Program-made: the position numbers and the translations under genes | Part shown: positions 1 through 40,778 of the stretch, piece by piece | How positions within the stretch are numbered: the stretch's first letter is position 1 | How the letters are laid out: each line of letters begins with the position of its first letter | The notes under the pieces: generated by a model | The model's input: only the letters and a program-made list of their open reading frames with translations | The model's database searches: none | Told to the model about the DNA's origin: nothing | Sequence record: PZ179885.1 | Source: a phage | DNA length: 40,778 bases | Strand: one strand, 5' to 3'

Positions 1-1767
1 ATGTCTAAGAAAACACCTGTTGAAAGACAGGCAGAAATGACCCAAAGGATGAGGGATGACTTCGTGTTCTTCATCTTCGTTCTATGGAAAGCTCTGAGCC
101 TTCCTGTTCCAACACGCTGCCAGATAGATATGTGTAAGAAGCTGGCGGCTGGAGATAATCGACGCTTCATCCTTCAAGCATTCCGTGGTATTGGAAAGTC
201 GTTCCTGACCTGTGGTTTCGTGGTCTGGAAGCTATGGAACAACCCGGACTTGAAGTTCATGATTGTGTCGGCCTCAAAGGAGCGAGCCGATGCTAACTCC
301 ATCTTCATCAAGCGAATCATCGACCTCATGCCTCAGCTTAAGGAACTCAAACCTAAGCAGGGGCAGCGAGATGCGGTTATCAGCTTCGACGTTGGACCAG
401 CCAAGCCAGACCACTCACCTTCGGTTAAGTCCGTTGGTATCACTGGTCAGTTGACTGGTAGTCGTGCTGACATCCTGATTGCCGATGACGTAGAGGTTCC
501 GAACAACTCAGCGACTCAGTCTGCACGAGACCGTCTGTCAGAGCTTGTGAAAGAGTTCGATGCTATCCTGAAGCCGGGAGGTACAATCATCTATCTGGGT
601 ACTCCTCAGAACGAGATGACCTTGTATCGTGAGCTGGAAGGCCGTGGATACACCACTACCATCTGGCCTGCTCGTTATCCACGCGACAGGAAGGACTGGC
701 AGTCTTACGGCGACCGTCTGGCACCGATGCTTCAGGCAGAGCTGGAAGAGGACCCTGAGTCCTTCTACTGGCGTCCGACCGATGAAGTACGATTTGATGA
801 TACGGACCTGAAGGAACGTGAGCTGTCCTATGGTAAAGCTGGCTTCGCTCTACAGTTCATGCTTAACCCTAACCTGAGTGATGCTGAGAAGTACCCTCTG
901 AAGCTCCGTGACCTTATCGTAGCCGACTTGGACCCAGCGTCTAGCCCAATGGTATACCAATGGCTTCCTAACCCTCAGAACAAGCGTGAGGACGTTCCTA
1001 ACGTTGGACTCATGGGTGACTCATACCACACGTATCAGACTGTAGGTTCTGCCTTCAGTTCGTACACCCAGAAGATTCTGGTCATTGACCCTAGTGGTCG
1101 TGGTAAGGATGAAACTGGTTATGCGGTACTGTACCAGCTAAACGGCTACATCTTCGCTATGGAAGTTGGCGGTATGCGAGGTGGCTATGAAGACTCTACG
1201 CTGGAAGCCTTGGCTAAGATTGGTCGTAAGTGGAAGGTCAACGAATACGTCATTGAGGGTAACTTCGGTGATGGTATGTACCTTGAGCTATTCAAGCCTG
1301 TAGCTTCCCGTATTCATCCTGCTGCTGTAACTGAAGTGAAGAGTAAGGGTCAGAAGGAACTCCGCATCTGTGACGTTCTGGAGCCTATCATGGGGTCTCA
1401 CCGACTTATCGTTAACGCTGCTGCTATCGTCCAAGATTACCAGTCTGCCTCTGATAAGGATGGTGTTCGTAATCCTATCTACTCTCTCTTCTACCAGATG
1501 ACACGTATCTCTCGTGAACGTGGAGCATTGGCACACGATGACCGACTTGATGCGCTGGCTATCGGTGTACAGTTCTTCGTTGAGTCTATGGCGAAGGATG
1601 CCAACAAAGGCGAACGTGAAGTCACTGAGGAGTGGCTGGAAGAACAGATGGAGAACCCACGGAAAGGCTTTGAGTCCATCCACACTGAGTTCTGGGACAA
1701 TGGGGTCCGGGTAACTCACGATACGGACGACGAGCTGGGGCTAGGGTCCTACGTTACGTTCCACTAG
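1..1767 (+). CDS. 19: terminase large subunit (T7 gp19-like)
   Basis: 588 aa ORF; conserved blocks [60 protein letters not shown] and [12 protein letters not shown] match my recollection of T7 gp19; RBS GGAGGG lies at the window's 3' end. Confidence 0.97.
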
Positions 1768-1861
1768 CTGAATGAATAACTATGGGTGAAAGCTGCATGA
1801 ATACGCAGTTAGTAACCTATAGTTACTACCAGTCTAACCTACTGTTTTATAAGGAGTTTGG

Positions 1862-1884
1862 ACTTAACTATCACTATAGGGAAG
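1862..1884 (+). promoter_or_regulatory. phage RNAP promoter downstream of gene 19 (phiOR-like), +1 G at 1879
   Basis: ACTTAACTATCACTATAGGGAAG matches the 11-copy promoter family in this window; same position as T7 phiOR. Confidence 0.8.
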
Positions 1885-2063
1885 ACCCCCGGTTACTTAT
1901 AGTATTACTGTAGTGAATATACATATGCAGACTTTATGCAAGACCTTAGGAGGCAGACTCCGAGTTCTTACCTAAGGCTTGCACCGATGGAAGGAGGGTG
2001 ATATTAATCATAATCCCTCCAATACAGATAGTAAAGACCATAGATACAGGAGGTATGTAGCAT

Positions 2064-2222
2064 ATGGCAAAGACCAAAGCTGTACTTAAAGCTCTGGCGA
2101 CCAATCGAGCTACATACAGGTTTCTTGCTGCTGTTCTACTTGCTGCTGGCGTTACTGCTGGAAGTAAGTGGGTCGGGTGGGTCGAGACTCTCGTATGTTC
2201 TCTGGTGTCTCAGTGTAATTAA
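2064..2222 (+). CDS. small hydrophobic protein at the gene 19.5 position
   Basis: 52 aa ORF (MAKTKAVLKALATNRATYRFLAAVLLAAGVTAGSKWVGWVETLVCSLVSQCN) with AGGAGG 8 nt upstream; below the ORF-track size cutoff; assignment is positional. Confidence 0.4.
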   Translation: MAKTKAVLKALATNRATYRFLAAVLLAAGVTAGSKWVGWVETLVCSLVSQCN

Positions 2223-2383
2223 CGCAATCATGGTAACGATTCATGAGCGGAAGACCTAAGGTCAGTACGTGGATAAAGACTCACTCTACTGACCTTAGCT
2301 ACTGTAGTCAAGGACTTTAGGTAACACCTTAATAGAAGCTCACCTAGGGTCATCCTACTTATTGGTCTATCCTAGTGTCGCCT

Positions 2384-2425
2384 GACCTACGGTCCTTGAC
2401 CTACAGTAGCTGCCACCTACGGTCA
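2384..2425. repeat. short array of CCTAC(A/G)G heptamers (right-side array, SRR-like)
   Basis: Three CCTACGG/CCTACAG copies at 2386, 2400 and 2416; T7 flanks its terminal repeat with heptamer arrays. Confidence 0.45.
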
Positions 2426-2460
2426 CTCGATGAGTTTTGGACCAAAAGTTTGAGACCACA

Positions 2461-2680
2461 TCTCACAGTTCAAGAACCTCAAGTCTCCCCATAGGCCCTC
2501 TTTCAGTCCAGACCAAAGGCCCTACCCGTTACTGCTCCTTGCAGTCACAGCCAGTCTATCATAAGGTTGGACCGATGGTCAAGACGTTAGGTCAACGATA
2601 GGTCTAGGCTATGGCTGGAGGTCAGGACAATAGGTAGGGACTATGGGTCTGTCTCTGAGTCTCTATCTGTATAACCATAG
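2461..2680. repeat. probable direct terminal repeat and genome end (concatemer junction), collapsed to one copy
   Basis: TCTCACAGTTCAAGAACCTCAAG at 2461 resembles the left-end sequences I recall for T7 (TCTCACAGTG...) and T3; it lies between the two heptamer arrays. The right boundary is approximate. Confidence 0.5.
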
Positions 2681-2681
2681 G

Positions 2682-2830
2682 TCCTACAACCTACAGTCCT
2701 ACAACCTACAGTCCTACAACCTACAGTCCTACAACCTACAGTCCTACAACCTACAGTCCTACACCTACAGTCTCACTAACCTACAGTAACAACCATAAGA
2801 CACTCACATCCTACAGTCATAGACCTACAG
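2682..2830. repeat. tandem array of TCCTACAACCTACAG (15 bp x5, then degenerate units), SRL-like
   Basis: Five perfect 15-bp units at 2682-2756 followed by degenerate units, each ending in CCTACAG; non-coding. Confidence 0.9.
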
Positions 2831-2848
2831 TTAATAGACACAAAGCTA

Positions 2849-2877
2849 TAGACTTAAAGTCTTAAACATGTTAGTCA
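2849..2877 (+). promoter_or_regulatory. candidate host sigma70 early promoter (A1-like), weak match
   Basis: TAGACT-17 bp-TAGTCA; contains GACTTAAAGTCT, which also occurs in the T7 A1 promoter; poor -10. Confidence 0.25.
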
Positions 2878-2942
2878 AAGACTATATCCTATTACACCAT
2901 GGGGCCGACGATAGCTTAATCAATATTATTTAAGATTACCTA

Positions 2943-2971
2943 TTGACTACAGGTCCAGACTATGGCTTAAT
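2943..2971 (+). promoter_or_regulatory. candidate host sigma70 early promoter (A2-like)
   Basis: TTGACT-17 bp-CTTAAT; good -35, weak -10. Confidence 0.3.
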
Positions 2972-3084
2972 AGCTTCCGTCAACACGACACGGCAACAAC
3001 CGGATAGTGAAGACGCCGGGGTCATCCCGGTTAAGTAGACAGCCTGATAAGTCATACGAACAACAGGCAGATGACAGAAAGTAG

Positions 3085-3114
3085 TTGACAAGATGTACCG
3101 ACTTAAAGTAGTAT
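3085..3114 (+). promoter_or_regulatory. host sigma70 early promoter (A3-like)
   Basis: TTGACA-18 bp-TAGTAT followed by GTACCACATCAACACGAAACAACGGTGA, closely resembling the T7 A3 promoter and its initial transcribed region as I recall them. Confidence 0.65.
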
Positions 3115-3231
3115 GTACCACATCAACACGAAACAACGGTGACGACCAACACTGAAATGGTCTACCTGAAGTCCTCTGACTGAAGGGAATGCTCTTTAAC
3201 AATCTGGATAAACTCTTAATGTGCGCCGATA

Positions 3232-3290
3232 GCGACTAACTACAGGGTCTTTGAGTCTACATCTGAAGGCCCTGACTGATAGTCACTAAC
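3232..3290 (+). promoter_or_regulatory. conserved early-region element, putative RNase III site (R0.3-like)
   Basis: Shares about 50 bp with the element at 3892-3943, including the exact 20-mer CCTGACTGATAGTCACTAAC (3271-3290); sits just upstream of gene 0.3. Confidence 0.4.
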
Positions 3291-3308
3291 AACTGAGAGG
3301 ATATAACT

Positions 3309-3812
3309 ATGGAACGTAACGCTAACGCATACTATGAGCTGCTGGCTGCAACCGTTGAGGCATTTATCGAGCGTATTCAGTACTACCACCTGACTAAAGA
3401 TGATGACTACAGCGATGCGCTGCATGAGGCCGTAGACGGTCAGGTTCCGCACTATTACCACGAGATTTTTACGGTGATGGCTGCTGATGGTATAGACCAC
3501 GAGTTCGAAGACTCTGGGCTGATGCCTGAAACCAAGGACGTAACGCGTATCCTACAAGCTCGCATCTATGAGGCACTTTATAACGACGTGTCTAATAGCT
3601 TGGATGTAGTCTGGTTTGAGGATGAAGAGGCAGACGAAGAGGATGAATATTGGGTAGTTGACGCTAAAACAGGCGCAATAATTGTGCAAGCTGTAGCTCT
3701 TGAGGTCGCTACTGCATGTGCCAAGCTCAACTATACGATAGGTCGCCACCTGAAGGTGGAAGACATCAATGATAACGTAGTGTTCGACCCTGCGGCTGAG
3801 GACTGCGAGTGA
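3309..3812 (+). CDS. 0.3: Ocr-like DNA-mimic anti-restriction protein (gene 0.3) with C-terminal extension
   Basis: Residues 1-115 align with T7 Ocr ([43 protein letters not shown] versus T7 [43 protein letters not shown]); acidic tail, then about 50 extra residues. Confidence 0.85.
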
Positions 3813-3891
3813 TAGGCGGATATATGGCTAACGTGAAGGATTCTCACATAGAGGCCATGCTTAAGTCAGCGCTTAAAGATTTAGCTTACGA

Positions 3892-3943
3892 GTGATTAAC
3901 TACAGGTCGTTAACTCATAGCGGCCTGACTGATAGTCACTAAC
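3892..3943 (+). promoter_or_regulatory. conserved early-region element, putative RNase III site (R0.5-like)
   Basis: Second copy of the element at 3232-3290, with the exact 20-mer at 3924-3943. Confidence 0.4.
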
Positions 3944-3958
3944 TATAGGATAAACAAG

Positions 3959-4483
3959 ATGAAACTGATAGGCAAGGGCGCGTTCACTAAGTGCTACCTG
4001 AAGGACTGCGGGAAGCGTGTAATTCTGGTATCTTCAGACCCAATCAAGGAGTGTATGGCGTGGGGATGGTTCCCTGAGTCTCCACTGTTCCCTGAAGTCA
4101 AAATGATTGAGGTAGGCACGTATGAGATGAACTACATGCCACCAACACGAGGTATCAAGGCGCATTTAGATGACGACCAGTGGCAACTCTATCAGGTGTT
4201 GCGAGACTGCTTCTCACGGTCCCCTGTATTCTCTAGACCTGCTGAACTGTATCACAAGTGGTACGAGATATTCCAAGCTGCACACGACAGGTCTGAGACT
4301 GAGACTGTGCGGGAAGGTCTGATGGATGTGCTGATGGCTCTGGACGCTTGCGCTAACTTCGGGTCTGATATTCAGTTTGAGATAAGCCCACGAAATGTAC
4401 GGGCTGTGAATGGTAAGCTGATACTGGTTGACTGTTTCTTCCTTGTGTCCAAGCTGCAAGAGGTGAGGTCATCAAGATGGTAA
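3959..4483 (+). CDS. 0.7: short gene 0.7-like protein kinase (kinase domain only)
   Basis: IGKGAFTKCY...KRVILV resembles T7 gp0.7 LGNGHFSAAY...NRVIKV, and NGKLILVDCFF resembles T7 NGDVPYITDPVSF; 174 aa against roughly 359 aa in T7. Confidence 0.5.
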   Translation: MKLIGKGAFTKCYLKDCGKRVILVSSDPIKECMAWGWFPESPLFPEVKMIEVGTYEMNYMPPTRGIKAHLDDDQWQLYQVLRDCFSRSPVFSRPAELYHKWYEIFQAAHDRSETETVREGLMDVLMALDACANFGSDIQFEISPRNVRAVNGKLILVDCFFLVSKLQEVRSSRW

Positions 4484-4524
4484 CTTATGGTATCTGCCAG
4501 CACCACGTCACCAACGCCCGGCTT

Positions 4525-4626
4525 ATGGTCAAGACCGGGCAGTTAAACCACGATGCGACTATGCGCTACCTGAAAGCGGTCTACGAGGGCCGCAAGCGTA
4601 TACACGACAGTTTACACGCTGAGTGA
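4525..4626 (+). CDS. small early ORF (33 aa)
   Basis: MVKTGQLNHDATMRYLKAVYEGRKRIHDSLHAE; part of a chain of coupled small ORFs; weak support. Confidence 0.2.
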   Translation: MVKTGQLNHDATMRYLKAVYEGRKRIHDSLHAE

Positions 4627-4692
4627 CAGACGAGAGGTCATCGACTGATAGGTGGCCTCAAAGATTATCACTTACATTGATAGGGGTTAACT

Positions 4693-4797
4693 ATGAGCAC
4701 TGCAATCATCTGGACTATCTCAGGCTTCGTAGCGTGGGGAATGTTTACTCTAGTCTGCAAACTACCGGTCCTTACTCAACTGTTATGGGGCTTATGA
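4693..4797 (+). CDS. small hydrophobic peptide (34 aa)
   Basis: MSTAIIWTISGFVAWGMFTLVCKLPVLTQLLWGL; AGGGG upstream; its stop overlaps the next start (ATGA). Confidence 0.3.
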   Translation: MSTAIIWTISGFVAWGMFTLVCKLPVLTQLLWGL

Positions 4798-4997
4798 CTA
4801 TGAGTATCGCACTATTGATAGCCATAGGCTATGGACTTATCGCCTACGTGCTGGTGAGAGACATCAACAAAGCGCGTAAAGTCTACAAATTAAACTATGT
4901 ACGTCTGGGTCGCTGGACTGTACGTCAACCTAACGGACGATTCATGTGCAACTTAGCGAACGTCTGGGATATAGCAACTATTGGGAGCAAACTGTAA
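4794..4997 (+). CDS. small membrane protein (67 aa)
   Basis: MTMSIALLIAIGYGLIAYVLVRD... has an N-terminal transmembrane-like helix; coupled to neighbours through ATGA and TAATG overlaps. Confidence 0.4.
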   Translation: MTMSIALLIAIGYGLIAYVLVRDINKARKVYKLNYVRLGRWTVRQPNGRFMCNLANVWDIATIGSKL

Positions 4998-5323
4998 TGA
5001 ATAAGTCATACGGGATTAATCTGGTACACTCTATGGATGCAGAAATGAACATGTTGAGCCTACTGGCTACCGGGTATCGTCACGGAACATCAAGTCACAC
5101 CGCACGTCAACAGCAGGAGCGTGACCGTGTACTTCAGGCACGACTCCGTGCCGAGGGCCATAAGTCCGAACTGATGTGTCTGGCGTATGGTGGACGACCA
5201 ATCACCGACGATGGTAAACTTTTAGTCTCAGGCTGGAAGGCGATAGACCAACGGTCAACCATCAAGCACACGACTCACGGTGACTTCAGTCATCTTCACG
5301 CTAACCCACTGATATGCAAGTAA
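4997..5323 (+). CDS. hypothetical early protein (108 aa)
   Basis: ATG at 4997 overlaps the upstream stop (TAATG); no recognisable motif. Confidence 0.5.
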   Translation: MNKSYGINLVHSMDAEMNMLSLLATGYRHGTSSHTARQQQERDRVLQARLRAEGHKSELMCLAYGGRPITDDGKLLVSGWKAIDQRSTIKHTTHGDFSHLHANPLICK

Positions 5324-5328
5324 TTATG

Positions 5329-5351
5329 ACTTAACTATCACTATAGGACTC
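5329..5351 (+). promoter_or_regulatory. phage RNAP promoter immediately upstream of gene 1, +1 G at 5346
   Basis: ACTTAACTATCACTATAGGACTC; matches the family consensus at all positions I compared. Confidence 0.75.
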
Positions 5352-5410
5352 AAGGTCTAAGACTCCAAGTGAAAGACCAAAGAGACTCTAAGTGAAAGAC
5401 TAATAACAAG
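5349..5410 (+). promoter_or_regulatory. structured leader, putative RNase III site (R1-like)
   Basis: Contains CTCAAGGTCTAAGACT and a repeated AAGTGAAAGAC; positionally equivalent to T7 R1. Confidence 0.3.
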
Positions 5411-5420
5411 GACTTTAAGT

Positions 5421-8102
5421 ATGAGCGTCATCTCTATTGACAAACACGACTTCTCTGATGTGTCGAACGCCATTGAGCCGTTTAACCTGCTGGCTGACCA
5501 CTACGGGCAAGACCTTGCAGTCAAACAGCTTCAGCTTGAGCATGAGGCATACACAGAAGGCGAGCGACGTTTCATCAAGAACCTTGAGCGCCAGACTGAG
5601 CGCGGGGAATTGGCAGACAATCAGGTCGCCAAGCCTTTGATGCAGACTCTGGTCCCTAAGATTGCGCAAGCCGTCAGGGAGTGGCACGAAGGCCTAGACG
5701 GGAAGCTGTCAACCTCGCGTCCTAGCGTAGCGTTCACCATGTTGAGCACTGAAGAGAAGGCCGTAAAGGACCGCTCTATGCGCATCTCTTGCGAGTCTGC
5801 TGCGGTCATCATACTGAAGGTCATCCTCTCCAAGCTGGTCAAGCCTGAAGGGATACCGATTACACCGATGGCATCCGCGATAGGCCGCACACTTGAGGAC
5901 GAAATCCGCTTCGGTCGCATCCGTGACAAAGAGAAGGAGCACTTCAAGAAGGCGATAGCTGAGAACCTGAACAAGCGAGCTGGGGCATCCTACAAGAAAG
6001 CCTACATGCAAGCGGTCGAGGCGTCCATGCTGGAGCAAGGCCAACTGGAAGATGCATGGGGGACTTGGAGTCCTACAGAGGCTGTCCACGTTGGCATCAA
6101 GATGCTCGAGATTGTCATCCAGTCAACACAACTGGTCGAGCTTAAGCGGTACGGTGCTGGTAATGCAGCGGCTGACGTAGAGATGGTCCACCTGTCAGAC
6201 TTCTGGGTCAAGAAGATGGCACAACGAGGATTCAGCCTTGCGGGTATCGCTCCAGTCTACCAGCCTTGCGTCGTTCCACCTAAGCAGTGGACTGGTGTTG
6301 TAGGTGGTGGGTACTGGGCCAAAGGTCGCAGACCATTACCACTGATTCGCTTAGGGTCTAAGTCTGCGGTGGCACGTTACGAAGACGTGTACATGCCTGA
6401 AGTCTATGACGCTGTGAACATCATTCAGAATACACCTTGGAAAGTGAACAAGAAGGTGCTGGACGTGGTGAACATGGTCGAGAAGCTGAACAACACGCCT
6501 ATTGACGACATCCCTCAGATGGAACCACTGAAGCCTGAGGACTATGCAGGTGAGACTGAGGAGGAACTCAAGGCATGGAAGAAGGCTGCTGCTGGTATCT
6601 ATCGACGCGAGAAGGCCCGACAGTCGCGCAGATTGTCACTGAGCTTTATCGTTAACCAAGCGAACAAGTTCTCTCAGTTCAAGGCCATCTGGTTCCCGTA
6701 CAACATGGATTGGCGAGGGCGTGTCTACGCTGTCCCGATGTTCAACCCTCAGGGTAACGACATGCAGAAGGGCCTCCTGACTCTGGCAGTCGGCAAGCCT
6801 ATTGGTGCTGACGGTTTCAAATGGCTGAAGGTCCACGGTGCAAACTGTGCGGGTGTCGATAAAGTCACCTTCGAGGAGCGTATCAAGTGGGTGGAAGACA
6901 ACCACGAAAACATCATGGCTGCTGCTAAGGCACCGATGGATAGTATTGAGTGGTGGGGCAAGTTAGACTCTCCGTTCTGTTTCCTCGCGTTCTGCTTCGA
7001 GTATGCTGGCGTAATGCACCACGGCCTGTCTTACTCCTGCTCGCTGCCGATAGCGTTCGATGGGTCCTGCTCTGGTATTCAGCACTTCAGTGCGATGCTT
7101 CGTGACCACATCGGTGGACATGCAGTAAACCTGACGCCTTCCGGTAAGGTCCAAGACATCTACCGCATCGTGTCTGACCGCATTGAGGAGGAGCTTAAAG
7201 TCCTGCTGATTAACGGTACTGACAACGAGATGGTCACTCACGAGGATAAGAAAACTGGTGAGATTACCGAACGTATCAAGCTGGGGACACGAGAGCTGGC
7301 CCGTCAGTGGCTGCAATTCGGTATGTCTCGCTCGGTCACTAAGCGCTCGGTCATGACTCTGGCCTACGGGTCGAAAGAGTATGGGTTCGCCGACCAAGTG
7401 TTCGAAGACACCGTGATGCCAGCGATTGACTCAGGGTCTGGCGCTATGTTCACTGAACCAAGCCAAGCGTCTCGCTTCATGGCAAAGATGATTTGGGAAG
7501 CTGTGAGTGTGACAGTAGTTGCTGCGGTTGACGCGATGAAGTGGCTTCAAGGCGCTGCCAAGTTGCTGGCTGCTGAAGTGAAGGACAAGAAGACTGGTGA
7601 AATCCTGAAGCCATGCCTTCCGGTACACTGGGTCACACCTGATGGGTTCCCGGTCTGGCAGGAATACCGCAAGAAGGATACCACTCGTCTGAACCTGATG
7701 TTCTTAGGGTCATTCAATCTTCAGCCTACCGTCAACAAAGGTACGAAGAAAGAGCTGGACAAGCACAAGCAGGAGTCAGGCATTAGCCCTAACTTCGTCC
7801 ACTCACAAGATGGTAGCCACCTGCGGAAGACTGTAGTCCACACTCACCGAAAGTATGGCGTGATGTCATTCGCAGTGATTCACGATAGCTTCGGGACCAT
7901 CCCGGCTGACGCTGAGTATCTGTTCCGTGGCGTCCGTGAGACGATGGTAGAGACATACCGCGATAACGATGTGCTGCTTGACTTCTACGAGCAGTTTGAA
8001 TACCAGCTTCATGAAAGTCAGCGCGACAAGTTGCCTGAGCTTCCGAAGAAAGGTAAACTGAATATCGAAGACATCTTGTCTTCAGACTTTGCATTCGCTT
8101 AA
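5421..8102 (+). CDS. 1: single-subunit DNA-directed RNA polymerase (T7 gp1-like)
   Basis: 893 aa; long collinear identity with T7/T3 RNAP, including FPYNMDWRGRVYAVPMFNPQGNDM, SPFCFLAFCFEYAG, RSVTKRSVMTLAYGSKE, HDSFGT and the C-terminal SDFAFA. Confidence 0.99.
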   Translation: MSVISIDKHDFSDVSNAIEPFNLLADHYGQDLAVKQLQLEHEAYTEGERRFIKNLERQTERGELADNQVAKPLMQTLVPKIAQAVREWHEGLDGKLSTSRPSVAFTMLSTEEKAVKDRSMRISCESAAVIILKVILSKLVKPEGIPITPMASAIGRTLEDEIRFGRIRDKEKEHFKKAIAENLNKRAGASYKKAYMQAVEASMLEQGQLEDAWGTWSPTEAVHVGIKMLEIVIQSTQLVELKRYGAGNAAADVEMVHLSDFWVKKMAQRGFSLAGIAPVYQPCVVPPKQWTGVVGGGYWAKGRRPLPLIRLGSKSAVARYEDVYMPEVYDAVNIIQNTPWKVNKKVLDVVNMVEKLNNTPIDDIPQMEPLKPEDYAGETEEELKAWKKAAAGIYRREKARQSRRLSLSFIVNQANKFSQFKAIWFPYNMDWRGRVYAVPMFNPQGNDMQKGLLTLAVGKPIGADGFKWLKVHGANCAGVDKVTFEERIKWVEDNHENIMAAAKAPMDSIEWWGKLDSPFCFLAFCFEYAGVMHHGLSYSCSLPIAFDGSCSGIQHFSAMLRDHIGGHAVNLTPSGKVQDIYRIVSDRIEEELKVLLINGTDNEMVTHEDKKTGEITERIKLGTRELARQWLQFGMSRSVTKRSVMTLAYGSKEYGFADQVFEDTVMPAIDSGSGAMFTEPSQASRFMAKMIWEAVSVTVVAAVDAMKWLQGAAKLLAAEVKDKKTGEILKPCLPVHWVTPDGFPVWQEYRKKDTTRLNLMFLGSFNLQPTVNKGTKKELDKHKQESGISPNFVHSQDGSHLRKTVVHTHRKYGVMSFAVIHDSFGTIPADAEYLFRGVRETMVETYRDNDVLLDFYEQFEYQLHESQRDKLPELPKKGKLNIEDILSSDFAFA

Positions 8103-8117
8103 CAGGAGGAGAAGTAT

Positions 8118-8348
8118 ATGTCAATGAAACTTGTAGCACACAACAGGACATACAACGATGGGTCGGGACGTTGCCATGTAGAGCTGACTTATAAGGATTT
8201 AGTCATTATCCGAGACAGATTACAAGCGGGTGTGACTGGGTGGATTCAACCTAACGAGTACAACCTTATAGCCTCGATTGATGAAGTTCTTAACGCGTGG
8301 ATGCAAGACGAGCGCACTCAGTATCCATCATTCCCTATGATTAAATAA
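8118..8348 (+). CDS. hypothetical protein (76 aa)
   Basis: AGGAGG RBS; no motif recognised. Confidence 0.6.
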   Translation: MSMKLVAHNRTYNDGSGRCHVELTYKDLVIIRDRLQAGVTGWIQPNEYNLIASIDEVLNAWMQDERTQYPSFPMIK

Positions 8349-8358
8349 GGAGAGAGTT

Positions 8359-8574
8359 ATGAAAGTTGCACACAAGCATGCTGGAGTTAAGGGCGGGACT
8401 CAAATCGTGACCGTAACAGAACACAACGGCAATGGTCTGGTGAAGACCACGGTCATTCCTACCGAAATGTCAAAGCAGCTTAACGTCCCATTCAAGACCC
8501 TCGTCTATCTTGTGGAATCCAGCCACGAGAAATACCTGAAAGACGCAGTGACCAAGCTGGAGCAGACCAAATGA
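8359..8574 (+). CDS. hypothetical protein (71 aa)
   Basis: AAGGAG RBS; no motif recognised. Confidence 0.6.
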   Translation: MKVAHKHAGVKGGTQIVTVTEHNGNGLVKTTVIPTEMSKQLNVPFKTLVYLVESSHEKYLKDAVTKLEQTK

Positions 8575-8648
8575 CAGACCTACAGTTACTGGCCTTGTGG
8601 CTGGGAGCACTCGCAGTATTCACTTTAATCCCACGCAGAAGAGGTTAA

Positions 8649-8671
8649 CCTAAACTATCACTATAGGATTA
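8649..8671 (+). promoter_or_regulatory. phage RNAP promoter (phi1.1-like), +1 G at 8666
   Basis: CCTAAACTATCACTATAGGATTA. Confidence 0.8.
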
Positions 8672-8712
8672 GACTCAAGGTCATGACTCAAAGTCGTGGC
8701 CTTCATGATTAA
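8669..8712 (+). promoter_or_regulatory. conserved intergenic element, putative RNase III site (R1.1-like)
   Basis: TTAGACTCAAGGTCAT...GTGGCCTTCATGATTAA; same element family as 16091-16133 and 40186-40230. Confidence 0.5.
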
Positions 8713-8741
8713 CCCTAACTCATTCAATCAGGAGCTACACC

Positions 8742-8921
8742 ATGTATCAGAACACTATCAACTTCGAGCGCATCCGTGAACGTCAGCAGACTGAAGATTA
8801 CATTCCGAAGGGCCGCAAGCTGAACAAGACTAAACGTGGCGGCGGTGTCAAGGGTACTTTCCGTAACGCTGAAGGCAAAGACTCTCTGGTCAACAAAGAG
8901 AAGTATTTCATAGGAGCGTAA
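8742..8921 (+). CDS. 1.1: gene 1.1-like small basic protein
   Basis: 59 aa; KGRKLNKTKR matches the T7 gp1.1 motif as I recall it; RBS GGAG. Confidence 0.6.
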   Translation: MYQNTINFERIRERQQTEDYIPKGRKLNKTKRGGGVKGTFRNAEGKDSLVNKEKYFIGA

Positions 8922-8924
8922 GCC

Positions 8925-9173
8925 ATGAGTAAACGTTGGTTATTCGACGCATCCACGAGCCAGTGGTCAGCGTTAGGCCGGACTCACCGCGAGATGAGTG
9001 AGGCAGGACTTGATGTCCTAATGGATTACTCGCCGTGCCCCGGGAAAACTCTGGTAAGAATCATTGAAGCAGACGGGAAGCCTCTGGTATCCAGCGAGTT
9101 CACCGAACACGAAATCTTTAGCTGTGAGCAATGGTGCTTGCAACAACTGAATGCTTATAGGAGCTGGAAATAA
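8925..9173 (+). CDS. 1.2: gene 1.2-like protein (possible dGTPase inhibitor)
   Basis: 82 aa, ends in WK like T7 gp1.2; assignment mainly by size and position between 1.1 and ligase. Confidence 0.55.
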   Translation: MSKRWLFDASTSQWSALGRTHREMSEAGLDVLMDYSPCPGKTLVRIIEADGKPLVSSEFTEHEIFSCEQWCLQQLNAYRSWK

Positions 9174-10288
9174 TGACTACGACTATTAAAACTAACCCGC
9201 ACCGCGCTGTAGATTACTCTGAGTCTGGAGTTAAGAAGGCACTGGATGCTGCCGGGTCGCTCGAAGCTGAAGTGAAGTATGACGGTGTGCGTATAAACAT
9301 CCCGGTCTTCCCTACTGGTGAGGCCCAATGGTTGAGCCGTGAGTCTAAACCTCTCCCAGCCCTTGAGTGGCTGTCAGTCCTTACCAACATCGACAACATC
9401 GTCGAGGACCAGCAAAAAGCTAGCGACTGGCGGTGGTTCCTGAAGCAGGCTGGCTACGAAGGCACTGGTCTGATGATTGACGGTGAGGTCATGGTAAAAG
9501 GAGTGGACTTCAATACGTCTTCAGGTCTCATCCGAACGAAGTGGGTAAAGCAAAAGAACTTTGAGTTTTCAACTGGTGAGCACTGGGGTAAGGACTGGAC
9601 GAAAGAGAAGCTACCATTCTGTCTGGACCAGAGGTTCATCAAGGTGGTCGTCTACGGTGTAGTGGACCTTAACGTCATCCTTGACCAGAAAGCTGAAGGT
9701 CCTATCCATAGCGTCACACGCCTGAAGGCCGAAGCTATCGTCCCTCTCCTCCAGAAATACTTCCCGGAAATCGACTGGGTTCTGTCTGAGTCACACACGG
9801 TCTATGACCTTGAGTCGCTCAACTCCCTGTACGAACAGAAGCGTCTGGAAGGACACGAGGGTCTGGTAGTCAAGGACCCGCTTGGTAAATACAAGCGTGG
9901 CAAGAAGTCTGGCATGTGGAAAATGAAGCCTGAGGAGACCATCGACGGGACCGTGTGTGGCCTCGTGTGGGGGACTCCGGGTAAAGCTAACGAGGGTAAG
10001 GTCATAGGATTTGAGGTGCTACTGGAAGACGGTATGGTGGTTAACGCCTGCGGTCTGACTGAAACACAGAAGGACGAGTTCACGGCTAAGGTCAATGAAG
10101 ACCCGCTTGCTGCGGGGGGCATCTTTGCTCCGTATGCCATTGGTGGTAACGAACCTTACTTCGATAACCCATACGAAGGCTGGCAGTGTGAAGTCCTATT
10201 CATGGAGCGGTTCCCAGATGGTTCACTTCGTCACCCCAGCTTCAAGTGCTGGCGTGGAACGGAAGACAATCCAACCGTTAAGAGTTAA
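9173..10288 (+). CDS. 1.3: ATP-dependent DNA ligase (gene 1.3)
   Basis: 371 aa; adenylation motif KYDGVR (EVKYDGVRINI); position after gene 1.2. Confidence 0.95.
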   Translation: MTTTIKTNPHRAVDYSESGVKKALDAAGSLEAEVKYDGVRINIPVFPTGEAQWLSRESKPLPALEWLSVLTNIDNIVEDQQKASDWRWFLKQAGYEGTGLMIDGEVMVKGVDFNTSSGLIRTKWVKQKNFEFSTGEHWGKDWTKEKLPFCLDQRFIKVVVYGVVDLNVILDQKAEGPIHSVTRLKAEAIVPLLQKYFPEIDWVLSESHTVYDLESLNSLYEQKRLEGHEGLVVKDPLGKYKRGKKSGMWKMKPEETIDGTVCGLVWGTPGKANEGKVIGFEVLLEDGMVVNACGLTETQKDEFTAKVNEDPLAAGGIFAPYAIGGNEPYFDNPYEGWQCEVLFMERFPDGSLRHPSFKCWRGTEDNPTVKS

Positions 10289-10296
10289 CTAAACGT

Positions 10297-10332
10297 CAAC
10301 CCAGTGGTCTTCGGACTGCTGGGTTTCTTTGC
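10297..10332 (+). terminator. rho-independent terminator (TE-like early terminator)
   Basis: Hairpin AACCCAGTGG-TCTTCGGA-CTGCTGGGTT followed by TCTTTGC, immediately after the ligase gene, as in T7. Confidence 0.7.
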
Positions 10333-10370
10333 TTATGCTAGCAAGCTATCGTTTGGGGAACCAGCCTGAC

Positions 10371-10393
10371 CCTAAGCTATCACTATAGGACAA
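10371..10393 (+). promoter_or_regulatory. phage RNAP promoter, +1 G at 10388
   Basis: CCTAAGCTATCACTATAGGACAA; one mismatch at -12. Confidence 0.65.
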
Positions 10394-10421
10394 CCATAAC
10401 TTCGACCTAAGGAGGCCGACC

Positions 10422-10676
10422 ATGTTTAAGAACTTAATGTTCAACCGTTATTCCAATACCTTCCATCTGTCCAACAACCCGTTCGCTTGCATTAAGTGTA
10501 ATGAGAAGCTGGGCTACTTCGGGAAGGCCGTTAAGCTGTCACCTACAGTCTTCGCTCTCATTACTCCGGGCAAAGCTGAAGAGGCTCGCCAGAAGCGTGA
10601 GACAAATGTGCCAGTGGTCTACACTAAGTGGCCTCGAGTTCGTCTGTTCGTTGAGGTCGTGAAGGAGGTGTTCTGA
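10422..10676 (+). CDS. 1.6: gene 1.6-like protein
   Basis: 84 aa; NNPFACIKCN...RVRLFVEVV resembles my recollection of T7 gp1.6. Confidence 0.6.
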   Translation: MFKNLMFNRYSNTFHLSNNPFACIKCNEKLGYFGKAVKLSPTVFALITPGKAEEARQKRETNVPVVYTKWPRVRLFVEVVKEVF

Positions 10677-10746
10677 AGGGATGTATAGCTTGCTTAGAGA
10701 AGGATGACCATTATCCACACACACCTGTAATAAAGGAGCTAACAAT

Positions 10747-11217
10747 ATGAACGCACTTGAACAAGAGATTATCATTAAGTTGGTAGATAATAACGAAGGT
10801 CGCCCAGATGATTTGAATGGCTGCGGTATTTTCTGCCATAATGTCCCTTGCTACCTCTGTCCTGTAAATATCAATAAAAAGATAACCTTAGGTGAAATCC
10901 GAGCGATGGACATACGTAAGCCTAAACTGGAGAAACCAGAGGTAACTACTACAGACGACCAGCCTTACGCTAAGGCTATCGACGACGTACGCAAGCCGTC
11001 CCACTATCAGGTCTTTGACGGTGTGGAGTCCATTGAGATTATCGCTCGGTCCCTGACTGTCAGCGAGTTCCGTGGTTTCTGCATGGGTAACGTCCTGAAG
11101 TATCGACTCCGAGCTGGTAAGAAGTCCGAGCTGGCTACTATGGAGAAGGACCTAAACAAAGCAGCCTTCTATCAGGAGCTGTTCGACCTGCATAAAGGTA
11201 AGTGTTATGACGCGTGA
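10747..11217 (+). CDS. 1.7: gene 1.7-like nucleotide kinase
   Basis: 156 aa; EQEIIIKLVDNNEGRPDDLNGCGIFCHNVPCYLCP and KPSHYQ...GNVLKYRLRAGKKSELA match T7 gp1.7; lacks about 40 N-terminal residues relative to T7. Confidence 0.8.
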   Translation: MNALEQEIIIKLVDNNEGRPDDLNGCGIFCHNVPCYLCPVNINKKITLGEIRAMDIRKPKLEKPEVTTTDDQPYAKAIDDVRKPSHYQVFDGVESIEIIARSLTVSEFRGFCMGNVLKYRLRAGKKSELATMEKDLNKAAFYQELFDLHKGKCYDA

Positions 11218-11434
11218 AGAACTTAAAGCTGTAGGGGTGAAGCGTAGAGCGCTCAGTTTTTACCGAGCATACAAGGCGCTACGTAAGGGTATGTTAGCGT
11301 TCTCATTAGGACACAGTGAGTATTATGACTCTGACCTCCTACCGTTTGCTTATATGAAGACTCCTAGTATGATTATTAGGGTAGAGGAGTATGACCATTC
11401 TGACGACTGTGTAATGGTGAACCGATATGCTTAA
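11207..11434 (+). CDS. hypothetical protein (gene 1.8 position)
   Basis: 75 aa ORF beginning 11 nt before the gene 1.7 stop. Confidence 0.5.
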   Translation: MTREELKAVGVKRRALSFYRAYKALRKGMLAFSLGHSEYYDSDLLPFAYMKTPSMIIRVEEYDHSDDCVMVNRYA

Positions 11435-11521
11435 ACCGAGTGAGTGGTGCCGGGAGATGTACGAGAAGACTCTCAACCCGGACTACATTACGTTATACAA
11501 CCAATGGAAGGAGCGTGGTTT

Positions 11522-11641
11522 ATGAACCAAGACCAGATTAACTTTGTGTGTCAGCTTATTAAGGAGTTCGTGGACTTCACTGATTTATCCGAAGAGGAAC
11601 TTGTTAAGCTGGAAGAGATTCTCGACAAGGAGGTTTTATGA
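11522..11641 (+). CDS. small acidic protein (39 aa)
   Basis: Internal ATG of the 11444..11641 ORF with GGAG upstream; its stop overlaps the gene 2 start (ATGA). Confidence 0.3.
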
Positions 11642-11796
11642 CTGAGGTTGAGAAGAAGTACATCGTGGAGCTTGAGGGACGCGTTCAGTCCTTCGAGGTT
11701 CCGTTGTACGCAAAGTCTCTTGAAGAGGCTACCCTGAAGTCCCAAGAGTATGAGGACGCTGGTTTTGTGGTCGGTCGGATTCGTCCTGAGGCCTAA
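11638..11796 (+). CDS. 2: host RNA polymerase inhibitor (gene 2)
   Basis: 52 aa; [14 protein letters not shown]...GFVVGRIRP matches T7 gp2 SFEVPIYAETLDEA...GFEVTRVRP. Confidence 0.8.
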
Positions 11797-11814
11797 ACTA
11801 TCACTGTAGGACAG
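11792..11814 (+). promoter_or_regulatory. phage RNAP promoter (phi2.5-like), variant -3 G, +1 G at 11809
   Basis: CCTAAACTATCACTGTAGGACAG. Confidence 0.55.
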
Positions 11815-11853
11815 ACGTCCAGTTCGTAACTTTAAAATAGGAGATTCACACCA

Positions 11854-12552
11854 ATGGCTAAAGAGCAACTGAAGACTTTCACCACTCCGGTAGCTGGTAT
11901 CGTTGAGCCTTACGCATGGCTGAACAAAGCAGACACTAAGTTTAACGAGCGTGGTGAGCATAAGGTTAACCTGACATTCGACCTGAGCAGCCCGAAGGTC
12001 CGTAAGATGATTGATGTCTTACAGAAGATTCACGACGATGCGTATGCGAAAGCACTTGCAGACCACGAGAAGAACCCACCTCAGGTTCAGCGTGGCAAGA
12101 AGCCTATTGAACCACGAGAAGGCGACATGCCGTGGATTGAGAATGGTGACGGTACTGTTACCATGAAGTTTAAATGCTTCGCGTCTTACCTGAAGGATGG
12201 TAAGTCAGAGCCTATCGTATTACGGTTCTACGACACCGATGCTAAGTTAATCCGTGACGTCCCGAATATTGGCGCTGGCTCCAAACTGAAGGTCAAGTTT
12301 AAAGTCCTTCCGTTCAAGTGGAACGCTGCGACTGGTGCAAGCGTTAAGCTCCAGCTTGAGTCCTGCCTTCTGGTAGAACTGAAGGAGTGGAAAGGCGATG
12401 GTGCTGGTGGCGATGGTGGCTGGGGTGATGATGAAGACCTCGGTACTGGCTACAAAGCGTCAACCGATGGTGACTTCGGGTCTGACGACTTCAGTGACGA
12501 TGGTTGTGATGGCGATGACGACTCCAACTCTGGTGGCGATTACGACTTCTAA
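11854..12552 (+). CDS. 2.5: single-stranded DNA-binding protein (gene 2.5)
   Basis: 232 aa, the same length as T7 gp2.5; acidic C-terminus ending in DF. Confidence 0.93.
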   Translation: MAKEQLKTFTTPVAGIVEPYAWLNKADTKFNERGEHKVNLTFDLSSPKVRKMIDVLQKIHDDAYAKALADHEKNPPQVQRGKKPIEPREGDMPWIENGDGTVTMKFKCFASYLKDGKSEPIVLRFYDTDAKLIRDVPNIGAGSKLKVKFKVLPFKWNAATGASVKLQLESCLLVELKEWKGDGAGGDGGWGDDEDLGTGYKASTDGDFGSDDFSDDGCDGDDDSNSGGDYDF

Positions 12553-13004
12553 TGGCCCAATGGTCTGCAAAACGGGGGCACTCTGTGGGTGCCTACCGCT
12601 CTGGACTTGAAGCCAAGAACCAGCAGTGGCTGGAACAGAACGGCGTCAAAGCGGAGTACGAAAGCCATTATATCAACTATGTGATTCCGGCTTCCGACCA
12701 CAAGTACACACCAGACTTTATCCTTCCTAACGGTATCATCGTGGAGACCAAAGGTATCTTCGATAGTGATGACCGTAAGAAGCACCTTCTGGTACGAGAA
12801 CAGCACCCAGAGTTAGACATTCGGTTCGTGTTCTCAAGTTCCCGCTCCAAGTTATACAAAGGGTCTCCGACCACGTATGGCGCATGGTGCGAAAAGAACG
12901 GCTATAAGTATGCCGATAAGTTCATCCCGGTTGAGTGGCTTCGAGAGGCGACTGTACGTCTGCCTTCAGGTATCCTCATCCCCAAGAAGAAAGGAGTTAA
13001 GTGA
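12552..13004 (+). CDS. 3: endonuclease I, Holliday-junction resolvase (gene 3)
   Basis: 150 aa; YTPDFILPNGIIVETKG and DDRKKHLLVREQHPELDIRFVFSSSRSKLYKGSPTTYG match T7 gp3. Confidence 0.96.
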   Translation: MAQWSAKRGHSVGAYRSGLEAKNQQWLEQNGVKAEYESHYINYVIPASDHKYTPDFILPNGIIVETKGIFDSDDRKKHLLVREQHPELDIRFVFSSSRSKLYKGSPTTYGAWCEKNGYKYADKFIPVEWLREATVRLPSGILIPKKKGVK

Positions 13005-13474
13005 TGACTCAGAAATATAGACTTAAAGTTAGCATCTACGGGTGGCCTACAGGTACTATCGTCACAAAATGTGCGAAAGACCCTGTACCAGTGCCTGGAC
13101 TTGTTCTGGTGGAATCCACTGAGCGTGGCCTCTACAAGCACGGAGCAGCGGGGCATAACAGTCAGCCTGACGGAATGTGGGGGGCATGGGTTTCAAATGA
13201 ATATCTTGAGGAAATTGTAGAGGATAAACCTCAAGTCCTGCCAGCCTCAAGCGTCCCTCCTGTCACCGTTAAACGTGAAGTCCTGACCATCGACAAGATT
13301 GGTGTAGGCCAGACGTTCATCGTCCACGGGAAGCCTGAAGAAGTTTACGTGAAGATTAGCAACTCACACGTCTTCAACCATAAGCGTCTCCAGATGCACA
13401 CCACGGACGCACAGCGCTTCACCCAGCACCTGAATCTAGTGGTCGTAGAATTGGTGGTGTACAATGGTAAGTAA
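13004..13474 (+). CDS. hypothetical protein (156 aa) between genes 3 and 3.5
   Basis: AAGGAG 8 nt upstream; ATG overlaps the gene 3 stop by one base; no homology recognised. Confidence 0.6.
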   Translation: MTQKYRLKVSIYGWPTGTIVTKCAKDPVPVPGLVLVESTERGLYKHGAAGHNSQPDGMWGAWVSNEYLEEIVEDKPQVLPASSVPPVTVKREVLTIDKIGVGQTFIVHGKPEEVYVKISNSHVFNHKRLQMHTTDAQRFTQHLNLVVVELVVYNGK

Positions 13475-13922
13475 GGTACAGTTCAACCCACGGTCCCGGA
13501 CTGACGCTATCTTCGTTCACTGTTCGGCTACCAAGCCAGAGATGGACATCGGGGTAGAGACCATCCGTATGTGGCACAAGCAGCAAGGCTGGCTGGACGT
13601 AGGCTACCACTTTATCATCAAGCGTGATGGCACTGTGGAAGAGGGTCGCCCGGTCAATGTCGTAGGGTCACACGTTAAGGACTGGAACTCAAAGTCCGTA
13701 GGCGTCTGCCTTGTAGGTGGAATTGACGCTAAGGGCAAGTTTGAAGCTAACTTCACTCCGGACCAGATGAACTCCCTGCGCAACAAGCTGGCTGACCTGA
13801 AGGCCCTGTATCCTCAGGCAGAAATCAAAGCACACCATGACGTAGCACCGAAGGCGTGTCCAAGTTTCGACTTGCAGCGCTGGCTATCTACCAATGAACT
13901 GGTAACTTCCGACCGTGGTTAA
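13464..13922 (+). CDS. 3.5: lysozyme, N-acetylmuramoyl-L-alanine amidase (gene 3.5)
   Basis: 152 aa; TDAIFVHCSATKP, WLDVGYHFIIKRDGTVEEGR, HHDVAPKACPSFDL and C-terminal NELVTSDRG match T7 gp3.5. Confidence 0.97.
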   Translation: MVSKVQFNPRSRTDAIFVHCSATKPEMDIGVETIRMWHKQQGWLDVGYHFIIKRDGTVEEGRPVNVVGSHVKDWNSKSVGVCLVGGIDAKGKFEANFTPDQMNSLRNKLADLKALYPQAEIKAHHDVAPKACPSFDLQRWLSTNELVTSDRG

Positions 13923-13946
13923 TAAACTCTAAAGGAGAACACCTCA

Positions 13947-14162
13947 ATGATTAAACTTATCGAATTTCTTGGTCGTCTGGTGGTGCGTGGTTATCGTCGT
14001 GCTGCGGTACTGGAACGAAAGGTAGCAGAGAAGACTGCTGACGGTGCGGCTGATGCTGCTGCTCTGGCTGACAAGCTGACCATCGCGTCACTGGAAGCTG
14101 GCATGAAGGCACGTCAAGCTGACACCAAAGCTGACCAGTTGGCTCAGTTCTTCAAAGCCTAA
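13947..14162 (+). CDS. hypothetical protein (71 aa)
   Basis: AAAGGAG RBS; Ala-rich, probably helical. Confidence 0.55.
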   Translation: MIKLIEFLGRLVVRGYRRAAVLERKVAEKTADGAADAAALADKLTIASLEAGMKARQADTKADQLAQFFKA

Positions 14163-14180
14163 ACTATCACCTTAGGGATG
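14158..14180 (+). promoter_or_regulatory. degenerate phage promoter-like sequence upstream of gene 4, putative +1 at 14175
   Basis: CCTAAACTATCACCTTAGGGATG; mismatches at -4 and -3; followed by hairpin GGGACA-ATAAGTCC-TGTCCC. Confidence 0.35.
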
Positions 14181-14227
14181 GGACAATAAGTCCTGTCCCT
14201 TTGTTCGCATTCGTGATTAAGGAGTGA

Positions 14228-15931
<1,704 letters not shown>

Positions 15932-15942
15932 GGAGGAGTACA

Positions 15943-16107
15943 TTGCTAAGAAAACTTAAAGCTCGCTACCATCGGTTCATGTACAAATGGTGGAGCGATG
16001 AAGCAACCTGCCTGTCAAACATTCTAGGAGAACAGAGGTTCGACTCTAAGGCATGGAAGAAGGCTAACCGTAAGTTCATGTACCACTTCTTGCGTACAGA
16101 CTTCTAG
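15943..16107 (+). CDS. small basic protein (start uncertain, TTG assumed)
   Basis: AGGAGG 6 nt upstream of a TTG; an alternative ATG start lies at 15979. Confidence 0.3.
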   Translation: MLRKLKARYHRFMYKWWSDEATCLSNILGEQRFDSKAWKKANRKFMYHFLRTDF

Positions 16108-16133
16108 GTCTAGACTCAAGGTCATTCACAGCG
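16091..16133 (+). promoter_or_regulatory. conserved intergenic element, putative RNase III site
   Basis: TAGACTCAAGGTCATTCACAGCGAGTGGCCTTTATGATTAGAC; the inner stem AGGUCA/UGGCCU can pair. Confidence 0.5.
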
Positions 16134-16170
16134 AGTGGCCTTTATGATTAGACTAAACGGAGGATTAACC

Positions 16171-16572
16171 ATGTTTGATTGCATTGAGTGGACCGGGTGC
16201 CGAGACCGTTTCGGATACGGTATGCGAAAGGTCAACGGGAAAGTCCGTAGACTACATCTGATAGCCTTCGAGGAGGCGAACGGTCCGATACCTGAAGGAA
16301 TGGTCGTGCGACATAAGTGTGACAACCCATCGTGTTACAACCCAGCACACTTAGAGCTGGGGACACGGGCTGACAACAATCGTGATAGAGACGTAAGAGG
16401 TCGAACCGCTAAGGGAGTGAGGCATGGGAGTTCTAGACTTACACCTGAAATAATACAAGAGGCCAAGGTGCTCTACGCAGGAGGTGGATGGACTCACCGC
16501 TCCCTAGGTGAGAAGTATGGAGTTGGACACCGCACGATAGCTAGAGCAATTGGAGGAGAAACATGGACTTAA
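16171..16572 (+). CDS. HNH homing endonuclease
   Basis: CIEWTGC...GYG...HLIAFEEANGPIPEGMVVRHKCDNPSCYNPAHLELGTRADNNRD; paralogue of 22218..22634. Confidence 0.85.
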   Translation: MFDCIEWTGCRDRFGYGMRKVNGKVRRLHLIAFEEANGPIPEGMVVRHKCDNPSCYNPAHLELGTRADNNRDRDVRGRTAKGVRHGSSRLTPEIIQEAKVLYAGGGWTHRSLGEKYGVGHRTIARAIGGETWT

Positions 16573-18731
16573 GTAACGTATACGGGTCTGACATCGAGAC
16601 CAACGGTCTCCTTGACACCGTGTCCCAGTTCCATTGTGGGGTCCTGATTAATGCCGAGTCTAATGAGACCATTAAGTATGGGGTAGCTCCGATGGTCGGT
16701 ATCGTCGGTGGCTTCAAAGAGTATGTACAGAAGGTGGAAGAGATTGTCGCATCACCTGATGGTATGCTGATATTCCACAACGGTATCAACTATGACGTCC
16801 CGGCTATTGACAAGCTAAAGCGTCTGTACTTTGGGAAACGCTTTAACTTCCCGAAACACAAGATGATTGATACCTTGGTGCTGGGACGCTTGATGTATCC
16901 AAACATTAAGTTCTCAGACATGGGCGCAGTGAAAGCTGGTCGTCTGCCACCTAAGATGATGGGACGCCAGTCTCTTGAGGCTTGGGGCTATCGTCTCGGT
17001 GAGATGAAAGGTGAGTACAAACACGATTACGTTGCCAAGTGCAAGGCTGAAGGTATCGAATATAAGGCTGGGGACGAATGGTTGTTCCCATCTCAGGAGA
17101 TGCTAGACTATAACGTTCAAGACGTTGTGGTCACACTGGCGTTGTTCAAGAAGTTCCTGACTGACAAGTATTACTTCCAGTCTGAACAGTTCGCTTTCGA
17201 CCAGATTTATGCGTTGCGTCTGGAACATGATGCTGCGTGGACCTGTGCGAAGATGGAGCGTAACGGCTATCCGATGAACACCGAGATGGTCGAAGGCTTA
17301 TATCGTGAACTCACCGTCAAACGTGCAGAGTTGTTGGACAAGCTGCGTTCGACTTTCGGTAGCTGGTATGCACCAAAGGGAGGCAAGGAGTTCTTCAAGC
17401 ACCCACGGACAGGCAAGGACCTTCCGAAGTATCCGCGAGTCGTGTATCCTAAGGTCGGGTCAGTATTCAAGAAGCCGAAGAACAAAGCTCAACGCTTAGG
17501 TCTGGAGCCTTGCGAGTTCGACTCACGAGACACGATGGAAGGAGCACCGTTCACGCCAATCACTTACGTTGAGTTTAATCCGGGAAGCGGAGACCACTTA
17601 GCGAAAGTCTTGATGGAGCGTGGTTGGGAGCCTGTGGACTTCACTGACACTGGGAAACCTGTAGTCGATGACGAGACGTTAGAACACGTTAAGCTACCAG
17701 ACGCAGAGGCTCAGGCTTGCGTAGAGCTGGTCCGTGAGTATCTGGTAGTCCAGAAGCGCAGCGGTCAGGCGGCTGAAGGTAAGAACGCATGGTTGAAACT
17801 TGTAGGTCCAGACGGACGTATGCACGGTTCAATCAACCCATGCGGTGCAGTAACAGGACGTGCGACTCATAGTTCACCAAACATGGCTCAGGTCCCTGCT
17901 AACGGTGCTCCGTATGGTGAGATTTGCCGTGGTGCTTTCGGTGCAGCTTGGAACAAGACGGATGGTAAGCCAGACCCTTGGATTCAAGTGGGTGTGGATG
18001 CTTCAGGTCTTGAGCTTCGTTGTCTGGGGAACCGAGCAGCTCCGTTTGATGGTGGTGCCTATGCGAAGACTGTGGTAGAAGGTGACATCCACTGGGCCAA
18101 CGCAGTCAACGCTGGGTTAGCACCTAACGTCCCACGCGATAAGTCGAACCACGACCATGATGCTTTCCGTAACAACGCTAAGACGTTCATCTATGCGTTC
18201 CTGTATGGTGCAGGGGCCGCTAAGATTGGACTGATAGTCGGCGGTGGTAAGAAGGAAGGTTCAGCTCTCATGAAGAAATTCATTGAGGGTACACCAGCCA
18301 TCAAGGACCTCAGGGAAGCTGTGAGTAATACGTTAATCTCAGACTCTAAGTGGGTAGATGGTGAGAACATCGTTAAGTGGAAACGCCGTTGGCTGCGTGG
18401 ACTTGACGGTCGCCGTATCCACATCCGGTCGCCACACTCAGCACTGAACGCCTTACTTCAAGGTGATGGTGCGGTAGTCTGTAAAACGTGGTTCACTTGG
18501 CTTGAGAGGAACCTAGAAGCTAAAGGCTACGTGCATGGCTGGGATGGCGACTTTGCGATTATGGCTTTTGTCCATGACGAAGTTCAGGTTGCCGCAAGGA
18601 CCATGGAAATAGCTGAGGACATCGTTAGGGTGGCGCAATCAACAATGAGAGAGGTTGGAGAGTTCTACCAGTTCAAGTGTGTGCTTGACACCGAGGGTAA
18701 GATAGGACCTACGTGGCGCGAATGTCACTAA
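16563..18731 (+). CDS. 5: DNA polymerase (gene 5)
   Basis: 722 aa; collinear with T7 gp5 (FHCGV, FHNGINYDVPA, EAWGYRLGEMKGEYK, DYNVQDVVVT, NPCGAVTGRATH, LELRCL, NAKTFIYAFLYGAG, HDE). Confidence 0.98.
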   Translation: MDLSNVYGSDIETNGLLDTVSQFHCGVLINAESNETIKYGVAPMVGIVGGFKEYVQKVEEIVASPDGMLIFHNGINYDVPAIDKLKRLYFGKRFNFPKHKMIDTLVLGRLMYPNIKFSDMGAVKAGRLPPKMMGRQSLEAWGYRLGEMKGEYKHDYVAKCKAEGIEYKAGDEWLFPSQEMLDYNVQDVVVTLALFKKFLTDKYYFQSEQFAFDQIYALRLEHDAAWTCAKMERNGYPMNTEMVEGLYRELTVKRAELLDKLRSTFGSWYAPKGGKEFFKHPRTGKDLPKYPRVVYPKVGSVFKKPKNKAQRLGLEPCEFDSRDTMEGAPFTPITYVEFNPGSGDHLAKVLMERGWEPVDFTDTGKPVVDDETLEHVKLPDAEAQACVELVREYLVVQKRSGQAAEGKNAWLKLVGPDGRMHGSINPCGAVTGRATHSSPNMAQVPANGAPYGEICRGAFGAAWNKTDGKPDPWIQVGVDASGLELRCLGNRAAPFDGGAYAKTVVEGDIHWANAVNAGLAPNVPRDKSNHDHDAFRNNAKTFIYAFLYGAGAAKIGLIVGGGKKEGSALMKKFIEGTPAIKDLREAVSNTLISDSKWVDGENIVKWKRRWLRGLDGRRIHIRSPHSALNALLQGDGAVVCKTWFTWLERNLEAKGYVHGWDGDFAIMAFVHDEVQVAARTMEIAEDIVRVAQSTMREVGEFYQFKCVLDTEGKIGPTWRECH

Positions 18732-18740
18732 GGAGATAAG

Positions 18741-19067
18741 ATGGGAGGTGTAGCAACCTTACGATTCCATAAGATGCCTACTGGATGTATCGTCTGTGTA
18801 TCACATCGTCGAAACCATGATGGATACTTTCGGTACACGGTAGGCTCTGCCCGTAAGCCGGGACGCAAGGCGTTTATGTTCCACCGATGGGTGTGGGAGC
18901 AGAAGCGCGGACCTATACCAGATGGCTACGAGATAGACCATTTGTGCTTTAACCGTGGGTGCTGCAACATAGAGCACCTACAATGTATTCCAAAGCGTGA
19001 GCACGTCATCAAGACGAACCGTGAGCGCAAACTTATTAAGAAGGAGAAGACTAATGGCTATTACTAA
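18741..19067 (+). CDS. HNH endonuclease (gene 5.3 position)
   Basis: 108 aa; HRWVWEQKRGPIPDGYEIDHLCFNRGCCNIEHLQCIPKREH. Confidence 0.85.
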   Translation: MGGVATLRFHKMPTGCIVCVSHRRNHDGYFRYTVGSARKPGRKAFMFHRWVWEQKRGPIPDGYEIDHLCFNRGCCNIEHLQCIPKREHVIKTNRERKLIKKEKTNGYY

Positions 19068-19338
19068 ACGTATTCGTGTAAGTTTCGACCTGAAGATGGT
19101 TGTCAACTCAAAGGAAGAAGAGACCATGTGTCGCCAACTGGCCGAGAGGACTAAAGCCTACGCTGAGGGCGAGAAGCTGGATGGACTTCAGTTGGCTCTG
19201 GTCAAAGCAGCAATCGAATCAGGCCCTGAGTCTGCCCTTGAGATTGCCGTCAAGAAGACCATCAAGGAGGAGCTGGTATACGCCTTTGGTGATGACCAGT
19301 TCGGCGTGTCTAACCTGCGATTTGAGGTCAAGAAATGA
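19054..19338 (+). CDS. 5.5: gene 5.5-like protein
   Basis: MAITKRIRVSFDL resembles T7 gp5.5 MAMTKKFKVSFDV; internal ATG of the 18997 ORF. Confidence 0.75.
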   Translation: MAITKRIRVSFDLKMVVNSKEEETMCRQLAERTKAYAEGEKLDGLQLALVKAAIESGPESALEIAVKKTIKEELVYAFGDDQFGVSNLRFEVKK

Positions 19339-19544
19339 GTGAATACTTACGGGTCCTAGCGGCCCTTAAGTCCTGCCCGAAGACCTTCCAGTCCAACTAT
19401 GTGCGCAACAACGCTGCACTTGTGGCTGAGGCTGCGAGTCGTGGACATCTGAGCTGCCTGTCTATGGACGGGCGTAACAACGGTGCGTGGGAGATTACCG
19501 CTGCTGGCACCAAGTTCCTGAACCAACACGGAGGCTGCCTGTGA
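19335..19544 (+). CDS. 5.7: gene 5.7 protein
   Basis: 69 aa; LKSCPKTFQSNYVRNNAALVAEAASRGHLSC...GAWEITAAGTKFL is nearly identical to T7 gp5.7. Confidence 0.92.
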   Translation: MSEYLRVLAALKSCPKTFQSNYVRNNAALVAEAASRGHLSCLSMDGRNNGAWEITAAGTKFLNQHGGCL

Positions 19545-19990
19545 AGATACCTGAAAGTCTGAAAGAGCTTGTCCTTGACATGGGTGAGTGCGAGAAGGAG
19601 CACCGCAAGTACGCTGAGTTCTACGCATCTTGGTCATACACCTTGACAGAGAAGGACGTTGAGTCATACACCGAGTCTCCCGCTGAGGCTTATGAGTGGC
19701 GTCCGTTCATCGGACTGACCATCGTAGCTAGCGGTATGTGGGATGACAGATACGGTTCAGAGGTAAACGACTGGGACGTGTGCCGCCAAGTTGAGAAGGA
19801 GACTGAGATGTCTTCAAACTTCTGGAACCTGATGTCACACCTCAACTCAGAGGATAATGACATGGCCCATGAGTTCGCCAACAAATGGCTGAAGCCTGAG
19901 GTGACTCTGGAACGTATTGAGGAGCCTAAAGTTCCCTTGCTGCCATATGCAGTCGCTATGGCTACAGGAGGTCTGGACGATGGGTGCTGA
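19541..19990 (+). CDS. acidic hypothetical protein at the gene 5.9 position (GTG start assumed)
   Basis: 150 aa from a GTG overlapping the 5.7 stop (GTGA); rich in Asp/Glu; no recognisable similarity to the 52 aa T7 gp5.9. Confidence 0.5.
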   Translation: MKIPESLKELVLDMGECEKEHRKYAEFYASWSYTLTEKDVESYTESPAEAYEWRPFIGLTIVASGMWDDRYGSEVNDWDVCRQVEKETEMSSNFWNLMSHLNSEDNDMAHEFANKWLKPEVTLERIEEPKVPLLPYAVAMATGGLDDGC

Positions 19991-20849
19991 GAAGAAGATA
20001 GCTCTTGTTCTTGATGGCGATTACCTAGTATTCTCTTCTATGGCTGCTGCCGAGGACGAGACAGACTGGGGTGATGACATCTGGACCCTTATCTGCGACC
20101 ACGAGAAGGCTCGCCGTATCCTTGAGAACACCATCGCTGAAATCGTTAAGAAGCGCAAGGCGTGGAAAGACGCTAAGATTGTGATGTGCTTTACTGATGA
20201 TAACAACTGGCGTAAGGACGTTTTGCCTACCTATAAGGCTAACCGTAAGGGTTCTCGCAAGCCTGTAGGTTACAAGAAGTTCGTAGCCGAAGTGATGGCT
20301 GACCCACGGTTCAACAGCTTCCTGCGTCCCACGCTTGAGGGTGATGACTGTATGGGTATCATCGGGACCAGACCTCAGATTGTCGGATGTGACCATGCGG
20401 TTCTGGTGTCCTGTGATAAGGACTTCAAGACCATCCCGAACTGTGAGTTCTTCTGGTTAACCACTGGTGAAATCCTGAGTCATACGACTGCTGAGGCAGA
20501 CTACTGGCACATGGAGCAGACCATCAAGGGAGATACTACAGATGGCTACGGTGGCATTCCTGGAATGGGTGAGGACACCACTCGTGTGTTCCTTGACGAG
20601 CCGTACTACTTCGTGCAGGAGAGCCGTGAGCTTAAGACTGGTAAGAACAAAGGCCAGATTAAGACTGAGTGGAAGAAGTATCCGAAGCGTGAAGACATGA
20701 CGCTGTGGGACTGCATGGTTACACTGGCTGCTAAGGCTGGCATGACCGAGGAGGAACTTCTGGTCCAAGCTCAGGTCGCTCGTATTTGTCGAGCCTCCGA
20801 CTACGACCCTAAGTCCAAGGAGGTCATCCTATGGACACCATCCATGTAA
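19980..20849 (+). CDS. 6: 5'-3' exonuclease (gene 6)
   Basis: CDHEKARRILE, FTDDNNWRKDVLPTYKANRK, SCDKDFKTIPNC, QTIKGDTTDGYGGI, TLWDC and AKAGMTEE match T7 gp6. Confidence 0.95.
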   Translation: MGAEKKIALVLDGDYLVFSSMAAAEDETDWGDDIWTLICDHEKARRILENTIAEIVKKRKAWKDAKIVMCFTDDNNWRKDVLPTYKANRKGSRKPVGYKKFVAEVMADPRFNSFLRPTLEGDDCMGIIGTRPQIVGCDHAVLVSCDKDFKTIPNCEFFWLTTGEILSHTTAEADYWHMEQTIKGDTTDGYGGIPGMGEDTTRVFLDEPYYFVQESRELKTGKNKGQIKTEWKKYPKREDMTLWDCMVTLAAKAGMTEEELLVQAQVARICRASDYDPKSKEVILWTPSM

Positions 20850-20923
20850 TTTACTGGGTCGGACTTCTGGCCCTTTACTGCATGTACAAGTGGTTCGGGT
20901 CGAACAACCGTCCTAAACACTGA
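20831..20923 (+). CDS. small hydrophobic protein (gene 6.3 position)
   Basis: 30 aa; MDTIHVIYWVGLLALYCMYKWFGSNNRPKH; overlaps the gene 6 stop. Confidence 0.35.
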   Translation: MDTIHVIYWVGLLALYCMYKWFGSNNRPKH

Positions 20924-20975
20924 GTCTAACCGATAGTCATATCCTATCAATCCAACAGTCATCCATAGGTGAAAC

Positions 20976-20998
20976 ACTAAACTATCACTATAGGGACT
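20976..20998 (+). promoter_or_regulatory. phage RNAP promoter (phi6.5-like), +1 G at 20993
   Basis: ACTAAACTATCACTATAGGGACT. Confidence 0.8.
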
Positions 20999-21059
20999 TT
21001 AGGACCTAAGATATGACTATAAGATAGACTTTAGTCTTAACTTAAAGAGGAGATTCAAG

Positions 21060-21332
21060 ATGGCGATTAATGCTATTGAAAACGTTGTTAAGCAGTTACA
21101 GGAAGAAAGACTTGATGTCCCGAACATCTCACAGTCTGCTATCCAGTTCCTGCACGTATTGTTCAACGCAAGCTACGCTGAGAAGATGGGAGCTATCAGT
21201 CTCCTCAAGCAGCAAGGCTACAGCGATGCGTTCATTGCCGGGTTCATCAAGGGTCTCCAGTATTGTTCTGACACTCTCGACTCTGCGATTGCTATGCGTC
21301 GTGAGCTGAAAGATACCGTTCAGTTCGATTAA
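21060..21332 (+). CDS. 6.5: gene 6.5-like protein
   Basis: 90 aa; AGAGGAG RBS; positional assignment. Confidence 0.6.
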   Translation: MAINAIENVVKQLQEERLDVPNISQSAIQFLHVLFNASYAEKMGAISLLKQQGYSDAFIAGFIKGLQYCSDTLDSAIAMRRELKDTVQFD

Positions 21333-21346
21333 CTGTAGGAGGGACT

Positions 21347-21571
21347 ATGTGTTTCAGTCCGAAGATTAGCACTCCGAAGCCTTCGGTCCAAGCACCTGAA
21401 CCAGCACCTCTGAGTGAGGAAGTTGCGTCAGTTGACATCGGGGCTGAATCGGATGTGGACACCAACGAGACCAAAGGTATCAAAGACCTGAAGGTCAAGA
21501 AGGAGTCTGCACCTAAAGATAAATCGTCAGTTAGCCGCGCTATGCGAGCCTCTGGCGTCAACATGGGGTAA
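21347..21571 (+). CDS. 6.7: gene 6.7 virion protein
   Basis: N-terminus MCFSPKISTPK matches T7 gp6.7 MCFSPKIKTPK; EPAPL is conserved. Confidence 0.85.
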   Translation: MCFSPKISTPKPSVQAPEPAPLSEEVASVDIGAESDVDTNETKGIKDLKVKKESAPKDKSSVSRAMRASGVNMG

Positions 21572-21575
21572 GACA

Positions 21576-21980
21576 ATGCTACCATATCTCAACTCACGCG
21601 AAGGTCGGCACATGTGCGCTTGTCGCCTCTGGGAAGACGGGCAGTCTAACTTCAAGTCATTCGAGGACTTCAAGGCTCATACTTACCGTATGGCTGACGA
21701 GTTCGCGGGTGAAGAGTACACAATCTACGATGTCTCAGGTCAACCAGTAGCGTATCTCTACATGCTGGCTACCGCATCTTGGCACCGACCGACTCCCGGT
21801 CTTGACCTTTCAATCGTCGCTATTCGTCGTGACTCGCAGTCCTCCCGCAAGGTTCTTGAGACTGTCAGACACATCATAGACGAAGAGTGCAAGCGTTGGG
21901 GTCTTGGCTGGTATTCTCGTGTCAAGCATGTTTCCGGGTCGGTAGACATCGTAACAACTAAGGAGATTAATCGTGGGTAA
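21576..21980 (+). CDS. 7: gene 7-like protein
   Basis: 134 aa (T7 gp7 is 133 aa); positional assignment. Confidence 0.6.
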   Translation: MLPYLNSREGRHMCACRLWEDGQSNFKSFEDFKAHTYRMADEFAGEEYTIYDVSGQPVAYLYMLATASWHRPTPGLDLSIVAIRRDSQSSRKVLETVRHIIDEECKRWGLGWYSRVKHVSGSVDIVTTKEINRG

Positions 21981-22221
21981 ATCAATCAGTAAGGCATTCA
22001 AGAAAGTGGTGAAAAGTACGCTAGGGACCGTTGGTCTTGGCTCTGACGATGCGCCTAAGGTTGTTGAGGCTCAGACCCCAGCAGCACCAGTGGAAGTACC
22101 GAACGACAAAGTGGAGGATGTGGATACCGAAGTGGCTGCATCTGACGAGAAGAAAGTGAAGCGTTCTGGTAAGCGTAGCCTTCAGGTCTCTCGTACCTCT
22201 GGTGGCGGTATTTCTATTTGA
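21973..22221 (+). CDS. 7.3: gene 7.3 tail/virion protein (GTG start)
   Basis: MGKSISKAFKK... resembles T7 gp7.3 MGKKVKKAVKK...; the C-terminus SRTSGGGISI resembles T7 SSGGGINI; AAGGAG 7 nt upstream of the GTG. Confidence 0.8.
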   Translation: MGKSISKAFKKVVKSTLGTVGLGSDDAPKVVEAQTPAAPVEVPNDKVEDVDTEVAASDEKKVKRSGKRSLQVSRTSGGGISI

Positions 22222-22634
22222 CCGGGTGCATCGAGTGGAAGTGGGCCAAATCCTCAGCAGGATACGGGCAGAAGCGTATAGACGGTAAGTTAGTGTATAT
22301 GCACCGACTCGCTTACGCCGATGCGCATGGGCCAATACCAGACGGAATGCTCGTCCGTCATAAGTGTGATAATCCAGCGTGTTTCAACGTAAACCACTTA
22401 GAGTTAGGAACTCAGCGTGATAACATGCAGGACGCCTCAAAGCGTGGTCGCATCAATAAAACCAAAATGGCTAGAGGTGAAGACCAAGGGTTATCGGTTT
22501 TAACAGAAGACCTTGTTCGAGAAATCCGCAAGTCAACCGTAGGTTGTACAACACTGGCTCGTGAGCTAGGAGTTAGCAAGTCTACAGTTTTGCGTGTTCG
22601 CCAAGGTAAAACATGGAGGCACGTAGATGGCTGA
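22218..22634 (+). CDS. HNH homing endonuclease (gene 7.7 position; TTG start assumed)
   Basis: CIEWKWAKSSAGYG...HRLAYADAHGPIPDGMLVRHKCDNPACFNVNHLELGTQRDN; paralogue of 16171..16572. Confidence 0.8.
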   Translation: MTGCIEWKWAKSSAGYGQKRIDGKLVYMHRLAYADAHGPIPDGMLVRHKCDNPACFNVNHLELGTQRDNMQDASKRGRINKTKMARGEDQGLSVLTEDLVREIRKSTVGCTTLARELGVSKSTVLRVRQGKTWRHVDG

Positions 22635-24195
22635 ACGTGAAGGATTTGCTGCTGAAGGCGCGAAGTCAGTTTATGATAGATTGAAGAACGGACGACAGCC
22701 TTACGAGACCCGCGCACAGAACTGCGCTGCCGTGACCATCCCATCGCTATTTCCTAAGGAGTCCGACAACTCCTCTACGGAATACGTGACGCCGTGGCAA
22801 GCTGTAGGTGCTCGCTGTTTGAACAACTTGGCTGCAAAGCTGATGCTGGCATTATTCCCTCAGTCACCGTGGATGCGACTGACAGTCTCCGAATATGAGG
22901 CCAAGACCTTGAGTCAGGACTCAGAGGCTGCTGCTCGTGTTGACGAAGGGCTTGCTATGGTCGAGCGTGTGTTGATGGCCTACATGGAGACTAACAGTTT
23001 CCGTGTCCCATTGTTCGAAGCTCTGAAGCAGCTTATCGTCTCCGGTAACTGTCTGCTCTACATTCCAGAGCCTGAACAGGGTACTTACAGTCCTATGCGA
23101 ATGTACCGCTTAGTGTCCTACGTTGTTCAACGTGATGCTTTTGGTAACATCTTGCAGATTGTGACTCTCGACAAGGTAGCGTTTAGTGCTCTACCGGAAG
23201 ACGTGAAGTCTCAACTAAACGCAGACGACTATGAGCCTGACACCGAGCTGGAAGTGTATACGCACATCTACCGTCAGGACGACGAGTATCTGCGATACGA
23301 GGAAGTGGAAGGCATTGAGGTAGCAGGGACAGAGGGTTCTTACCCACTGACTGCATGTCCATACATCCCGGTACGAATGGTTCGACTGGATGGTGAAGAC
23401 TATGGTCGTTCTTACTGCGAGGAGTATCTGGGAGACCTGAACTCGCTGGAGACGATTACAGAAGCTATCACCAAAATGGCTAAGGTAGCCTCCAAGGTGG
23501 TGGGCCTCGTTAACCCGAACGGCATCACGCAACCTCGTCGTCTGAACAAGGCGGCTACAGGTGAGTTCGTGGCTGGTCGCGTTGAGGACATCAACTTCCT
23601 GCAACTGACGAAAGGTCAGGACTTTACGATTGCAAAGTCGGTGGCTGACGCTATAGAGCAACGTTTAGGCTGGGCCTTCCTTCTTAATAGTGCTGTTCAG
23701 CGTAATGCCGAGCGAGTCACTGCTGAAGAGATTCGTTATGTTGCTGGAGAACTGGAGGCGACCTTAGGTGGCGTGTACTCGGTACAGTCACAAGAGCTTC
23801 AGTTACCTATCGTCCGTGTGCTGATGAACCAGCTTCAGTCTGCTGGCATGATTCCTGACCTTCCGAAAGAAGCGGTAGAGCCTACGGTATCCACAGGTCT
23901 TGAAGCGTTAGGTCGTGGTCAGGACTTGGAGAAGCTGACTCAGGCAGTCAACATGATGACTGGTCTTCAGCAGCTATCTCAGGACCCAGACATCAACTTG
24001 CCGACCCTTAAGCTGCGACTTCTGAACGCTCTGGGTATCGACACCGCTGGTCTGCTGCTGACTCAGGACGAGAAGATGCAACGTATTGCTGAACAATCCG
24101 CTCAAGGAGCTGTGGTCAACGGTGCGTCTGCTGCTGGTGTCAACATGGGTGCTGCTGTAGGTCAGGGAGCTGGTGAGGACATGGCTCAAGCCTAA
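22627..24195 (+). CDS. 8: head-to-tail connector / portal protein (gene 8)
   Basis: 522 aa; long identity with T7 gp8 (YETRAQNCA, TPWQAVGARCLNNLAAKLMLALFP, YRLVSYVVQRDAFGN, VRMVRLDGEDYGRSY). Confidence 0.98.
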   Translation: MAEREGFAAEGAKSVYDRLKNGRQPYETRAQNCAAVTIPSLFPKESDNSSTEYVTPWQAVGARCLNNLAAKLMLALFPQSPWMRLTVSEYEAKTLSQDSEAAARVDEGLAMVERVLMAYMETNSFRVPLFEALKQLIVSGNCLLYIPEPEQGTYSPMRMYRLVSYVVQRDAFGNILQIVTLDKVAFSALPEDVKSQLNADDYEPDTELEVYTHIYRQDDEYLRYEEVEGIEVAGTEGSYPLTACPYIPVRMVRLDGEDYGRSYCEEYLGDLNSLETITEAITKMAKVASKVVGLVNPNGITQPRRLNKAATGEFVAGRVEDINFLQLTKGQDFTIAKSVADAIEQRLGWAFLLNSAVQRNAERVTAEEIRYVAGELEATLGGVYSVQSQELQLPIVRVLMNQLQSAGMIPDLPKEAVEPTVSTGLEALGRGQDLEKLTQAVNMMTGLQQLSQDPDINLPTLKLRLLNALGIDTAGLLLTQDEKMQRIAEQSAQGAVVNGASAAGVNMGAAVGQGAGEDMAQA

Positions 24196-24213
24196 ACTAT
24201 CACTATAGGAACA
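24191..24213 (+). promoter_or_regulatory. phage RNAP promoter (phi9-like), +1 G at 24208
   Basis: CCTAAACTATCACTATAGGAACA. Confidence 0.8.
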
Positions 24214-24284
24214 ACGTCTGGTCTACAATTTGTAGGTTTCTAGTACCGTTGTTCCTACCATTTCAATCAAAGGAGAATGACTCA

Positions 24285-25169
24285 ATGTCTCAATCAGTTT
24301 ATGCCGAGTTCGGCGTTAGCTCTAATGCAATCACTGGTTCCGTTGAGGACCTGAACGAACACCAGAAGTCTATGCTTGAACAGGACGTAGCTGTTCGTGA
24401 TGGCGACGATGCTATTACCTTCAAGCAACTGGAAGCCGAAAACGAAGAGGCGACCGAAGAAGACGAGAGCGTCGAAGAGACTGAAGGTGAAGAATACCAC
24501 GAGTCCGATGACGAAGAGTCTGAGACCGACGGTGAGCAGCCTGAGTTCGTCGAACTGGGTGATGCACCGAAAGAGCTGACCGAAAGTGTCACCGCTCTGG
24601 ATGAAAACGAAGCTGCATTCGACGACATGGTGTCTTCTGCTGTAGAAGCCGGCAAGGTCACTGCTGATGAAATTACCGCTATCAAGGCTGAATACGCCAA
24701 GGACGGTAAGCTGTCTGACGCATCCTACGCTAAGTTGCAGGAAGCAGGCTACACCAAGCGTTTCGTAGATTCGTTTGTCCGTGGTCAGGAAGCCTTGGCT
24801 GAACAGTATGCTGCTGGAGTGGTTCGCTACGCTGGTGGTGCTGAACAGTTTAATCGCATCCTGTCACACCTTGAGTCCAACGACCCGTCAACTCGTGAAG
24901 CACTGGAAGCTGCTATCGTTCGTAAGGACATTGCCACTACCAAAGCTCTGCTGAATCTGGCTGGCAAGACTCTGGGTAAAGCTGTAGGTGTTAAACCTCA
25001 GCGTACCATCACCACTCAGGCTAAACCTGTGGTAGCACCTAAGGCTCCTCAGACCGAAGCATTCAGCTCCAAGGCTGACATGATTAAGGCTATGAGTGAC
25101 CCGCGATACCTGCGTGACGCTAAGTACACGATGGAAGTTCGCGCTAAGGTAGCTGCCTCAAGCCTGTAG
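24285..25169 (+). CDS. 9: capsid assembly scaffolding protein (gene 9)
   Basis: Acidic protein; AKLQEAGYTKRFVDSFVRGQEALAEQY and IKAMSDPRY match T7 gp9; start chosen at the ATG 9 nt downstream of AGGAG. Confidence 0.9.
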   Translation: MSQSVYAEFGVSSNAITGSVEDLNEHQKSMLEQDVAVRDGDDAITFKQLEAENEEATEEDESVEETEGEEYHESDDEESETDGEQPEFVELGDAPKELTESVTALDENEAAFDDMVSSAVEAGKVTADEITAIKAEYAKDGKLSDASYAKLQEAGYTKRFVDSFVRGQEALAEQYAAGVVRYAGGAEQFNRILSHLESNDPSTREALEAAIVRKDIATTKALLNLAGKTLGKAVGVKPQRTITTQAKPVVAPKAPQTEAFSSKADMIKAMSDPRYLRDAKYTMEVRAKVAASSL

Positions 25170-25192
25170 GACTAAACTATCACTATAGGGAG
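25170..25192 (+). promoter_or_regulatory. phage RNAP promoter (phi10-like, strong late), +1 G at 25187
   Basis: ACTAAACTATCACTATAGGGAGA; full GGGAGA initiating sequence; upstream of the major capsid gene. Confidence 0.9.
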
Positions 25193-25297
25193 ACCAAGAG
25201 AAAGACTCAAGGTTTTCCCCTATTACTTCAGTCCATACGGATTGGGCGTACAGTAAGTAATAAACTTTATCTTTCAATTGAATAGGAGAATTATCAT

Positions 25298-26341
25298 ATG
25301 GCAAACGTTCCGGGTCAGAAAATTGGTACAGACCAAGGTAAAGGCAAATCTGGTTCCGACGCTCTGGCGTTGTTCCTGAAGGTCTTTGCTGGTGAAGTCC
25401 TGACCGCATTCACTCGCCGCTCTGTAACTGCTGACAAGCATATTGTCCGTACCATTCAGAACGGTAAGTCTGCTCAGTTCCCGGTCATGGGTCGCACCTC
25501 TGGTGTGTATCTGGCTCCGGGTGAGCGACTGTCCGATAAGCGTAAAGGTATTAAACATACCGAGAAAGTGATTACCATTGATGGTCTGCTGACTGCCGAT
25601 GTGATGATTTTCGACATTGAAGACGCGATGAACCACTACGACGTGGCTGGCGAGTATTCCAACCAGTTGGGCGAAGCTCTGGCTATCGCTGCTGATGGTG
25701 CGGTGCTGGCTGAAATGGCTATCCTGTGTAACCTCCCGGCTGCATCCAACGAGAACATCGCTGGTCTGGGTACTGCGTCCGTACTGGAAGTTGGTAAGAA
25801 AGCTGACCTCGACACCCCGGCTAAACTTGGTGAAGCAATCATTGGTCAACTGACCATTGCTCGTGCGAAGCTGACCTCCAACTACGTTCCTGCTGGCGAC
25901 CGTTACTTCTACACCACGCCTGACAACTACTCTGCAATCCTCGCGGCTCTGATGCCGAACGCTGCTAACTATGCTGCGCTGATTGACCCAGAGACTGGTA
26001 ACATCCGTAACGTGATGGGCTTCGTTGTTGTTGAAGTTCCGCATCTTGTACAGGGTGGTGCTGGTGAGACCCGTGGTGCTGATGGTATCACTATCGCTTC
26101 CGGCCAGAAACACGCATTCCCGGCAACTGCTGGTGACGACGTTAAAGTTGCTATGGACAACGTTGTAGGTCTGTTCTCTCACCGTTCTGCTGTGGGTACT
26201 GTGAAGCTGCGTGACTTGGCGCTGGAACGTGACCGTGACGTCGATGCTCAGGGTGACCTGATTGTTGGTAAGTATGCTATGGGTCACGGTGGTCTGCGTC
26301 CTGAAGCGGCTGGCGCACTGGTTTTCAGCCCAGCGGCGTAA
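25298..26341 (+). CDS. 10A: major capsid protein 10A
   Basis: 347 aa; NQGKG, LALFLKVF, GKSAQFPV, HTEKVITIDGLLTADV, AALMPNAANYAALIDPE and AMGHGGLRPEAAGA match T7 gp10A. Confidence 0.98.
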   Translation: MANVPGQKIGTDQGKGKSGSDALALFLKVFAGEVLTAFTRRSVTADKHIVRTIQNGKSAQFPVMGRTSGVYLAPGERLSDKRKGIKHTEKVITIDGLLTADVMIFDIEDAMNHYDVAGEYSNQLGEALAIAADGAVLAEMAILCNLPAASNENIAGLGTASVLEVGKKADLDTPAKLGEAIIGQLTIARAKLTSNYVPAGDRYFYTTPDNYSAILAALMPNAANYAALIDPETGNIRNVMGFVVVEVPHLVQGGAGETRGADGITIASGQKHAFPATAGDDVKVAMDNVVGLFSHRSAVGTVKLRDLALERDRDVDAQGDLIVGKYAMGHGGLRPEAAGALVFSPAA

Positions 26342-26472
26342 GCACTTTTAGCCAACCTAACGTCGCTACAGTAGCGGCTGCACCTGAAGAGGAGACTCTA
26401 ACTCCTCAACAGAAAGCTGCGCGTACTCGTGCTGCGAACAGGGCCGCTAAACTGGCTGAGTCCAACAACTAA
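25298..26472 (+). CDS. 10B: minor capsid protein 10B, predicted -1 frameshift product
   Basis: G GTT TTC at 26320-26326, the same site I recall for T7; the -1 frame is open for about 49 codons and stops at 26470-26472 just before the terminator. Confidence 0.55.
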
Positions 26473-26476
26473 TTGA

Positions 26477-26516
26477 AACCCCTTGGGTGCCTTCGGGTGC
26501 TTGAGGGGTTTTTTGC
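26477..26516 (+). terminator. Tphi-like late terminator
   Basis: AACCCCTTGGGTGCCTTCGGGTGCTTGAGGGGTTTTTTGC; GC-rich hairpin plus T-run, resembling T7 Tphi. Confidence 0.85.
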
Positions 26517-26535
26517 TTAAAGTGAGAGGAGACTT

Positions 26536-27102
26536 ATGGCTCAATACATTCCACTGAATGCTAACGATGACTTAGACGCCATCAACGATATGTTAGCTGC
26601 TATCGGTGAACCAGCAGTCCTACAGCTTGACGAGGGGAACGCTGACGTCTCGAACGCTCAACGTATCCTGCATCGTGTCAATCGTCAGGTCCAAGCTAAA
26701 GGCTGGAACTTTAACATCAACGAAGCTGCTGTACTGACACCTGATGTCCAAGACAATAGGATTCGATTCCTGCCGTCATACCTTCGTGTAATGACCGCTG
26801 GGGCCACCAGCTACTACAGCAACATGGGTGGATACCTGTACGACCTGTCCACTCAGTCAACCACTTTCACCGACCCTATCACGGTAGAGCTTGTGGAGAT
26901 GAAGCCATTCTCCGAGATGCCTGTGGTCTTCAGGGACTACATCGTCACTAAAGCTAGCCGTGAGTTCAACGCTAAGTTCTTCGGTAGCCCAGAGTCAGAG
27001 CTATACCTTCGTGAGCAGGAAGCAGAACTCTATCAGCAGGTTATGGAGTACGAGATGGACACTGGTCGCTACAACATGATGTCTGACATCGGGAGGGACT
27101 AA
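26536..27102 (+). CDS. 11: tail tubular protein A (gene 11)
   Basis: 188 aa; similarity to T7 gp11 (GWNFNINE, VELVEMKPFSEMP, YIVTKASREFNAKFFG, EYEMD). Confidence 0.95.
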   Translation: MAQYIPLNANDDLDAINDMLAAIGEPAVLQLDEGNADVSNAQRILHRVNRQVQAKGWNFNINEAAVLTPDVQDNRIRFLPSYLRVMTAGATSYYSNMGGYLYDLSTQSTTFTDPITVELVEMKPFSEMPVVFRDYIVTKASREFNAKFFGSPESELYLREQEAELYQQVMEYEMDTGRYNMMSDIGRD

Positions 27103-27329
27103 TGGCTAGTCACAACCTGAAGATTCACCGCCAGCACTTTGGTCCGGTACAGCTAGGCCTAAAGACAGCAGAGCTGAGACTTAACGACCGGGACTTTAAG
27201 GTTGGCGACTGGCTTATCCTGAATGAGTGGGACAACGGGTATACTGGACAACAGGTAGCACGTAAGGTTGTCCACATTGCTAACGTTGGTGACATAGCTG
27301 AGGGATACGTCCTAATGAGTATGATTTAA
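27102..27329 (+). CDS. DUF3850-like (ASCH/PUA-like fold) protein inserted between genes 11 and 12
   Basis: 75 aa; HNLKIHRQHFGPVQLGLKTAELRLNDRDFKVGDWLILNEWD...YTGQ fits the DUF3850 pattern as I remember it; start overlaps the gene 11 stop (TAATG). Confidence 0.7.
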   Translation: MASHNLKIHRQHFGPVQLGLKTAELRLNDRDFKVGDWLILNEWDNGYTGQQVARKVVHIANVGDIAEGYVLMSMI

Positions 27330-27338
27330 GGAGGGCCT

Positions 27339-29696
27339 ATGCCACTAATTACTCAATCAATCAAGAACCTTAAAGGTGGCATTAGCCAGCAGCCAGACAT
27401 ACTGAGGTTCTCAGACCAAGGCGAGGAGCAAGTTAACTGCTGGTCATCCGAGAGTGATGGCCTCCAGAAGCGTCCACCTACAGTCTTCAAGCGACGTCTT
27501 AACATCGACGTTGGGAGCAACCCTAAGTTCCACCTGATTAACCGTGACGAGCATGAGCAGTATTACATCGTGTTCAATGGGTCCAACATTCAGGTAGTTG
27601 ACTTGAGCGGTAATCAATACTCAGTTTCCGGTGATGTAGACTACGTTAAGTCCTCCAACCCACGAGATGACATCCGTGTCGTTACCGTGGCAGACTATAC
27701 GTTCGTCGTTAACCGTAAGGTTGTCGTTAAAGGTGGGAGCGAGAAGGCACACTCTGGTTATAATCGTAAAGCTCGTGCTTTAATTAACCTGCGTGGTGGA
27801 CAGTATGGTCGCACCCTTAAGGTAGGAATCAACGGAGGAGTTAAGGTTGAGCATAAGTTGCCAGCAGGTAATGATGCCGAGAATGACCCTCCTAAGGTGG
27901 ATGCTCAGACCATCGGTGCAGCTCTGAGAGACCTTCTTGTTGCTGCTTACCCTACCTTCACGTTCGACCTTGGGTCTGGCTTCCTGTTAATCACTGCCCC
28001 TTCAGGGACTGACATTAACTCAGTGGAGACGGAGGATGGCTACGCTAACCAGCTAATAAGCCCAGTCCTAGACACTGTGCAGACAATCTCTAAACTACCT
28101 CTTGCCGCTCCTAATGGGTATATCATTAAGATTCAAGGTGAAACAAACAGTAGCGCCGATGAATACTACGTGATGTATGACTCCAACACTAAGACGTGGA
28201 AGGAGACAGTGGAGCCGGGAGTTGTCACTGGGTTCGACAACACCACAATGCCACATGCTCTGGTAAGACAGTCTGACGGCTCCTTTGAGTTCAAGACTCT
28301 GGATTGGTCCAAGCGTGGTGCTGGTAACGATGACACAAACCCTATGCCTAGCTTCGTGGATGCTGCGATTAACGATGTGTTCTTCTACAGGAACAGGCTA
28401 GGGTTCTTGTCGGGTGAGAACGTAATCATGAGCCGTTCAGCAAGCTACTTTGCGTTCTTCCCTAAGAGTGTGGCGACACTGAGTGATGATGATCCTATTG
28501 ACGTAGCTGTAAGTCACCCTCGAATCTCAATCCTTAAGTATGCCGTTCCGTTTAGCGAGCAGCTACTACTTTGGTCGGATGAGGTTCAGTTCGTGATGAC
28601 AAGCTCTGGGGTACTTACCTCGAAGTCTATCCAGCTTGATGTAGGCTCAGAGTTTGCCTTAGGCGATAATGCCCGACCGTTCGCTGTAGGACGCTCAGTC
28701 TTCTTCTCAGCTCCTCGTGGGTCATTCACCAGCATTAAGCGATACTTCGCTGTAGCAGATGTGTCTGACGTGAAGGATGCCGATGATACCACTGGCCACG
28801 TACTGTCCTACATCCCTAACGGGGTGTTTGATATTCAAGGTACAGGTACTGAGAACTACATCTGCGTCAACTCTACAGGTGCATACAACCGAATCTACAT
28901 CTACAAGTTCTTGTTTAAGGACGGAGTACAGCTTCAAGCCTCTTGGTCACACTGGGAGTTCCCTAAAGATGATAAGATTCTGGCGTCTGCTTCTATTGGC
29001 TCTACCATGTTCATCGTTCGTCAGCATCAAGGAGGGGTAGACATTGAGCACCTTAAGTTCATCAAGGAGGCAACTGACTTCCCGTCAGAGCCATATAGAC
29101 TACACATTGACTCCAAGGTGTCTATGGTAATTCCAATTGGCTCATATAATGCTGACACCTATAAGACTACGGTTGACATTGGTGCTGCTTATGGTGGCAA
29201 CGCTCCGTCTCCCGGTCGGTACTATCTGATTGACAGTCAGGGTGCTTATGTGGACCTTGGGGACTTGACCAGTATCTCTACTGTGATTACCCTCAACGGC
29301 GATTGGTCAGGACGTACAGTGTTCATCGGACGGCCCTATCTGATGTCCTACAAGTTCTCACGGTTCCTGATTAAGATTGAAGATGATAGGGGCACTCAGT
29401 CTGAAGACACTGGTCGTCTACAGCTTCGTCGGGCTTGGGTCAACTACAAGGACACTGGCGCTCTGAGACTCATTGTCAGAAACGGTGAGCGGGAGTTCGT
29501 GAACACCTTTAACGGGTACACCCTTGGTCAGCAAACCATCGGGACTACAAACATCGGTGACGGGCAGTATCGCTTCGCTATGAATGGTAACGCATTAACC
29601 ACGAGTCTAACCTTAGAGTCCGACTATCCTACCCCAGTGGCCATCGTTGGGTGCGGCTGGGAGGCGTCATACGCTAAGAAAGCTCGTTCCGTCTAA
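27339..29696 (+). CDS. 12: tail tubular protein B (gene 12)
   Basis: 785 aa; SQSIKNLKGGISQQPDILR, INRDEHEQYY, NDVFFYRNRLGFLSGEN, DDDPIDVAVS, LQLRRAWVNY and IVGCGWE match T7 gp12. Confidence 0.97.
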   Translation: MPLITQSIKNLKGGISQQPDILRFSDQGEEQVNCWSSESDGLQKRPPTVFKRRLNIDVGSNPKFHLINRDEHEQYYIVFNGSNIQVVDLSGNQYSVSGDVDYVKSSNPRDDIRVVTVADYTFVVNRKVVVKGGSEKAHSGYNRKARALINLRGGQYGRTLKVGINGGVKVEHKLPAGNDAENDPPKVDAQTIGAALRDLLVAAYPTFTFDLGSGFLLITAPSGTDINSVETEDGYANQLISPVLDTVQTISKLPLAAPNGYIIKIQGETNSSADEYYVMYDSNTKTWKETVEPGVVTGFDNTTMPHALVRQSDGSFEFKTLDWSKRGAGNDDTNPMPSFVDAAINDVFFYRNRLGFLSGENVIMSRSASYFAFFPKSVATLSDDDPIDVAVSHPRISILKYAVPFSEQLLLWSDEVQFVMTSSGVLTSKSIQLDVGSEFALGDNARPFAVGRSVFFSAPRGSFTSIKRYFAVADVSDVKDADDTTGHVLSYIPNGVFDIQGTGTENYICVNSTGAYNRIYIYKFLFKDGVQLQASWSHWEFPKDDKILASASIGSTMFIVRQHQGGVDIEHLKFIKEATDFPSEPYRLHIDSKVSMVIPIGSYNADTYKTTVDIGAAYGGNAPSPGRYYLIDSQGAYVDLGDLTSISTVITLNGDWSGRTVFIGRPYLMSYKFSRFLIKIEDDRGTQSEDTGRLQLRRAWVNYKDTGALRLIVRNGEREFVNTFNGYTLGQQTIGTTNIGDGQYRFAMNGNALTTSLTLESDYPTPVAIVGCGWEASYAKKARSV

Positions 29697-29720
29697 CTTA
29701 TTGAATGGCCTATAGATTTA

Positions 29721-29743
29721 CCTTAACTATCACTATAGGGACT
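29721..29743 (+). promoter_or_regulatory. phage RNAP promoter (phi13-like), +1 G at 29738
   Basis: CCTTAACTATCACTATAGGGACT. Confidence 0.8.
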
Positions 29744-29782
29744 ATAGGCCCTTTAAGTTATAATACTTTAATAGGAGACTTT

Positions 29783-30241
29783 ATGTATATTCGCAAGGCT
29801 ACGGAACCGGATGTCCACTACTTTCTGTGGCATCTTTCAGCAGATGATATTAATGAGTGCAAAGCAAACTACGGGTCAACCGTTGGTCTCTCTGAAAGAC
29901 TGCTTAAGCACCTATCTCCGTCATCTGTGGTTTTAACGAACGGTGTAGGCGAAGTGTTTGCCTATGGTGGAAACCAAGGGGATAACGTATGGTTCTTGAC
30001 TTCCGGTCTGGTCAACAAGCTGAGACCTAAAGAGAAGCGAGAGTTCATAAAGCGTATCTCTGAGTACAGGGACTTAATGTTAGACCAATACGGGACCATC
30101 TGGAACTACGTGTGGTCAGGCAATAAGTCTCACATTAAATTCTTGAAGTTGCTTGGCGCTAAATTCCATGATGATTGGACTATCAGCCCGGTAACTGGTG
30201 AGCGTTTTCAATTATTCACTATCTCTAAGGAGGACGTATGA
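29783..30241 (+). CDS. 13: gene 13-like internal virion/assembly protein
   Basis: 152 aa from the ATG with GGAG upstream; positional assignment between genes 12 and 14. Confidence 0.6.
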   Translation: MYIRKATEPDVHYFLWHLSADDINECKANYGSTVGLSERLLKHLSPSSVVLTNGVGEVFAYGGNQGDNVWFLTSGLVNKLRPKEKREFIKRISEYRDLMLDQYGTIWNYVWSGNKSHIKFLKLLGAKFHDDWTISPVTGERFQLFTISKEDV

Positions 30242-30639
30242 CGAAGGTCTGTTTAACTTGTGGTCTGGAGAAACCAATCACTGAGTTTCACAAACAGGCC
30301 GCCAAGAAAGACCCGAACAGGCGTAAGCCTCATTGTAGAAGCTGCTGGTCCAAGATACGTAAGGATAGAACCCCAGAGCACAACAGGCGATATAACCTGA
30401 AGAGATGCTATGGAATAACACCTGAGGAGTATGATAAAATGCTTCGTGAGCAAGGTGGGACATGTGCTATTTGTCATGGTACAGAGTCTGTAGGAAGACT
30501 AGCGGTAGACCATTGCCATTCAACTGGAAAGGTTAGAGGGCTGCTATGTACCAACTGCAATCAAGCTATAGGCAAGCTGAAGGATGACGCTCAGTTGCTT
30601 AGAAACGCTATCAACTATCTGGAGGTGAACCGTGTGTGA
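30238..30639 (+). CDS. endonuclease VII-like (His-Me finger) nuclease
   Basis: 133 aa; AICHGTES...LAVDHCHSTGKVRGLLCTNCNQAIG fits the T4 endonuclease VII family; overlaps neighbouring genes at both ends. Confidence 0.8.
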   Translation: MTKVCLTCGLEKPITEFHKQAAKKDPNRRKPHCRSCWSKIRKDRTPEHNRRYNLKRCYGITPEEYDKMLREQGGTCAICHGTESVGRLAVDHCHSTGKVRGLLCTNCNQAIGKLKDDAQLLRNAINYLEVNRV

Positions 30640-31219
30640 ACCAGTATCCATCGGTCTAGGAGTAATGGCTGTAGCAGGGGCCACTATGTCCGCATCCCAA
30701 CAGGCCAAGGCTGAAGGAGCAGCAATTGACGCTCAGAACCGACAGGCTCAGGAAATGGTTAAGCAGATGAACTACTCTGACGCCAACCTGAAGATGCAGG
30801 AGCGAGACCTGAAGGAGCAGCAGATGGCTGAACTGACAGAGACCACGCTCAACGGTATACGAAATCAGGGTATGGTCAGAGCTGCGGTAGCTGAGTCCGG
30901 TCTGGAAGGTAACTCTATGGACAGGATTGAACGTCAGGTCGAAGGAGATACAGTCAAGGAGCGAGCAGGGATTACCGAAAGTTACAACCGCGACTATGCG
31001 GCTATCTTCGGGAACCGTATCGCCAACATTGAGAACACCAAGTCTGCTATCCGTGGTCAAGGTAAAATCATCAAGACCAGTCCACTGGCCCATGCACTTA
31101 ATGTTGCTAACGCCGGGATGCAAGGTTACGCCGCTGGTAAGTCAATGTCTGGGACTTCAGGCTCTGGTGGTGCTGCACCAATTAGTGCTGCTAAAGGCAC
31201 ACCTACAGGTCATAGCTAA
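30632..31219 (+). CDS. 14: internal virion protein B (gene 14), GTG start
   Basis: 195 aa; begins MC like T7 gp14; GLEGNSMDRIERQ resembles T7 MLEGSSMDRIKR; GGAGG 6 nt upstream. Confidence 0.8.
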   Translation: MCEPVSIGLGVMAVAGATMSASQQAKAEGAAIDAQNRQAQEMVKQMNYSDANLKMQERDLKEQQMAELTETTLNGIRNQGMVRAAVAESGLEGNSMDRIERQVEGDTVKERAGITESYNRDYAAIFGNRIANIENTKSAIRGQGKIIKTSPLAHALNVANAGMQGYAAGKSMSGTSGSGGAAPISAAKGTPTGHS

Positions 31220-31230
31220 GAGGAGGACTA

Positions 31231-33513
31231 ATGGCTAGTAATATTGAATCAGCTCTGGCTAATCGGACTATGGGTCGTGGCAGAGCGCCTGGTAAAACTA
31301 TCGCCGTCAACTATCAAGCAGCCAGCGTTCAGGCTCCAACTGGGGACTCAGGGCTGGCTCGTGCATTAACTAACTTCGTTGAGTCTGGGACAGGATTGTA
31401 CAAGCAGTTCAAGGACGATGAGAAGACCAGAGCTGACGAGCGTTCTAACGAGATTATCCGTAAGCTGACACCTCAGCAAAGACGTGAGGCTATCCAGAAC
31501 GGCACATTGCTGTATCAGGATGACCCTTACGCTATGGAAGCACTTCGAGTCAAGACTGGTCGTAATGCTGCCTTTGCTGTAGACGACGAGATTAACGTTA
31601 AGATTCAGAACGGTGAGTTCCGTACACGTCAGGACATGGAAGAGTATCGCCACCAGCGACTTCAGGACGCAGCTAAGTCCTATGCTGAAGAGGCGGGTAT
31701 TAACCCTACCGACGAGTTCTTCCAGCGTGGCTTCAACGATAACATCACGGACAGAAACATCGCTATCTATGGGTCCTTCAATAAGTATTTCAGTAAGCAG
31801 TCTGAAGAGACAGCAATGTTGAATACTCGTATTGAGATGAACTCATTCCTGAACGATGGCGACCTGATGCGCTCACCTGAGTCCGGTAAGACCTTCATGT
31901 CCTACCTTCGTGATGGACTGACTACTGCTGCTATTCCTTCGGACCAGCGAGCACGGGAGGTCATTACCCAGACGGTCCGTGACGCAATCCAGAAGTCAGG
32001 AGGCTCAAACTTCCTACAGCAAGTGCGAGGAGAGCGAATCACCCTTAATGGTGTGGACGCTACAGTCGAAGAGATTGTAGGACCTGATGTCTTCAACGCT
32101 GCTATTGTTGAGGCACAAGGAACTGAGTACAAGCTGGTGGCTAAGTATCAGGAAGACTTGTCGTTAGGCGTTCAGTCTGCGATTCTTCAGGATGACCCAA
32201 CCATCGGTCTGGCCCAGATTCAGAAACTCAAGGAGCAGAACAACCTGCTTCAGCCGGGTGAAGAACTAACGCCTCAGCGTCAGATGCTTATTAATGCCGA
32301 AGCCAGCTTACTGGAAGCGGTCAAGCGTAAGTCTGCTGAACAGGCAAAGGAGAACACTAAGTTAATCCAGACCCAGAACAAGCAACTAGTCATAGACCAA
32401 GTGTATCAGCGACGTCTGGCTGGAGACAACGTGTCCACCAACTATGAGGACCTTCCGGTCTCTGAATCCACAGGAGAGTTCAAGCGTTCAGACATGAACA
32501 ACTATGCGTCTGCTAAGCTACAGCAGATTGACCAGATGGACATCCCTGAGGCTGCTAAGGACGCACAGAAGGTTGCATTATTAAGAGCTGACACTAACAA
32601 CGGTCCGTTCCGTAATGCCTTCCAGACGCTGACTCAGGACGCTGCTGGTGAGTGGCAAGCTGCGGTCATCCGTGGGCAGTACGACCCAGACAAGATGCAA
32701 CGCTTCGAATCTCTTCGTCGTGCCTACACTCAGGACCCTTCAAGTTTTTCTGCTCTGTATCCTGACCAAGCTCAGTTGTTCTCTACGTTCGACCAGATGG
32801 ACAAGATGGGTCTGGACCCTCAGACGATGATTGAAGCTGATAAGCAAGCTGCAAGTCAAAGCCGTGAGATGCGCATGGAGTCAGACAAGGCGTGGCAGGA
32901 GTTGAAGAATGACTCTCGGAATAAGGACCTTTCGCGTCTTCCTACGTCTCTGGACGCAAGTGCTCGTAAGGTCTGGGACTCATGGTACTATCGTACAGGT
33001 AACGCTGACGCTGCAACTCAGCAGACTCAACGCTGGCTGAATGAGAACACCGTAACGTTCCAGTCTGAAGGTTCTGACGGTAAGTCCATCGGCATGGTGT
33101 CCAAGCACCAGCTTATGGTCGGGGATAACCCAGAGTCGTGGCAGGTGGGTCGAGACATTATCGACACCGCTCGTAAGCAGCTCATTAAGGCCAACCCTTG
33201 GGTAGTGAACTCTCAGTTGTCCGTTGTTGAACAGAACGGCTCTATCTTCCTCCAAGACGCTACAGGGACTATTCGTATTCGGTACGATAAAGAACTTGTA
33301 GGTAAACTCTACCGCGAACAACAGCAGAAGGCACAAGATGCCGCATACGCTCAGGCAGAACGTGACGCTAACAAGCGAGCGCGTATCGTCGGGACTAAAG
33401 CTGCTGGTGACAAACGTCGGGCTGACCGAGAGGCCAACATCGAGAAGCGCGGTGGGATGTATAATGACGTCTCACTGGAGGGTATCGCAAACGTACTAAT
33501 TGGTAAGGAGTAA
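31231..33513 (+). CDS. 15: internal virion protein C (gene 15)
   Basis: 760 aa (T7 gp15 is 747 aa); AGGAGG RBS; positional and size match, sequence not verified from memory. Confidence 0.85.
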   Translation: MASNIESALANRTMGRGRAPGKTIAVNYQAASVQAPTGDSGLARALTNFVESGTGLYKQFKDDEKTRADERSNEIIRKLTPQQRREAIQNGTLLYQDDPYAMEALRVKTGRNAAFAVDDEINVKIQNGEFRTRQDMEEYRHQRLQDAAKSYAEEAGINPTDEFFQRGFNDNITDRNIAIYGSFNKYFSKQSEETAMLNTRIEMNSFLNDGDLMRSPESGKTFMSYLRDGLTTAAIPSDQRAREVITQTVRDAIQKSGGSNFLQQVRGERITLNGVDATVEEIVGPDVFNAAIVEAQGTEYKLVAKYQEDLSLGVQSAILQDDPTIGLAQIQKLKEQNNLLQPGEELTPQRQMLINAEASLLEAVKRKSAEQAKENTKLIQTQNKQLVIDQVYQRRLAGDNVSTNYEDLPVSESTGEFKRSDMNNYASAKLQQIDQMDIPEAAKDAQKVALLRADTNNGPFRNAFQTLTQDAAGEWQAAVIRGQYDPDKMQRFESLRRAYTQDPSSFSALYPDQAQLFSTFDQMDKMGLDPQTMIEADKQAASQSREMRMESDKAWQELKNDSRNKDLSRLPTSLDASARKVWDSWYYRTGNADAATQQTQRWLNENTVTFQSEGSDGKSIGMVSKHQLMVGDNPESWQVGRDIIDTARKQLIKANPWVVNSQLSVVEQNGSIFLQDATGTIRIRYDKELVGKLYREQQQKAQDAAYAQAERDANKRARIVGTKAAGDKRRADREANIEKRGGMYNDVSLEGIANVLIGKE

Positions 33514-33517
33514 CATA

Positions 33518-36500
33518 ATGGCGACTCGTGGTATTCGCAATAACAATCCTGGTAACATCCGGGTAAGTAAGGACCAATGGGAAGGAATGACTGGAGATGA
33601 TGGCGCATTCGTCACCTTCGATAGTCCAGAGTCTGGCGTCCGAGCTTTAGGTAAAAACCTGCTGTCCTACGGTCGCCGAGGTTATGACTCCATCGAGAAG
33701 ATTATCAACCGATGGGCACCTCCTAACGAGAACGACACTAAGGCTTATATTGACTCAGTGGTGGCTGCAACTGGTATTCCAGCTACCCAGAGTCTCGACC
33801 TATCGAACCCGGACACCCTGTCTGCTCTGGCGCAAGCTATCAGCTTCCATGAGACAGGCTCCCGGTACGACCCTGAAGTCTATCAGAAGGGAGTCGCACG
33901 AGCACTCAATGGCATTAGCCCAAAGACTCCACCAGTAAGCGCTAACGTATTTGACGCACTCACGGAAGGACTCAAGGCTAAACCTAAAGTAGCTCTGGGC
34001 GAGAACCTTCCGACCGCTGCTGGTCTAAACATTGAGGGTCAAGCACCTGAAGCTCCCAACGAATCGTTCGGTGAGATGTTCTATAAGTCTACTGGCGATA
34101 CCATGCAGGAGCGAGAAGACCGCTCTACGTGGTTCGGTTTCGGTGCTGCTACAGAAGCTGAAGTGAAGAACTCTATGGTCGGCGTGGCTATCCGCGCTGG
34201 TCAGACCGAGGACTCACTTGATGTCATTGGCGATGTGTTCAACCCGACCCGCTGGAACAACCATAAGTGGACTCGTGAAGAGCTTGACCAGATTCGTAAC
34301 GCTGGGGTTCTGCCTCAGTATTACGGAGTCATTACTGGTGGCTCCCCTCAGAACCTGACCGAGCTTATTAACTTGGCGCTTGAGAACCAGAAGTTGGACC
34401 AAGAGAAGGCCAAGGCTGGGACTGGTGCTCAGTTAGCTGCTGGTGTGATTGGTGCTGGTGTAGACCCTCTGACATACGTTCCTATCGCTGGACAGGTTGG
34501 TAAAGGCGGTAAGCTGGTCAACAAGATGTTCACCGTGGCTGCTCAATCTGGAGCACTGGCTGGTGTGTCCGAGATGGCCCGTACCTCAGTGGCTGGGGGT
34601 GATGCTCATGTGGCTGAAGCTATCCTTGGTGGTGCTCTCTTCGGTGGTGGTATGACTGCTATCGCTGATGGGTTAGGCAGAGCCTTAGGTCGCAACACTA
34701 ATGAGTTTGCTGGCCCAGCTACACGTCTGGAAGCTCGTGAGACCGCTCGTAACGTTGATGGTCAGGACCTGTCTCGTCTCCCTATTCAGGAAGGTGAGCA
34801 GACCTTTAGTCATCAAGGCGTTAAGTTCGCTGACGTTCCGAATGAGCCGGGTAGTGTACGACTTGAAGATGGATCAATCCTGATTGGTGAGAACCCTCTT
34901 AACCCTAAGACACGTCAAGTCTTTGACGAAGTGATTGAGCCGGAACGTGCCGCTGCTGGTGTGAACCTTGGTGGACTTACCGAGATTGGCCTGAAGCTGC
35001 TTCGGTCTGAGAACCCTGAGATTCGTGGAGTAGCTGCTGACTTAGTGCGTTCACCGACTGGTATGCAGTCTGGGGCCTCAGGTAAAATAGGGACAACTGC
35101 GTCAGACGTGTTCGAGAGACTTCGTGCTGTGGACCATCGGTTCTACAACGACATCGACGATGCGGTTACTGAGGCACTCAAGGACCCGTACTTCCAGACA
35201 GCATTCTGGCGAGACTCTGGCGCATTCCGTCAGGACATCTACCAGCGTGTGTCTATGGCTATCGAAGATGGTAGCGGAAACCTGAAGGCTGAACTGACTC
35301 CGGGAGAACTGAAAGTCTATGACCTACTGAAGAACCAGTTCGACGCCAAGCGTGAGATGATGGAGAACCCAGCGATGTTTGGTCGTCCAGACGCTCAGTC
35401 TATCTTTCCGGGCAGCCGCTTCAAGGGAACCTACGTCCCGCATGTGTATAGCAACCAGATGAAGGAGCTGTACATCAAGGAGCTTGGGAGTCCAGAGGCA
35501 CTACAGGAGGCCATCAAGAAGTCATGGTTGACCAGCTATGCGTCTCGACCTGAGGTCAAGAAACGTGTGGACGAGGCACTCTTAGAGGCTGACCCTACGT
35601 TGACTCCAGAAGGACTTGCGGCTGCGGTCGATAAGTACGCCAACGATAAGGCTTATGGTATCTCTCACACCGAGCAGTTCGAGCGTTCATCCGTAATGGA
35701 GGAGAACATCAACGGTCTGGTGGGTCTGGAGAACAACAGCTTCCTTGAGGCTCGTAACCTGTTCGACAGCGATATGTCAATAGTTCTTCCTAATGGTCAA
35801 ACCTTCAGTGTCAACAACCTGCGTGAGTGGGACATGGACAAGATTGTCCCGGCATACAACCGTCGAGTTAATGGTGACATTGCTATTATGGCTGGTACAG
35901 GCAAGACAACGAAAGAAATGAAGGACTTGGTTGAGACCATGATGAACAAGGCTGGTGATGACGGTAAGTTGAAAGGTGAGGTATCTACCTTACGTGACAC
36001 CTTGAAGATTCTAACTGGTCGCGCTAGACGTGATGGTGCTGATGATGCTGCCTTCGCTACCGTGATGCGCACAATGACAGACCTATCGTTCTTCGCTAAG
36101 AATGCCTACATGGGTGTTCAGAACTTAACGGAGATTGGTGGTATGCTGGCCCGTGGTAACGTCCGTGCAATGCTGCATGGCGTCCCTATTTTCCGTGACC
36201 TAGCCTTCCGTAACAAGAAGGTAGGGGCCTCAGAGATTAAGGACCTGCATAATGTTATCTTCGGTAAAGAATTGGATGACTCAATCCGTCCGTCTAAACA
36301 GGATGTTATCGACCGTCTGCGATCTTACAGCTCCCTCAGTCGTGGTACAGCTACAGCTCTGGGGACTGCCAAGTATTACACTGGTGAACTTGCAGTACGC
36401 TCTCCGTTCACTAAAGTCCTCAACGGTACGACCAACTACCTGTTAGATGCTGGACGTCAAGGCTTCCTGTCTGACATCGTGGAACATAGCCTGACTGGTA

Positions 36501-37405
36501 GTAAGCGTAAGTTCGATGACCGCTGGCTGAAGACCGCTGGTATATCTGACGAGCAGTGGAAGGGCATTAAGTCCCTAATCCGTGAGTCAGTGACTCGTGG
36601 TCCAGACGGGAAGTATACCATCAAGGATAAGAAGGCGTTCAGTCAGGACCCAAGGGCTATGGACCTGTGGCGTATGGGTGACACCATCGCTGACGAAACG
36701 TTACTCCGGCCCCACAAGCTGTCAAACATGGACGCCAAGGCTTATGGTCCTCTCGCTAAGACTGTCCTTCAGTTTAAGAACTTCGTCATCAAGTCCATCA
36801 ATGGACGTACCATGCGAACCTTCTATAACGCCACGAAGAACAACCGAGCGATGGACGCTGCTCTGTCCACTGTGATCTCTATGGGTCTTGCTGGTATCTA
36901 CTACATGGCTCAGGCGCATGTCAAGGCTTACGCTATGCAGGATGGTCGAGACCGTGACTACCTCAAGCAAGCTCTGGACCCGACGATGATTGGATATGCG
37001 GCTCTATCACGTAGTTCACACCTTGGTGGACCACTTGGGGTAGCTAACATTTTGGGTGGCATAGCTGGGTATGAGGACACTAAGATGCTCCGCTCGTCTA
37101 TCCTACCTCGTTCACCTACAGAGAAGCCTGAACGTGCTATCACATATGGTGCGGCTACAAGTGACCCTGTGATGAATGTTGTTGGTAACTTCCTGGAGCA
37201 GGTTCCAGCTTTCGGATACGCTGCTAACGTTGGTGCTTCGGCTTATAACTTGGCTGGCTACCTAAAGGCGGATACTCGTGTCAATGAGCGGGACTACATG
37301 ACCGGGATGTATAACACGTTCCGTGAACTGGTTCCGAACGACCCAATTACCCAGAAGTTGCTGCTTGGAACGTTTGAGGAGCAAGGTATCCACATCAAGG
37401 ACTAA
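33518..37405 (+). CDS. 16: internal virion protein D (gene 16)
   Basis: 1295 aa from the ATG after AAGGAG; from about residue 200 collinear with T7 gp16 (TWFGFGAA, TGGSPQNL, ARETARN, DLVRSPTGMQSGASGK, NGDIAIMAGTGKTTKE, LLNGTTNYLLDA, MDLWRMGD, ALSRSS, ELVPNDP); the N-terminal domain differs. Confidence 0.95.
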   Translation: MATRGIRNNNPGNIRVSKDQWEGMTGDDGAFVTFDSPESGVRALGKNLLSYGRRGYDSIEKIINRWAPPNENDTKAYIDSVVAATGIPATQSLDLSNPDTLSALAQAISFHETGSRYDPEVYQKGVARALNGISPKTPPVSANVFDALTEGLKAKPKVALGENLPTAAGLNIEGQAPEAPNESFGEMFYKSTGDTMQEREDRSTWFGFGAATEAEVKNSMVGVAIRAGQTEDSLDVIGDVFNPTRWNNHKWTREELDQIRNAGVLPQYYGVITGGSPQNLTELINLALENQKLDQEKAKAGTGAQLAAGVIGAGVDPLTYVPIAGQVGKGGKLVNKMFTVAAQSGALAGVSEMARTSVAGGDAHVAEAILGGALFGGGMTAIADGLGRALGRNTNEFAGPATRLEARETARNVDGQDLSRLPIQEGEQTFSHQGVKFADVPNEPGSVRLEDGSILIGENPLNPKTRQVFDEVIEPERAAAGVNLGGLTEIGLKLLRSENPEIRGVAADLVRSPTGMQSGASGKIGTTASDVFERLRAVDHRFYNDIDDAVTEALKDPYFQTAFWRDSGAFRQDIYQRVSMAIEDGSGNLKAELTPGELKVYDLLKNQFDAKREMMENPAMFGRPDAQSIFPGSRFKGTYVPHVYSNQMKELYIKELGSPEALQEAIKKSWLTSYASRPEVKKRVDEALLEADPTLTPEGLAAAVDKYANDKAYGISHTEQFERSSVMEENINGLVGLENNSFLEARNLFDSDMSIVLPNGQTFSVNNLREWDMDKIVPAYNRRVNGDIAIMAGTGKTTKEMKDLVETMMNKAGDDGKLKGEVSTLRDTLKILTGRARRDGADDAAFATVMRTMTDLSFFAKNAYMGVQNLTEIGGMLARGNVRAMLHGVPIFRDLAFRNKKVGASEIKDLHNVIFGKELDDSIRPSKQDVIDRLRSYSSLSRGTATALGTAKYYTGELAVRSPFTKVLNGTTNYLLDAGRQGFLSDIVEHSLTGSKRKFDDRWLKTAGISDEQWKGIKSLIRESVTRGPDGKYTIKDKKAFSQDPRAMDLWRMGDTIADETLLRPHKLSNMDAKAYGPLAKTVLQFKNFVIKSINGRTMRTFYNATKNNRAMDAALSTVISMGLAGIYYMAQAHVKAYAMQDGRDRDYLKQALDPTMIGYAALSRSSHLGGPLGVANILGGIAGYEDTKMLRSSILPRSPTEKPERAITYGAATSDPVMNVVGNFLEQVPAFGYAANVGASAYNLAGYLKADTRVNERDYMTGMYNTFRELVPNDPITQKLLLGTFEEQGIHIKD

Positions 37406-37423
37406 ACTATCACTATAGGAAAC
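37401..37423 (+). promoter_or_regulatory. phage RNAP promoter (phi17-like), +1 G at 37418
   Basis: ACTAAACTATCACTATAGGAAAC. Confidence 0.8.
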
Positions 37424-37469
37424 GGGAGGCGCTACCATAGGTCTCCGTTTAAATCACAAAGGAGGCATA

Positions 37470-39653
37470 ATGTCCACGATTACACAATTCCCTTCAGGAA
37501 ACACTCAGTACAGGATTGAGTTCGACTACCTAGCCAGAACTTTTGTTGTTGTTACGCTGGTGAATAGCTCTAACCCTACCATGAACCGTGTACTGGAAGT
37601 TGGTCTAGATTACAGATTCCTTAATCCAACGATGATTGAGATGTTGGTTGACCAATCAGGTTTCGACATCGTTCGTATTCACCGTCAGACTGGAACTGAC
37701 TTAGTGGTAGACTTCAGGAATGGCTCAGTGTTGACAGCTAGTGACCTGACCAATGCAGAGCTTCAGGCTATCCATATTGCAGAAGAAGGTCGAGACCAAA
37801 CGGTTGACTTAGCGAAGGAATATGCCGATGCTGCTGGTAGCTCTGCTGGCAACGCTAAGGATAGCGAGGACGAAGCACGACGAATCGCTGCGAGTATCAA
37901 GGCAGCTGGTAAAATTGGCTATATTACCAGTCGCTCCTTCGAGAAAGGCTTCAACGTTACAAAATGGAACGAGGCCCTACTATGGGAAGAGGATGGTGAT
38001 TATTACCGCTGGGATGGTACGCTTCCAAAGAACGTTCCTGCTGGTTCAACTCCTGAATCATCTGGTGGTATTGGGCTGGGTGCATGGGTTAGTGTCGGTG
38101 ATGCGTCACTTAGAGCAAACCTGTCTGATAGTGATGGCGCTAAAAACATAGGCAGTGGGAAAAGAAATTTGCTTGACAGAAATAATGATATTAAGCACTC
38201 TGGTGACTTCTCTACCTTGCAAGCCGCGATAGATGCATCGTTAGCTAAGAACGACTTAATTGTTTCTCCGGGTGAGTACTCAGAGTCGATTACTATTGGA
38301 AACGCGCAGTTAAAAGGTGTTGGCGGGGCTGTAGTACTAAAACCACCAACAGGCTTTACAAACACTGTTCAGGTCAATTTATCTACACCTCATTGGCAAT
38401 TCCGCCATAGTGGTGGTTTTGCTATAGATGGTTCTGGGACAACCGGGGGCGTAGGCATTAGTTTTGACCCGTCAGACCAATATTCTGGCCGACATAATTT
38501 TAGTGATTTATACATCCACAACATCAACAAGGCCATTCAGAAGCCTTCCGGGAACATCGGTAATACATGGAGACATATTGGGGTATCTACGTGTGATTGG
38601 GGGTATTATGCGGTTAGTGGCTCAGAGATGCATTGTGGTGCCGATACACTCTACAATTTTCACTTCGACGGCATCTCCACCTATGCAGTCTACCTAAACG
38701 GCACTGTCGATAACGGTGGGGTGGGCGCATGGTGGCTTAAAGACTCCATTATTGAGTCCTCCGGCGGCGGCGGGATATACTTAAAAAACAAGCCTGGAGA
38801 CTGTCCTACATCCCCATGCGGGGTATCCAATGTATGGATGGAAGCGATCGCAACATCACCGGCTGTTAATGTAGACGGTGTGGCGCAGAAACCACGAGTT
38901 CTCAAGTTGGTAGACACCGCGATATTCTTTGCTGAGTATTCTTATCTCAACAACATCGAGCTGTCCAACTCAAACTTAGTAACTTATGGTTGCCGTTTTG
39001 ACAACGCTGATGGTAATCAGGATATTGTCGTGGATGCACAAAGTACCATTGTAGCCCATGACGTGTATTTAAACGGCAGTTCCGGAAAGGACGTTATTGT
39101 AGAGTCTATCGCATCGCAATCTGCAACGATAGCTACCACAAACTTATCTCTGCGAGGAAATTTAACTAGAGGGAGAGTGTTTAACACACCAACTGGTAAT
39201 AAATTGCAGGCTATTACGTTTGATTCCGGTAGCCACGAGTTTTCTGGTAGTGCTACAGTTAGCGGATCAATTGTATCTGACGGACTTCACGCCGCTACAT
39301 GTACCGAATTTTCATTCCCGGGGGCTGGTGTGTTCGAGATGGTAGCTTCAAGAACGACAATAACATCAGGAAGATGGTACGTGTGGGGTGTTAACTCACG
39401 CCTACAATCTGGCTTGGCGGACATTAGTATAACGTCTGGTATTACTATGGGTAGTGTTTACACAAAGCCCGGGGAGTGGATTAGCACTTTCGGTGTAGGC
39501 AAGGCATCTTCCACTGGCATTGTTTCGCTATACATTTCCACAGGAGGAGGTTCAGGAGCTACGGTCAGATTCAGTGACTTTTTCATCGCTGAGTTTACGA
39601 CGCAGGCTCAGGCTTTAGCTTTCGCCAATACCAGAATGGCACTGAGTAGTTAG
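37470..39653 (+). CDS. 17: tail fiber / tailspike (gene 17) with beta-helix C-terminal domain
   Basis: 727 aa; the first ~150 aa resemble the T7 gp17 N-terminal domain (FDYLARTFVVVTL, DYRF, LQAIHIAEEGRD); the remainder is Gly/Ser/Asn-rich with repetitive beta-strand character typical of right-handed beta-helix tailspikes. Confidence 0.93.
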   Translation: MSTITQFPSGNTQYRIEFDYLARTFVVVTLVNSSNPTMNRVLEVGLDYRFLNPTMIEMLVDQSGFDIVRIHRQTGTDLVVDFRNGSVLTASDLTNAELQAIHIAEEGRDQTVDLAKEYADAAGSSAGNAKDSEDEARRIAASIKAAGKIGYITSRSFEKGFNVTKWNEALLWEEDGDYYRWDGTLPKNVPAGSTPESSGGIGLGAWVSVGDASLRANLSDSDGAKNIGSGKRNLLDRNNDIKHSGDFSTLQAAIDASLAKNDLIVSPGEYSESITIGNAQLKGVGGAVVLKPPTGFTNTVQVNLSTPHWQFRHSGGFAIDGSGTTGGVGISFDPSDQYSGRHNFSDLYIHNINKAIQKPSGNIGNTWRHIGVSTCDWGYYAVSGSEMHCGADTLYNFHFDGISTYAVYLNGTVDNGGVGAWWLKDSIIESSGGGGIYLKNKPGDCPTSPCGVSNVWMEAIATSPAVNVDGVAQKPRVLKLVDTAIFFAEYSYLNNIELSNSNLVTYGCRFDNADGNQDIVVDAQSTIVAHDVYLNGSSGKDVIVESIASQSATIATTNLSLRGNLTRGRVFNTPTGNKLQAITFDSGSHEFSGSATVSGSIVSDGLHAATCTEFSFPGAGVFEMVASRTTITSGRWYVWGVNSRLQSGLADISITSGITMGSVYTKPGEWISTFGVGKASSTGIVSLYISTGGGSGATVRFSDFFIAEFTTQAQALAFANTRMALSS

Positions 39654-39727
39654 AGGATAACTACACGCTGCCCAACGTATGGTAACAACTTTGGGTCACG
39701 GACGACCCGCTTTAAACTGGAGGTTTT

Positions 39728-39922
39728 ATGATTGAGTTAGACTTCAAGAATGAGGTCCTTAAAGCCTCTCCTATCGTCGGGACCGCTGCGGCTGATGGTG
39801 CCAGTCGGTTCTTCTTCGGACTTACACTAAACGAATGGTTCTACGTTGCAGCTATCGCGTACACCGTTGTCCAGATTGGTGTGCTAGTCTACAAAACGAT
39901 TAAAGGAGGTGGTAAAACATGA
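39728..39922 (+). CDS. 17.5: holin (gene 17.5)
   Basis: 64 aa; LDFKNEVLKASPIVGT...FFGLTLNEWFYVAAIAYTVVQIG is nearly identical to T7 gp17.5. Confidence 0.9.
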   Translation: MIELDFKNEVLKASPIVGTAAADGASRFFFGLTLNEWFYVAAIAYTVVQIGVLVYKTIKGGGKT

Positions 39923-40182
39923 CGCAGATGGACTTAGAGAAGTTCCTCTTGATGCTAGATACTGAACGTGCTCGACTCATGCTGCAAGACTTGCGGGATG
40001 ACACTAAGCGTTCACCTCAGCTTTACAACGCCATTGAGAAGCTACTGGCTCGTCACAACTTTGTGTTAAGCAAGGTGTCTGTTGACGAGAAGACGCTTGC
40101 TGATATGGAGGCCCTGAACGCAGAGTACGATAAGGTGCTTTCAGCTACTGAGGATAATGACACCGGGTATGGTGTTCAATAA
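39919..40182 (+). CDS. 18: terminase small subunit (gene 18)
   Basis: 87 aa; LMLDTERARLMLQDL...RSPQLYNAIEKLLARH matches T7 gp18. Confidence 0.9.
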   Translation: MTQMDLEKFLLMLDTERARLMLQDLRDDTKRSPQLYNAIEKLLARHNFVLSKVSVDEKTLADMEALNAEYDKVLSATEDNDTGYGVQ

Positions 40183-40185
40183 GTG

Positions 40186-40230
40186 TTAGACTCAAGGTCA
40201 TTACTATGTGTAGTGGCCTTTATGGTTAAC
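40186..40230 (+). promoter_or_regulatory. conserved intergenic element, putative RNase III site (R18.5-like)
   Basis: TTAGACTCAAGGTCATTACTATGTGTAGTGGCCTTTATGGTTAAC; third member of the element family. Confidence 0.5.
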
Positions 40231-40284
40231 ACTAACTAGTGGAGGCGACTCTACGTGAAAATCTGATAAACCGGGAGGGCAACT

Positions 40285-40722
40285 ATGCTCGAATTTTTTA
40301 AGAGAGCGGCTCCGTGGTTACTTGCAGCAGTGATGTTTGCTGGTGGCTACCACACCGCTAACAATAAGTGGGAGGCTAAGGTCAATGAAGAATACATCTC
40401 GAATCTTAAGGCATCGGAAGATACAAGGCTTGCTGTCCAAGCTGAAGTCAACAAAGTGTCCAAACGGTTTCAGGACGAAATGTCCTCGCTGGAAGGCAGC
40501 ACTGATAGGATTATTGCTGACCTTAACCGCGATAACAAGCGGCTGCGCGTCAAAGTCAACACCTCAGGTCTCACCGAGTCAGATGTCAGTCGATGCTTCC
40601 CTAATGGTAGAGTCGAACTACACCCAGAAACTTCTAAAAGTCTTATCCGAATAACTCAGGAGGCAGACCTTAAGGAGAAGGCGCTTCAGGACACAATAAG
40701 GAGGCTCCAAGGTGTTAAGTGA
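40285..40722 (+). CDS. 18.5: Rz-like spanin, inner-membrane component (gene 18.5)
   Basis: 145 aa; MLEFF..., N-terminal transmembrane segment, SLEGSTDRIIADLNRDNKRLRVKV and ALQDTIRRLQ match T7 gp18.5. Confidence 0.92.
   Translation: MLEFFKRAAPWLLAAVMFAGGYHTANNKWEAKVNEEYISNLKASEDTRLAVQAEVNKVSKRFQDEMSSLEGSTDRIIADLNRDNKRLRVKVNTSGLTESDVSRCFPNGRVELHPETSKSLIRITQEADLKEKALQDTIRRLQGVK
40337..40654 (+). CDS. 18.7: Rz1-like outer-membrane lipoprotein spanin embedded in the +1 frame of Rz (start uncertain)
   Basis: Signal-like KAALIGLLLTLTAITSG followed by Cys and a Pro-rich STPQVSPSQ; the ORF-track start at 40337 is probably too far upstream. Confidence 0.55.
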   Translation: MLVATTPLTISGRLRSMKNTSRILRHRKIQGLLSKLKSTKCPNGFRTKCPRWKAALIGLLLTLTAITSGCASKSTPQVSPSQMSVDASLMVESNYTQKLLKVLSE

Positions 40723-40778
40723 TTACTACAAAGTGGACCAGGCTATCTCTGTCCTGGACCTAATGCTGGAGGGACTCT

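Follow-up and report, generated by a model that had tools for sequence, protein, structure and literature searches.

The genome ends of phage SH5 and of the Citrobacter phages SH3 and SH4 were located by run-off Sanger sequencing performed directly on virion DNA, and the same paper quotes a published length of 179 bp for the terminal repeat of coliphage K1F (PMC4925675). Five deposited records carry an exact direct repeat at both ends, namely those of K1F (178 bp), SH3 (184 bp), SH4 (191 bp), Mt1B1_P3 (202 bp) and Milel (202 bp). In Kayfunavirus junctions, the repeat lengths cluster at about 179-184, 191 and 201-205 bp.

The repeats of T7 and T3 are 160 bp and 231 bp long, respectively. Across the joined ends of T7, the elements follow one another as phiOR, gene 19.5, an inverted repeat about 190 bp upstream, upstream heptamers, the repeat itself, a boundary directly before ATCTGT, downstream heptamers, early promoters and gene 0.3, and the same order was found in the locus described here. 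T7 carries 12 CCTAAAG-type heptamers at positions 175-332, one about every 13 bp; a further 5 copies lie in the 160 bp that precede the repeat. The sequence ATCTGTT has been described as a class II pause/termination signal at the T7 concatemer junction (bioRxiv 10.1101/2021.01.11.426313; 10.64898/2026.02.12.705533), and positions 142 and 162 have been reported as the only essential loci at the T7 genome ends (PMC11482910). Position 162 falls within ATCTGTT.

We analyzed a stretch of 40,778 nucleotides (record PZ179885.1), the whole of which is called the window below. It was found to encode a full T7-like gene set, all on the + strand. Its best relatives were vB_EcoP-R1 and IME177, with 95.6-95.8% identity over 94% coverage of 25 kb; both are classified in Kayfunavirus. 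No identical record was present in the phage collection searched, in which the closest showed about 96% identity. Judged by these comparisons, the phage is a K1F-like member of Kayfunavirus, a relative of T7, and its genome is complete. The genes referred to below are as follows.

1-1767, + strand: large terminase subunit, gene 19 homologue (PHROG terminase large subunit, E = 3e-130)
2064-2222, + strand: gene 19.5 homologue of 52 aa, predicted to be the final gene ahead of the right genome end (phrog_2193, E = 2e-24)
3309-3812, + strand: ocr-like gene 0.3
5421-8102, + strand: single-subunit RNA polymerase
12552-13004, + strand: gene 3 endonuclease
39919-40182, + strand: small terminase subunit, gene 18 homologue (phrog_1351, E = 1e-34)

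The PHROG matches thus include a terminase pair of the T7 type (gp18 and gp19), and the counterpart of the gene 19.5 homologue is annotated as gp19.5 in phage PE3-1. We propose, with a probability of about 0.9, that positions 2384-2830 are a concatemer junction of the T7 group (Studiervirinae) in which the two genome ends are joined through one 204-bp copy of the terminal repeat (TR). The functions given to the parts of this junction are all assigned by homology, mainly to T7 and T3.

The terminal repeat and its boundaries

The elements in and around the putative junction are listed below from left to right.

1867-1882, + strand: phiOR-type phage RNA polymerase promoter, an exact match to ACTATCACTATAGGGA
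2256-2298, no strand: inverted repeat with perfect 12-nt arms (2256-2267 and 2287-2298) and a 19-nt loop; DNA fold -11.3 kcal/mol, z = -3.6
2386-2422, + strand: upstream (SRR-like) array of CCTACGG, CCTACAG and CCTACGG, starting at 2386, 2400 and 2416 (spacing 14 and 16 nt)
2431-2490, + strand: invariant 60-nt block across the left cut, which lies between 2460 and 2461 (conservation 1.00 in every 10-nt bin, 12 relatives)
2461-2664, + strand: direct terminal repeat of 204 bp, present as a single copy in collapsed/concatemer form (end-to-end alignment with the repeats of K1F, SH3, SH4, Mt1B1_P3 and Milel)
2553-2582, - strand: leftward sigma-70 promoter-like site within the TR (TTGACC, 18 nt, TAGACT, with TG; consensus scan)
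2665-2671, + strand: class II pause-like ATCTGTA directly after the TR (6/7 match to ATCTGTT)
2682-2756, + strand: core of the downstream (SRL-like) array, five perfect tandem 15-nt units TCCTACAACCTACAG starting at 2682, 2697, 2712, 2727 and 2742
2757-2830, + strand: degenerate part of the downstream array, a 14-nt and a 16-nt variant unit followed by CCTACAG at 2810 and 2824

An earlier sequence-only reading had noted that the sequence at 2461 resembles the left ends of T7 and T3, and had proposed a probable genome end at this position. The resemblance was confirmed: the 18-mer TCTCACAGTTCAAGAACC, which occurs once in the window (2461-2478, + strand), matched the start of the K1F record at 18/18 positions, that of T3 at 17/18 and that of T7 at 14/18, and T7 and the window share the repeat start TCTCACAG. 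The proposed end was also supported, as the sequence from 2461 onward corresponds to that from base 1 onward in seven related Kayfunavirus records (K1F, SH3, SH4, Mt1B1_P3, Milel, HC12 and phiYIO1-1), two of which have ends established by run-off sequencing. HC12 and phiYIO1-1 were recovered by a search with 2440-2700 as the query, which returned 229 phage records; both start at the base aligned to 2461.

We then compared the sequence context of this cut among relatives. The 30 nt on either side were identical in 13/13 Kayfunavirus junctions compared; K1F, SH3 and SH4 share the 30 nt before the cut with the window, and the first 43 nt of the K1F repeat are identical to it. The block 2431-2490 is likely to be the region that is recognized and cleaved.

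The right boundary was placed by comparison with the deposited repeats, which stop directly before ATCTGT in SH4, Mt1B1_P3, Milel, T7 and T3. The published length of 179 bp puts the K1F boundary directly before ATCTGT as well. The window shows GAGTCTCT, then the boundary at 2664/2665, then ATCTGTAT, and K1F, SH3 and SH4 agree with it in having GAGTCYCT before the boundary and ATCTGTAT after it. Placing the boundary before ATCTGT gives a TR of 2461-2664, or 204 bp. The right boundaries in the database are not fully uniform: K1F is deposited 1 base too short and SH3 4 bases too long. The right end of the repeat is therefore best given as 2664 +/- about 4 bases. The repeat had been suggested to end at about 2680; this end has to be moved to 2664, about 18 bp before the downstream array. 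The segment around the right boundary, 2631-2670, had a conservation of 0.93-0.98 across the 13 Kayfunavirus junctions.

When 2384-2830 was compared with the window by self-BLAST, no second copy of the repeat was found, which bears out the suggestion that the repeat appears once in a collapsed assembly. Joining the two ends of the K1F record gave a junction with which the window could be aligned along its whole length. Relative to K1F, SH3 and SH4, the TR contains a 24-bp insertion at 2527-2550, and its greater length (204 bp, compared with 178/179, 184 and 191 bp) is mainly due to this insertion. The left half of the TR is C-rich (GC skew -0.45) and the right half G-rich (+0.44), and the T7 repeat, judged by eye, is divided into the same C-rich and G-rich halves. 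T3 agrees with the window in the 18-mer (17/18), in the boundary before ATCTGT and in an inverted repeat 184 bp upstream, whereas the interior of its repeat could not be aligned with that of the window at such a level.

Inverted repeat, heptamer arrays and transcription signals

The center of the inverted repeat lies 184 bp from the left cut in the window, 184 bp in K1F, which carries the same inverted repeat, 184 bp in T3 and 190 bp in T7 (nt 39588). In all four phages, the inverted repeat folded better than shuffled sequences (z between -2.8 and -4.3). Across the 13 Kayfunavirus junctions, the arms were invariant and the loop was variable; between the T7 and T3 hairpins, 15/15 pairs are kept, 4 of them through compensatory changes. 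The hairpin of the window is unrelated in sequence to that of T7, which has imperfect 19-nt arms and a 3-nt loop in contrast to the perfect 12-nt arms and 19-nt loop found here. By position, the inverted repeat of the window is the counterpart of those in T7 and T3. Chung, Nardone and Hinkle reportedly described, in 1990, a T7 hairpin intermediate at the inverted repeat, together with a model of repeat duplication through a hairpin.

The sequence-only reading had further described a CCTACGG/CCTACAG array within 2384-2425, five perfect 15-bp units with degenerate copies over 2682-2830, and an organization mirroring the SRR-TR-SRL arrangement of T7. All of these were recovered: three heptamers start at 2386, 2400 and 2416, the five units and the degenerate copies are present downstream as described, and the order is that of T7, with heptamers on both sides of the repeat and on one strand. 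Tandem Repeats Finder reported a period of 15, 7.1 copies and 94% matches for 2681-2787. The CCTACAG copies are spaced by about 15 bp, and when CCTACAA half-units are counted the spacing alternates between 7 and 8 bp. The heptamer differs from that of T7 both in sequence (CCTACAG as opposed to CCTAAAG) and in spacing (about 15 nt as opposed to 13); the heptamers of T3 are CCTAAAG/CTTAAAG. In K1F, SH3 and SH4, as in the window, CCTACRG heptamers are present to either side of the repeat.

CCTACRG occurred 37 times in the whole window, compared with 10.0 +/- 3.2 in shuffled sequences, none of which reached 37. All the junction copies (12/12) are on the + strand, with three upstream of the TR and nine or more downstream. 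Taking the CCTACRG rate outside the junction as the Poisson background, three copies in 42 bp had a probability of about 4e-7, and nine in 141 bp were too improbable to compute. Outside 2384-2830, 25 copies were present on both strands, about 2.5-fold over the shuffles (in which about 10 are expected across the full window).

This strongly non-random, one-stranded distribution, and the presence of such arrays in T7, in T3 and in all Kayfunavirus phages examined, agree with an alternative in which the junction is correctly identified but the arrays are its functional core, serving as binding sites for terminase or another protein required for packaging or genome entry. Parts of the arrays are also well conserved. 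The upstream array keeps its position in most of the 13 relatives (conservation of the region 0.85-1.0), and the two distal downstream copies, at 2810 and 2824, reached 0.91-0.96. However, the tandem 15-mer core was the least conserved part of the region, with values of 0.15-0.6 across the 13 Kayfunavirus junctions, and its unit length and copy number shift among close relatives. The number of perfect 15-mers ranges from 0 to 5 among relatives, some of which have units of 14 or 16 nt in their place (16 nt in Zappy): K1F and SH3 have none, SH4 has one, and IME177, which is 96.8% identical in the junction region, has two perfect units as opposed to the five of the window. Since both unit type and copy number vary in this way, the core behaves as a slippage-prone variable tandem repeat, while the blocks at the cut sites look constrained.

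A mutant clone of T7 also speaks against an array-centered junction. In MZ375294, gene 19.5 and the hairpin are missing, SRR is almost entirely lost and SRL is kept; about 59 bp to the left of the cut are retained, the terminal repeat has an 18-bp deletion, and CTCTGTT replaces ATCTGTT. A literature search by the accession numbers of T7 mutant clones found no paper on MZ375294, and one on SRL/SRR and CCTAAAG found nothing relevant. Gene 19.5, the hairpin and SRR may thus be dispensable, and the pause signal may tolerate change. Together with the dispensability reported for the T7 ends, the losses in this clone indicate that the arrays and the hairpin are probably accessory. We therefore consider it rather unlikely that the arrays are the functional core of the junction, and regard them as probably a family-typical accessory feature.

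Transcription signals were next considered. Promoter-type sites of the form ACTATCACTATAGGGA were found 11 times in the window, all on the + strand, compared with 0.36 expected. The site at 1867-1882 corresponds in position to phiOR as recorded for T7 and T3 and is predicted to read rightward through gene 19.5 into the junction. After the downstream array, no phiOL-type promoter was detected, and between 1882 and 5334 there was no site with three or fewer mismatches; in this the window differs from T7 (phiOL at position 405) and T3 (366-388). phiOL is a feature of T7 and T3 and is not needed for a junction. The T3 record annotates a leftward A0 promoter within the repeat, and the sigma-70-like site at 2553-2582 could tentatively be taken as a possible counterpart of A0 of T7 and T3; the number of sigma-70-like sites in the region was not above that in shuffled sequences. 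An intrinsic-terminator scan found no terminator, and an Rfam scan of 1700-3400 with E values up to 1 gave no match.

For the class II signal, the criterion was a non-template strand that reads ATCTGTT after an A, C or T. The window has T followed by ATCTGTA, which departs from the signal in the last base; the same variant was found in all Kayfunavirus junctions compared, whereas T7 and T3 have ATCTGTT at this place. In the PE3-1 record, the homologous CTATCTGT is labelled 'concatemeric junction'. For T7 RNA polymerase, any base change has been reported to abolish class II termination (bioRxiv 10.1101/2021.01.11.426313). With its seventh base changed, ATCTGTA is regarded here as a putative pause signal. 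Genome-wide, ATCTGTW was not enriched (7 found, 11.8 expected), so any meaning of ATCTGTA rests on its position and conservation and not on its frequency.

A further reading would give both of these features a function. K1F-group phages might use ATCTGTA as a lineage-specific class II variant that is read by their own polymerase, and the fast-changing array next to it (2 to 5 or more units, each 14, 15 or 16 nt long) might modulate pausing, the processing of ends or the entry of the genome, in which case its variation would not be neutral slippage. We consider this reading quite unlikely.

Layout of the record and formation of the ends

The record opens with the ATG start codon of the large terminase, and its other end lies in the gene 18.5/18.7 region. 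Self-BLAST revealed no overlap between the ends of the window. The start at the terminase ATG, the absence of an end overlap and the single repeat indicate that the assembly had been circularized and then linearized at the terminase gene; the assembler would have merged the two TR copies before the circle was opened there. In the Kayfunavirus records of the phage collection, the junction is mostly internal, and in many of them CDSs named 'hypothetical protein' are drawn across it. Since most records have an internal junction, a collapsed and permuted layout is the database norm, and the present record would be a permuted, repeat-collapsed assembly like most others of the genus.

The ends of this phage are placed by homology to relatives, and most of the related records are likewise permuted with an internal junction. 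It could thus be argued that the physical ends lie elsewhere, or that the phage packages by a headful mechanism, and that the likeness to the K1F ends is inherited sequence only. However, the cut-site context is invariant in 13 relatives, the five records with a repeat at both ends have exactly these boundaries, and a T7-type terminase pair is encoded. In light of this evidence, we regard ends at another position as very improbable. A coding role for the downstream array is scarcely credible and was rejected: an ATG-initiated ORF (2643-2789, 48 aa) does span the array and, with a 15-nt unit equal to 5 codons, would encode a repeated SYNLQ peptide, but it crosses the repeat boundary, its ATG is ATT in K1F, SH3 and SH4, and, in relatives, units of 14 or 16 nt and changes in copy number break the frame.

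Under the preferred reading of 2384-2830 as a T7-type concatemer junction, the right genome end would comprise phiOR, gene 19.5, the hairpin repeat and the upstream array, leading into the TR, and the left genome end would continue after the TR with the downstream array, the early promoters and gene 0.3. By analogy with T7 and T3, replication would produce head-to-tail concatemers with one repeat per junction. Phage RNA polymerase starting from phiOR would then cross the junction and pause at the class II-type signal to the right of the TR. In the accounts of Zhang and Studier and of Lyakhov et al., lysozyme-dependent pausing of RNA polymerase is said to be required for concatemer processing. 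The procapsid-bound gp18/gp19 terminase, of which the large subunit (1-1767) is the enzyme expected to cut the junction, would cleave before 2461 and after 2664. DNA synthesis would duplicate the repeat, perhaps with priming by way of the hairpin repeat, which lies about 184 bp upstream, so that both neighboring genomes retain one copy.

The resulting virion would have the TR at both ends of a genome of about 40,982 bp. We infer from this a true linear map with its left end at 2461 and a 204-bp repeat, which would be useful for correct deposition, for synthetic rebooting or engineering, and for the reading of coverage. The junction is one further example of an architecture known since the T7 sequence, and placing it correctly adds no new biology. 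The comparison does separate the invariant parts, that is, the blocks at the two cut sites and the arms of the hairpin, from the freely varying downstream tandem array.

Two minor observations were made outside the junction. A promoter-like site, ACTATCACTATAGGAC, is present at 5334-5349 (+ strand) with 2 mismatches to the consensus, about 70 nt before the RNA polymerase gene (5421), and could let the polymerase transcribe its own gene, as suggested by its position. The T7 and T3 records annotate no phage promoter at the corresponding place within their first 1000 bases, and neither phage is known to have one before gene 1. In phiYIO1-1, a 543-bp HNH endonuclease gene (78-620 of the extracted locus) separates the large terminase gene from gene 19.5, and a 543-bp CDS without a name occupies this position in Zappy and SR04 (1-184 of the extracted loci); the window has just a 296-nt spacer there (1768-2063).

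Follow-up and report, generated by a model that had tools for sequence, protein, structure and literature searches.

The four small open reading frames (ORFs) that precede the RNA polymerase gene in this phage DNA are all conserved genes under purifying selection, and the region that they form is very probably the distal portion of a class I (early) transcription unit, the Kayfunavirus counterpart of the 0.4-0.6 block of phages T7 and T3. A predicted RNase III site divides the block into a gp0.4-type gene on one side and, on the other, a chain of three closely spaced genes that encode two membrane proteins and a helical 108-aa protein.

More than 200 phage genomes already carry the small ORFs annotated as hypothetical proteins, and the finding, though real and sound, is accordingly known and ordinary. 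The same ORFs have been tabulated with their Shine-Dalgarno sequences as hypothetical proteins in the genome of phage SH4 (PMC4925675), and the names 0.4, 0.41 and 0.6 are already in use in the records of CR44b, EcoDS1 and K1F. The main value lies in the better annotation of K1F-like phages that are therapeutic candidates, in that one gene is tied to the FtsZ inhibitor gp0.4, a putative RNase III site is placed within the block, and a 34-aa membrane peptide is recognized as a real gene, with the competing 124-aa annotation shown to be wrong. Residual interest attaches to the 108-aa and T3-gp0.6-type proteins, conserved and uncharacterised early proteins that are worth a targeted screen, and to a variable membrane-peptide slot; none of these amounts to a new kind of system.

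Genome context and limits of the early block

The window, by which we mean the whole 40,778-nucleotide stretch of record PZ179885.1 that was analysed, begins within the large terminase gene, crosses the genome ends and reaches the early region. A megablast search with positions 4400-5450 returned 204 phage records, the best of them at 93-96% identity; most of the records for which taxonomy was consulted belong to the genus Kayfunavirus (K1F-like Studiervirinae). These relatives, together with the terminase-to-early layout, identify the window, as judged by sequence, as a circularly permuted Kayfunavirus genome (K1F-like, T7 supergroup). The genes run in the order ocr (0.3), 174-aa gene, 49-aa gp0.4 homologue, R0.5-type site, 34-aa peptide, gp0.6 homologue, 108-aa gene, promoter and gene 1 (Table 1), and the succession of 0.3, GP04, small ORFs, gp0.6-like gene, 108-aa-like gene and RNA polymerase is kept in two distant relatives (L027 and L028).

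Table 1. Features of the early block and its flanks (positions in the window)
Feature	Position	Strand	Evidence or remark
Ocr homologue (gene 0.3)	3309-3812		Pfam ocr, 1.4e-29
174-aa gene	3959-4483	+	phrog_11084 only
49-aa gene, predicted T7 gp0.4 homologue (FtsZ inhibitor family)	4477-4626	+	Family profiles and BLASTP
Putative RNase III processing-site hairpin, T7/T3 R0.5 orthologue	4620-4674	+	Fold, sequence, covariation
34-aa hydrophobic peptide gene ('0.41' in CR44b)	4693-4797	+	Third-position substitution pattern, pN/pS
67-aa ORF (conserved start ATG 4800, 65 aa), T3 gp0.6 family	4794-4997	+	phrog_2385
108-aa gene	4997-5323	+	phrog_7066; coupled to the preceding gene by TAATG
K1F-type phage RNA polymerase promoter	5329-5351	+	About 75 nt upstream of gene 1
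T7-type RNA polymerase, gene 1	5421-8102		

The 97 nt upstream of gene 1 hold a K1F-type promoter in place of the RNase III site R1, which T7 and T3 have at this spot. The promoter sequence, ACTATCACTATAGGA, exactly matches a motif of which the + strand of the window holds 11 copies, where chance would give 1.2 matches over both strands, and the promoter is kept at the same place before gene 1 in all relatives, the divergent ones having a variant specificity. The gene 1 leader was considered as an RNase III site in its own right and rejected, its folding being no better than that of shuffled sequences. For T7 itself, the gap between 0.7 and gene 1 had been described as holding essentially an RNase III site alone; R1 does lie there, and so does promoter C.

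By analogy with T7, host RNA polymerase would read through the block from promoters at the left end of the genome, and the promoter before gene 1 probably marks the downstream end of what it transcribes; that this phage promoter comes only after the block speaks for such a reading. Another phage promoter is found upstream of the block at 1858-1886 (the phiOL position), from which the block could also be transcribed later in infection. A literature search for Kayfunavirus early-gene expression found none.

Four conserved and closely spaced genes

The sequence-only reading had listed ORFs of 33, 34, 67 and 108 aa; all four are present, but the first is a part of a 49-aa gene and the conserved start of the third gives 65 aa. 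Each ORF start has a Shine-Dalgarno motif 6-9 nt before it. The two stop-start overlaps noted before were found as described, ATGA at 4794-4797, where the 34-aa ORF ends on the next ATG, and TAATG at 4995-4999, where the end of the 67-aa ORF meets the ATG of the 108-aa ORF, and the stop-start distances of ORFs 2-4 lie between -4 and +3 nt in all relatives. Coupled translation by ribosomes would be expected for ORFs 2-4, the 34-aa, gp0.6-like and 108-aa genes. Conservation in related phages, on which the earlier proposal had been made to depend, is plain, with 181, 34, 242 and 224 matching records in the phage collection for ORFs 1-4, respectively, those for the second reaching down to 71% identity and those for the third extending across several genera. 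Selection was assessed from pN/pS, computed for the 49-aa, 65-aa and 108-aa genes with the distinct homologues of some 30 related loci and for the 34-aa ORF with four more diverged copies.

Two of the products had been called membrane-like, and their maximal 19-residue Kyte-Doolittle means (1.82 for the 34-aa and 2.35 for the 67-aa ORF) bear this out. The statement that none of the four was recognizable does not stand: the homology and structure searches that had been suggested supply families for ORF 1 (T7 gp0.4) and ORF 3 (T3 gp0.6), while leaving the 34-aa peptide without a family and the 108-aa protein without a match of known function. Scans of all the ORFs in question against Pfam, NCBIfam and PADLOC gave nothing significant; the Pfam set scanned was one without PF26807, and T7 gp0.4 itself gave no match to it.

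An RNase III-type hairpin divides the block

The 66 nt that separate ORF 1 from ORF 2 are a conserved structured element and not a spacer. The RNA folds (-23.1 kcal/mol) into a hairpin in which an internal loop separates an upper stem of 9 bp from a lower one of 7 bp, which is the T7-type two-stem shape, and its lower stem contains the ...AE-stop codons of the 49-aa gene. It has in common with T7 R0.5 the sequence GCTGAGTGAyAGAC..AGGTC..GTGGCCT..GATTATCACTT, and a longer string homologous to T7 R0.5 can be traced through the hairpin as GCTGAGTGATAGAC..AAGGTC...GTGGCCTT..GATTATCACTT. In an alignment of 23 sequences, which includes a divergent Kayfunavirus subclade as well as T7 and T3, 95.2% of the cells are paired, compared with 31.6-54.3% when the pairing partners are slid; four pairs show double changes, in 15 cells, and none of 500 shuffles reached the observed value. 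The position of the hairpin relative to the 0.4-type gene is identical in all loci compared. Rfam, which has no model for the RNase III sites of the T7 group, holds no family matching the hairpin, and a scan of positions 1700-9500 gave no match at E<=1.

Like R0.5 of T7 and T3, the hairpin in the window follows a 0.4-type gene and precedes a gene for a small membrane protein, is built of two stems and an internal loop, and shares long stretches of sequence with T7 R0.5; it departs from the T7 and T3 sites in its loop and in a portion of its upper stem, where the changes are compensatory. By these likenesses of structure and homology it is identified as an orthologue of R0.5 at which RNase III is predicted to cleave, and the cut would leave one mRNA for ocr, the 174-aa gene and the 49-aa gene and another that begins with the 34-aa gene. 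This hairpin between ORF 1 and ORFs 2-4 does not figure in the sequence-only reading.

The first ORF is a member of the gp0.4 family

The 33-aa ORF (4525-4626) is the C-terminal part of the 49-aa gene, and ATG 4525 is internal to it. ATG 4477, where the full gene starts, overlaps the end of the 174-aa gene (ATGgTAA, with its stop codon TAA) and is preceded by the Shine-Dalgarno sequence GAGGTGAGG. All 49 residues are conserved across the 181 matching records, and the full length is kept whether the gene comes after the 174-aa gene or directly after ocr. Its pN/pS is 0.29 in the C-terminal two thirds and 0.65 in the N-terminal part, which is short and little diverged.

Assignment to the T7 gp0.4 family follows from several comparisons in agreement. 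The 49-aa protein matches phrog_5058 at E=2e-27 and phrog_7202, T7 gp0.4's own family, at 6e-4; reciprocally, T7 gp0.4 matches phrog_5058 at 9e-5; and BLASTP gives 37% identity to T7 gp0.4 over 41 aa. In one relative (L033) the homologue, 44 of whose 49 residues are identical (90%), carries a precomputed match to PF26807, Phage_T7_GP04, and the CR44b record calls the gene 0.4. As in T7 gp0.4, the protein is about 50 aa long and has a YGL motif near its N-terminus and an LK..YE...K motif, its gene starts within the last codon of the early gene before it (in K1F, gene 0.3 itself), overlapping that stop, and its own stop codon sits in the lower stem of R0.5. It departs from T7 in its identity of only about 37% and in the 174-aa gene that stands in the window between gene 0.3 and the 49-aa gene.

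In K1F no such gene intervenes: gene 0.3 lies at 1114-1623 and the 49-aa gene, directly adjoining, at 1623-1772, just as 0.3 and 0.4 adjoin in T7 (925-1278 and 1278-1433). Given this arrangement, and a following hairpin that corresponds to R0.5, the block is positionally homologous to T7 0.4/R0.5/0.5/0.6.

K1F infection mislocalizes FtsZ and blocks cell division, effects for which gp0.4 is responsible in T7 (PMC9372555). The 49-aa protein may likewise block assembly of the FtsZ ring, a function transferred from T7 gp0.4 across an identity of only about 37%. The small genes had been proposed to be factors of host takeover or anti-defence. Takeover is a reasonable default for all of them and has specific support for the gp0.4 homologue; for anti-defence, PADLOC, Pfam and NCBIfam offer no match.

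The upstream 174-aa protein: no demonstrable relationship to gp0.7

The four ORFs had been placed in a gap between gene 0.7 and gene 1, and this placement is not supported for the window, in which the upstream 174-aa protein has no significant similarity to T7 or T3 gp0.7 and the block corresponds to the 0.4-0.6 region of T7. The 174-aa protein has no Pfam or NCBIfam match; its BLASTP comparisons with T7 gp0.7 (E=1.1) and with a Kayfunavirus kinase (E=16) are not significant, hhalign against gp0.7 kinases gives probabilities of 0.7% and 3.9%, and it falls outside the kinase family (phrog_15752 / 2828), which a true Kayfunavirus kinase matches at 4e-111. The family to which it does belong comprises 155 homologue clusters from diverse phage contigs, widespread proteins of about 170 aa with kinase-like motifs and with GxGxF, K30, E-x-S-P-R-N and D158 as invariants. 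The gene is present in only about eight of the roughly 30 related loci, with a pN/pS of 0.10.

There are two likenesses to T7 gp0.7 in this part of the window. The GxGxF and E-x-S-P-R-N...D motifs of the 174-aa protein line up, not significantly, with the kinase G-loop and catalytic region, and the 108-aa gene sits just before gene 1. For neither protein, however, did BLAST, HMM or profile-profile searches give a significant match to gp0.7, and the true gp0.7 homologues of other Kayfunaviruses, which are kinase-only proteins of 236-254 aa compared with 359 aa in T7, look quite different. On these comparisons a reading of the 174-aa gene as gene 0.7 is not supported. The arrangement claimed does exist in some Kayfunaviruses (L010, L011 and L018), where a kinase-only gp0.7 homologue lies just upstream of the same hairpin and a small membrane ORF, a gp0.6-like gene and a gene of the 108-aa type stand between this true 0.7 and gene 1.

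The gp0.6-like and 108-aa proteins

Relatives with a single ATG align the start of their third gene with ATG 4800 of the window, and ATG 4794 is found only in some relatives; ATG 4800 is 3 nt past the stop codon of the 34-aa ORF, so that coupling is tight with either start. The 67-aa protein matches phrog_2385 over residues 2-66 (E=1.1e-31), the family to which T3 gp0.6 also belongs (9e-30), and is 41% identical to T3 gp0.6 (BLASTP E=4e-10); the K1F and EcoDS1 records name the gene 0.6. It is thus assigned by homology to T3 gp0.6. The gene has a pN/pS of 0.37 in its 65-aa form, and its product has an N-terminal transmembrane helix, a basic and highly conserved C-terminal domain and a net charge of +8. 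In two relatives (L014 and L005) the gene is deleted or truncated, and it is therefore dispensable at least there.

The gp0.6 proteins of T3 and phiYeO3-12 are similarly 65 aa long, with an N-terminal transmembrane helix, a basic C-terminal domain and membership in phrog_2385, and are encoded early after R0.5. T3 differs in that 0.6 is followed by genes 0.65 and 0.7, whereas in the window the 0.6-like gene is followed by the 108-aa gene. The protein is unrelated to T7 gp0.6A, the MreB inhibitor, and a literature search on the function of T3 gp0.6 found nothing.

The 108-aa protein consists of a variable N-terminal part (residues 1-24) and a conserved core of 84 aa (residues 25-108), with pN/pS values of 0.24 and 0.21, respectively. 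The core matches phrog_7066, a Kayfunavirus early protein of 83-139 aa, at E=3.2e-46, and the range of lengths reflects variable N-terminal additions to the 84-aa core. At the C-terminus is an invariant tail, ...HTTxGDFSHL... (T-x-G-D-F-S-H-L). In the distant relatives L027 and L028 a 108-aa-like gene follows the gp0.6-like gene with a one-base overlap and precedes gene 1. An exhaustive profile search of 1.84e9 proteins yielded only 14 representatives of the family at 50% identity, most of them small and of much the same length; both of those traced to their contigs come from T7-like phages, and one match of 1594 aa is a low-complexity helical repeat. AlphaFold2 modelled the full-length protein poorly (pLDDT 63.6); the 84-aa core alone, run on an alignment of greater diversity, gave an acceptable model of three helices (pLDDT 79.7), the invariant tail being modelled poorly. 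The protein is placed by its profile in a small family specific to T7-like phages and is predicted to be helical; comparisons by sequence and by fold found nothing of known function that resembles it. Two candidate relationships were rejected, that with T3 gp0.65, for which the comparison failed, and that with the shut-off (C-terminal) domain of gp0.7, for which hmmsearch gave E=16 (T7) and 39 (T3) and hhalign a probability of 0.3%.

Possible roles of the distal genes

We suggest that the products of the three distal genes, two of them membrane proteins, would be non-enzymatic host-takeover factors that bind host components, the 108-aa protein most likely using its invariant and predicted-flexible C-terminal tail as a binding peptide.

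It is conceivable, if rather doubtful, that the block is instead an anti-defence cassette, in which at least one of the 34-aa, gp0.6-like and 108-aa proteins inhibits host immunity, as Ocr does, and not a housekeeping target. The block belongs to the part of the genome that is expressed first and stands next to ocr; the region is mosaic, with alternative small membrane ORFs, variable N-termini of the 108-aa protein and genes inserted between conserved ones; and the neighbouring slot of some relatives holds a kinase of the T7 gp0.7 family, the T7 kinase having been reported to disarm defence systems (PMC13645617). Against this, none of the proteins resembles any PADLOC, Pfam or NCBIfam model, and the gp0.6-like and 108-aa cores occur almost throughout the genus in strongly conserved form, to judge from the numbers of records given above, a pattern better suited to a conserved target than to an accessory gene in an arms race.

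Regulation of phage or host transcription by the 108-aa protein, as a stand-alone equivalent of the gp0.7 shut-off domain or as a partner of the phage RNA polymerase, is improbable. Its gene always lies directly upstream of the gene 1 promoter, the protein is basic and helical, and the Kayfunavirus gp0.7 homologues are kinase-only; but the family profile finds no match to the C-terminal domains of T7 or T3 gp0.7, no fold match to proteins that bind DNA or RNA polymerase was obtained, and the tail stays invariant among phages whose adjacent polymerases differ in promoter specificity.

Returning to host takeover, a bolder form of the proposal can be put forward tentatively. The 108-aa protein, possibly together with the coupled gp0.6-like protein, might be an undescribed early factor of host takeover or anti-defence, its three-helix module presenting the invariant T-x-G-D-F-S-H-L tail to what could be a conserved enterobacterial target; and, separately, the slot after R0.5 might be an exchange hotspot, at which T7-like phages could swap unrelated small membrane peptides with roles in exclusion or counter-defence.

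The 34-aa peptide and its variable slot

In comparisons of the 34-aa ORF with four more diverged copies, third codon positions account for 9-19 of 11-33 substitutions, and the pN/pS in frame is 0.14-0.23 in these relatives; the other frames have stops and pN>pS. It is most unlikely that the ORFs are annotation artefacts, whether through a 34-aa ORF that is non-coding, the real gene being a GTG-initiated 124-aa ORF (4623-4997) of the kind annotated in the GenBank records of U8 and LM33_P1, or through a 33/49-aa ORF that arose by chance, for although the 34-aa ORF has no PHROG family, its own frame shows change dominated by third positions, the upstream part of the 124-aa frame has stops in relatives and pN>pS, the first 50 nt or so of that frame are the RNase III-type hairpin, and the 49-aa ORF is conserved at full length and belongs to the gp0.4 family. 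The third-position pattern of the 34-aa frame, together with the stops and the pN>pS of the GTG-extended frame, which was rejected, therefore establishes the 34-aa ORF as a genuine gene for a small membrane peptide and shows the annotation of a 124-aa gene to be an error.

The peptide has no PHROG or Pfam match and no BLAST match to T7 gp0.5, and it falls outside the T7 gp0.5 family (phrog_16572), with which it has only position and hydrophobicity in common. Like T7 gp0.5 it is small, very hydrophobic and encoded directly after R0.5; unlike gp0.5, with which it shares no detectable similarity, it belongs to a set of at least four unrelated peptides that occupy this slot in one phage or another. 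The slot, directly after the RNase III-type site and at the position of T7 gene 0.5, thus holds different small membrane peptides among relatives, where a 29-aa ORF, a 55-aa ORF (K1F) or a T7-0.5-like 45-aa membrane ORF may stand instead behind the same Shine-Dalgarno sequence, sometimes two in tandem. The T7 gp0.5-like peptide of 45 aa occupies the slot in the distant relative L027.

Gene expression and content upstream of the polymerase gene

At the spot where T7 and T3 carry the RNase III site R1, the window and its relatives have instead a phage-RNA-polymerase promoter, which is kept in all of the relatives compared (loci L001-L031). In the divergent relatives this promoter varies in step with the type of their other promoters (e.g. 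AAACCCTCACTATAGGA and AACTATCACTAAAGGA). The location of a phage promoter so close upstream of the phage's own polymerase gene implies that this gene would be under positive autoregulation.

The genes further upstream vary among the relatives. In several of them an ORF of 140-144 aa sits exactly at the junction of the gp0.6-like and 108-aa-type genes, and from its Cys- and His-rich motifs it looks like a putative HNH-type homing endonuclease; L014 has lost its gp0.6-like gene, and of this ORF it retains just the C-terminal end (...KYLQENQ). In the interval from the gp0.4 homologue to the RNase III site, an additional 41-aa ORF (MYQITYSSEQAFYDGCYEMMKRGACYVANHHSLTITLTGGY, phrog_33188) is found in many relatives, in some of them accompanied by a 75-aa or a 115-aa gene; loci with such extra genes are L004, L006-L009, L012, L015, L023, L029, L030 and L032. 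The window contains none of these three.

Coordinates of features in the window and related loci
Feature	Location	Remarks
Phage-RNA-polymerase promoter	window 5329-5351	~75 nt 5' of polymerase gene; same place in L001-L031
140-144-aa ORF	L008 2573-2998; L016 2576-2998; L017 2618-3052; L020 2576-2998	
Remnant of 140-144-aa ORF	L014 ~1525-1551	
108-aa-type homologue	K1F (L003, NC_007456) 2208-2468	
Misannotated features	L001 2777-3151; L002 1121-1624 and 2127-2501; several RefSeq records	
174-aa protein	window 3959-4483	
Candidate 28-aa ORF	window 3809-3895	GTG start; overlaps ocr stop codon
Counterpart of 28-aa ORF	L023 1125-1205	upstream of L023 ocr
15-bp tandem repeat	window 2681-2787	7 copies

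Annotation of related genomes

The 108-aa-type gene is absent from the K1F annotation, but a homologue is present, reading MKTVYINRPSIR and then a stop. Relative to close relatives it has two mutually compensating one-base indels, and it is a pseudogene unless the 2005 record contains a sequencing error. The 124-aa GTG ORF annotated in public records, which takes in the RNase III hairpin as well as the 34-aa gene, is an annotation error; the ocr gene of LM33_P1 is mislabelled 'Phage protein kinase', and 'N4-like RNA polymerase' is a wrong label on T7-type RNA polymerases in public records.

The 174-aa protein and the left end

The 174-aa protein is a member of a widespread family with 155 clusters on phage contigs of 40-100 kb; the motifs invariant in this family, K-x-I-G-x-G-x-F, K30, F-E-I-S-P-R-N and L-D-C-F, resemble a minimal protein-kinase core. 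One member is labelled Ser/Thr kinase in one UniRef entry, and profile comparison of the family with the T7 kinase was not significant (probability 3.9%).

Among the related loci, a translated stretch similar to the candidate 28-aa ORF (81% identity) was found in L023 only, where it is placed differently. The tandem repeat, with the unit GTCCTACAACCTACA, lies in non-coding left-end DNA that separates the terminal area from the early promoters.

Follow-up and report, generated by a model that had tools for sequence, protein, structure and literature searches.

A phage-type promoter directly before the gene of the phage RNA polymerase raises the question of whether the enzyme transcribes its own gene. 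We analysed such a locus in a phage genome (PZ179885.1), and the whole stretch of DNA examined, 40,778 nucleotides, is called the window here. The window belongs to Kayfunavirus (K1F/EcoDS1 group), with 95–96% identity to Kayfunavirus genomes over 4900–8200, the gene 1 region. It is circularly permuted: its position 2461 corresponds to position 1 of K1F and EcoDS1. The terminal direct repeat of about 204 bp is present as one collapsed copy at 2461–2664, and gene 19 is cut by the start of the window. Six copies of ACCTACAGTC with a period of 14–15 bp follow the terminal repeat on its inner side, at 2689–2772; related loci have 5–8 copies of this repeat, which the record of phage CR8 annotates as a repeat region.

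Our results suggested that the site before gene 1, named phi1 here, very probably works as a promoter for the T7-type RNA polymerase that the phage itself encodes.

The promoter site before gene 1

The locus contains the following features.

4946–5323, plus strand: gene 0.38 homologue (phrog_7066, function unknown), the last early gene 5′ of gene 1, whose stop lies 5 nt 5′ of phi1
5329–5351, plus strand: predicted cognate phage RNA polymerase promoter (phi1), frame −17 to +6, predicted +1 at G5346; the 23-mer is ACTTAACTATCACTATAGGACTC
5352–5420, plus strand: leader of the predicted phi1-initiated transcript (75 nt when counted from 5346), 64% A+T, with an AAGGA ribosome-binding site at 5408–5412, 8 nt 5′ of the ATG
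5421–8102, plus strand: gene 1, single-subunit RNA polymerase of 893 aa, 63–64% identical to T7 RNA polymerase

The gene 0.38 homologue stops at 5323, and phi1 lies in the 97 nt that separate it from gene 1; the predicted +1 of phi1 (5346) is 75 nt from the gene 1 ATG. phi1 has the promoter layout of the T7 group (Studiervirinae), which is 23 bp with the core CACTATAGG at −7 to +2 and G at +1 and +2. The near-consensus promoter that a preliminary description had placed directly upstream of the RNA polymerase gene was found at exactly that position on the plus strand. Its 3′ edge ends 69 nt 5′ of the ATG of the 893-aa polymerase ORF, and it scores like the other cognate promoters of the genome. 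ACTTAACTATCACTATAGGACTC had no match in 100 shuffled versions of the window when as many as 3 mismatches were allowed. No terminator-like hairpin was seen from 5346 to gene 1, and the phi1-initiated leader folded alone gave no significant structure (z +0.68).

Ten sites in the window fit [AC]CT[AT]AACTATCACTATAGG, with +1 at 1879, 5346, 8666, 10388, 11809, 20993, 24208, 25188, 29738 and 37418. The other nine promoters served to build a position weight matrix with which phi1 was scored, and these nine were scored leave-one-out. phi1 reached 30.2 bits (leave-one-out) versus 28.3–34.3 for the other nine, and its specificity region (−17 to −8) fits its own set. The best candidate after eleven sites in the matrix scan of the window had 17.7 bits, which leaves a clear gap between phi1 and the background. 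Promoter strength is not derivable from the sequence alone. The eleventh site is a weaker promoter at 14158–14180 (CCTAAACTATCACCTTAGGGATG, 25.3 bits, +1 at 14175), which precedes gene 4 and matches a 'phi' annotated in EcoDS1.

The initial bases of phi1 are GGAC, like those of the class II-region sites at 10388 (GGACAA) and 11809 (GGACAG). phi10 (25188), the strongest promoter, starts with GGGAGA; positions +3 to +6 of phi1 are different (ACTC). At phi13 (+1 at 29738), a second core-like GACTATAGG follows 9 bp on and makes CACTATAGGGACTATAGG (29731–29748). This second copy has no matching −17 to −8 region and is probably incidental.

One further promoter is closely related to phi1.

1862–1884, plus strand: phiOR, +1 at 1879, the sole cognate promoter from gene 19 to phi1

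phi1 and phiOR have the same sequence from −17 to +2. About 30 bp of extra likeness (CTAACCnACTG...AAG) was also observed 5′ of −17, spanning 1834–1880 for phiOR and 5301–5347 for phi1, and it is not in the other promoters. At 5301–5323 it overlaps the end of gene 0.38. This likeness is possibly a duplication or a shared upstream element.

Conservation of phi1 and covariation with the polymerase

We surveyed 80 loci encoding relatives of the polymerase. For each locus its own promoter consensus was derived, and the sites were listed relative to gene 1. Five loci were left out of the counts, namely one whose gene 1 start is missing (L037), two short contigs with too few core sites (L029 and L043), and two whose derived set had three sites each (L031 and L072). 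In the Kayfunavirus clade, whose polymerases are 88–99% identical to that of the window, a cognate site within 400 bp before gene 1 was found in 22/22 loci, all at −75 to −81, and in none of the 52 assessable T7-, T3-, Berlin-, K11- and KP32-like loci (58–64% identical); the surveyed relatives are not independent, and this presence pattern rests on perhaps four lineages. Citrobacter phage CR8 (L015), with a polymerase 78% identical, has a cognate site at −102.

The 136-nt region with phi1 was found in 219 phage records. Among 16 closely related phages (group A), none of the 23 columns of phi1 was variable; the variable columns were 16 of 60 just upstream and 4 of 34 just downstream. In the group with 93–94% identity (group B), position −2 of phi1 is A (CACTAAAGG). 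This base departs from the group's own consensus, so phi1 may be deliberately weak there. The comparative evidence points to selection on phi1 as a promoter.

Good cognate promoter matches were also seen within or before the early region of more distant loci, 0.6–1.6 kb 5′ of gene 1, in L042 (T3-like; 9384 and 8432) and in L065 (8671). One example from a distant relative is CAATCACCCTCACTAAAGGGAAT at −617. Read-in of the polymerase to gene 1 may therefore not be confined to Kayfunavirus. A simple pattern search found no SP6-type promoter before the SP6 polymerase gene.

The polymerase of the window phage has the specificity loop RLNLMFLGSFNLQ. Two relatives, L017 and L041 (polymerase 88% identical), have the loop RLDLMFLGTFRLQ instead, and the differences are N748D and N756R in T7 numbering. 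Every promoter of these two phages, the phi1 equivalent included, reads ATTAAACCCTCACTATAGG, with T changed to C at −10 and A changed to C at −9. The site before gene 1 is ATTAAACCCTCACTATAGGACTC, and both of its flanks are still homologous to the window. Structural and genetic work on the T7 and T3 polymerases established that residues 748 and 756 read positions −10 and −9. In CR8 the loop is different again, and so is the site before gene 1, AAGGAAGGTACACTATAGGGGTT, which matches it. phi1 has thus tracked the specificity of the polymerase at least twice, which is hard to explain unless the polymerase uses the site. This covariation is strong indirect evidence that phi1 is used by the polymerase.

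L017 and L041 form a sublineage of Kayfunavirus that switched to a T3-like specificity, judged from the residues aligned with T7 746–758 (loop RLDLMFLGTFRLQ) and from the promoters (AAACCCTCACTATAGG). They are a natural case of polymerase/promoter co-evolution inside one genus. In engineered enzymes, T7 polymerase with a grafted K1F-type loop is active on a promoter that has the consensus bases of the K1F subfamily at −12 to −7, and this K1F-loop polymerase is orthogonal to T7, T3 and N4 promoters (PMC3458549).

Other roles for the conserved site

phi1 may be a real promoter whose selected role is to replace a missing phiOL as the first cognate promoter entering the cell, rather than autoregulation of the polymerase. 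The fast phage polymerase would take over pulling the genome in and would reinforce genes 1.1–1.3 and beyond, and the extra gene 1 mRNA would be a by-product. We regard this as possible rather than likely. Genome entry of T7 is driven by transcription. No phiOL-type site was found between the left end of the genome (2461) and phi1 (5346) in the window, in 11 Kayfunavirus contigs starting at the genome end (L004, L005, L008, L010, L011, L013, L014, L018, L020, L021 and L022), or in the annotation of EcoDS1. The majority of the distant loci carry a phiOL-type site 2.2–3.4 kb upstream of gene 1, and the T7- and K11-like loci have phiOL instead of a gene 1 site. In a clade without phiOL, phi1 is therefore the first cognate promoter on the entering genome. 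The extended upstream likeness between phi1 and phiOR is also consistent with a role in entry. However, the next promoter (8666) already serves genes 1.1–1.3. Moreover, transcription from phi1 must cross gene 1 first, so feedback would follow anyway and the entry and feedback roles are not exclusive.

phiOL also bears on the comparison with T7. The T7 RNA polymerase gene had been described as served only by host promoters. It is correct that T7 has no promoter directly before gene 1, but at position 405 it has phiOL, with the entire early region and with it gene 1 downstream, so T7 is not strictly host-promoter-only. Like phi1, phiOL lets the polymerase read into its own gene. It differs in lying 2.8 kb upstream of gene 1 and before the host promoters, and it is followed by AT-rich DNA.

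A second alternative concerns the RNA at this position.

5335–5398, plus strand: predicted RNA hairpin with the promoter core (−11 to +6) as its 5′ arm; −17.2 kcal/mol, z −1.8 (weak evidence)

The conserved element could be chiefly an RNA processing or structure signal in the early host-made transcripts, an RNase III site equivalent to T7 R1, with the promoter-like sequence kept as the 5′ arm. In the predicted fold, promoter positions −8 to +6 pair with 5382–5395, and only transcripts reading through from upstream contain the whole hairpin. Folding also gave corresponding hairpins for two other sequence groups (L011 and L017; z about −1.9), and in group B the T>A change at −2 of phi1 has its counterpart in the 3′ arm, where the pair goes from U-A to A-U. 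GACTCAAGGT begins at +2 of phi1; the same 5′ motif is found in the RNase III-type hairpins at 8672, 16113 and 40189 and in T7 R0.5 and R1.1. The hairpin further resembles an R1-type site in its 5′ motif GACUCAAGGUC and in its location 3′ of the last early gene and 5′ of gene 1, where T7 has R1.

The predicted structure fits an RNase III site less well. The hairpin at 5335–5398 has no upper stem of 9–12 bp closed by GUGGCCUU and followed by UAUGAUU, only GGUCU/AGACC (5 bp), and it lacks the 3′ motif GGCCUUUAUGAUU of the canonical sites. The full upper stem is present at 8672, 16113 and 40189. A consensus fold of nine leader sequences (RNAalifold) was weak and showed no compensatory pairs, in part because the 3′ arm of group B was misaligned; the hairpin idea comes from separate single-sequence folds, and their z-scores are marginal. 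CR8 keeps the promoter but folds differently. In L017 and L041, the changes at −10 and −9 follow the specificity of the polymerase, whereas the hairpin partner is unchanged, so it is promoter function that appears to be constrained. We therefore consider it improbable that phi1 is kept chiefly as an RNA signal. A role of the hairpin, possibly as a diverged R1-like RNase III site, can only be additional to that of the promoter.

The three canonical T7-type RNase III-like hairpins (UAGACUCAAGGUCAU...GUGGCCUUUAUGAUUA) are at 8668–8712, 16109–16152 and 40185–40232. The first of them immediately follows the promoter at 8666, an arrangement shared with phi1.1A and R1.1 of T7. A fifth copy of GACTCAAGGT at 25204, after phi10, forms no canonical RNase III-like hairpin.

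That phi1 primes DNA replication as an origin promoter, like T7 phiOL or phi1.1A/B, is highly improbable and was rejected on A+T content: T7 origins are phage promoters followed by AT-rich DNA, and although phi1 resembles phiOR, upstream flank included, it is followed by no AT-rich stretch (>75% A+T), reaching at most 66.7% A+T per 60 nt versus 78–82% after T7 phi1.1B and phiOL, and 3′ of it come the ribosome-binding site of gene 1 and its coding sequence.

The proposed feedback loop and its precedents

Self-transcription of gene 1 from phi1 would also draw on three other elements of the genome.

2943–2979 and 3085–3114, plus strand: predicted early promoters for the host polymerase (sigma-70), homologous to two of the three in the EcoDS1 annotation
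10298–10325, plus strand: early terminator TE for the host polymerase, 3′ of gene 1.3 (ligase), by sequence and EcoDS1 annotation
13464–13922, plus strand: gene 3.5 homologue (amidase/lysozyme)

With TE after gene 1.3 and the host promoters at the left end, gene 1 lies within a host-transcribed early operon, as in T7. Sequence and annotation thus provide a separate host-promoter route to the first polymerase molecules. No ORF in the early region (3300–5323) matches T7 gene 0.7 (kinase and host shut-off) in size; the region contains just an ocr-like gene and small ORFs of unknown function.

The arrangement at phi1 is that of a natural autogene, with a cognate promoter directly 5′ of the polymerase gene, on the same strand and without an intervening terminator. 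Because this promoter is aimed at gene 1 with no hairpin between and appears to be under selection, self-transcription of gene 1 would be its natural consequence, and positive feedback on gene 1 is the most likely outcome. In the proposed sequence of events, the host polymerase would transcribe from the left-end sigma-70 promoters (about 2943–3114) through gene 1 to TE and yield the first polymerase molecules. The new phage polymerase would start at G5346 and produce more gene 1 mRNA with a 75-nt unstructured leader, and it would also read on into the class II genes. The result would be a self-amplifying loop independent of the host polymerase, which gp2 later inhibits.

T7 gp3.5 inhibits the phage polymerase, preferentially at class II promoters. 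By analogy, the product of 13464–13922 is a candidate brake on the loop. The GGAC start of phi1, like that of the class II-region promoters, makes it probable that gp3.5 lysozyme later damps the loop, as it does T7 class II promoters. Initiation at 5346, the feedback and its damping by gp3.5 are what we infer for this phage.

In the engineered T7 autogene of Dubendorff and Studier from 1991, a cognate promoter on gene 1 reportedly leads to self-amplifying expression. That construct differs from phi1 in being artificial, and it is tolerated only with lysozyme or lac control.

phi1 is not new. It is a genus-wide trait and is already annotated in public records. In EcoDS1 (GenBank EU734172), a 'promoter phi' at 2244–2266 has the identical 23-mer between gene 0.38 and gene 1, with the same distance to the ATG, and is annotated 70 nt before gene 1. 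EcoDS1 belongs to the same genus and has otherwise the same promoter set (phi1.6, 2.5, 6.5, 9, 10, 13, 17 and OR; no phiOL), so that it shows no substantive difference from the window; its site is known as an annotation, and no published functional tests of it were found. The K1F records NC_007456 and AM084414 carry no promoter annotation. In the literature searched, which did not cover the K1F genome paper (Scholl and Merril 2005), neither transcript start mapping nor in vitro transcription was found for any Kayfunavirus. One of the CTWAACTATCACTATAGG repeats listed in a 2026 Kayfunavirus genome paper lies where the gene 5′ of the polymerase gene ends (PMC13298934).

Similar sites have been predicted by depositors in other genera. 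CR8 (Caroctavirus, HG818824, 3356–3378) has a cognate-type promoter 80–110 nt before its polymerase gene, with the specificity AAGGAAGGTACACTATAGG, and it keeps a 0.7-like gene. Pseudomonas phage UNO-SLW4 (Pifdecavirus, KX449363, 3814–3839) has a promoter at the same distance of 80–110 nt, with the specificity AAAACCCTCACCTAAA.

The closest functional precedent is Pseudomonas phage LUZ100 (Putzeys et al. 2023), in which a phage-specific promoter, also called phi1, lies directly upstream of the polymerase gene, as in the window, and its start was mapped by ONT-cappable-seq (PMC10134795). The authors propose that host read-through comes first and is followed by a positive feedback loop (PMC10134795). 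LUZ100 differs in its promoter motif and genus and in its mapped start, the site of the window being predicted from the DNA. In addition, a MarR-like repressor and an integrase are thought to gate the LUZ100 promoter, and neither is among the early genes examined in the window. No MarR-type repressor or lysogeny module was found among the early ORFs examined, whose matches are ocr-like or PHROGs of unknown function, and the records of related phages carry no integrase or repressor annotation.

A broader reading takes Kayfunavirus and Caroctavirus together as strictly lytic phages in which a promoter immediately adjacent to gene 1 would have taken the place of the left-end promoter phiOL, forming a natural autogene with two differently handled classes of polymerase mRNA. 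Host read-through transcripts would be structured or processed at the hairpin, and self-made transcripts would start inside the hairpin and have an open leader. We consider this full combination rather unlikely and offer it tentatively.

phi1 adds little as a discovery, since the records of EcoDS1 and CR8 already mark the site and feedback of this kind has been proposed in print for LUZ100 (PMC10134795). For annotation, the lesson is to add phi1 as a promoter to about 200 related records that lack it. Several K1F-like phages are therapy candidates and sources of orthogonal polymerase/promoter pairs. In T7, no more polymerase is made after shut-off of the host enzyme. A self-transcribed polymerase gene would change this timing logic taught from T7. 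In K1F-like phages, the supply of polymerase could keep rising independently of the host, which matters for infection modelling and genome engineering.

Follow-up and report, generated by a model that had tools for sequence, protein, structure and literature searches.

The window, by which we mean the whole 40,778-nt stretch of DNA analysed, is a complete K1F-like phage genome in circularly permuted form (Autographiviridae, Studiervirinae, Kayfunavirus). Its first base falls within the large terminase gene, and its gene order is that of T7. Across the region 18700-20900 its identity is 97% to Enterobacteria phage IME177 and 90-95% to many Kayfunaviruses of Escherichia and Salmonella. DNA polymerase (16563-18731), an HNH endonuclease (18741-19067) and a gp5.5-like protein (19054-19338) are encoded here, followed by a plus-strand homologue of gene 5.7 (19335..19544) whose 69-aa product matches phrog_1334 (E = 7e-39) and phrog_17900 (E = 4.5e-46), both families that contain gp5.7, and is annotated as gp5.7 in IME177. 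Further along the same strand lies gene 6 (19980..20849), encoding a T7 gene 6-type 5'-3' exonuclease of 289 aa identified by PF02739 (E = 5.8e-9), phrog_107 (E = 1e-79) and its annotation in relatives. Between the two is ORF X (19541..19990, plus strand), which comprises 149 codons and a stop and belongs to PHROG 4382 (phrog_4382, E = 5e-47). The initial annotation had placed an acidic protein at the gp5.9 position, between genes 5.7 and 6, and this location holds, as both flanking genes are identified by family matches.

ORF X starts with a GTG codon (19541-19543) that overlaps the TGA stop codon of gene 5.7 (19542-19544) to form GTGA, preceded by a GGAGG Shine-Dalgarno sequence on the same strand (19530..19534), 6 nt 5' of the start. 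The first internal ATG lies at 19580, and the 13 N-terminal residues encoded before it are kept even in homologues of ~30% identity, which supports the GTG start. At its other end the reading frame closes with TGA (19988-19990), and it shares 11 nt with gene 6 because the ATG of the latter (19980) lies within ORF X. The plus-strand Shine-Dalgarno sequence of gene 6, GGAGG (19967..19971; sequence and junction alignment), also sits inside the tail-coding part of ORF X, where it codes for the Gly-Gly of ..TGGLDD... With an overlap on either side, the translational coupling to both neighbours noted in the initial annotation is borne out, while the length given there needs correction: the 450 nt include the stop codon and the product has 149 aa (17.3 kDa), not 150. 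It is indeed acidic as had been claimed, with a pI of 4.41, 31 D+E versus 14 K+R, a net charge of -17 and a charge density of -0.11 per residue.

The same ORF is annotated in GenBank records of close relatives such as IME177. Its dN/dS against six orthologues is 0.11-0.26, indicating purifying selection; values for the flanking genes are 0.01-0.05 (gene 6), 0-0.12 (gene 5.7) and 0.09-0.42 (gene 5.5). By this measure ORF X evolves faster than gp6 and about like the host-binding gp5.5. Judged by its sequence, ORF X is a genuine gene and no chance reading frame.

Residues 1-130 of the product align with positions 6-129 of the 130-position profile of PHROG 4382, a family of unknown function (E = 5.2e-47). 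No family in Pfam or NCBIfam matched the protein, the hits to zf-RNPHF, SLT_L and one NCBIfam family being noise (E > 0.1, with scores well under the cut-off), and a PDB sequence search gave no match, whether the query was the protein by itself or a profile. Deep profile searches of 1.8 and 5.8 billion proteins recovered 25 clusters at the 50% identity level and 48 at the 90% level, all of them free-standing, 84-151 aa long and restricted to phages. Fusions to known domains were sought in these 25 and 48 clusters and none was found, nor any Pfam domain. Homologues in other Kayfunaviruses are 80-98% identical, those of Przondovirus (Klebsiella phages; 127 aa) ~44% and those of the Ounavirinae myoviruses Suspvirus and Mooglevirus 27-35%; further ones occur in T7-like phages of Dickeya, Pectobacterium and Pantoea and in a Privateervirus. 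All 29 aligned family members are acidic (pI 4.2-5.0); the net negative charge is kept across the family, but the individual acidic positions conserved by class number only 6. Taken alone, ORF X is a conserved accessory gene for a hypothetical protein, already listed among the PHROGs with function unknown. Our literature search found no study of ORF X, whether in K1F-like or in KP32-like phages, nor any of the 5.7-6 slot as an accessory region.

An AlphaFold2 (AF2) model built from the 29-sequence alignment has a mean pLDDT of 81, rising to ~90 over residues 1-127. The predicted fold is α/β, with five β-strands, six helices and no long coiled-coil helix. Helices were modeled at residues 5-14, 37-43, 47-56, 89-100 and 107-116, and strands at 16-19, 26-34, 60-68, 72-86 and 120-125. 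A Foldseek search of this model against the PDB, which includes RecBCD-inhibitor complexes, returned no significant match (best E 0.24). Matches in BFVD were uncharacterised phage sequence homologues only (E = 7e-13 to 9e-10).

Three parts can be distinguished in the protein. The first is an N-terminal α/β core, residues 1-88 (19541..19804, plus strand), delimited by the pLDDT of ~90, the alignment and column statistics; it is the portion common to all family members. It consists of helix 5-14, a β-hairpin (16-34), helices 37-43 and 47-56 and a second β-hairpin (60-86). Its best-conserved positions are E20, H21, R22, K23 (97%), Y24, F27, Y28, G58, G65, W67, D69, G72 and E74, from which the segments E20-H21-R22-K23-Y24 and G65-x-W67-x-D69-x-x-G72-x-E74 form a conserved polar cluster. 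According to the predicted secondary structure, the best-conserved residues would sit at the tips of the two β-hairpins. Such a cluster is as compatible with a ligand-binding or catalytic site as with a protein interface.

The second part is a helical hairpin, residues 89-116 (19805..19888, plus strand), defined by BLASTP, hhalign and its match to phrog_6163. It carries the motif F94-W-N-LMSHLNSEDNDMAHEF112 (19820-19876, plus strand), written in general form as F-W-x-LMSHLNSEDNDMAHEF. In the alignment, another C-terminus (..IPE..IIPAH..) takes the place of the hairpin in about half of the distant family members, and the hairpin is therefore a separable module. The NSEDND loop was also inspected by eye as a possible EF-hand and departs from the consensus.

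The third part is a disordered C-terminal tail, residues 128-149, EPKVPLLPYAVAMATGGLDDGC (19922..19987, plus strand), with pLDDT < 50 for residues 129-149. This tail is the gene 6 leader in translation, as its DNA carries the Shine-Dalgarno sequence and the start of gene 6. The same ending (..SLMPATVAMATGGLDDGF) closes an unrelated phrog_2251-type protein of phage SP7, variants of it end further cassettes of the slot, and the homologues from Klebsiella phages and Ounavirinae stop at about residue 127 without it. Most likely, the tail region is the 3' recombination junction of the cassette. A docking tail like that of SSB or gp2.5, acidic and ending in Phe (..DDGF, ..DDDFE in relatives), was considered as well; the copy in the window ends in Cys and others in ..RDE or ..SDE. 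We dropped this idea on these grounds and because the ribosome-binding site and start codon of gene 6, which overlap here, determine the residues in which the tail ends.

Occupancy of the 5.7-6 slot varies widely. K1F lacks a gene between 5.7 and 6, as do many relatives, and it has no gp5.9. At a coverage of at least 80%, ORF X DNA was found in 55 records versus 222 for the adjacent gene 6; ORF X is optional and present in about a quarter of Kayfunavirus-type records. Gene 6 recovered 79 loci from IMG/VR, in which 5.7 and 6 lie 3 to 1363 nt apart. The occupants come from ten or more families unrelated to one another, with Gp5_9-domain proteins of the same genus among them, and some are basic or neutral. 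In the 23 of these loci with a gene 6 identity of 90% or more, we counted ORF X in five, an empty slot in seven, a phrog_2251-type gene in seven, a phrog_18166-type acidic protein in two, and a hybrid and a phrog_6163 gene in one each.

Phages with an empty slot (K1F type; contigs L014, L017 and L022) start gene 6 at the very GGAGG...GTGA/ATGA site used by ORF X, so that cassettes enter directly after the start codon. Consistent with this site, the 5' junction of the ORF X cassette is exactly the GTGA start and its 3' junction the shared gene 6 leader. The ribosome-binding site that gene 6 then uses is new, being either supplied by the cassette or recreated. Decayed copies also occur: phage LS2 holds a mosaic remnant made of fragments of ORF X and the phrog_2251 type, and P0031 and P0034 are in-frame deletion forms.

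T7 gp5.9, which fills this slot in T7, is a DNA mimic that inhibits RecBCD and MukBEF. The Pfam family built on it, PF25708 Phage_T7_Gp5_9, has a gathering score of 24.5 bits, which is passed by T7 gp5.9 itself (27.8 bits) and by the YeO3-type (72.3), L060-type (62.1) and phrog_6163-type (55.8) proteins, which occur in this slot in other phages. The last of these, 66-82 aa long, share the hairpin motif with ORF X. There the motif is an N-terminal module followed by the Gp5_9 domain (residues 21-66), and in the ORF X product it is internal. BLASTP against a phrog_6163 protein gave E = 4e-7, the ORF X product matched the phrog_6163 profile with E = 1e-3, and hhalign aligned residues 92-115 only (93.7% probability, E = 1.9e-7, 54% identity). 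The motif is nearly invariant across 21 phrog_6163-type proteins, and a tblastn search with this type over the whole window matches the ORF X hairpin only. The C-terminal Gp5_9 domain of the phrog_6163 type (FLxALxxxGVDNW...) is missing from the ORF X product, where the resemblance in the tail is weak and non-significant. That domain is shared between phrog_6163 and the YeO3-12-type 61-aa proteins (E = 2e-12), which in turn share their N-terminus with T7 gp5.9 (E = 2e-9). As traced through these alignments, a modular chain ties the ORF X hairpin to proteins with a RecBCD-inhibitor domain, with no homology between ORF X and gp5.9.

ORF X is a genuine cassette gene, optional, in the hypervariable 5.7-6 slot of a Kayfunavirus. 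Its initiation site is the one that serves gene 6 in cassette-free phages and, by analogy with T7, it would be transcribed together with the class II DNA-metabolism genes. The protein may bind a host DNA-metabolism or defence protein stoichiometrically and block this target during phage DNA replication, with a benefit to the phage that would be limited to some hosts. That ORF X encodes such a host-directed inhibitor, acting during phage DNA replication, is a tentative reading; we give it slightly less than an even chance but see it as the likeliest role. Several observations point towards it: the gene is real, under purifying selection and optional, occurs in decayed copies and occupies a hypervariable slot; its family is phage-only, free-standing, acidic throughout, placed in DNA-metabolism modules and shares a motif with Gp5_9-domain proteins. 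Others point away from it. Neither homology nor experiment ties the family to a function, and its most conserved residues are a His/Arg/Lys/Tyr/Trp/Asp/Glu cluster and not an acidic surface. A pI of ~4.4 is frequent among the proteins encoded by this genome. The existence of empty-slot phages means that any function at the 5.7-6 position is dispensable. As for the motif shared with Gp5_9-domain proteins, it may do no more than serve structure or oligomerisation, or be a side effect of recombination among cassettes.

The main rival is that ORF X serves DNA or nucleotide metabolism as an accessory, either as a small ligand-binding protein or enzyme working through the conserved His/Lys/Asp/Glu cluster or as a partner or regulator of the phage exonuclease or replication proteins. 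We regard this as somewhat unlikely but to be taken seriously. Its strongest conservation is polar and aromatic (E20, H21, R22, K23, Y24, W67, D69, E74 and H100), as in a binding pocket, and the contexts of its relatives are suggestive. In three Ounavirinae a relative fills the gap between nrdD and nrdG. Elsewhere relatives lie downstream of PolA, near the small subunit of ribonucleotide reductase, directly upstream of an RNase_H_2-type exonuclease close to ThyX and ribonucleotide reductase, or between endonuclease VII and an RNase_T exonuclease. Overall, the contexts examined are DNA-metabolism modules in every case but one, and such modules were seen in at least five phage groups. In other T7-like phages, relatives fill the 5.7-6 slot as well and lie immediately before gene 6-type exonucleases; this adjacency to gene 6, however, simply follows from the insertion slot. 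Against a metabolic role, presence and absence among near-identical phages and ready decay are unusual for a replication factor, and the Foldseek searches gave no similarity to an enzyme or nucleotide-binding fold.

Alternatively, the protein could be a functional analogue of gp5.9 that, whether or not by mimicking DNA, binds RecBCD and shields the ends of replicating phage DNA; this corresponds to the different anti-nuclease that the initial annotation had offered as an option. Enterobacteria have RecBCD, and all named hosts are enterobacteria. The slot of ORF X is that of gp5.9 in T7, T3 and phiYeO3-12-type phages, and in other Kayfunaviruses Gp5_9-domain proteins take it; the ORF X family is acidic throughout. 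Its LMSHLNxEDNxxAxEF module is otherwise fused to Gp5_9 domains. Moreover, tblastn searches of the window with the T7 type and three other gp5.9 types found no Gp5_9-domain ORF elsewhere, the sole match being the motif inside ORF X. Against these points, the slot does not imply a RecBCD function because K1F-type phages have neither a slot gene nor gp5.9, other occupants are basic or neutral, and the protein resembles gp5.9 in neither sequence nor fold and matches no solved structure significantly, RecBCD-inhibitor complexes included. Its charge density is also below that of gp5.9 (pI 4.4 and -0.11 per residue versus a pI of 4.0 for gp5.9; PMC9836394). We therefore consider an analogue of this kind unlikely. 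RecBCD is the single most likely target of the ORF X protein, but as one candidate only, and the chance that it is the true one is low. A bolder form is that the family is a new-fold counter-defence protein inhibiting a host machine that acts on DNA ends or processes DNA, RecBCD or another, with the LMSHLNxEDNxxAxEF hairpin as a portable docking module combined either with the α/β domain or with a Gp5_9 coiled coil; this we see as a long shot.

The initial annotation had suggested, as its other option, an expanded gp5.9, which would make the protein an enlarged or divergent true member of the Gp5_9 family. Apart from position and acidity, such a relationship could draw on the BLASTP alignment with a phrog_6163 protein, which extends weakly into the tail (AVAMATGGLDD versus LDALRAAGVDN) and hints at a relic of the Gp5_9 domain. 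The tail, however, is common to unrelated cassettes and encodes the ribosome-binding site of gene 6, and hhalign covers residues 92-115 only. Using a gp5.9 query 100% identical to T7 records, we found no similarity to the ORF X product (BLASTP E = 8.3), and its best tblastn hit on the window (E 3.2) lies at another place than ORF X. Neither the product nor any of the 29 aligned family members matched PF25708 at E <= 1, though all four gp5.9-type proteins tested do. gp5.9 forms a dimer whose parallel coiled coil is braced by a short N-terminal β-sheet (PMC9836394), and its small coiled-coil architecture of ~50-80 aa differs from the 149-aa product with its predicted α/β fold. The ORF X product is neither a homologue nor an enlargement of gp5.9; the reading as an enlarged gp5.9 is essentially refuted and true homology extremely improbable. 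Still less credible is a chance reading frame or dead remnant, as the truncated and mosaic copies in some relatives stand against a dN/dS of 0.11-0.26, full length in 55 records, homologues of 25-45% identity in five other phage groups, a confident AF2 core and an intact Shine-Dalgarno sequence and start.

If the ORF X protein is a host inhibitor, it would represent a structurally new family among the few phage proteins that disarm host DNA-processing or defence machinery, and the 5.7-6 junction of T7-like phages would be a cassette-exchange site at which such genes could be found systematically. Should the counter-defence reading prove true, the slot would be a place where alternative inhibitors of the same host hub are swapped. 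The 24-residue motif shared with Gp5_9-domain proteins offers a testable handle, with RecBCD, MukBEF or another protein as candidate targets. Kayfunaviruses are employed as chassis for therapy and engineering, with E. coli K1 and Salmonella Typhi among the targets, and an optional gene that changes host range is therefore of practical interest. Without a role as host inhibitor, ORF X would just add to the small phage genes that have no assigned function. As a candidate for a new family of anti-host proteins, we regard it as of moderate interest.

A comparison with known systems places ORF X as follows. The acidic DNA-mimic inhibitors Ocr, lambda Gam, UGI and ArdA show no significant fold or sequence match to its product. 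With T7 gp5.9 it shares the 5.7-6 slot, translational coupling, acidity and the status of a non-essential accessory class II gene. Yet the ORF X product is three times longer, has a lower charge density, lacks sequence similarity and is predicted to fold as an α/β sandwich with a helical hairpin, whereas gp5.9 is a coiled-coil dimer. The phrog_6163 proteins, such as the 66-aa protein of Cronobacter phage GW1, have in common with it the helix-loop-helix motif of ~24 residues, the acidity and the 5.7-6 slot in T7-like phages, including the Kayfunavirus-type contig L027. Unlike in these proteins, the motif of ORF X follows another domain of 88 residues and has no Gp5_9 domain after it. The PHROG 4382 proteins of Przondovirus, Suspvirus, Mooglevirus and Privateervirus are true homologues, with 27-48% identity over residues 2-127. 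They differ from ORF X by the absence of its 22-residue tail, and the Ounavirinae gene lies between nrdD and nrdG, whereas ORF X precedes an exonuclease gene.

Cassettes are exchanged at the junction of genes 5.7 and 6. Its two ends (window 19530-19544 and 19922-19990) were compared with the phage loci L011-L033 and L067. In close relatives the slot is either empty or holds the acidic 149-aa ORF (19541-19990, + strand) or a small gene from one of four or more other, unrelated kinds. Without a cassette, gene 6 uses the same GTGA/ATGA as its start. Among T7-like phages the distance from 5.7 to 6 varies between 3 and 1363 nt. The gene 6 leader comes in two types, each common to unrelated cassettes, and translation of these leaders gives slot proteins a common C-terminal tail, LLxATVxAMxxxxxxDE.

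Genes in the slot also decay. Escherichia virus LS2 carries an unannotated mosaic remnant there (L010:1460-1650) composed of fragments of the ORF (including HRKYAE and GSEVNHWDVYRQVQKETEMSSNFW) together with fragments of the phrog_2251-type cassette. Two 91-aa proteins, P0031 (of the Kayfunavirus type) and P0034 (of the Klebsiella-phage type), are in-frame deletion forms.

Another arrangement is that of the phrog_6163-type proteins (66-82 aa, P0055-P0093; for example L027:2805-3005, L053 and L063), in which an N-terminal LMSHLNGEDNxxAEEF module is followed by the Pfam Gp5_9 domain. This architecture is widespread, occurring in T7-like phages and in contigs of about 52 kb, Aeromonas phage phiA050 among them. 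The family is labelled 'unknown function', and its Gp5_9 part is less conserved than the N-terminal module. In Cronobacter phage GW1 the protein bears the name 'putative tail spike protein', clearly in error. In Przondovirus phages an extra basic ORF of 58 aa, which is not gp5.9-like, lies between the homologue of the 149-aa ORF and gene 6 (L003:2871-3047, Klebsiella phage IME321).

Elsewhere in the window, an ocr-like anti-restriction ORF (3309-3812, 167 aa, pI 4.1) matches phrog_2568 with E = 9e-53, so the early region of this phage already contains one anti-restriction gene of DNA-mimic type. An 82-aa ORF at 8925-9173 matches the family of the T7 gp1.2-type dGTPase inhibitor (phrog_6515, E = 4e-36). 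As the window starts inside the large terminase gene (1-1767), the record represents a permuted whole-genome assembly that is not given from the physical left end. Two database records, 'Staphylococcus phage MBBL139' and 'Enterococcus phage EFA-1' (OR786095.1, MT350292.1), contain this Kayfunavirus region, including the ORF, at ~92-93% nucleotide identity; probably their host labels are wrong or the cultures were contaminated.

A further slot protein, of the phrog_18166 type, is acidic and 110-111 aa long with a pI of 4.4 (L018:2673-3005, L028:2670-3005). It is weakly similar (E = 8e-8) to phrog_2294, a family of small proteins labelled 'ribonucleotide reductase'. This parallels the 149-aa ORF, whose Ounavirinae homologues are encoded between nrdD and nrdG. 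Thus two unrelated slot families have relatives linked to ribonucleotide reductase, the ORF through gene position and phrog_18166 only through a family label.

Cassette exchange may be promoted by homing endonucleases adjoining the variable slot. The DNA polymerase gene has an HNH endonuclease gene on either side (16144-16572 and 18741-19067), the upstream one ending 10 nt inside the polymerase ORF. K1F differs in that an HNH gene splits the polymerase gene itself, its gene 5 being annotated as a two-piece join.

Follow-up and report, generated by a model that had tools for sequence, protein, structure and literature searches.

The question raised by gene 10 of the phage recorded as PZ179885.1 is whether its capsid mRNA directs the synthesis of one protein or of two, that is, the major capsid protein 10A alone, or 10A together with a longer 10B produced by a programmed -1 ribosomal frameshift close to the 10A stop codon. 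In T7 the 10A/10B frameshift is said to go back to Dunn and Studier in 1983 and to Condron, Atkins and Gesteland in 1991; it has since those years (1983-1991) belonged to the textbooks, and 10B is considered dispensable. The stretch of DNA analysed here, hereafter the window, is the entire 40,778-nt sequence of the record. Its capsid region has 96-99% nucleotide identity to genomes of Kayfunavirus, the K1F-like genus of the Studiervirinae (Autographiviridae). Over a 25-kb stretch, the best-matching records cover about 90% of the window at 94-95% identity, and the phage is thus a distinct member of a well-sampled genus. All recognisable genes of this T7-like genome are carried on the + strand, and + strand open reading frames (ORFs) occupy 84% of the window.

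The features on which the analysis rests are collected in Table 1. The zero-frame product of gene 10A matches the Pfam family PF21703 (Gp10A-like) with an E value of 8e-105, and the capsid product of the window is 69% identical to T7 gp10 over 390 residues. The promoter upstream of gene 10 matches the K1F promoter consensus given in the annotation of phage ASO2B, where it occupies the equivalent place. Further downstream, between gene 11 and gene 12, there is a 75-aa ORF (27102-27329, + strand) whose homologues are labelled 'hypothetical' in most Kayfunavirus records and 'RNA-binding protein 11.05' in CR44b; T7 has no gene there.

Table 1. Features of the gene 10 cassette, with positions in the window unless a related locus is named.
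Feature	Position	Strand	Basis
Phage-RNA-polymerase promoter 5' of gene 10, K1F-type consensus ACTAAACTATCACTATAGGGAGA	25171..25193	+	Sequence read
Gene 10A, major capsid protein, zero-frame product, 347 aa	25298..26341	+	ORF list, Pfam, BLASTP
Overlap in which the shift must occur	26305..26341	+	-1 frame open after TGA 26302-26304; 10A stop 26339-26341
Slippery heptanucleotide G GTT TTC, predicted -1 tandem-slippage site, Val342-Phe343	26320..26326	+	Identical at homologous T7 codons
10B-specific -1-frame extension, 48 codons + TAA	26326..26472	+	Translation, BLASTP, same-length CDSs in CR44b and Penshu1
Candidate proximal hairpin (weak), 8-bp stem AGCGGCGU/ACGUCGCU, large loop	26332..26367	+	5 nt 3' of the heptamer
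Conserved tail motif LTPQQKAARTRAANR, basic, Ala-rich	26398..26442	+	Also in T7 10B and in five further Studiervirinae genera
Tphi-like intrinsic (T7-type) terminator, 17-bp hairpin 26475-26512 plus U tract, apical loop UUCG	26475..26517	+	
Two-tier hairpin in relatives	L086 442-494; L088; L090; L004 (T7 1187-1268)		

At the 3' end of gene 10A, where the zero frame ends in ...GALVFSPAA, the -1 frame becomes open at 26305 and not earlier, 11 codons ahead of the 10A stop, so that any shift is confined to the 37 nt from there to the end of the gene. The heptamer G GTT TTC is the sole slippery sequence within this interval, and its GTT is the sixth codon ahead of the 10A TAA. The original prediction had placed the heptamer six codons before that stop and had regarded the site as conserved with T7; its phase and coordinates proved to be exact, and the homologous Val-Phe codons of T7 carry an identical heptamer. 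By itself the heptamer is no evidence of frameshifting, because GGTTTTC is not enriched in the window, with two copies observed against 4.2 +/- 2.0 in shuffled sequences. The second copy (25211-25217) follows the promoter and precedes the start codon of gene 10, within the 5' untranslated leader, and, being non-coding, is irrelevant to frameshifting. Among the 45 + strand ORFs of the window, an in-frame nGTTTTC is found at this site only, and among all in-frame slippery heptamers of the window it is the one with the longest open -1 frame.

A ribosome that slipped here would read 48 sense codons, QPSGVSTFSQPNVATVAAAPEEETLTPQQKAARTRAANRAAKLAESNN, before terminating at TAA 26470-26472. The prediction of about 49 further -1 codons agrees with this count once the stop is included, and the peptide string is identical; its further statement that the frame ends just before the Tphi hairpin, as it does in T7, is likewise correct, the stem beginning at 26475. 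The full 10B coding sequence would be join(25298..26326, 26326..26472), of 1175 nt, yielding 391 aa, or 44 residues more than 10A, with a predicted junction that runs ...PEAAGALVF followed by QPSGVSTFSQPNVATVAAAPEEETLTPQQK. Computed masses are 36.2 kDa for 10A and 40.9 kDa for 10B; the expectation of a product about 5 kDa larger was therefore close, the computed difference being somewhat smaller at about 4.6 kDa. The tail itself is a short, low-complexity, basic peptide, and a Pfam search with the 391-aa 10B returned Gp10A-like only, with no domain match in the 48-aa tail.

An open -1 frame of this length is unusual for the window. Stop codons occur in the -1 frame of its genes at a rate of 0.093 per codon, from which the probability of 48 open codons is about 0.009, and only 0.3% of the -1 open runs observed in these genes reach 48 codons. 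There are nonetheless ways other than frameshifting in which such a frame might be read. Stand-alone small coding sequences are annotated in several relatives ('10B' in Yepe2, 'gp10b' in 285P and 'gp10B' in phiCFP-1), as though the extension were a separate small gene with its own start; yet no ATG, GTG or TTG is found in the -1 frame between 26305 and 26472, making an own start impossible, there is no ribosome-binding site ahead of the extension, the ORF list contains no + strand ORF of at least 20 aa over it, and in T7 and Kvp1 the 10A body carries the tail in covalent linkage. We accord a separate gene scarcely any probability. The chance that the coding strand is instead the opposite one is equally negligible: a 48-aa ORF beginning with TTG (26398-26544, - strand) is present in the mechanical ORF list, but it crosses both the terminator hairpin and the start of gene 11, the recognisable genes are all on the + strand, and the pattern of conservation described below fits the -1 frame of that strand. 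Independent initiation and the minus-strand ORF were accordingly both rejected, the one for want of a start codon and the other for crossing the terminator. Readthrough of the 10A stop was rejected also, given that the zero frame meets a TAG 10 codons past the TAA.

Frameshifting at the heptamer was evaluated across related phages in 80 capsid loci with an intact 3' end, comprising 78 IMG/VR relatives and GenBank records; loci that were cut short or had no anchor motif were left out. GGTTTTC is present in 32 of the 80, and in 31 of these 32 the -1 frame remains open for at least 42 codons past the 10A stop, the exception (L010) having a 1-nt deletion. The heptamer is invariant across the 32 loci and synonymous sites flanking it vary (GCA/GCG/GCT CTG). 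Where the Val-Phe pair is encoded as GTC TTC, GTA TTC, GTG TTC or GTC TTT, the -1 frames are mostly short; the longer ones among them run into the terminator or gene 11, or belong to a different slip site.

The deletion in L010 (at about position 2240 of the locus; IMGVR_UViG_2974615076_000001, 39300 bp, vB_EcoP_F/FFK3-like) removes one base from the 10A stop, TAA becoming T-AG, and puts a tail that is otherwise intact out of the -1 frame. This suggests either that the phage is naturally 10B-null, and hence that loss of 10B is possible, or that the record has a homopolymer sequencing error.

The -1 peptide was also compared across genera. The tail of the window was aligned with those of T7, K1F, another Kayfunavirus, three Berlinvirus, Elunavirus L1, Unyawovirus phiPccP-1, Helsettvirus fPS-85, Teetrevirus phiCFP-1 and two IMG/VR contigs, giving 13 sequences from 7 genera. 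The motif LTPxQKAARTRAANK occurs in all seven (Kayfunavirus, Teseptimavirus, Berlinvirus, Elunavirus, Unyawovirus, Helsettvirus and Teetrevirus), and the consensus tail end over all cassettes is LTP(Q/A)Q(K/E)AA(R/I)TRA(A/R)N(K/R). Within this 15-codon block, 6, 4 and 14 sites are variable at the first, second and third codon positions of the -1 frame respectively. Translated in the -1 frame, the 45 distinct codons of the block yield 20 amino acids, compared to 41 in each of the other two frames, both of which contain stops. Between the window and the non-Kayfunavirus sequences, pN is 0.03-0.15 and pS is 0.33-0.90. The block was chosen for its conserved -1 peptide, and the codon-position statistic is therefore inflated somewhat; despite this selection, the -1-frame coding signature of the aligned sequences is unambiguous.

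These comparisons bear on the sceptical view that the extension is a relic or accident and not expressed at all, positions 26342-26472 then being no more than a 3' untranslated region of the capsid mRNA that owes its conservation to demands on the RNA or DNA, such as mRNA stability or terminator context, with the heptamer a coincidence. Such a view could draw on the chance-level count of heptamers in the window, on a fold of 26327-26474 that is somewhat better than that of shuffled sequences (z = -1.9), and on the unusual invariance of the extension within Kayfunavirus even at -1-frame third positions (0.047, compared to 0.106 in 10A), which could hint at constraint at the nucleotide level. 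Across genera, however, third positions diverge freely and the -1 peptide is kept, a pattern that the other, stop-containing frames do not have; heptamer and open frame co-occur across the 80 loci; and in K1F, proteins fused to the terminus of the -1 frame are expressed and displayed. We consider a non-expressed extension extremely improbable.

The low diversity within Kayfunavirus deserves separate comment. Variation at -1-frame third positions of the extension (pi 0.047) is confined to 10 of 48 sites, which are small numbers, and the corresponding values are 0.106 for 10A and 0.177 for gene 11. This could reflect an additional nucleotide-level constraint or a cassette that has spread recently. 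The low synonymous diversity of the 131-nt extension could mark an undescribed RNA element, perhaps one acting together with the terminator.

The hairpin of the Tphi-like terminator is GC-rich, its 3' arm continues into the U tract, and it begins two bases after the -1 stop; a CCCC at 26479-26482 lies within it, approximately 150 nt 3' of the slippery site. Terminators are annotated at the equivalent place in EcoDS1, Penshu1 and ASO2B. Closer to the heptamer, the candidate hairpin at 26332-26367 is no more stable than shuffled sequences (z = 0.33), and among seven Kayfunavirus sequences it has no compensatory changes, only one-sided ones, with K1F breaking one pair. The fold of the whole extension (26327-26474) is not decisive when set against shuffles, and although a longer interval (26320-26525) reaches z = -3.4, it does so because the terminator drives it. 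An Rfam scan of 26200-26600 found no known RNA family, the one chance match below threshold being to NsiR1 over the terminator, at 16 bits against a gathering score of 39. Neither GGAG nor AGGA occurs within 30 nt 5' of 26320, and the two-tier hairpin of other genera is absent from the cassette of the window. No convincing stimulatory RNA was found adjoining the slippery site.

The two-tier hairpin is itself a feature of related phages, in which it starts 7 nt past the slippery heptamer of gene 10. It is found in Berlinvirus, Helsettvirus and Unyawovirus, and the inner helix also in T7 and Elunavirus. Compensatory changes affect 10 of its 18 pairs, and the observed values were reached in 0 of 500 shuffles; 90% of cells are paired, compared to 30-49% when the partners are slid. 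The 10A stop codon sits in its 5' arm.

We hold it to be rather unlikely that the Kayfunavirus cassette depends on a different stimulator from other T7-type cassettes and that the tail motif has a specific function that has gone unrecognised. As regards the motif alone, the 15-20-residue basic sequence LTPxQKAARTRAANKAxK is under purifying selection in at least seven genera, and it may have a specific function, for example in binding a surface or a nucleic acid.

Our preferred explanation is as follows. Most ribosomes on the capsid mRNA would stop at TAA 26339-26341 and release the 347-aa, 36.2-kDa 10A. In a minority, the P-site tRNA-Val (on GUU) and the A-site tRNA-Phe (on UUC) would slip back by one base, so that G GUU UUC is re-paired as GGU UUU, and translation would proceed through CAG and 47 further codons of the -1 frame. 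These shifted ribosomes would finish at TAA 26470-26472, directly 5' of the Tphi-like terminator, having made the 391-aa, 40.9-kDa 10B, a minor species that would co-assemble into the capsid and expose its basic, Ala-rich tail. P-site re-pairing from GUU to GGU is imperfect, and the efficiency is consequently not predictable from sequence; the 10B share in T7 is about 10% according to a secondary source. 10B is very probably made by -1 ribosomal slippage at 26320-26326, and the reading of the cassette as the Kayfunavirus version of the programmed -1 ribosomal frameshift in T7 gene 10 is well supported. That 10B is produced and incorporated in virions would follow by analogy with the K1F and T7 literature.

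The same protein would result if the phage RNA polymerase slipped on the run of four Ts and lost one U, or if a single tRNA slipped in the P site, and these mechanisms cannot be separated from tandem slippage by sequence alone. A four-T run is, however, far shorter than the homopolymer runs that give productive transcriptional slippage. Furthermore, it is the whole of GTTTTC(A) that is kept in relatives, in fixed phase with a preceding G, A or C, and not the T run alone, and T7 gene 10 is listed among the heptanucleotide sites where both tRNAs re-pair (Atkins 2016 review, PMC5009743). Both transcriptional slippage and single-tRNA slippage therefore seem very unlikely sources of 10B in comparison with slippage of both tRNAs.

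The frameshift is not new to the genus. Moller-Olsen et al. (2018) described a -1 frameshift in the 3' region of K1F gene10 that adds 44 triplets, equal to the difference between 391 and 347 residues in the window, and showed that GFP fused to the end of g10b in K1F gives stable fluorescent virions; later K1F work has displayed EGF, SpyTag and adhesins at the same end. The records of CR44b (RefSeq) and Penshu1 have a two-piece joined 10B coding sequence of 1175 nt, the same length as that ending at 26472 in the window, and the EcoDS1 record has a note on the slippery sequence. With the K1F frameshift published and the joined coding sequence annotated in CR44b and Penshu1, the finding is correct but already known.

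What is gained is chiefly annotation, and in the genome of the window the joined 391-aa 10B ought to be entered as a coding sequence. The extension is carried by 82 phage records, 75 of them at 99% identity or more (over 124 nt) and 81 at 95% or more, the weakest match being a partial one to Rahnella phage Sarma103 (90.9% over 53% of the query). Among the 60 of these 82 records that were listed, two annotate the extension as a coding sequence and one as a note, and both K1F records leave it unannotated; the 391-aa joined 10B is thus omitted by most records of the genus. Many records name the 347-aa ORF 'minor capsid protein'; this was discounted as an automatic label and not a frameshift annotation. 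The end of g10b is a natural and tolerated site for capsid display on K1F-like phages, and, the K1F frameshift having already been exploited experimentally, the site in the window opens no new question.

Other tails are found behind closely related capsid genes. In one set of Kayfunavirus relatives (L012, L014-L024, L075 and L076, at about 2223-2500 in each), 10A is 93-97% identical and both GGTTTTC and the terminator are kept, and the -1 frame encodes an unrelated extension of 86-89 aa (...SFNVSFTN) instead of the 48-aa T7-type tail. This longer extension has no Pfam match but is probably Ig-like. Homology is lost a few codons past the heptamer and returns at the last two codons, AAC TAA, and the tail thus behaves as a swappable cassette. 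Nine more distant relatives (L035, L036, L043, L049, L053, L054, L058, L063 and L067; 10A about 72-75% identical) have no GTTTTC; they have NNA AAG G directly before the capsid stop, followed in the -1 frame by one or two Big_2 domains. In a Pseudomonas-type relative the match of the tail to Big_2 has a Pfam E value of 4e-15, and the lysyl-type slip site (A AAG) is of the type described for T3 and phiYeO3-12. Finally, the environmental T7-like contig L047 (positions 1247-2466; IMGVR_UViG_3300034349_000001), and also L060, have G GTT TTT A at the capsid Val-Phe codons. In L047 no stop interrupts the -1 frame over at least 404 codons, after which the locus ends and cuts the ORF. Its product begins with Big_2 (Pfam E 5e-11) and continues with SGNH/GDSL-hydrolase motifs recognised by eye (FEGDSLT, HCGTNN, DGTHSN). 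As read from these motifs, L047 could display an enzyme on its capsid by way of the frameshift.

When set beside known systems, the window differs from cassettes of the dnaX type, which combine a Shine-Dalgarno-like stimulator about 10 nt 5' of the site with a stable stem-loop 5-6 nt 3' of it; the window has no such stimulator sequence, and its 3' hairpin at the matching spacing is no more stable than shuffled sequence. Ig-like capsid extensions made by frameshifting are attributed to T3-type and many other phages by Fraser et al. (2006), in so far as that work is cited in PMC5009743. The resemblance here lies in the relatives, since the very close Kayfunavirus phages reach their 86-89-aa domain via the same GGTTTTC and the Pseudomonas-type phages reach Big_2, whereas the tail of the window has no match to Big_2, I-set or similar Ig-like domains, and the lysyl-type A AAG sites of the T3-like and Pseudomonas-type phages are unused in it.

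The likeness to T7 is far closer. T7 gene 10 is placed by the same review (PMC5009743) in the X_XXY_YYZ type of heptanucleotide site, as G_GU U_UUC, with an unexplained long-range effect on its frameshifting in which the CCCC of the terminator is implicated. Both phages have a -1 extension with no start of its own, ending in a stop just 5' of a Tphi-type terminator with CCCC, and both have homologous tails (Q-SGV..., VAA-PEE, ETLTPxQxAARTRAAN). In a BLASTP alignment the fused 391-aa product is 69% identical to T7 10B, and the alignment crosses the junction and extends to residue 385 of 391. The two differ in tail length (56 codons in T7, 48 in the window) and in the middle of the tail, in the position of GTT (five codons before the stop in T7, six in the window), in the distance from heptamer to terminator (approximately 180 nt in T7 and 150 nt in the window), and in the hairpin 3' of the T7 site, which is absent from the window. 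In the T7-like phage Kvp1, production of 10B at TTTTCA has been proven by mass spectrometry. The closest counterparts are in the genus itself: annotated 10B proteins of CR44b and Penshu1 have the same heptamer and the same 391-aa product, as does K1F, with its 44 added codons, a cassette 97-100% identical to that of the window, and, in DQ111067, a single tail residue that differs, A versus D.

Follow-up and report, generated by a model that had tools for sequence, protein, structure and literature searches.

A stand-alone DUF3850 accessory gene between tail tubular genes 11 and 12 of a Kayfunavirus and its possible role in base or nucleotide recognition

A small gene lodged between two tail genes of a T7-like phage (sequence record PZ179885.1; the whole stretch of 40,778 nucleotides is referred to below as the window) is, by profile matches and a predicted structure, the gene of a stripped-down, stand-alone ASCH/PUA-like β-barrel protein of the DUF3850 family. 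From its sequence conservation it is almost certainly a genuine, translated accessory gene of Kayfunavirus that encodes a DUF3850 protein with no role in the virion or its assembly. The constellation of residues that it shares with its relatives points to a pocket for a base or a nucleotide, which is probably catalytic. The gene itself is already known, as more than 100 related phage genomes carry it in annotated form, and the copy in the window adds nothing new to this. Its GenBank history at this locus goes back to the deposition of EcoDS1, and many of the records label it as DUF3850 or as an RNA-binding protein.

The gene spans positions 27102 to 27329 on the plus strand, where an open reading frame running from an ATG to a TAA coincides with a Pfam match, and its product is a protein of 75 residues and 8.5 kDa consisting of DUF3850 alone. 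The list of open reading frames and the translation place it, with the peptides quoted in a preliminary description of this DNA, at exactly these coordinates. Its location between the tail tubular genes was correctly recognized there, given that the upstream neighbor (26536 to 27102, plus strand) matches the Pfam Tube profile (E=3.6e-46) and PHROG 446, as expected of gene 11 for tail tubular protein A, and the downstream neighbor (27339 to 29696, plus strand) matches Phage_nozzle (E=0, 1097.9 bits), as expected of gene 12 for tail tubular protein B, the nozzle. The upstream junction, GGGAGGGACTAATG (27091 to 27104, plus strand), combines a strong Shine-Dalgarno sequence, the TAA of gene 11 (27100-27102) and the overlapping ATG of the DUF3850 gene (27102-27104), so that in the resulting TAATG the last base of the one codon is the first of the other. 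The DUF3850 gene ends in a TAA at 27327-27329, and a 9-nt spacer, GGAGGGCCT (27330 to 27338, plus strand), which bears the GGAGG ribosome-binding site of gene 12, separates it from the gene 12 ATG at 27339. Hence the overlap reported for the start of the gene holds, and that reported for its stop does not. Together, the reading frame and the spacer make up a unit of 237 nt (27102-27338), which a genome either has in full or lacks altogether. A gp11-DUF3850 fusion produced by -1 frameshifting was considered, as the reading frame does lie in the -1 frame, but no slippery heptamer precedes the gene 11 stop. A direct repeat around gene 11 and the DUF3850 gene, hinted at by a Shine-Dalgarno string in a table published for SH4, was likewise discarded, because the gene 11 leader of the window differs from it.

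Profile searches assigned the 75-residue protein to DUF3850 (PF12961) with 70.7 bits against a gathering cut-off of 22.9 (E=1.2e-19), the match extending over positions 2-76 of the 77 in the profile. A weaker match was obtained with the Pfam ASCH profile (25.6 bits against a cut-off of 21.2, E=2.1e-5, positions 2-59 of 103). The protein also matched PHROG 986, the PHROG matches being labelled either as 'RNA-binding protein' or as unknown, whereas a search of NCBIfam with it yielded no match. An AlphaFold model of the protein (pLDDT 89.6) found its best Foldseek match in PDB 3IUW, the sole solved member of DUF3850, with a TM score of 0.85-0.86 and an rmsd of 1.7-1.8 Å along the entire chain, followed mostly by ASCH proteins such as YqfB (9KYF), PH0355, PF0470, EOLA1, TRIP4 and ZmASCH with probabilities of 0.85-1.0. 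Profile, PHROG 986 and predicted structure thus agree on the DUF3850/ASCH assignment that had been proposed from the letters of the sequence. The Foldseek matches and the Pfam ASCH match indicate that the protein possesses the PUA-like β-barrel core of the ASCH superfamily. It lacks the C-terminal helical part of a full ASCH domain, the strand formed by residues 47-61 running straight to the last strand at 69-74. Binding of modified nucleic acid, which the preliminary description brought up for ASCH/PUA-like domains, characterizes the PUA/ASCH clan at large and would be a putative trait in DUF3850. 3IUW is a structural genomics entry for the Enterococcus faecalis V583 protein NP_814290, termed 'activating signal cointegrator'; unlike the phage copy considered here, this protein comes from a bacterium, possibly from a prophage, and with the phage copy it shares about 40% identity as well as the KTxExRxNDR and GD motifs.

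The protein is further typified by the octapeptide G19-L-K21-T-A-E24-L-R26, an instance of the pattern G-x-K-x-x-[E/T/S]-x-R as defined in bioRxiv 10.64898/2026.02.27.708502, which is followed by the DUF3850-specific N28-D29-R30-D31. Fourteen residues, namely H4, K7, G19, K21, E24, R26, N28, D29, R30, G35, D36, E42, G49 and S73, each of which is at least 91% conserved among 152 divergent representatives of the family, are all retained. The same threshold and the same 152 representatives define eleven polar residues conserved across the family, and the protein retains 11 of the 11. Its pI of 6.9 compares with a median of 6.4 for stand-alone members of the family, so that none of this suggests a basic character for such proteins.

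The window phage belongs to Kayfunavirus as a T7 relative of the K1F/EcoDS1 kind. Proteins of 75 residues that are 95-99% identical to the one studied here occur in 132 phage records, and those at least 60% identical in 169. Annotations of these orthologs range from 'unknown product' (EcoDS1 AS9_0040) through 'RNA-binding protein' (ST31) to 'DUF3850 domain-containing protein' (FFK3 and EFA-1). The position between genes 11 and 12, the TAATG start and the length are common to all 15 of the ortholog loci inspected, and the sole feature distinguishing the window copy from the Kayfunavirus orthologs is Asn61, which is Asp in almost all others. The survey of related phages that had been suggested found the unit in EcoDS1-like genomes and not in K1F-like ones: it measures exactly 237 nt in 13-15 of the 15 carriers and 0 nt in five K1F-type genomes. 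The junction GGGAGGGACTAATG is common to these 15 carriers and five non-carriers, with single-base variants in two of the former and one of the latter, and alignment revealed that the very signal which starts the DUF3850 gene in the window starts gene 12 in K1F. K1F, the type phage of the genus, encodes a gp11 100% identical to that of the window and has no DUF3850 gene, and the gp12 proteins of K1F-type phages are 97-98% identical to that of the window. Besides K1F, the gene is absent from Dev2, SH3, SH4 and T7; in T7 genes 11 and 12 are indeed adjacent, as had been stated, with nothing but a 23-nt spacer between them (24818/24842). Among the records listed, about 22 have the direct junction of genes 11 and 12.

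The missing gene leaves two different end-points, in that K1F-type genomes join gene 11 to gene 12 start-to-start and Dev2-type genomes stop-to-stop. These junctions require at least two events of loss or gain of the gene in Kayfunavirus. An 'inserted' gene is therefore an apt description relative to T7 and K1F, but not in the sense of a recent event, as the gene is long-resident and widely shared in Kayfunavirus. The exact presence or absence of the 237-nt unit further implies that the DUF3850 gene is dispensable and not structural. None of the 51 open reading frames of the window shares its presence pattern in tblastn searches of four carrier and five non-carrier genomes, which provides no co-varying partner. 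In the Hafnia phage yong1 an extra HNH endonuclease gene directly follows the DUF3850 gene, and three HNH genes and one endonuclease VII gene are found elsewhere in the window.

Comparison of 16 orthologs gave a median dN/dS of 0.11, indicative of purifying selection, and the dS of the DUF3850 gene tracks that of gp11. Its GC content, GC3 and codon adaptation resemble those of core genes and differ from those of homing-endonuclease genes. With respect to transcription, the nearest phage-RNAP promoter upstream is phi10 (25171 to 25193, plus strand), which is identical to the promoter annotated upstream of gene 10 in EcoDS1; a scan of the window detected no phage promoter between 25171 and the next one, phi13, at 29721. 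A hairpin resembling the Tphi terminator, with a T-run behind it, lies between genes 10 and 11 (26472 to 26515, plus strand), at a position homologous to that of the terminator annotated in EcoDS1 and T7, and transcripts reaching gene 11, the DUF3850 gene and gene 12 must therefore read through it. Read-through of Tphi would thus place the DUF3850 gene on late transcripts shared with genes 11 and 12, and translation of the DUF3850 gene would be coupled to that of gene 11 through the TAATG. The literature offered no virion or infected-cell proteome for any Kayfunavirus that carries the gene.

Beyond Kayfunavirus, the DUF3850 family is very large and enriched in phages; it has a solved structure and an invariant polar pocket, and comprises 15,181 clusters at 50% identity (E<=1e-3). 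The same domain, at 40-60% identity, constitutes small accessory genes such as orf91 of the P2 family, the 'RNA-binding protein' of Rtpvirus/Drexlerviridae and gp55 of Listeria phage LP-101. The identifiable neighbors in 68 viral loci outside Kayfunavirus belong to replication, recombination, methyltransferase and HNH genes and include GPA nickase, primase, helicase, NinG, SSB, Gam, Dam-type and N6/N4 methylases and HNH proteins; across these 68 loci there is no conserved partner gene, the association being a general one with DNA-metabolism modules, and none has homologs of the tail or other structural genes of the window. Among the loci compared, a position in a tail operon is restricted to the Kayfunavirus copy, in contrast to the early, replication or nin-type modules in which other phages keep their DUF3850 genes, and siphovirus, myovirus and prophage homologs sit in early or replication modules. 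Domain fusions were rejected as a clue to function: of 87 long homologs, eight contain DUF551 and single cases contain a MazG-like dATP/dGTP pyrophosphohydrolase or a LexA/MarR/Crp HTH, the rest having no recognizable partner, and the fusions are hence not diagnostic. YbcN, the 'DNA base-flipping protein' of the DLP12 prophage, was dismissed as a characterized DUF3850 relative as well, for it is NinB-like and scored an hhalign probability of 0.1% against the profile. A literature search found no published function for DUF3850, in line with the initial view of an accessory gene of unknown role.

Pointers to a biochemical activity come from larger ASCH proteins, among which an ac4C amidohydrolase, a tRNA ac4C eraser and an ssRNA nuclease are known. 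YqfB, TthASCH, EOLA1, the ASCH domain of TRIP4 and ZmASCH share the β-barrel core with DUF3850, which is about 25-70 residues shorter. In hhalign comparisons the octapeptide of the window protein aligns residue for residue with G19-R-K21-T-I-T24-I-R26 of YqfB, such that E24 falls on the catalytic T24 of YqfB and both K21 and E24 are present; the FKxGD strand aligns with YqfB and other ASCH proteins in the same manner. In ASCH proteins of the GxKxxExR type, the Lys and Glu form an essential catalytic dyad, and 19 of 19 ASCH proteins assayed, all of them larger than DUF3850, removed ac4C from tRNA, according to an unreviewed preprint (bioRxiv 10.64898/2026.02.27.708502). DUF3850 lacks the helical segment that carries the general acid E74 of YqfB and has invariant additions of its own in the form of N-D-R, H4, K7 and E42. 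With that C-terminal segment missing, catalysis by DUF3850 is not assured. The retention of the octapeptide together with all eleven conserved polar residues argues for the base- or nucleotide-binding pocket, which would be lined by K21, E24 and R26 of the octapeptide and the DUF3850-specific H4, K7, N28, D29, R30, D36 and E42. Its ligand may be a modified pyrimidine or purine, presented as a free nucleoside or nucleotide or as a flipped-out base of an RNA or DNA molecule, and the chemistry would be a hydrolysis of the ASCH type, for which the deacylation of N4-acyl-cytidine is a precedent. We tentatively propose that the protein acts as a small cytoplasmic enzyme recognizing bases or nucleotides, a mechanism that we regard as possible rather than probable. 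Its benefit would be conditional on the host or its defenses, and close relatives could dispense with the gene for that reason. Placement in a late structural operon is unusual for a gene of nucleic-acid metabolism and counts against such an enzyme. Taken as a whole, identity and mechanism together, this best explanation falls not far short of being probable.

A plausible though doubtful alternative is that the protein is a non-catalytic reader or binder that attaches to RNA or DNA, with a modified base as a possible site, and serves as a regulator or shield that, for example, alters how the late 11-12 message is translated or how stable it is, or masks a feature of the nucleic acid. The 'RNA-binding protein' label of PHROG 986 and RefSeq reflects the binding role of the PUA/ASCH clan, the ASCH domain of TRIP4 has been crystallized with dsDNA (9KYL), and the loss of the helical lid with the equivalent of YqfB E74 would suit a binder. 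Fusions of a ParB-CTPase with DUF3850, which are encoded beside ParA, imply that the domain can take the place of a DNA-binding HTH, and suggest, against the enzyme model, that it can be a mere nucleic-acid-binding module (PMC12704722). However, the protein is neutral (pI 6.9), and eleven conserved polar residues in 75, including a Lys/Glu dyad that is catalytic elsewhere, exceed the needs of a generic binder; moreover, the many genomic contexts of the family make a function tied to the 11-12 mRNA improbable. An involvement in the tail, either as a chaperone of gp11 and gp12 or as a packaged protein that is ejected and acts early like IPI* of T4, could be read from the position in the tail operon, the coupling to gp11 and the late co-transcription with structural genes. 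It is very unlikely, in that K1F-type phages, whose gp11 is identical and whose gp12 is 97-98% identical, have no such gene, the virion proteomes of Dev2, SH3 and SH4, available for non-carrier phages only, describe complete virions devoid of the protein, and homologs of siphoviruses, myoviruses and prophages lie in early or replication modules. A functionless selfish passenger or a mis-called reading frame is hardly credible. The insertion of an HNH gene in yong1 would mark the 11/12 junction as a hot-spot, and the HNH and endonuclease VII genes of the window fit such traffic, but the DUF3850 gene has a dN/dS of 0.11, keeps every family-invariant residue, resembles core genes and not HNH genes in composition, and encodes no nuclease or mobility domain detectable with Pfam or PHROG.

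The patchy occurrence of an optional gene among near-identical genomes is typical of anti-defense genes, and the protein might accordingly sequester or destroy a modified mononucleotide or base used as an immune alarm, or act as a decoy for PUA-type sensors of modification. One such alarm would be m6dAMP, released from the host chromosome as the phage degrades it. This nucleotide is sensed by Metis and by the homologous PUA-Cal-HAD system, whose sensor has been described as a domain of the PUA/ASCH clan, and Metis protects against T7, which is devoid of a DUF3850 gene (bioRxiv 10.1101/2025.11.05.686725, 10.64898/2026.01.15.699771). YqfB illustrates that an ASCH pocket can accept a free modified nucleoside, and in other phages DUF3850 has Dam-type and N6/N4 methyltransferases in its vicinity. 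We consider this unlikely all the same, because late expression is poorly suited to blocking an alarm in mid-infection, the published counter to PUA-Cal-HAD consists of DNA-mimic proteins, and no defense protein that might be mimicked was significantly matched among the PADLOC models, the only match being to PDC-M07B (E=0.0087, 14 bits). A more specific conjecture, that this mini-ASCH either counters an alarm such as m6dAMP or methylated dCMP by binding or hydrolyzing it, or erases a tRNA modification such as ac4C34 of elongator tRNA-Met and thereby evades tRNA-directed defense or retunes late translation, is, for both versions jointly, a decidedly long shot.

If true, the counter-defense or tRNA-eraser reading would give a first function to DUF3850, a family that occurs widely in phages and exceeds 15,000 sequence clusters. 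Kayfunavirus offers a natural experiment in this regard, with near-isogenic phages that differ by the exact 237-nt unit in an easily engineered T7-type backbone. Such a presence/absence pair could let a function be assigned to the whole DUF3850 family.

The 75-residue ORF at 27102-27329 on the forward strand (MASHNLKIHRQHFGPVQLGLKTAELRLNDRDFKVGDWLILNEWDNGYTGQQVARKVVHIANVGDIAEGYVLMSMI) lies between the genes for tail tubular protein A (gene 11, 26536-27102; Pfam Tube, E=3.6e-46) and the nozzle or tubular protein B (gene 12, 27339-29696; Pfam Phage_nozzle, 1098 bits). This bears out the position given in the preliminary description, as well as its statement that genes 11 and 12 are adjacent in T7, where they are separated by a mere 23 nt without a DUF3850 gene. 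The ATG of the ORF overlaps the TAA of gene 11 by one base (…GGGAGGGAC TAATG G…) and is served by a correctly spaced ribosome-binding site, GGGAGGG. The overlap that had been proposed for both start and stop thus holds at the start and fails at the stop, where GGAGGGCCT separates the TAA from the ATG of gene 12.

Pfam DUF3850 covers the whole protein with 70.7 bits (cut-off 22.9, E=1.2e-19); the ASCH profile of Pfam scores above threshold as well, yet only across the N-terminal 59 of its 103 profile positions, and PHROG 986 ("RNA-binding protein") is matched with E=9e-35. The sole solved relative recovered by sequence search was 3IUW, from Enterococcus faecalis, a structural-genomics protein of 83 residues. 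A confident AlphaFold2 model based on 22 homologues (pLDDT 89.6) displays five strands and one helix, and its top Foldseek match is again 3IUW (TM 0.85, rmsd 1.7–1.8 Å), with E. coli YqfB (an ac4C amidohydrolase), PH0355, PF0470, EOLA1, TRIP4-ASCH and ZmASCH lower in the list. Profile and fold therefore agree with the original DUF3850/ASCH assignment. In a profile alignment YqfB has identical residues at G19, K21, T22 and R26 of the ORF protein, its catalytic T24 is aligned with E24, and its FKTGD with FKVGD; on this basis the protein possesses the ASCH octapeptide GxKxxExR. It lacks the helical segment in which Glu74 of YqfB is situated. The product of the ORF is a minimal ASCH barrel in which the motif is intact and a cluster of polar residues is invariant.

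HMMER, run in full over 1.84 billion cluster representatives, gave 15,181 proteins with E<=1e-3, of which 3,536 have E<=1e-10. Among 152 divergent representatives, a sample from which Kayfunavirus orthologues were excluded, H4, K7, K21, E24, R26, N28, D29, R30, D36 and E42 are conserved in 96–100%, G19, G35 and G49 in 95–98% and S73 in 91%, and all 14 are retained by the window protein. The presence of 11 near-invariant polar residues in 75 positions suggests a defined pocket and not a nucleic-acid surface of the generic kind, in agreement with the neutral pI of the window protein (6.9; median 6.4 among stand-alone family members). The window copy has an asparagine at position 61 (HIANVG; codon at 27282-27284), a site at which aspartate is found in 74% of the wider family and, within Kayfunavirus, in 14 of the 15 other orthologues compared. 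The extensions of 87 longer homologues are mostly unrecognisable sequence, with DUF551 in 8 and a fused MazG-like dATP/dGTP pyrophosphohydrolase in one.

The surrounding 1.3-kb region shows 94–98% identity with many genomes of Kayfunavirus, among them TM1, ST31, EcoDS1, PDP21P1 and numerous Salmonella Typhi phages. A survey of related phages for the insertion by tblastn recovered the protein in 169 phage records at >=60% identity, 132 of them at 95–99%. The gene is labelled "unknown product" in EcoDS1, again between genes 11 and 12, "RNA-binding protein" in RefSeq, "DUF3850 domain-containing protein" in several GenBank records and a hypothetical protein in the paper on Hafnia phage Ca/yong1 (PMC8861465), so public databases and literature already contain it. 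The only paper found in our literature search to discuss the domain at any length describes prophage-enriched ParB-CTPase-DUF3850 fusions and terms it uncharacterised (PMC12704722). The ORF is an accessory gene of a known family, previously deposited and annotated, and an ordinary genomic finding.

K1F, the type phage of the genus, lacks the gene despite a gp11 100% identical to that of the window, and its gene 12 ATG occupies the same TAATG that starts the ORF here. The extra segment, comprising the ORF and a 9-nt spacer, is exactly 237 nt in 15 carriers and 0 nt in 5 K1F-type genomes, and the direct 11/12 junction is seen in at least 22 records among the matches listed. As K1F-type gp11 (>=80% identity) occurs in ~218 records and the DUF3850 gene in 169, roughly a fifth are without it. 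The remainder of carrier and non-carrier genomes are mosaics of 95–100% identical proteins, and no other window ORF was found to co-vary with the gene between the two sets. Carrier/non-carrier divergence is raised only within ~60 nt of the junction (0.136 vs ~0.05), with a single fixed difference, and diversity near the junction is 0.007 in non-carriers vs 0.04 in carriers. This junction-limited divergence and low non-carrier diversity fit a K1F-type deletion that arose once, relatively recently, and was spread by recombination. Dev2, as well as SH3 and SH4, lacks the gene with a different junction, in which the gene 11 TAA is followed by TAGGAGGTGAT-ATG; CtuP_B1, a distantly related carrier, has the same spacer downstream of its DUF3850 gene, and the Dev2-type end-points fall inside the two CTAAT stop regions. 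Since the junctions differ, there were at least two independent events, which, judged from their end-points, were start-to-start in K1F and stop-to-stop in Dev2, both keeping the gene 12 translation signals. The imperfect repeats GGAGGGACTAATG and GGAGGGCCTATG at the ends of the 237-nt unit could have mediated such deletions. In Hafnia phage yong1 (MK610268) a 146-aa HNH-type endonuclease gene (2047-2487) is added at the junction of the DUF3850 gene and gene 12, marking the 11/12 junction as an insertion hot-spot.

Sequence evolution and composition speak for a functional gene. Across 16 orthologues the median pairwise dN/dS is 0.11 for the ORF vs 0.025 for gp11. Its dS rises along with that of gp11 (GA2A, 0.83 vs 0.71; CtuP_B1, 1.42 vs 0.96), a parallel that indicates long co-residence. 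Its GC (0.49) and GC3 (0.55), together with its codon adaptation measured against the core genes of the phage itself (0.63), are similar to those of gp12 and gp14 and higher than those of the three HNH genes of the window (0.50–0.60). The phage-polymerase promoter is present in 11 copies in the window, with none between phi10 (25171) and phi13 (29721). Given this gap, a Tphi-like hairpin at 26472-26515 and the analogy of T7, the ORF is probably transcribed late, by read-through, on the transcripts that carry genes 11 and 12.

Several other forward-strand ORFs of the window were noted. The 133-aa endonuclease VII gene (gene 13.5, 30238-30639; Pfam Endonuclease_7, E=8e-28) between genes 13 and 14 is a further optional insert, absent from K1F and found at >90% identity in 2 of 9 compared Kayfunavirus genomes, with a match of only 42% in a third. 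Three HNH homing-endonuclease-type ORFs (16135-16572, 18741-19067, 22218-22634), situated on either side of the DNA polymerase gene and ahead of the portal gene, have a codon adaptation below that of core genes; their counterparts in related genomes are only 30–50% identical or absent. At the position of gene 17 (tail fibre/spike) lies an ORF of 727 aa (37470-39653) for which none of the nine genomes has a match spanning half or more of the length; a different receptor-binding module is probable here, which would imply a different host or capsule specificity. The 174-aa early-region ORF (3959-4483; PHROG 11084), which follows directly on the ocr-like gene (3309-3812), occurs in only one of the nine and is thus a further candidate for an accessory or host-takeover function. 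Small ORFs at 8118-8348, 11207-11434 and 19487-19990 occur in one, two and three of them respectively, the last (167 aa, PHROG 4382) being found, the window aside, only in genomes without the DUF3850 gene. The mechanical gene 13 ORF (29705-30241, 178 aa) has its first codon ahead of the phi13 promoter (29721-29743); by comparison with the 151-aa EcoDS1 counterpart the true start is probably near 29786, leaving the first ~27 codons likely untranslated. Gene 19 (588-aa ORF, 1-1767, the large-terminase position) stands at the beginning of the window, which opens at or within it, with the early region next; hence the assembly is a complete genome of ~40 kb in circularly permuted form and not in natural linear order.

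The comparisons show a selected, dispensable gene, unnecessary for assembly; K1F, Dev2, SH3 and SH4 speak against any part in virion structure or assembly, which is highly improbable. Elsewhere, the homologue is followed by a DNA helicase gene in Rtpvirus IME253, follows the replication nickase gene A as orf91 in P2-like phage L-413C, and lies amid small early genes in Listeria phage LP-101, three genes upstream of an RNA ligase gene. At 68 IMG/VR loci, all outside Kayfunavirus, recurrent neighbours are GPA nickase, primase, helicase, NinG, SSB, Gam, Dam-type and N6/N4 methyltransferases and HNH endonucleases, and homologues of structural genes of the window are absent from all 68. Only in Kayfunavirus, therefore, is the gene placed in the tail operon, and the family overall travels with nucleic-acid metabolism genes.

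The pocket would bind a base, nucleoside or nucleotide, which would probably be hydrolysed. One of the two closest precedents is the conversion of ac4C to cytidine by YqfB; the other is a 2026 preprint in which all 19 ASCH proteins assayed, from both the GKTR and the GKER type and with no DUF3850 member among them, are reported to strip ac4C from tRNA, the octapeptide Lys and Glu being essential (bioRxiv 10.64898/2026.02.27.708502). Because of the make-up of that set and the missing lid region, catalysis by the DUF3850 protein is proposed tentatively, as a possibility, and a non-catalytic role as reader or binder is rather doubtful. Counter-defence is attractive but unsupported, and we consider it improbable: Metis and PUA-Cal-HAD sense m6dAMP from phage-driven chromosome degradation (bioRxiv 10.1101/2025.11.05.686725, 10.64898/2026.01.15.699771), the PUA-Cal-HAD sensor is described in its study as a PUA/ASCH-clan domain, and Metis defends against T7, a phage without the gene; however, DUF3850 is common among temperate phages and no PADLOC model resembles the protein. 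Whichever activity the DUF3850 domain has, Kayfunavirus offers a clean natural knockout/knock-in system for giving it a function.

Follow-up and report, generated by a model that had tools for sequence, protein, structure and literature searches.

Gene 13.5 and its neighbours

The window, by which we mean the whole 40,778-nucleotide stretch analysed here, is a complete and permuted Kayfunavirus genome (that of a K1F-like relative of T7) which begins with the terminase ORF and has Kayfunavirus phages as its closest records. Between genes 13 and 14 it carries an ATG-initiated ORF (30238..30639, +) encoding a 133 aa protein, referred to here as gene 13.5 and gp13.5, which we assign to the DHHRN endonucleases carrying the Endo VII motif on the basis of Pfam and PHROG matches and 96% identity to the gp13.5 of phage EcoDS1. 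Upstream lies gene 13, encoding internal virion protein A (29784..30241, +; Pfam Phage_T7_Gp13 PF11090, E=6e-42), which we start at the ATG at 29784 following the annotation of relatives and not at the 29705 of the mechanically called ORF, which crosses the phi13 promoter. Downstream is gene 14, encoding internal virion protein B from a GTG start (30632..31219, +; Pfam T7_gp14 PF24072, E=4e-46, residues 1–181). Elsewhere in the window, the ORF at 12552..13004 encodes a T7-type endonuclease I (gene 3; PF05367 Phage_endo_I, E=2.8e-81).

The start codon of gene 13.5 (30238–30240) overlaps the TGA stop of gene 13 (30239–30241) in an ATGA at 30238–30241, and the GTG of gene 14 (30632–30634) is found within gene 13.5, 8 nt from the 3' end of this ORF, which terminates with a TGA at 30637–30639. 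These overlaps, pointed out in the initial annotation, can be read directly from the sequence, and its statement that the junction is uninterrupted in T7 agrees with the T7 coordinates, where only 4 bp separate the end of gene 13 at 27723 from the start of gene 14 at 27728. Gene 13.5 had also been described as inserted, and comparison with relatives resolved a precise insert: a 394-bp segment (30241..30634, +) is missing from insert-less relatives in the alignment, and the distance between conserved anchors is 423 nt in the window compared with 29 nt in 23 insert-less loci. The insert-less junction reads AAGGAGGACGTATG followed immediately by TGTGAACC (in a longer form, ...TCTAAGGAGGACGTATG followed by TGTGAACC...), the ATG here being the start of gene 14, and that of the window reads ...AAGGAGGACGTATG-ACGAAG...GGAGGTGAACCGTG-TGTGAACC. 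As ATG and GTG flank the insert, its boundaries are ambiguous by 3 nt.

Both neighbouring genes have been altered by the insertion, which accounts for the GTG start of gene 14 and a gp13 four residues shorter than usual. A Shine-Dalgarno sequence (AAGGAGG, 30227..30233, +) is positioned 4 nt before the ATG at 30238, and comparison with the insert-less loci shows that the ribosome-binding site (RBS) and ATG which serve gene 14 in those phages would drive gene 13.5 in the window. Gene 14 has in turn acquired a new translation start within the 3' end of gene 13.5, where GGAGGT is followed after 5 nt by GTG (30621..30634, +); this region is kept in all eight loci with a gene 13.5 of the same type (hereafter type A), with ATG replacing GTG in EcoDS1 and TH20. 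The insert also introduces a TGA in the gene 13 frame, and gp13 therefore ends with SKEDV in the window rather than with the SKEDVCVNP of insert-less relatives, the CVNP being lost.

Two types of 5' junction are found among the type-A loci: that of the window, GGAGGACGTATGACG, agrees with insert-less phages as far as the ATG, and EcoDS1 has GGAGTAAAGATGACC. The insert-less sequence is intact right to the ATG in the window and 101136BS1, whereas the other type-A phages have GGAGTAAAGATGACC, or GGAGTAGCAATGACC in the case of VIPECLMC06. At the 3' junction we note a 7-nt direct repeat, GTGAACC, at 30625–30631 and 30636–30642. The 3' ends of genes 13 and 13.5 resemble each other over 12 nt, which we considered as a possible footprint of a duplication and rejected as probably due to chance, given that only 10 of the 12 positions match, the two copies are in different reading frames, and the copy in gene 13.5 encodes the AIxYL motif conserved in the family.

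The phage RNA-polymerase promoter phi13 (29723..29741, +) is an exact match to TTAACTATCACTATAGGGA, an element that also carries the phi13 annotation in EcoDS1. It is one of nine phage-promoter matches in the window, where none would be expected, and the only one upstream of gene 13.5, with the next match at 37403; gene 13.5 would thus be co-transcribed late with genes 13–16. A scan for sigma-70 promoters and terminators around gene 13.5 found nothing above shuffled expectation, and no convincing terminator after the ORF. Neither a group I intron nor any other RNA family was found in an Rfam scan of the whole window, and gene 13.5 is therefore free-standing and not intron-borne.

Domains, fold and family of gp13.5

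The His-Me finger signature and N-terminal cysteine cluster from which the initial annotation had identified a nuclease are both present in gp13.5. DHCH occupies residues 91–94 and is followed by STGKVRGLLCTNCNQAIG, giving an overall motif of VDHCHSTGKVRGLLCTNCNQAIG, in which the Endo VII motif residues are D91, H92, H94, R100 and N108. Two CxxC pairs surround the DHCH motif (C76-x2-C79 and C104-x2-C107) and a further CxxC...CxxC arrangement is found near the N-terminus (C5, C8, C33 and C36), while C57 varies among orthologues. The domain search suggested in the initial annotation gave a match to Pfam PF02945 Endonuclease_7 with E=8.4e-28 and 96.5 bits (the curated gathering threshold is 23.6 bits), which places residues 54–129 on positions 4–81 of the 82-position profile, and a second match was obtained with PHROG 2633 'endonuclease VII' (E=7.5e-45). 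The strength of these matches excludes a chance ORF.

The Endonuclease_7 domain (residues 54–129; 30397..30624, +) is also supported by homologue conservation, an AlphaFold model and Foldseek, and by homology has C76, C79, C104 and C107 as structural zinc ligands and D91, H92, H94, R100 and N108 as catalytic residues. These five catalytic residues are invariant in 56 homologues together with C33, C76, C79 and C107, and C5, C8, C36 and C104 are each at least 90% conserved. The N-terminal CxxC...CxxC module (30250..30345, +), recognised from homologue conservation and alignment to residues 76–110 of Hpy99I and to F-CphI, is predicted to be a zinc ribbon and probably contributes to DNA binding.

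An AlphaFold2 model of gp13.5 built on the 56 homologues has a mean pLDDT of 92.5, and the His-Me finger fold on which the initial annotation depended is predicted in it. The putative beta-beta-alpha-Me core spans residues 89–113 (strands 89–92 and 99–103, helix 105–113) and would give gp13.5 the fold characteristic of the DHHRN family; the N-terminal module is predicted to be small and beta-rich, with strands at 2–4, 11–13, 17–19 and 29–33. Foldseek matched the model to PDB entries 3fc3, 2qnf, 1e7l and 1en7, the best match being Hpy99I (E=3.9e-6) followed by T4 endonuclease VII (4.6e-3 to 2.1e-2). Hpy99I was also the best sequence match among solved structures, with residues 3–129 of gp13.5 aligning to its residues 76–196 (E=8e-8).

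The DHHRN family was defined by Fang et al. 2018 (PMC6083498), who showed F-CphI of cyanophage S-PM2 to be a homing endonuclease using the Endo VII motif. They distinguished a 'resolvase clade', whose members resemble T4 gp49 over their whole length and have an N-terminal motif, from an 'endonuclease clade' with a C-terminal motif, in which the podoviruses all have a T7 endonuclease I, and their Table S1 lists the gp13.5 proteins of both EcoDS1 (flagged 'C' for a C-terminal motif) and phiYeO3-12. The eponymous residues are D40/H41/H43/R54/N62 in the T4 protein and D101/H102/H104/R110/N118 in F-CphI, where mutagenesis has found C84, D101, H102, R110 and N118 to be essential (PMC6083498). The latter align to C76, D91, H92, R100 and N108 of gp13.5, all five of which are invariant in the 56 homologues. 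The window protein has the conserved D/H/H/R/N residues of the family and, on either side of the DH.H motif, its zinc ligands CX2-4C and CX2C (C76-x2-C79 and C104-x2-C107). It fits the 'endonuclease clade' both on the position of the motif (54–129 of 133 residues) and on its whole-length similarity to F-CphI (44% identity over residues 1–129 by BLASTP), and the phage has its own T7 endonuclease I at 12552..13004.

This placement bears on the alternative that gp13.5 is a branched-DNA or Holliday-junction resolvase like T4 endonuclease VII which debranches replicated DNA before packaging. Such a role would be consistent with the Pfam family and catalytic core that gp13.5 and T4 gp49 have in common, and with late expression alongside the virion genes. 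Against this, the phage already has a T7-type resolvase of its own in gene 3, which makes a second unlikely; the alignment with T4 endonuclease VII is confined to the core (residues 62–117 of gp13.5 with 9–71 of gp49, at an rmsd of 3.0–3.6 A over about 86 columns in Foldseek) and the motif is C-terminal, where a gp49-type resolvase should have whole-length similarity and an N-terminal motif (PMC6083498). Such a resolvase should also be conserved across relatives having no other, whereas about 94% of close relatives are without gene 13.5. We regard a resolvase function as very improbable. An HK97-style HNH terminase cofactor was also rejected, as most relatives are without the gene and it does not adjoin the terminase genes.

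Distribution, ancestry and selection

A 3-kb query around gene 13.5 retrieved 264 phage records, eight of which, representing seven phages, have a gene of the window type and always at the same junction; about 6% of close relatives carry it, and it was found in none of the 24 relatives retrieved from IMG/VR with gp14, which provided an unbiased sample of its absence. The orthologue in EcoDS1 (ACF15821 / YP_002003777) is also 133 aa long, 96% identical, located at the same junction and annotated 'endonuclease VII'. The same gene is present in 101136BS1, Hafnia yong1 (Hafnia phage Ca), TH20, PDP351P4, PDP21P1 and VIPECLMC06, and the orthologous proteins are 88–99% identical.

The ancestry of gene 13.5 is decoupled from that of its flanks, which, with its sporadic occurrence at a fixed site among close relatives, is the pattern expected of a homing gene. 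EcoDS1, TH20 and PDP351P4 are only 55–75% identical to the window in gene 13 and 92–99% identical in gene 13.5. PDP21P1 has the opposite arrangement: it matches the window at 99–100% identity throughout genes 12 and 13, in gene 15 and at the 3' end of gene 14, and is only 80–93% identical in a tract from ~30100 to 31000 centred on gene 13.5, a stretch that looks like a conversion tract when the sequences are compared. Gene 13.5 can also serve to flag a recombination hot spot within the block of virion genes. It should be noted that T7-like phages recombine freely, and mosaicism alone is therefore no proof of endonuclease-driven transfer.

Differences between the alleles extend into gene 14. 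The first ~30 nt of this gene in the window constitute a largely synonymous allele, CCAGTATCCATCGGTYTAGG, with an AGT-to-TCC serine codon switch relative to the insert-less allele, and allele comparison places the variable tract in codons 4–10 (30641..30660, +), which read CCAGTATCCATCGGTCTAGG in the window and CCCGTAAGTATCGGCATGGG in most insert-less loci. The CCAGTATCCATCGGTCTAGG allele is found in 7/8 type-A loci compared with 2/23 insert-less loci (Fisher p=1e-4, a statistic which ignores relatedness), and we treat the tract as a candidate location for a site of recognition or immunity. Its use as a strict immunity marker is weakened by the two insert-less loci, L010 and L019, which share the type-A allele, and the tract is therefore not a simple marker of presence or absence.

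All eight type-A ORFs are intact, and comparison of gene 13.5 with seven orthologues gave dN/dS ratios of 0.06–0.23 in those cases where they could be measured (dS reached about 1.3), indicating that gp13.5 is under purifying selection. The ratios, which cover the whole ORF, and the intact and conserved catalytic and zinc-binding residues are difficult to reconcile with an inactive or decaying remnant kept only for the gene 14 translation start in its 3' end. A remnant might persist in so far as the RBS and start of gene 14 lie inside the gene 13.5 ORF and a clean deletion must restore both, and decay has occurred at one related locus (L023, described below); on the other hand, the expression of gene 14 needs only the last ~15 nt, and we give this explanation hardly any credence.

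Strong purifying selection and long persistence at one locus speak for a further alternative, in which gp13.5 is a nuclease kept for the benefit of the phage and not for its own spread, through competitor exclusion, host DNA degradation or anti-defence, perhaps as a sequence-specific cutter like Hpy99I. This restriction enzyme is the best solved-structure relative of gp13.5 over nearly the whole protein, and an attack on host DNA was a speculation of the Hafnia phage Ca authors, who list gene 13.5 merely as an extra gene (PMC8861465). Hpy99I is paired with a methyltransferase according to the literature, whereas gene 13.5 has genes 13 and 14 as its neighbours and neither a methyltransferase nor another partner gene nearby; the sporadic distribution of the gene (about 6% of close relatives) and the existence of a decayed remnant also count against a benefit to the phage, which we consider rather improbable as the reason for its maintenance. 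We note that this alternative and homing differ mainly in the beneficiary, because excluding competitors by cutting insert-less relatives would mechanistically be the same act. We also observe that the type-A copies differ by a dS of about 1 and yet occupy the same site under strong purifying selection, a point against homing that fits a phage-beneficial gene as well.

Divergent members of the family occur sporadically at the same junction in Przondovirus, Teetrevirus and further Kayfunavirus types. The Yersinia phage phiYeO3-12 gp13.5 (NP_072072) is 49% identical to that of the window, and genes of its type are present in 15 of 107 T3-like (Teetrevirus) records and absent from T3. In Klebsiella Przondovirus, a P509-type gene is found in 34/383 records and genes of a distinct type, P19-966, also occur, while Kayfunavirus has two more types, B (pO91) and C (L029), and a related copy in the early region of another phage, Baskent_phicoli_1. 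The divergent types share 35–53% identity with the window gp13.5 and one another (35–48% in pairwise comparisons of the window, VIPECLMC06, pO91, P509, P19-966 and Baskent early-region copies). L023 preserves no more than a decayed remnant, in which a deletion has joined the 3' half of a type-B gene to a truncated gene 13.

Free-standing homing endonuclease genes would be expected to have such a history, with occurrence in several lineages and instances of decay. These observations raise the possibility, which we rate at somewhat under an even chance, that the T7-group (Studiervirinae) 13/14 junction is a long-lived shared landing site, where at least five or six divergent DHHRN lineages go through rounds of invasion, decay and re-invasion across three or more genera, and where synonymous changes to the first ~10 gene 14 codons would be the footprint of an arms race over the target site. 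If true, T7-like phages could provide an easy genetic model for DHHRN homing. The literature searched contained no account of such a multi-lineage, multi-genus pattern, and the presence of several divergent lineages at one junction across three genera is a modestly new angle, the only one offered here.

Function of gp13.5 and comparison with known systems

We conclude that gene 13.5 is probably a free-standing, F-CphI-like DHHRN homing endonuclease gene located at the Kayfunavirus 13/14 junction, and would place the probability of this at roughly 0.75. The initial annotation had offered a homing endonuclease and a branched-DNA resolvase as alternatives, and it is the first which is favoured by the occurrence of the gene in 8/264 records at one junction, the decoupled flanks, the similarity to F-CphI and the C-terminal motif; the second is disfavoured by the endonuclease I, the core-only match to the T4 protein and the many relatives without the gene.

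As a homing endonuclease, gp13.5 would be produced late from phi13 transcripts and translated from the former RBS and ATG of gene 14, as sequence comparison indicates, to give what homology and the predicted fold suggest is a zinc-stabilised beta-beta-alpha-Me nuclease with a D91/H92/H94/R100/N108 active site and an N-terminal zinc ribbon. In mixed infections it may cut gene-less relatives at or near the 13/14 junction, probably within the first ~30 nt of gene 14, and repair off a gene-bearing genome would then transfer to the recipient a copy of the gene with short tracts from either side of it, leading to over-transmission of the gene. The last codons of the insert bring with them a replacement RBS and GTG for gene 14, as can be read in the window, and because of this the cost of invasion to the phage would be low.

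The gene itself is already known, having been annotated in the phiYeO3-12 and EcoDS1 records and catalogued in the DHHRN family paper, and our search of the literature found no experimental work on any gp13.5. The gene carries little weight as a discovery and is of more use for annotation, where 'putative free-standing homing endonuclease' would be preferable to 'recombination endonuclease VII'. The T7-like gene 13.5 variants would also be convenient and tractable for the study of DHHRN homing.

Amongst the known orthologues, EcoDS1 differs from the window at the 5' junction, where its gene 13 ends with KE and stops 2 nt before the ATG, in contrast to the KEDV and overlapping stop of the window; its gene 13 is only 55–73% identical to that of the window, and its gene 14 begins with ATG and not GTG. 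The phiYeO3-12, P509, P19-966, pO91 and L029 genes resemble gene 13.5 in family, junction and size and have just as sporadic a distribution in their respective genera, but differ in the details of the junction, having for example a TAATG overlap, GGAGGATAGCCATATG retained, or ATT replacing the gene 14 start.

The type II restriction endonuclease Hpy99I (PDB 3fc3/3gox) has both zinc sites and the beta-beta-alpha-Me core in common with gp13.5, covering nearly all of the phage protein, and differs in having an extra ~75 residues at the N-terminus. T4 endonuclease VII (gp49; PDB 1en7, 1e7l, 2qnc and 2qnf) shares the catalytic core and zinc site, but gp49 has the motif at its N-terminus and gp13.5 at its C-terminus, and the remainder of the 157 aa T4 protein, which includes the dimerisation region, has no counterpart in gp13.5; the role of resolvase belongs to gp49 in T4 and to endonuclease I in the window phage.

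A further parallel is with F-CphI (ORF177 of S-PM2), the founding member of the DHHRN family, which is like gp13.5 in having an N-terminal CxxC...CxxC, in being free-standing and in its small size (142 compared with 133 aa). The activity of F-CphI has been demonstrated experimentally, whereas the nuclease activity of gp13.5 is putative and based on homology and the predicted fold. F-CphI adjoins psbA and has as its target the intron-less psbA gene in another cyanophage (PMC6083498), and the target of gp13.5 must be a different one.

Gene 13/14 junctions

The 3′ junction of the gene 13.5 insert in the window includes a 7-nt direct repeat, GTGAACC (30625–30631 and 30636–30642), and reads GGAG-GTGAACC-GTGT-GTGAACC-AG with the second copy of the repeat lying at the start of gene 14. 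The repeat may have been left by microhomology at the original insertion, or it may have arisen by chance.

At the same junction in the Kayfunavirus relatives carrying the divergent type B or C Endo VII-motif genes, the gene 14 start-codon position is occupied by ATT (AAGGAGGATTAGAAAATTTGCGAA), as seen in pO91 (locus L004, 2110–2150) and in loci L023 and L029 (both at ~2480–2510), and in all three an in-frame TAG lies two codons 5′ of the ATT. The pO91 record annotates the gp14 start as an ATG downstream of the ATT. Gene 14 in the type B and C carriers would either use a rare ATT start or have gp14 produced from the downstream ATG. In L023 (IMGVR_UViG_2974604219_000001), a deletion has also fused gene 13 to the 3′ half of a type B endonuclease gene (~2150–2500), such that gene 13 is cut off at ...DQYGTIWN* and is followed by VCAICRTSG... 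of the nuclease, with ~43 gp13 codons lost along with the nuclease's N-terminal half. We read this locus as what is left of a homing-endonuclease gene that has decayed; it may instead be an assembly artefact.

Endonuclease and other genes at further sites

A 141-aa Endo VII-motif gene sharing 47% identity with the window protein was found in the Kayfunavirus Baskent_phicoli_1 (locus L037, 1210–1635), and as this copy sits in the early region, with ocr on one side and the RNA polymerase gene on the other, members of this family are present at more than one site in Kayfunavirus.

Within the window itself, a 145-aa HNH ORF (16135..16572, + strand; Pfam HNH_3, E=2.7e-17; PHROG HNH endonucleases, E=2e-29) is flanked by the primase/helicase (14231..15931) and DNA polymerase (16563..18731) genes, and looks like a candidate second free-standing homing endonuclease unrelated to gene 13.5. 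A 157-aa ORF with a GTG start (13001..13474, + strand) is flanked by gene 3 (endonuclease I) and gene 3.5 (lysozyme/amidase); the Pfam search gave no match for it, and its sole match was to PHROG 16385 (unknown function; E=2e-93). T7 is not known to have a gene at this position.

Comparison with Hafnia phage Ca

Hafnia phage Ca has an HNH gene between its lysis and terminase genes, and a 397-bp deletion of this gene segregates with plaque size (PMC8861465). No HNH insert of this type is present at the lysis/terminase position in the window, where the terminase ORF, at the permuted start, comes immediately after the Rz-like ORF (40285..40722). Gene 13.5 is shared by the two phages (PMC8861465).

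Follow-up and report, generated by a model that had tools for sequence, protein, structure and literature searches.

An Enc34-type putative peptidoglycan hydrolase domain stands at the place of the lytic transglycosylase domain in gp16 of a Kayfunavirus phage

In phage T7 the internal virion protein gp16 exits the capsid core via the tail and a pore that gp14 forms in the outer membrane. The N-terminal domain of gp16, which is periplasmic and forms part of the gp15-gp16 tunnel, cuts murein (PMC8954989). The T7 protein was divided into a lytic transglycosylase (LT) domain, residues 1-156, and a tape, residues 157-228 (PMC8954989). T7 can do without the LT activity unless the murein is highly cross-linked (Moak & Molineux 2000, cited in PMC8954989). 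The consulted excerpt of the table of virion-associated lysins by Latka et al. 2017 lists T7, T3, phiYeO3-12, SP6 and K1-5; no entry for K1F gp16 was found in this excerpt.

A different type of muralytic domain is known from endolysins. PDB entry 7Q47 is the catalytic domain of ORF39, an unusual endolysin of Hafnia phage Enc34 belonging to CDD family PHA02564 ('V'), and this domain lyses outer-membrane-permeabilised Escherichia coli, Pseudomonas aeruginosa and Hafnia (PMC8943055). Its Glu131 is equivalent to the Glu by which GH73 and GH23 enzymes catalyse, and Trp79 and Tyr95 are conserved groove residues; the catalytic role of Glu131 was derived from superposition, without mutagenesis and without a substrate complex (PMC8943055). 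Compared with GH23 and GH73, the Enc34 core is permuted in the description of Cernooka et al.: the helix with the Glu comes after, not before, the other core helices (PMC8943055). With this permuted order, any kinship to the two families can only be that of members of the lysozyme-like superfamily. A homologue of the Enc34 enzyme, M4Lys of Salmonella phage BSPM4, when freed of its transmembrane domain, degrades purified murein and takes GlcNAc off muropeptides, an activity interpreted as that of an N-acetylglucosaminidase with a hint of endopeptidase activity, and a figure legend in the same paper says 'N-acetylmuramidase' (PMC7143992).

The DNA analysed here (the window, 40,778 nt, PZ179885.1) is the genome of a podophage of the T7 family, K1F-like and belonging to the genus Kayfunavirus. 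A 5-kb stretch around gene 16 shares 95-97% DNA identity with numerous Kayfunavirus genomes of Escherichia and Salmonella phages. The neighbours of gene 16 are gp13, gp14, gp15 and tailspike ORFs; the gene order 14-15-16-17 is kept, and this order together with the collinear homology of the protein body identifies the product of gene 16 as a T7-type internal virion protein D. The product matches phrog_342 (E 0). It shares 97.5% identity with K1F gp16 over the full length and ~99% with chain 9vvp_L ('Gp29') of a cryo-EM entry in the PDB; a literature search found no paper behind PDB 9VVP. The gp15 stop codon lies at 33511-33513, and the ATG of gene 16 at 33518 follows just downstream (Table 1). 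The TTG at 33500 is merely the mechanical first start and was rejected, as both 9vvp_L and K1F gp16 begin with MATRG. Nucleotides 33518-33950 code for gp16 residues 1-144, and the residues quoted in an earlier note on this DNA are indeed there: MATRGIRNNNPGNIR... and, as residues 107-119, AISFHETGSRYDP.

Table 1. Features of gene 16 and of the domains and residues of gp16 (positions in the window)
Feature	gp16 residues	Position (nt)	Strand	Remarks
Shine-Dalgarno AGGAG		33507..33511	+	6 nt 5′ of the gene 16 ATG; read from the sequence
Gene 16 (internal virion protein D, ejectosome component)	1-1295	33518..37405	+	1295 aa + stop codon
Enc34-type (PHA02564) peptidoglycan glycoside-hydrolase domain (putative)	3-123	33524..33886	+	fold extends to ~131 (nt 33910)
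Signature motif G-I-R-N-N-N-P-G-N-I-R	5-15	33530..33562	+	40-sequence family alignment A1
Trp66 (RWAPP)	66	33713..33715	+	corresponds to Enc34 Trp79; HMMER alignment
Tyr77 (KAYID)	77	33746..33748	+	corresponds to Enc34 Tyr95; HMMER alignment; invariant in the family
Glu112 (FHETGS)	112	33851..33853	+	corresponds to the proposed catalytic Glu131 of Enc34; HMMER alignment
Linker	125-200	33890..34117	+	collinear with T7 gp16 152-220 ('molecular tape', gp15-binding); ~28-30% identity
gp16 body	201-1295	34118..37405	+	homologous to the membrane-insertion and cytoplasmic-hub part of T7 gp16

Homology to T7 gp16 is confined to the part of the protein that follows the head. In BLASTP residues 125-1295 aligned with T7 152-1315 at 53% identity over 1182 columns, the phmmer comparison with PDB sequences (T7 gp16 chains 7eyb_I and 6yt5_G) aligned 125-1294 with T7 152-1314, and neither program produced an alignment to T7 gp16 upstream of residue 125. 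When the N-terminal 200-225 residues of the two proteins were compared by BLASTP, only the segment 125-198 aligned, with T7 152-220. In 25-residue windows the identity to T7 gp16 stayed at 16-28%, the level of noise or of the linker, up to residue 200; past this point it was mostly 48-72%, with an exception of 36% at residues 426-450. The point at which homology begins (residue 125, equivalent to T7 152) coincides with the structural limit of the T7 LT domain. The earlier note had correctly seen that the protein is collinear with T7 gp16 and that its N-terminus is not T7-like, but it placed the start of collinearity at about residue 200 and the length of the foreign part at about 140 residues. 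Collinearity begins at ~125, and it is only the identity that exceeds 50% from ~200. Since residues 125-200 are a weakly conserved linker, the exchanged module comprises ~124-131 residues.

The head belongs to the Enc34 family. Residues 3-123 matched the Enc34 catalytic domain (7q47_A, residues 7-140) with a phmmer E-value of 1.5e-14, and PHROG families bearing the domain matched the head at E-values of 1e-8 to 7e-56. The structure prediction of residues 1-150 that the earlier note had proposed leads to the same family. The AF2 model, built from a 40-sequence alignment (mean pLDDT 86.7, pTM 0.80), is essentially all-helical, with helices at 37-53, 59-66, 74-85, 98-113 and 119-130. In a Foldseek search against the PDB 7Q47 was the only significant match (E 3e-9, TM 0.76); 9VVP was not among the results, and the nearest structural neighbours after Enc34 were GH73 glucosaminidases. 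The predicted fold resembles the alpha-lobe of lysozyme, contains the Enc34 helices a2-a6 and lacks a beta-lobe. We consider it almost certain that the head is an Enc34-type muralytic module. The suggestion of the earlier note that the N-terminus might be a different cell-wall-degrading or cell-wall-binding module has thus been borne out at the level of the family, whose active-site Glu, Trp and Tyr are all kept.

In the family alignment A1, six positions of the signature motif (G5, R7, N8, N10, N13 and R15) are invariant and the other five (I6, N9, P11, G12 and I14) are at least 90% conserved. The predicted helix 98-113 has Glu112, conserved to at least 90% in A1, at its C-terminal end; the position of Trp66 is occupied by Tyr in a few rows. 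E112, W66 and Y77 thus supply the Glu, Trp and Tyr that line the groove of Enc34. The head deviates from the family at the next residue, where gp16 has Thr113 and at least 90% of the A1 sequences have Asn (HETG vs HENG); the ETG variant also occurs in close relatives (P0002, P0003). Comparison with K1F gave dN/dS values of 0.058 (residues 1-131), 0.081 (linker) and 0.048 (body). The value of the head is close to that of the body, therefore the head is maintained by purifying selection as stringently as the rest of gp16.

We weighed this assignment against the possibility that the head is a highly diverged SLT (GH23) transglycosylase orthologous to the N-terminus of T7 gp16. Such a reading would agree with the position of the domain in an orthologous protein, with GenBank annotations such as 'peptidoglycan lytic exotransglycosylase', which imply it, and with the argument of Cernooka et al. 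that the Enc34 domain shares a very remote ancestor with GH23 and GH73 (PMC8943055). The domain searches contradict it at the family level. Pfam SLT (PF01464) recognised T7 gp16 residues 15-127, the control, at E 6.6e-31, but had no match in residues 1-200 of this gp16 even at E-values up to 1. Neither Pfam nor NCBIfam had a relevant match to gp16 or to its N-terminus; the sole Pfam line for gp16, HCNGP at E 0.25, is a chance match. When the profile of the domain family was aligned with T7 gp16 1-155 by hhalign the probability was 0.15%, in line with the lack of a BLASTP or phmmer alignment before residue 125. These results agree with the impression of the earlier note that the first residues of gp16 do not resemble the T7 SLT domain. 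In SLT/GH23 domains the catalytic Glu lies in the first helix (E-S motif), and in T7 gp16 it is E37, whose mutants are delayed at low temperature and on stationary-phase cells. Neither BLASTP nor hhalign aligned any residue of the head with T7 E37. E112, close to the C-terminus of the domain, is the sole conserved acidic candidate for catalysis in the head, and the core has the permuted helix order, not the canonical order of the GH23 fold. The closest module outside Kayfunavirus, moreover, lies mid-way in an unrelated epsilon15-like protein. What the earlier note had named as the main alternative to its own reading, a diverged SLT domain with its catalytic Glu conserved, was accordingly not what the comparison revealed: there is no SLT relationship, and the Glu is at 112 instead of 37. 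We rejected descent from the SLT domain, whose probability we regard as very small indeed.

With the Enc34-type assignment in place, two further alternatives concern what the head does. Muralytic activity on Gram-negative peptidoglycan has been demonstrated in the family for Enc34 ORF39 and M4Lys only, and the literature search found no enzymatic assay of any gp16-borne copy. The head might therefore be catalytically inert and serve murein binding or an architectural purpose, such as forming the wings of the tunnel or packing in the capsid core. The N-terminal domain of T7 gp16 contributes structural 'wings' to the tunnel, and there are conditions in which its activity is not needed (PMC8954989); as the LT activity of T7 is mostly dispensable, the main role of the head could be structural here as well. 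The replacement of a near-invariant Asn by Thr113 points in the same direction. The low dN/dS of the head fits a structural role too, but such a role does not particularly need the catalytic residues, and gp16 keeps each of the three proposed active-site residues as well as the complete GIRNNNPGNIR motif. In addition, no further muralytic virion module seems to be encoded in the genome, and it has no SLT domain: when all 40.8 kb were searched by tblastn with the T7 SLT domain, the best E-value was only 7.8. We regard an inert head as quite improbable, and a role in binding only as less likely than an enzymatic one. An active head of a different specificity, i.e. a muramidase or a bifunctional glycosidase and endopeptidase, is unlikely as well, though less so. 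A product of M4Lys found by HPLC-MS is consistent with cleavage of D-Glu-mDAP, and this endopeptidase hint, along with the 'N-acetylmuramidase' legend, leaves the bond specificity unsettled (PMC7143992); the authors of the Enc34 study could not exclude endopeptidase activity (PMC8943055). Set against this are the loss of GlcNAc from mutanolysin-generated muropeptides, which indicates a glucosaminidase (PMC7143992), the GH73 glucosaminidases as next structural neighbours after Enc34, and the absence of any peptidase-like catalytic constellation in the published description (PMC8943055). On the analogy of M4Lys and of the GH73-like structural neighbours, the gp16 head probably cuts GlcNAc-beta-1,4-MurNAc, as an N-acetylglucosaminidase would.

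The module is spread far beyond this genus. A tblastn search with the head domain found 752 phage records, ~223 of them with at least 60% identity; the latter are mainly Kayfunavirus and allied records, with Escherichia, Salmonella, Enterobacter, Citrobacter and other hosts. Further carriers were endolysins of chi-like siphophages, PM2 gene V, Aeromonas 'tail injection transglycosylase' proteins, and Pseudomonas phage records annotated as structural, capsid/scaffold or endolysin proteins. Minipunavirus (Lilpapawes gp50) has the whole gp16 architecture in common with our phage, at 48% identity over the full length, N-terminus included, and in the Ampunavirus Bp-AMP3 (Okabevirinae) the domain is found at the N-terminus of a gp16-like protein. 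According to PHROG profiles, large virion proteins carry it at varied places; tape-measure and 'tail injection transglycosylase' families are among them. An exhaustive HMMER scan of representatives of 50% identity clusters returned 11,941 representatives at E ≤1e-3 and 5,693 at ≤1e-10; these are either free-standing proteins of 130-230 aa or large proteins with the domain in N-terminal, central or C-terminal position. The two large protein searches did not return the Kayfunavirus gp16 cluster, whose representative probably has a different N-terminus, and they gauge the spread of the family only. The SLT head was found in 1,223 phage records, T7 and T7-like phages of Yersinia, Klebsiella, Erwinia and Pseudomonas being among the listed examples.

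The closest copy outside the genus is in SPN1S, an epsilon15-like phage, where it forms residues 350-479 of a 937-aa internal protein (56% identity). A copy this similar inside an unrelated protein points to exchange of the module and not to divergence in place, and the pattern of distribution as a whole is that of cassette exchange at a domain boundary. The gp16 studied here is a chimera of a T7-type C-terminal part of ~1170 residues, which comprises the gp15-binding tape, the inner-membrane segment and the cytoplasmic hub, and an Enc34-type head of ~125-130 residues, which sits where T7 has its SLT lytic-transglycosylase domain.

We infer that the head is an active glycoside hydrolase used in ejection, and consider the mechanism as a whole likely. 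As Enc34 is muralytic and M4Lys removes GlcNAc, the head most likely opens peptidoglycan during assembly of the ejectosome. Upon infection gp16 would leave the core of the capsid and reach the periplasm by way of the tail and the gp14 pore. There the head would cleave the glycan strands of murein locally, so that the gp15-gp16 tunnel could span the periplasm and the DNA could pass. Glu112 would act as the general acid, and Trp66 and Tyr77 would position the sugar, as proposed for Enc34. If the head is a glucosaminidase, its products would be hydrolytic and not 1,6-anhydro-muropeptides. A wider proposal, which we advance tentatively and hold to be slightly less probable than its opposite, is that K1F-like phages use a hydrolytic N-acetylglucosaminidase acting on GlcNAc-MurNAc where T7 uses its LT, and that the head of podophage ejection proteins is a freely exchangeable cassette. 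If this is true, the identity of the head could tune the efficiency of infection on differently modified or cross-linked murein, and heads could be swapped on purpose in engineering T7-family phages.

The T7-type body of gp16 and the Enc34/PHA02564 domain (activity reported in 2020, structure in 2022) were both known already. That an ejection protein may bear a muralytic module is textbook knowledge. With both halves familiar, this is therefore a known family in a known role, which has been poorly recognised. The literature search found no paper linking Enc34/PHA02564 to internal virion proteins or to Kayfunavirus gp16. The RefSeq label of the K1F protein is 'internal virion protein with endolysin domain', the generic PHROG name common to T7. 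Many Kayfunavirus GenBank records name gp16 'peptidoglycan lytic exotransglycosylase' or 'transglycosylase'; the domain evidence contradicts this label, which seems to have been carried over from T7 on account of the homologous body. Ejection proteins, tape-measure proteins and free-standing 'structural proteins' all contain the Enc34-type domain. Although very common (~12,000 representatives), it is routinely missed because it has no Pfam or NCBIfam model.

Models of ejection in the T7 family assume an LT head on gp16, yet a sizeable group of phages, ~220 records with at least 60% identity plus the gp16 of Minipunavirus, has a different enzyme family in this place. The Enc34-type heads thus provide a natural experiment to show if it matters by which chemistry murein is cut. 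The main uses of the finding are this natural head-swap experiment and the correction of annotations; a compact putative Gram-negative muralytic module of ~130 aa may also be of use for engineered lysins and for head-swapping in therapeutic T7-like phages.

Among the known systems, K1F gp16 and 9VVP chain L are essentially the same protein as the one described here, N-terminal domain included, with no substantive difference. SP6 gp36 and K1-5 gp38 (lysozyme type) likewise carry a muralytic module on an internal or ejection protein, but the module belongs to another catalytic family and is placed elsewhere in the protein. The GH73 N-acetylglucosaminidases (FlgJ, TM0633, C. difficile Ecd09610) have no detectable sequence similarity to the gp16 head, which differs from them in lacking the beta-lobe and in its permuted helix order. 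In Enc34 ORF39 the domain is N-terminal in a 26-kDa endolysin of the lysis cassette, which ends in a two-helix membrane anchor, whereas the gp16 head is N-terminal in a 1295-aa virion ejection protein and has HETG in place of the HENG of the Enc34 family. The endolysin works from within, at the end of infection; from its place in the virion protein we infer that the gp16 head works from without, at the start. T7 gp16 (PDB 7EYB, 7K5C, 6YT5) is alike in its body and in the gene order 14-15-16-17, and it too begins with an N-terminal muralytic module of similar size followed by a gp15-binding linker. The T7 head is an SLT/GH23 lytic transglycosylase (PF01464, E37), whereas the head described here has an unrelated sequence, another order of helices and probably a hydrolytic chemistry.

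The residue that directly follows the putative catalytic Glu of gp16 is Thr113, giving HETG in the window versus HENG; Asn occupies this position in at least 90% of the Enc34-type family members. Because the nearest relatives, P0002 and P0003, also carry the ETG variant, it seems to be a trait of a subclade.

The Enc34-type domain family comprises approximately 12,000 representatives at 50% identity, and no model of Pfam-A or NCBIfam detects it. Among the matches listed, none of the Enc34-type homologues had a precomputed Pfam domain, and their source names were 'structural protein' or 'hypothetical protein'. In one metagenomic homologue, P0123 (762 aa), four separate stretches match the 131-aa Enc34-type domain; this protein may carry the hydrolase domain as a tandem array. 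The closest copy outside Kayfunavirus (56% identity) was found in residues 350-479 of SPN1S_0017, a protein of the epsilon15-like Salmonella phage SPN1S, whose gene adjoins two internal virion protein genes. The occurrence of the closest copy in such a phage suggests that the module was exchanged recently between unrelated enterobacterial podophage lineages.

Coordinates of the features in the window and in the SPN1S record (L005)
Feature	Record	Position	Strand	Remark
gp13 ORF as listed	window	29705-30241	+	178 aa
Endonuclease VII-type ORF	window	30238-30639	+	133 aa; Pfam PF02945, E 8e-28
gp16 Thr113	window	33854-33856		
Tailspike	window	37470-39653	+	727 aa
Small DNA-packaging protein gene	window	39919-40182		
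Rz-like spanin gene (gene 18.5-like)	window	40285-40722	+	PF03245, weak
SPN1S_0017	L005	2900-5713		937-aa 'head protein'

The window ends shortly past the genes for the small DNA-packaging protein and the Rz-like spanin. Between position 30000 and the window end no large terminase gene, which would be expected next, was seen downstream. This could mean that the gene order of the window is a circular permutation of the T7 map, or that the window stops where a contig ended.

The Endonuclease VII-type ORF lies between genes 13 and 14 and overlaps both, whereas in K1F these two genes overlap each other directly and the ORF is absent. The ORF has the appearance of a homing endonuclease inserted into the structural operon. 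The listed gp13 is longer than its K1F counterpart (156 aa). Its Pfam Gp13 domain begins only at residue 75, and the true start may be an ATG downstream of the listed one.

After a T7 tail-fibre N-terminal adaptor (PF03906), the tailspike has a Tail_spike_N domain of the TSP1/Gp66 type (PF18668). This protein is not the K1F endosialidase (1064 aa); despite the 97% identity of gp16 in the two phages, the receptor or capsule specificity therefore differs from that of K1F.
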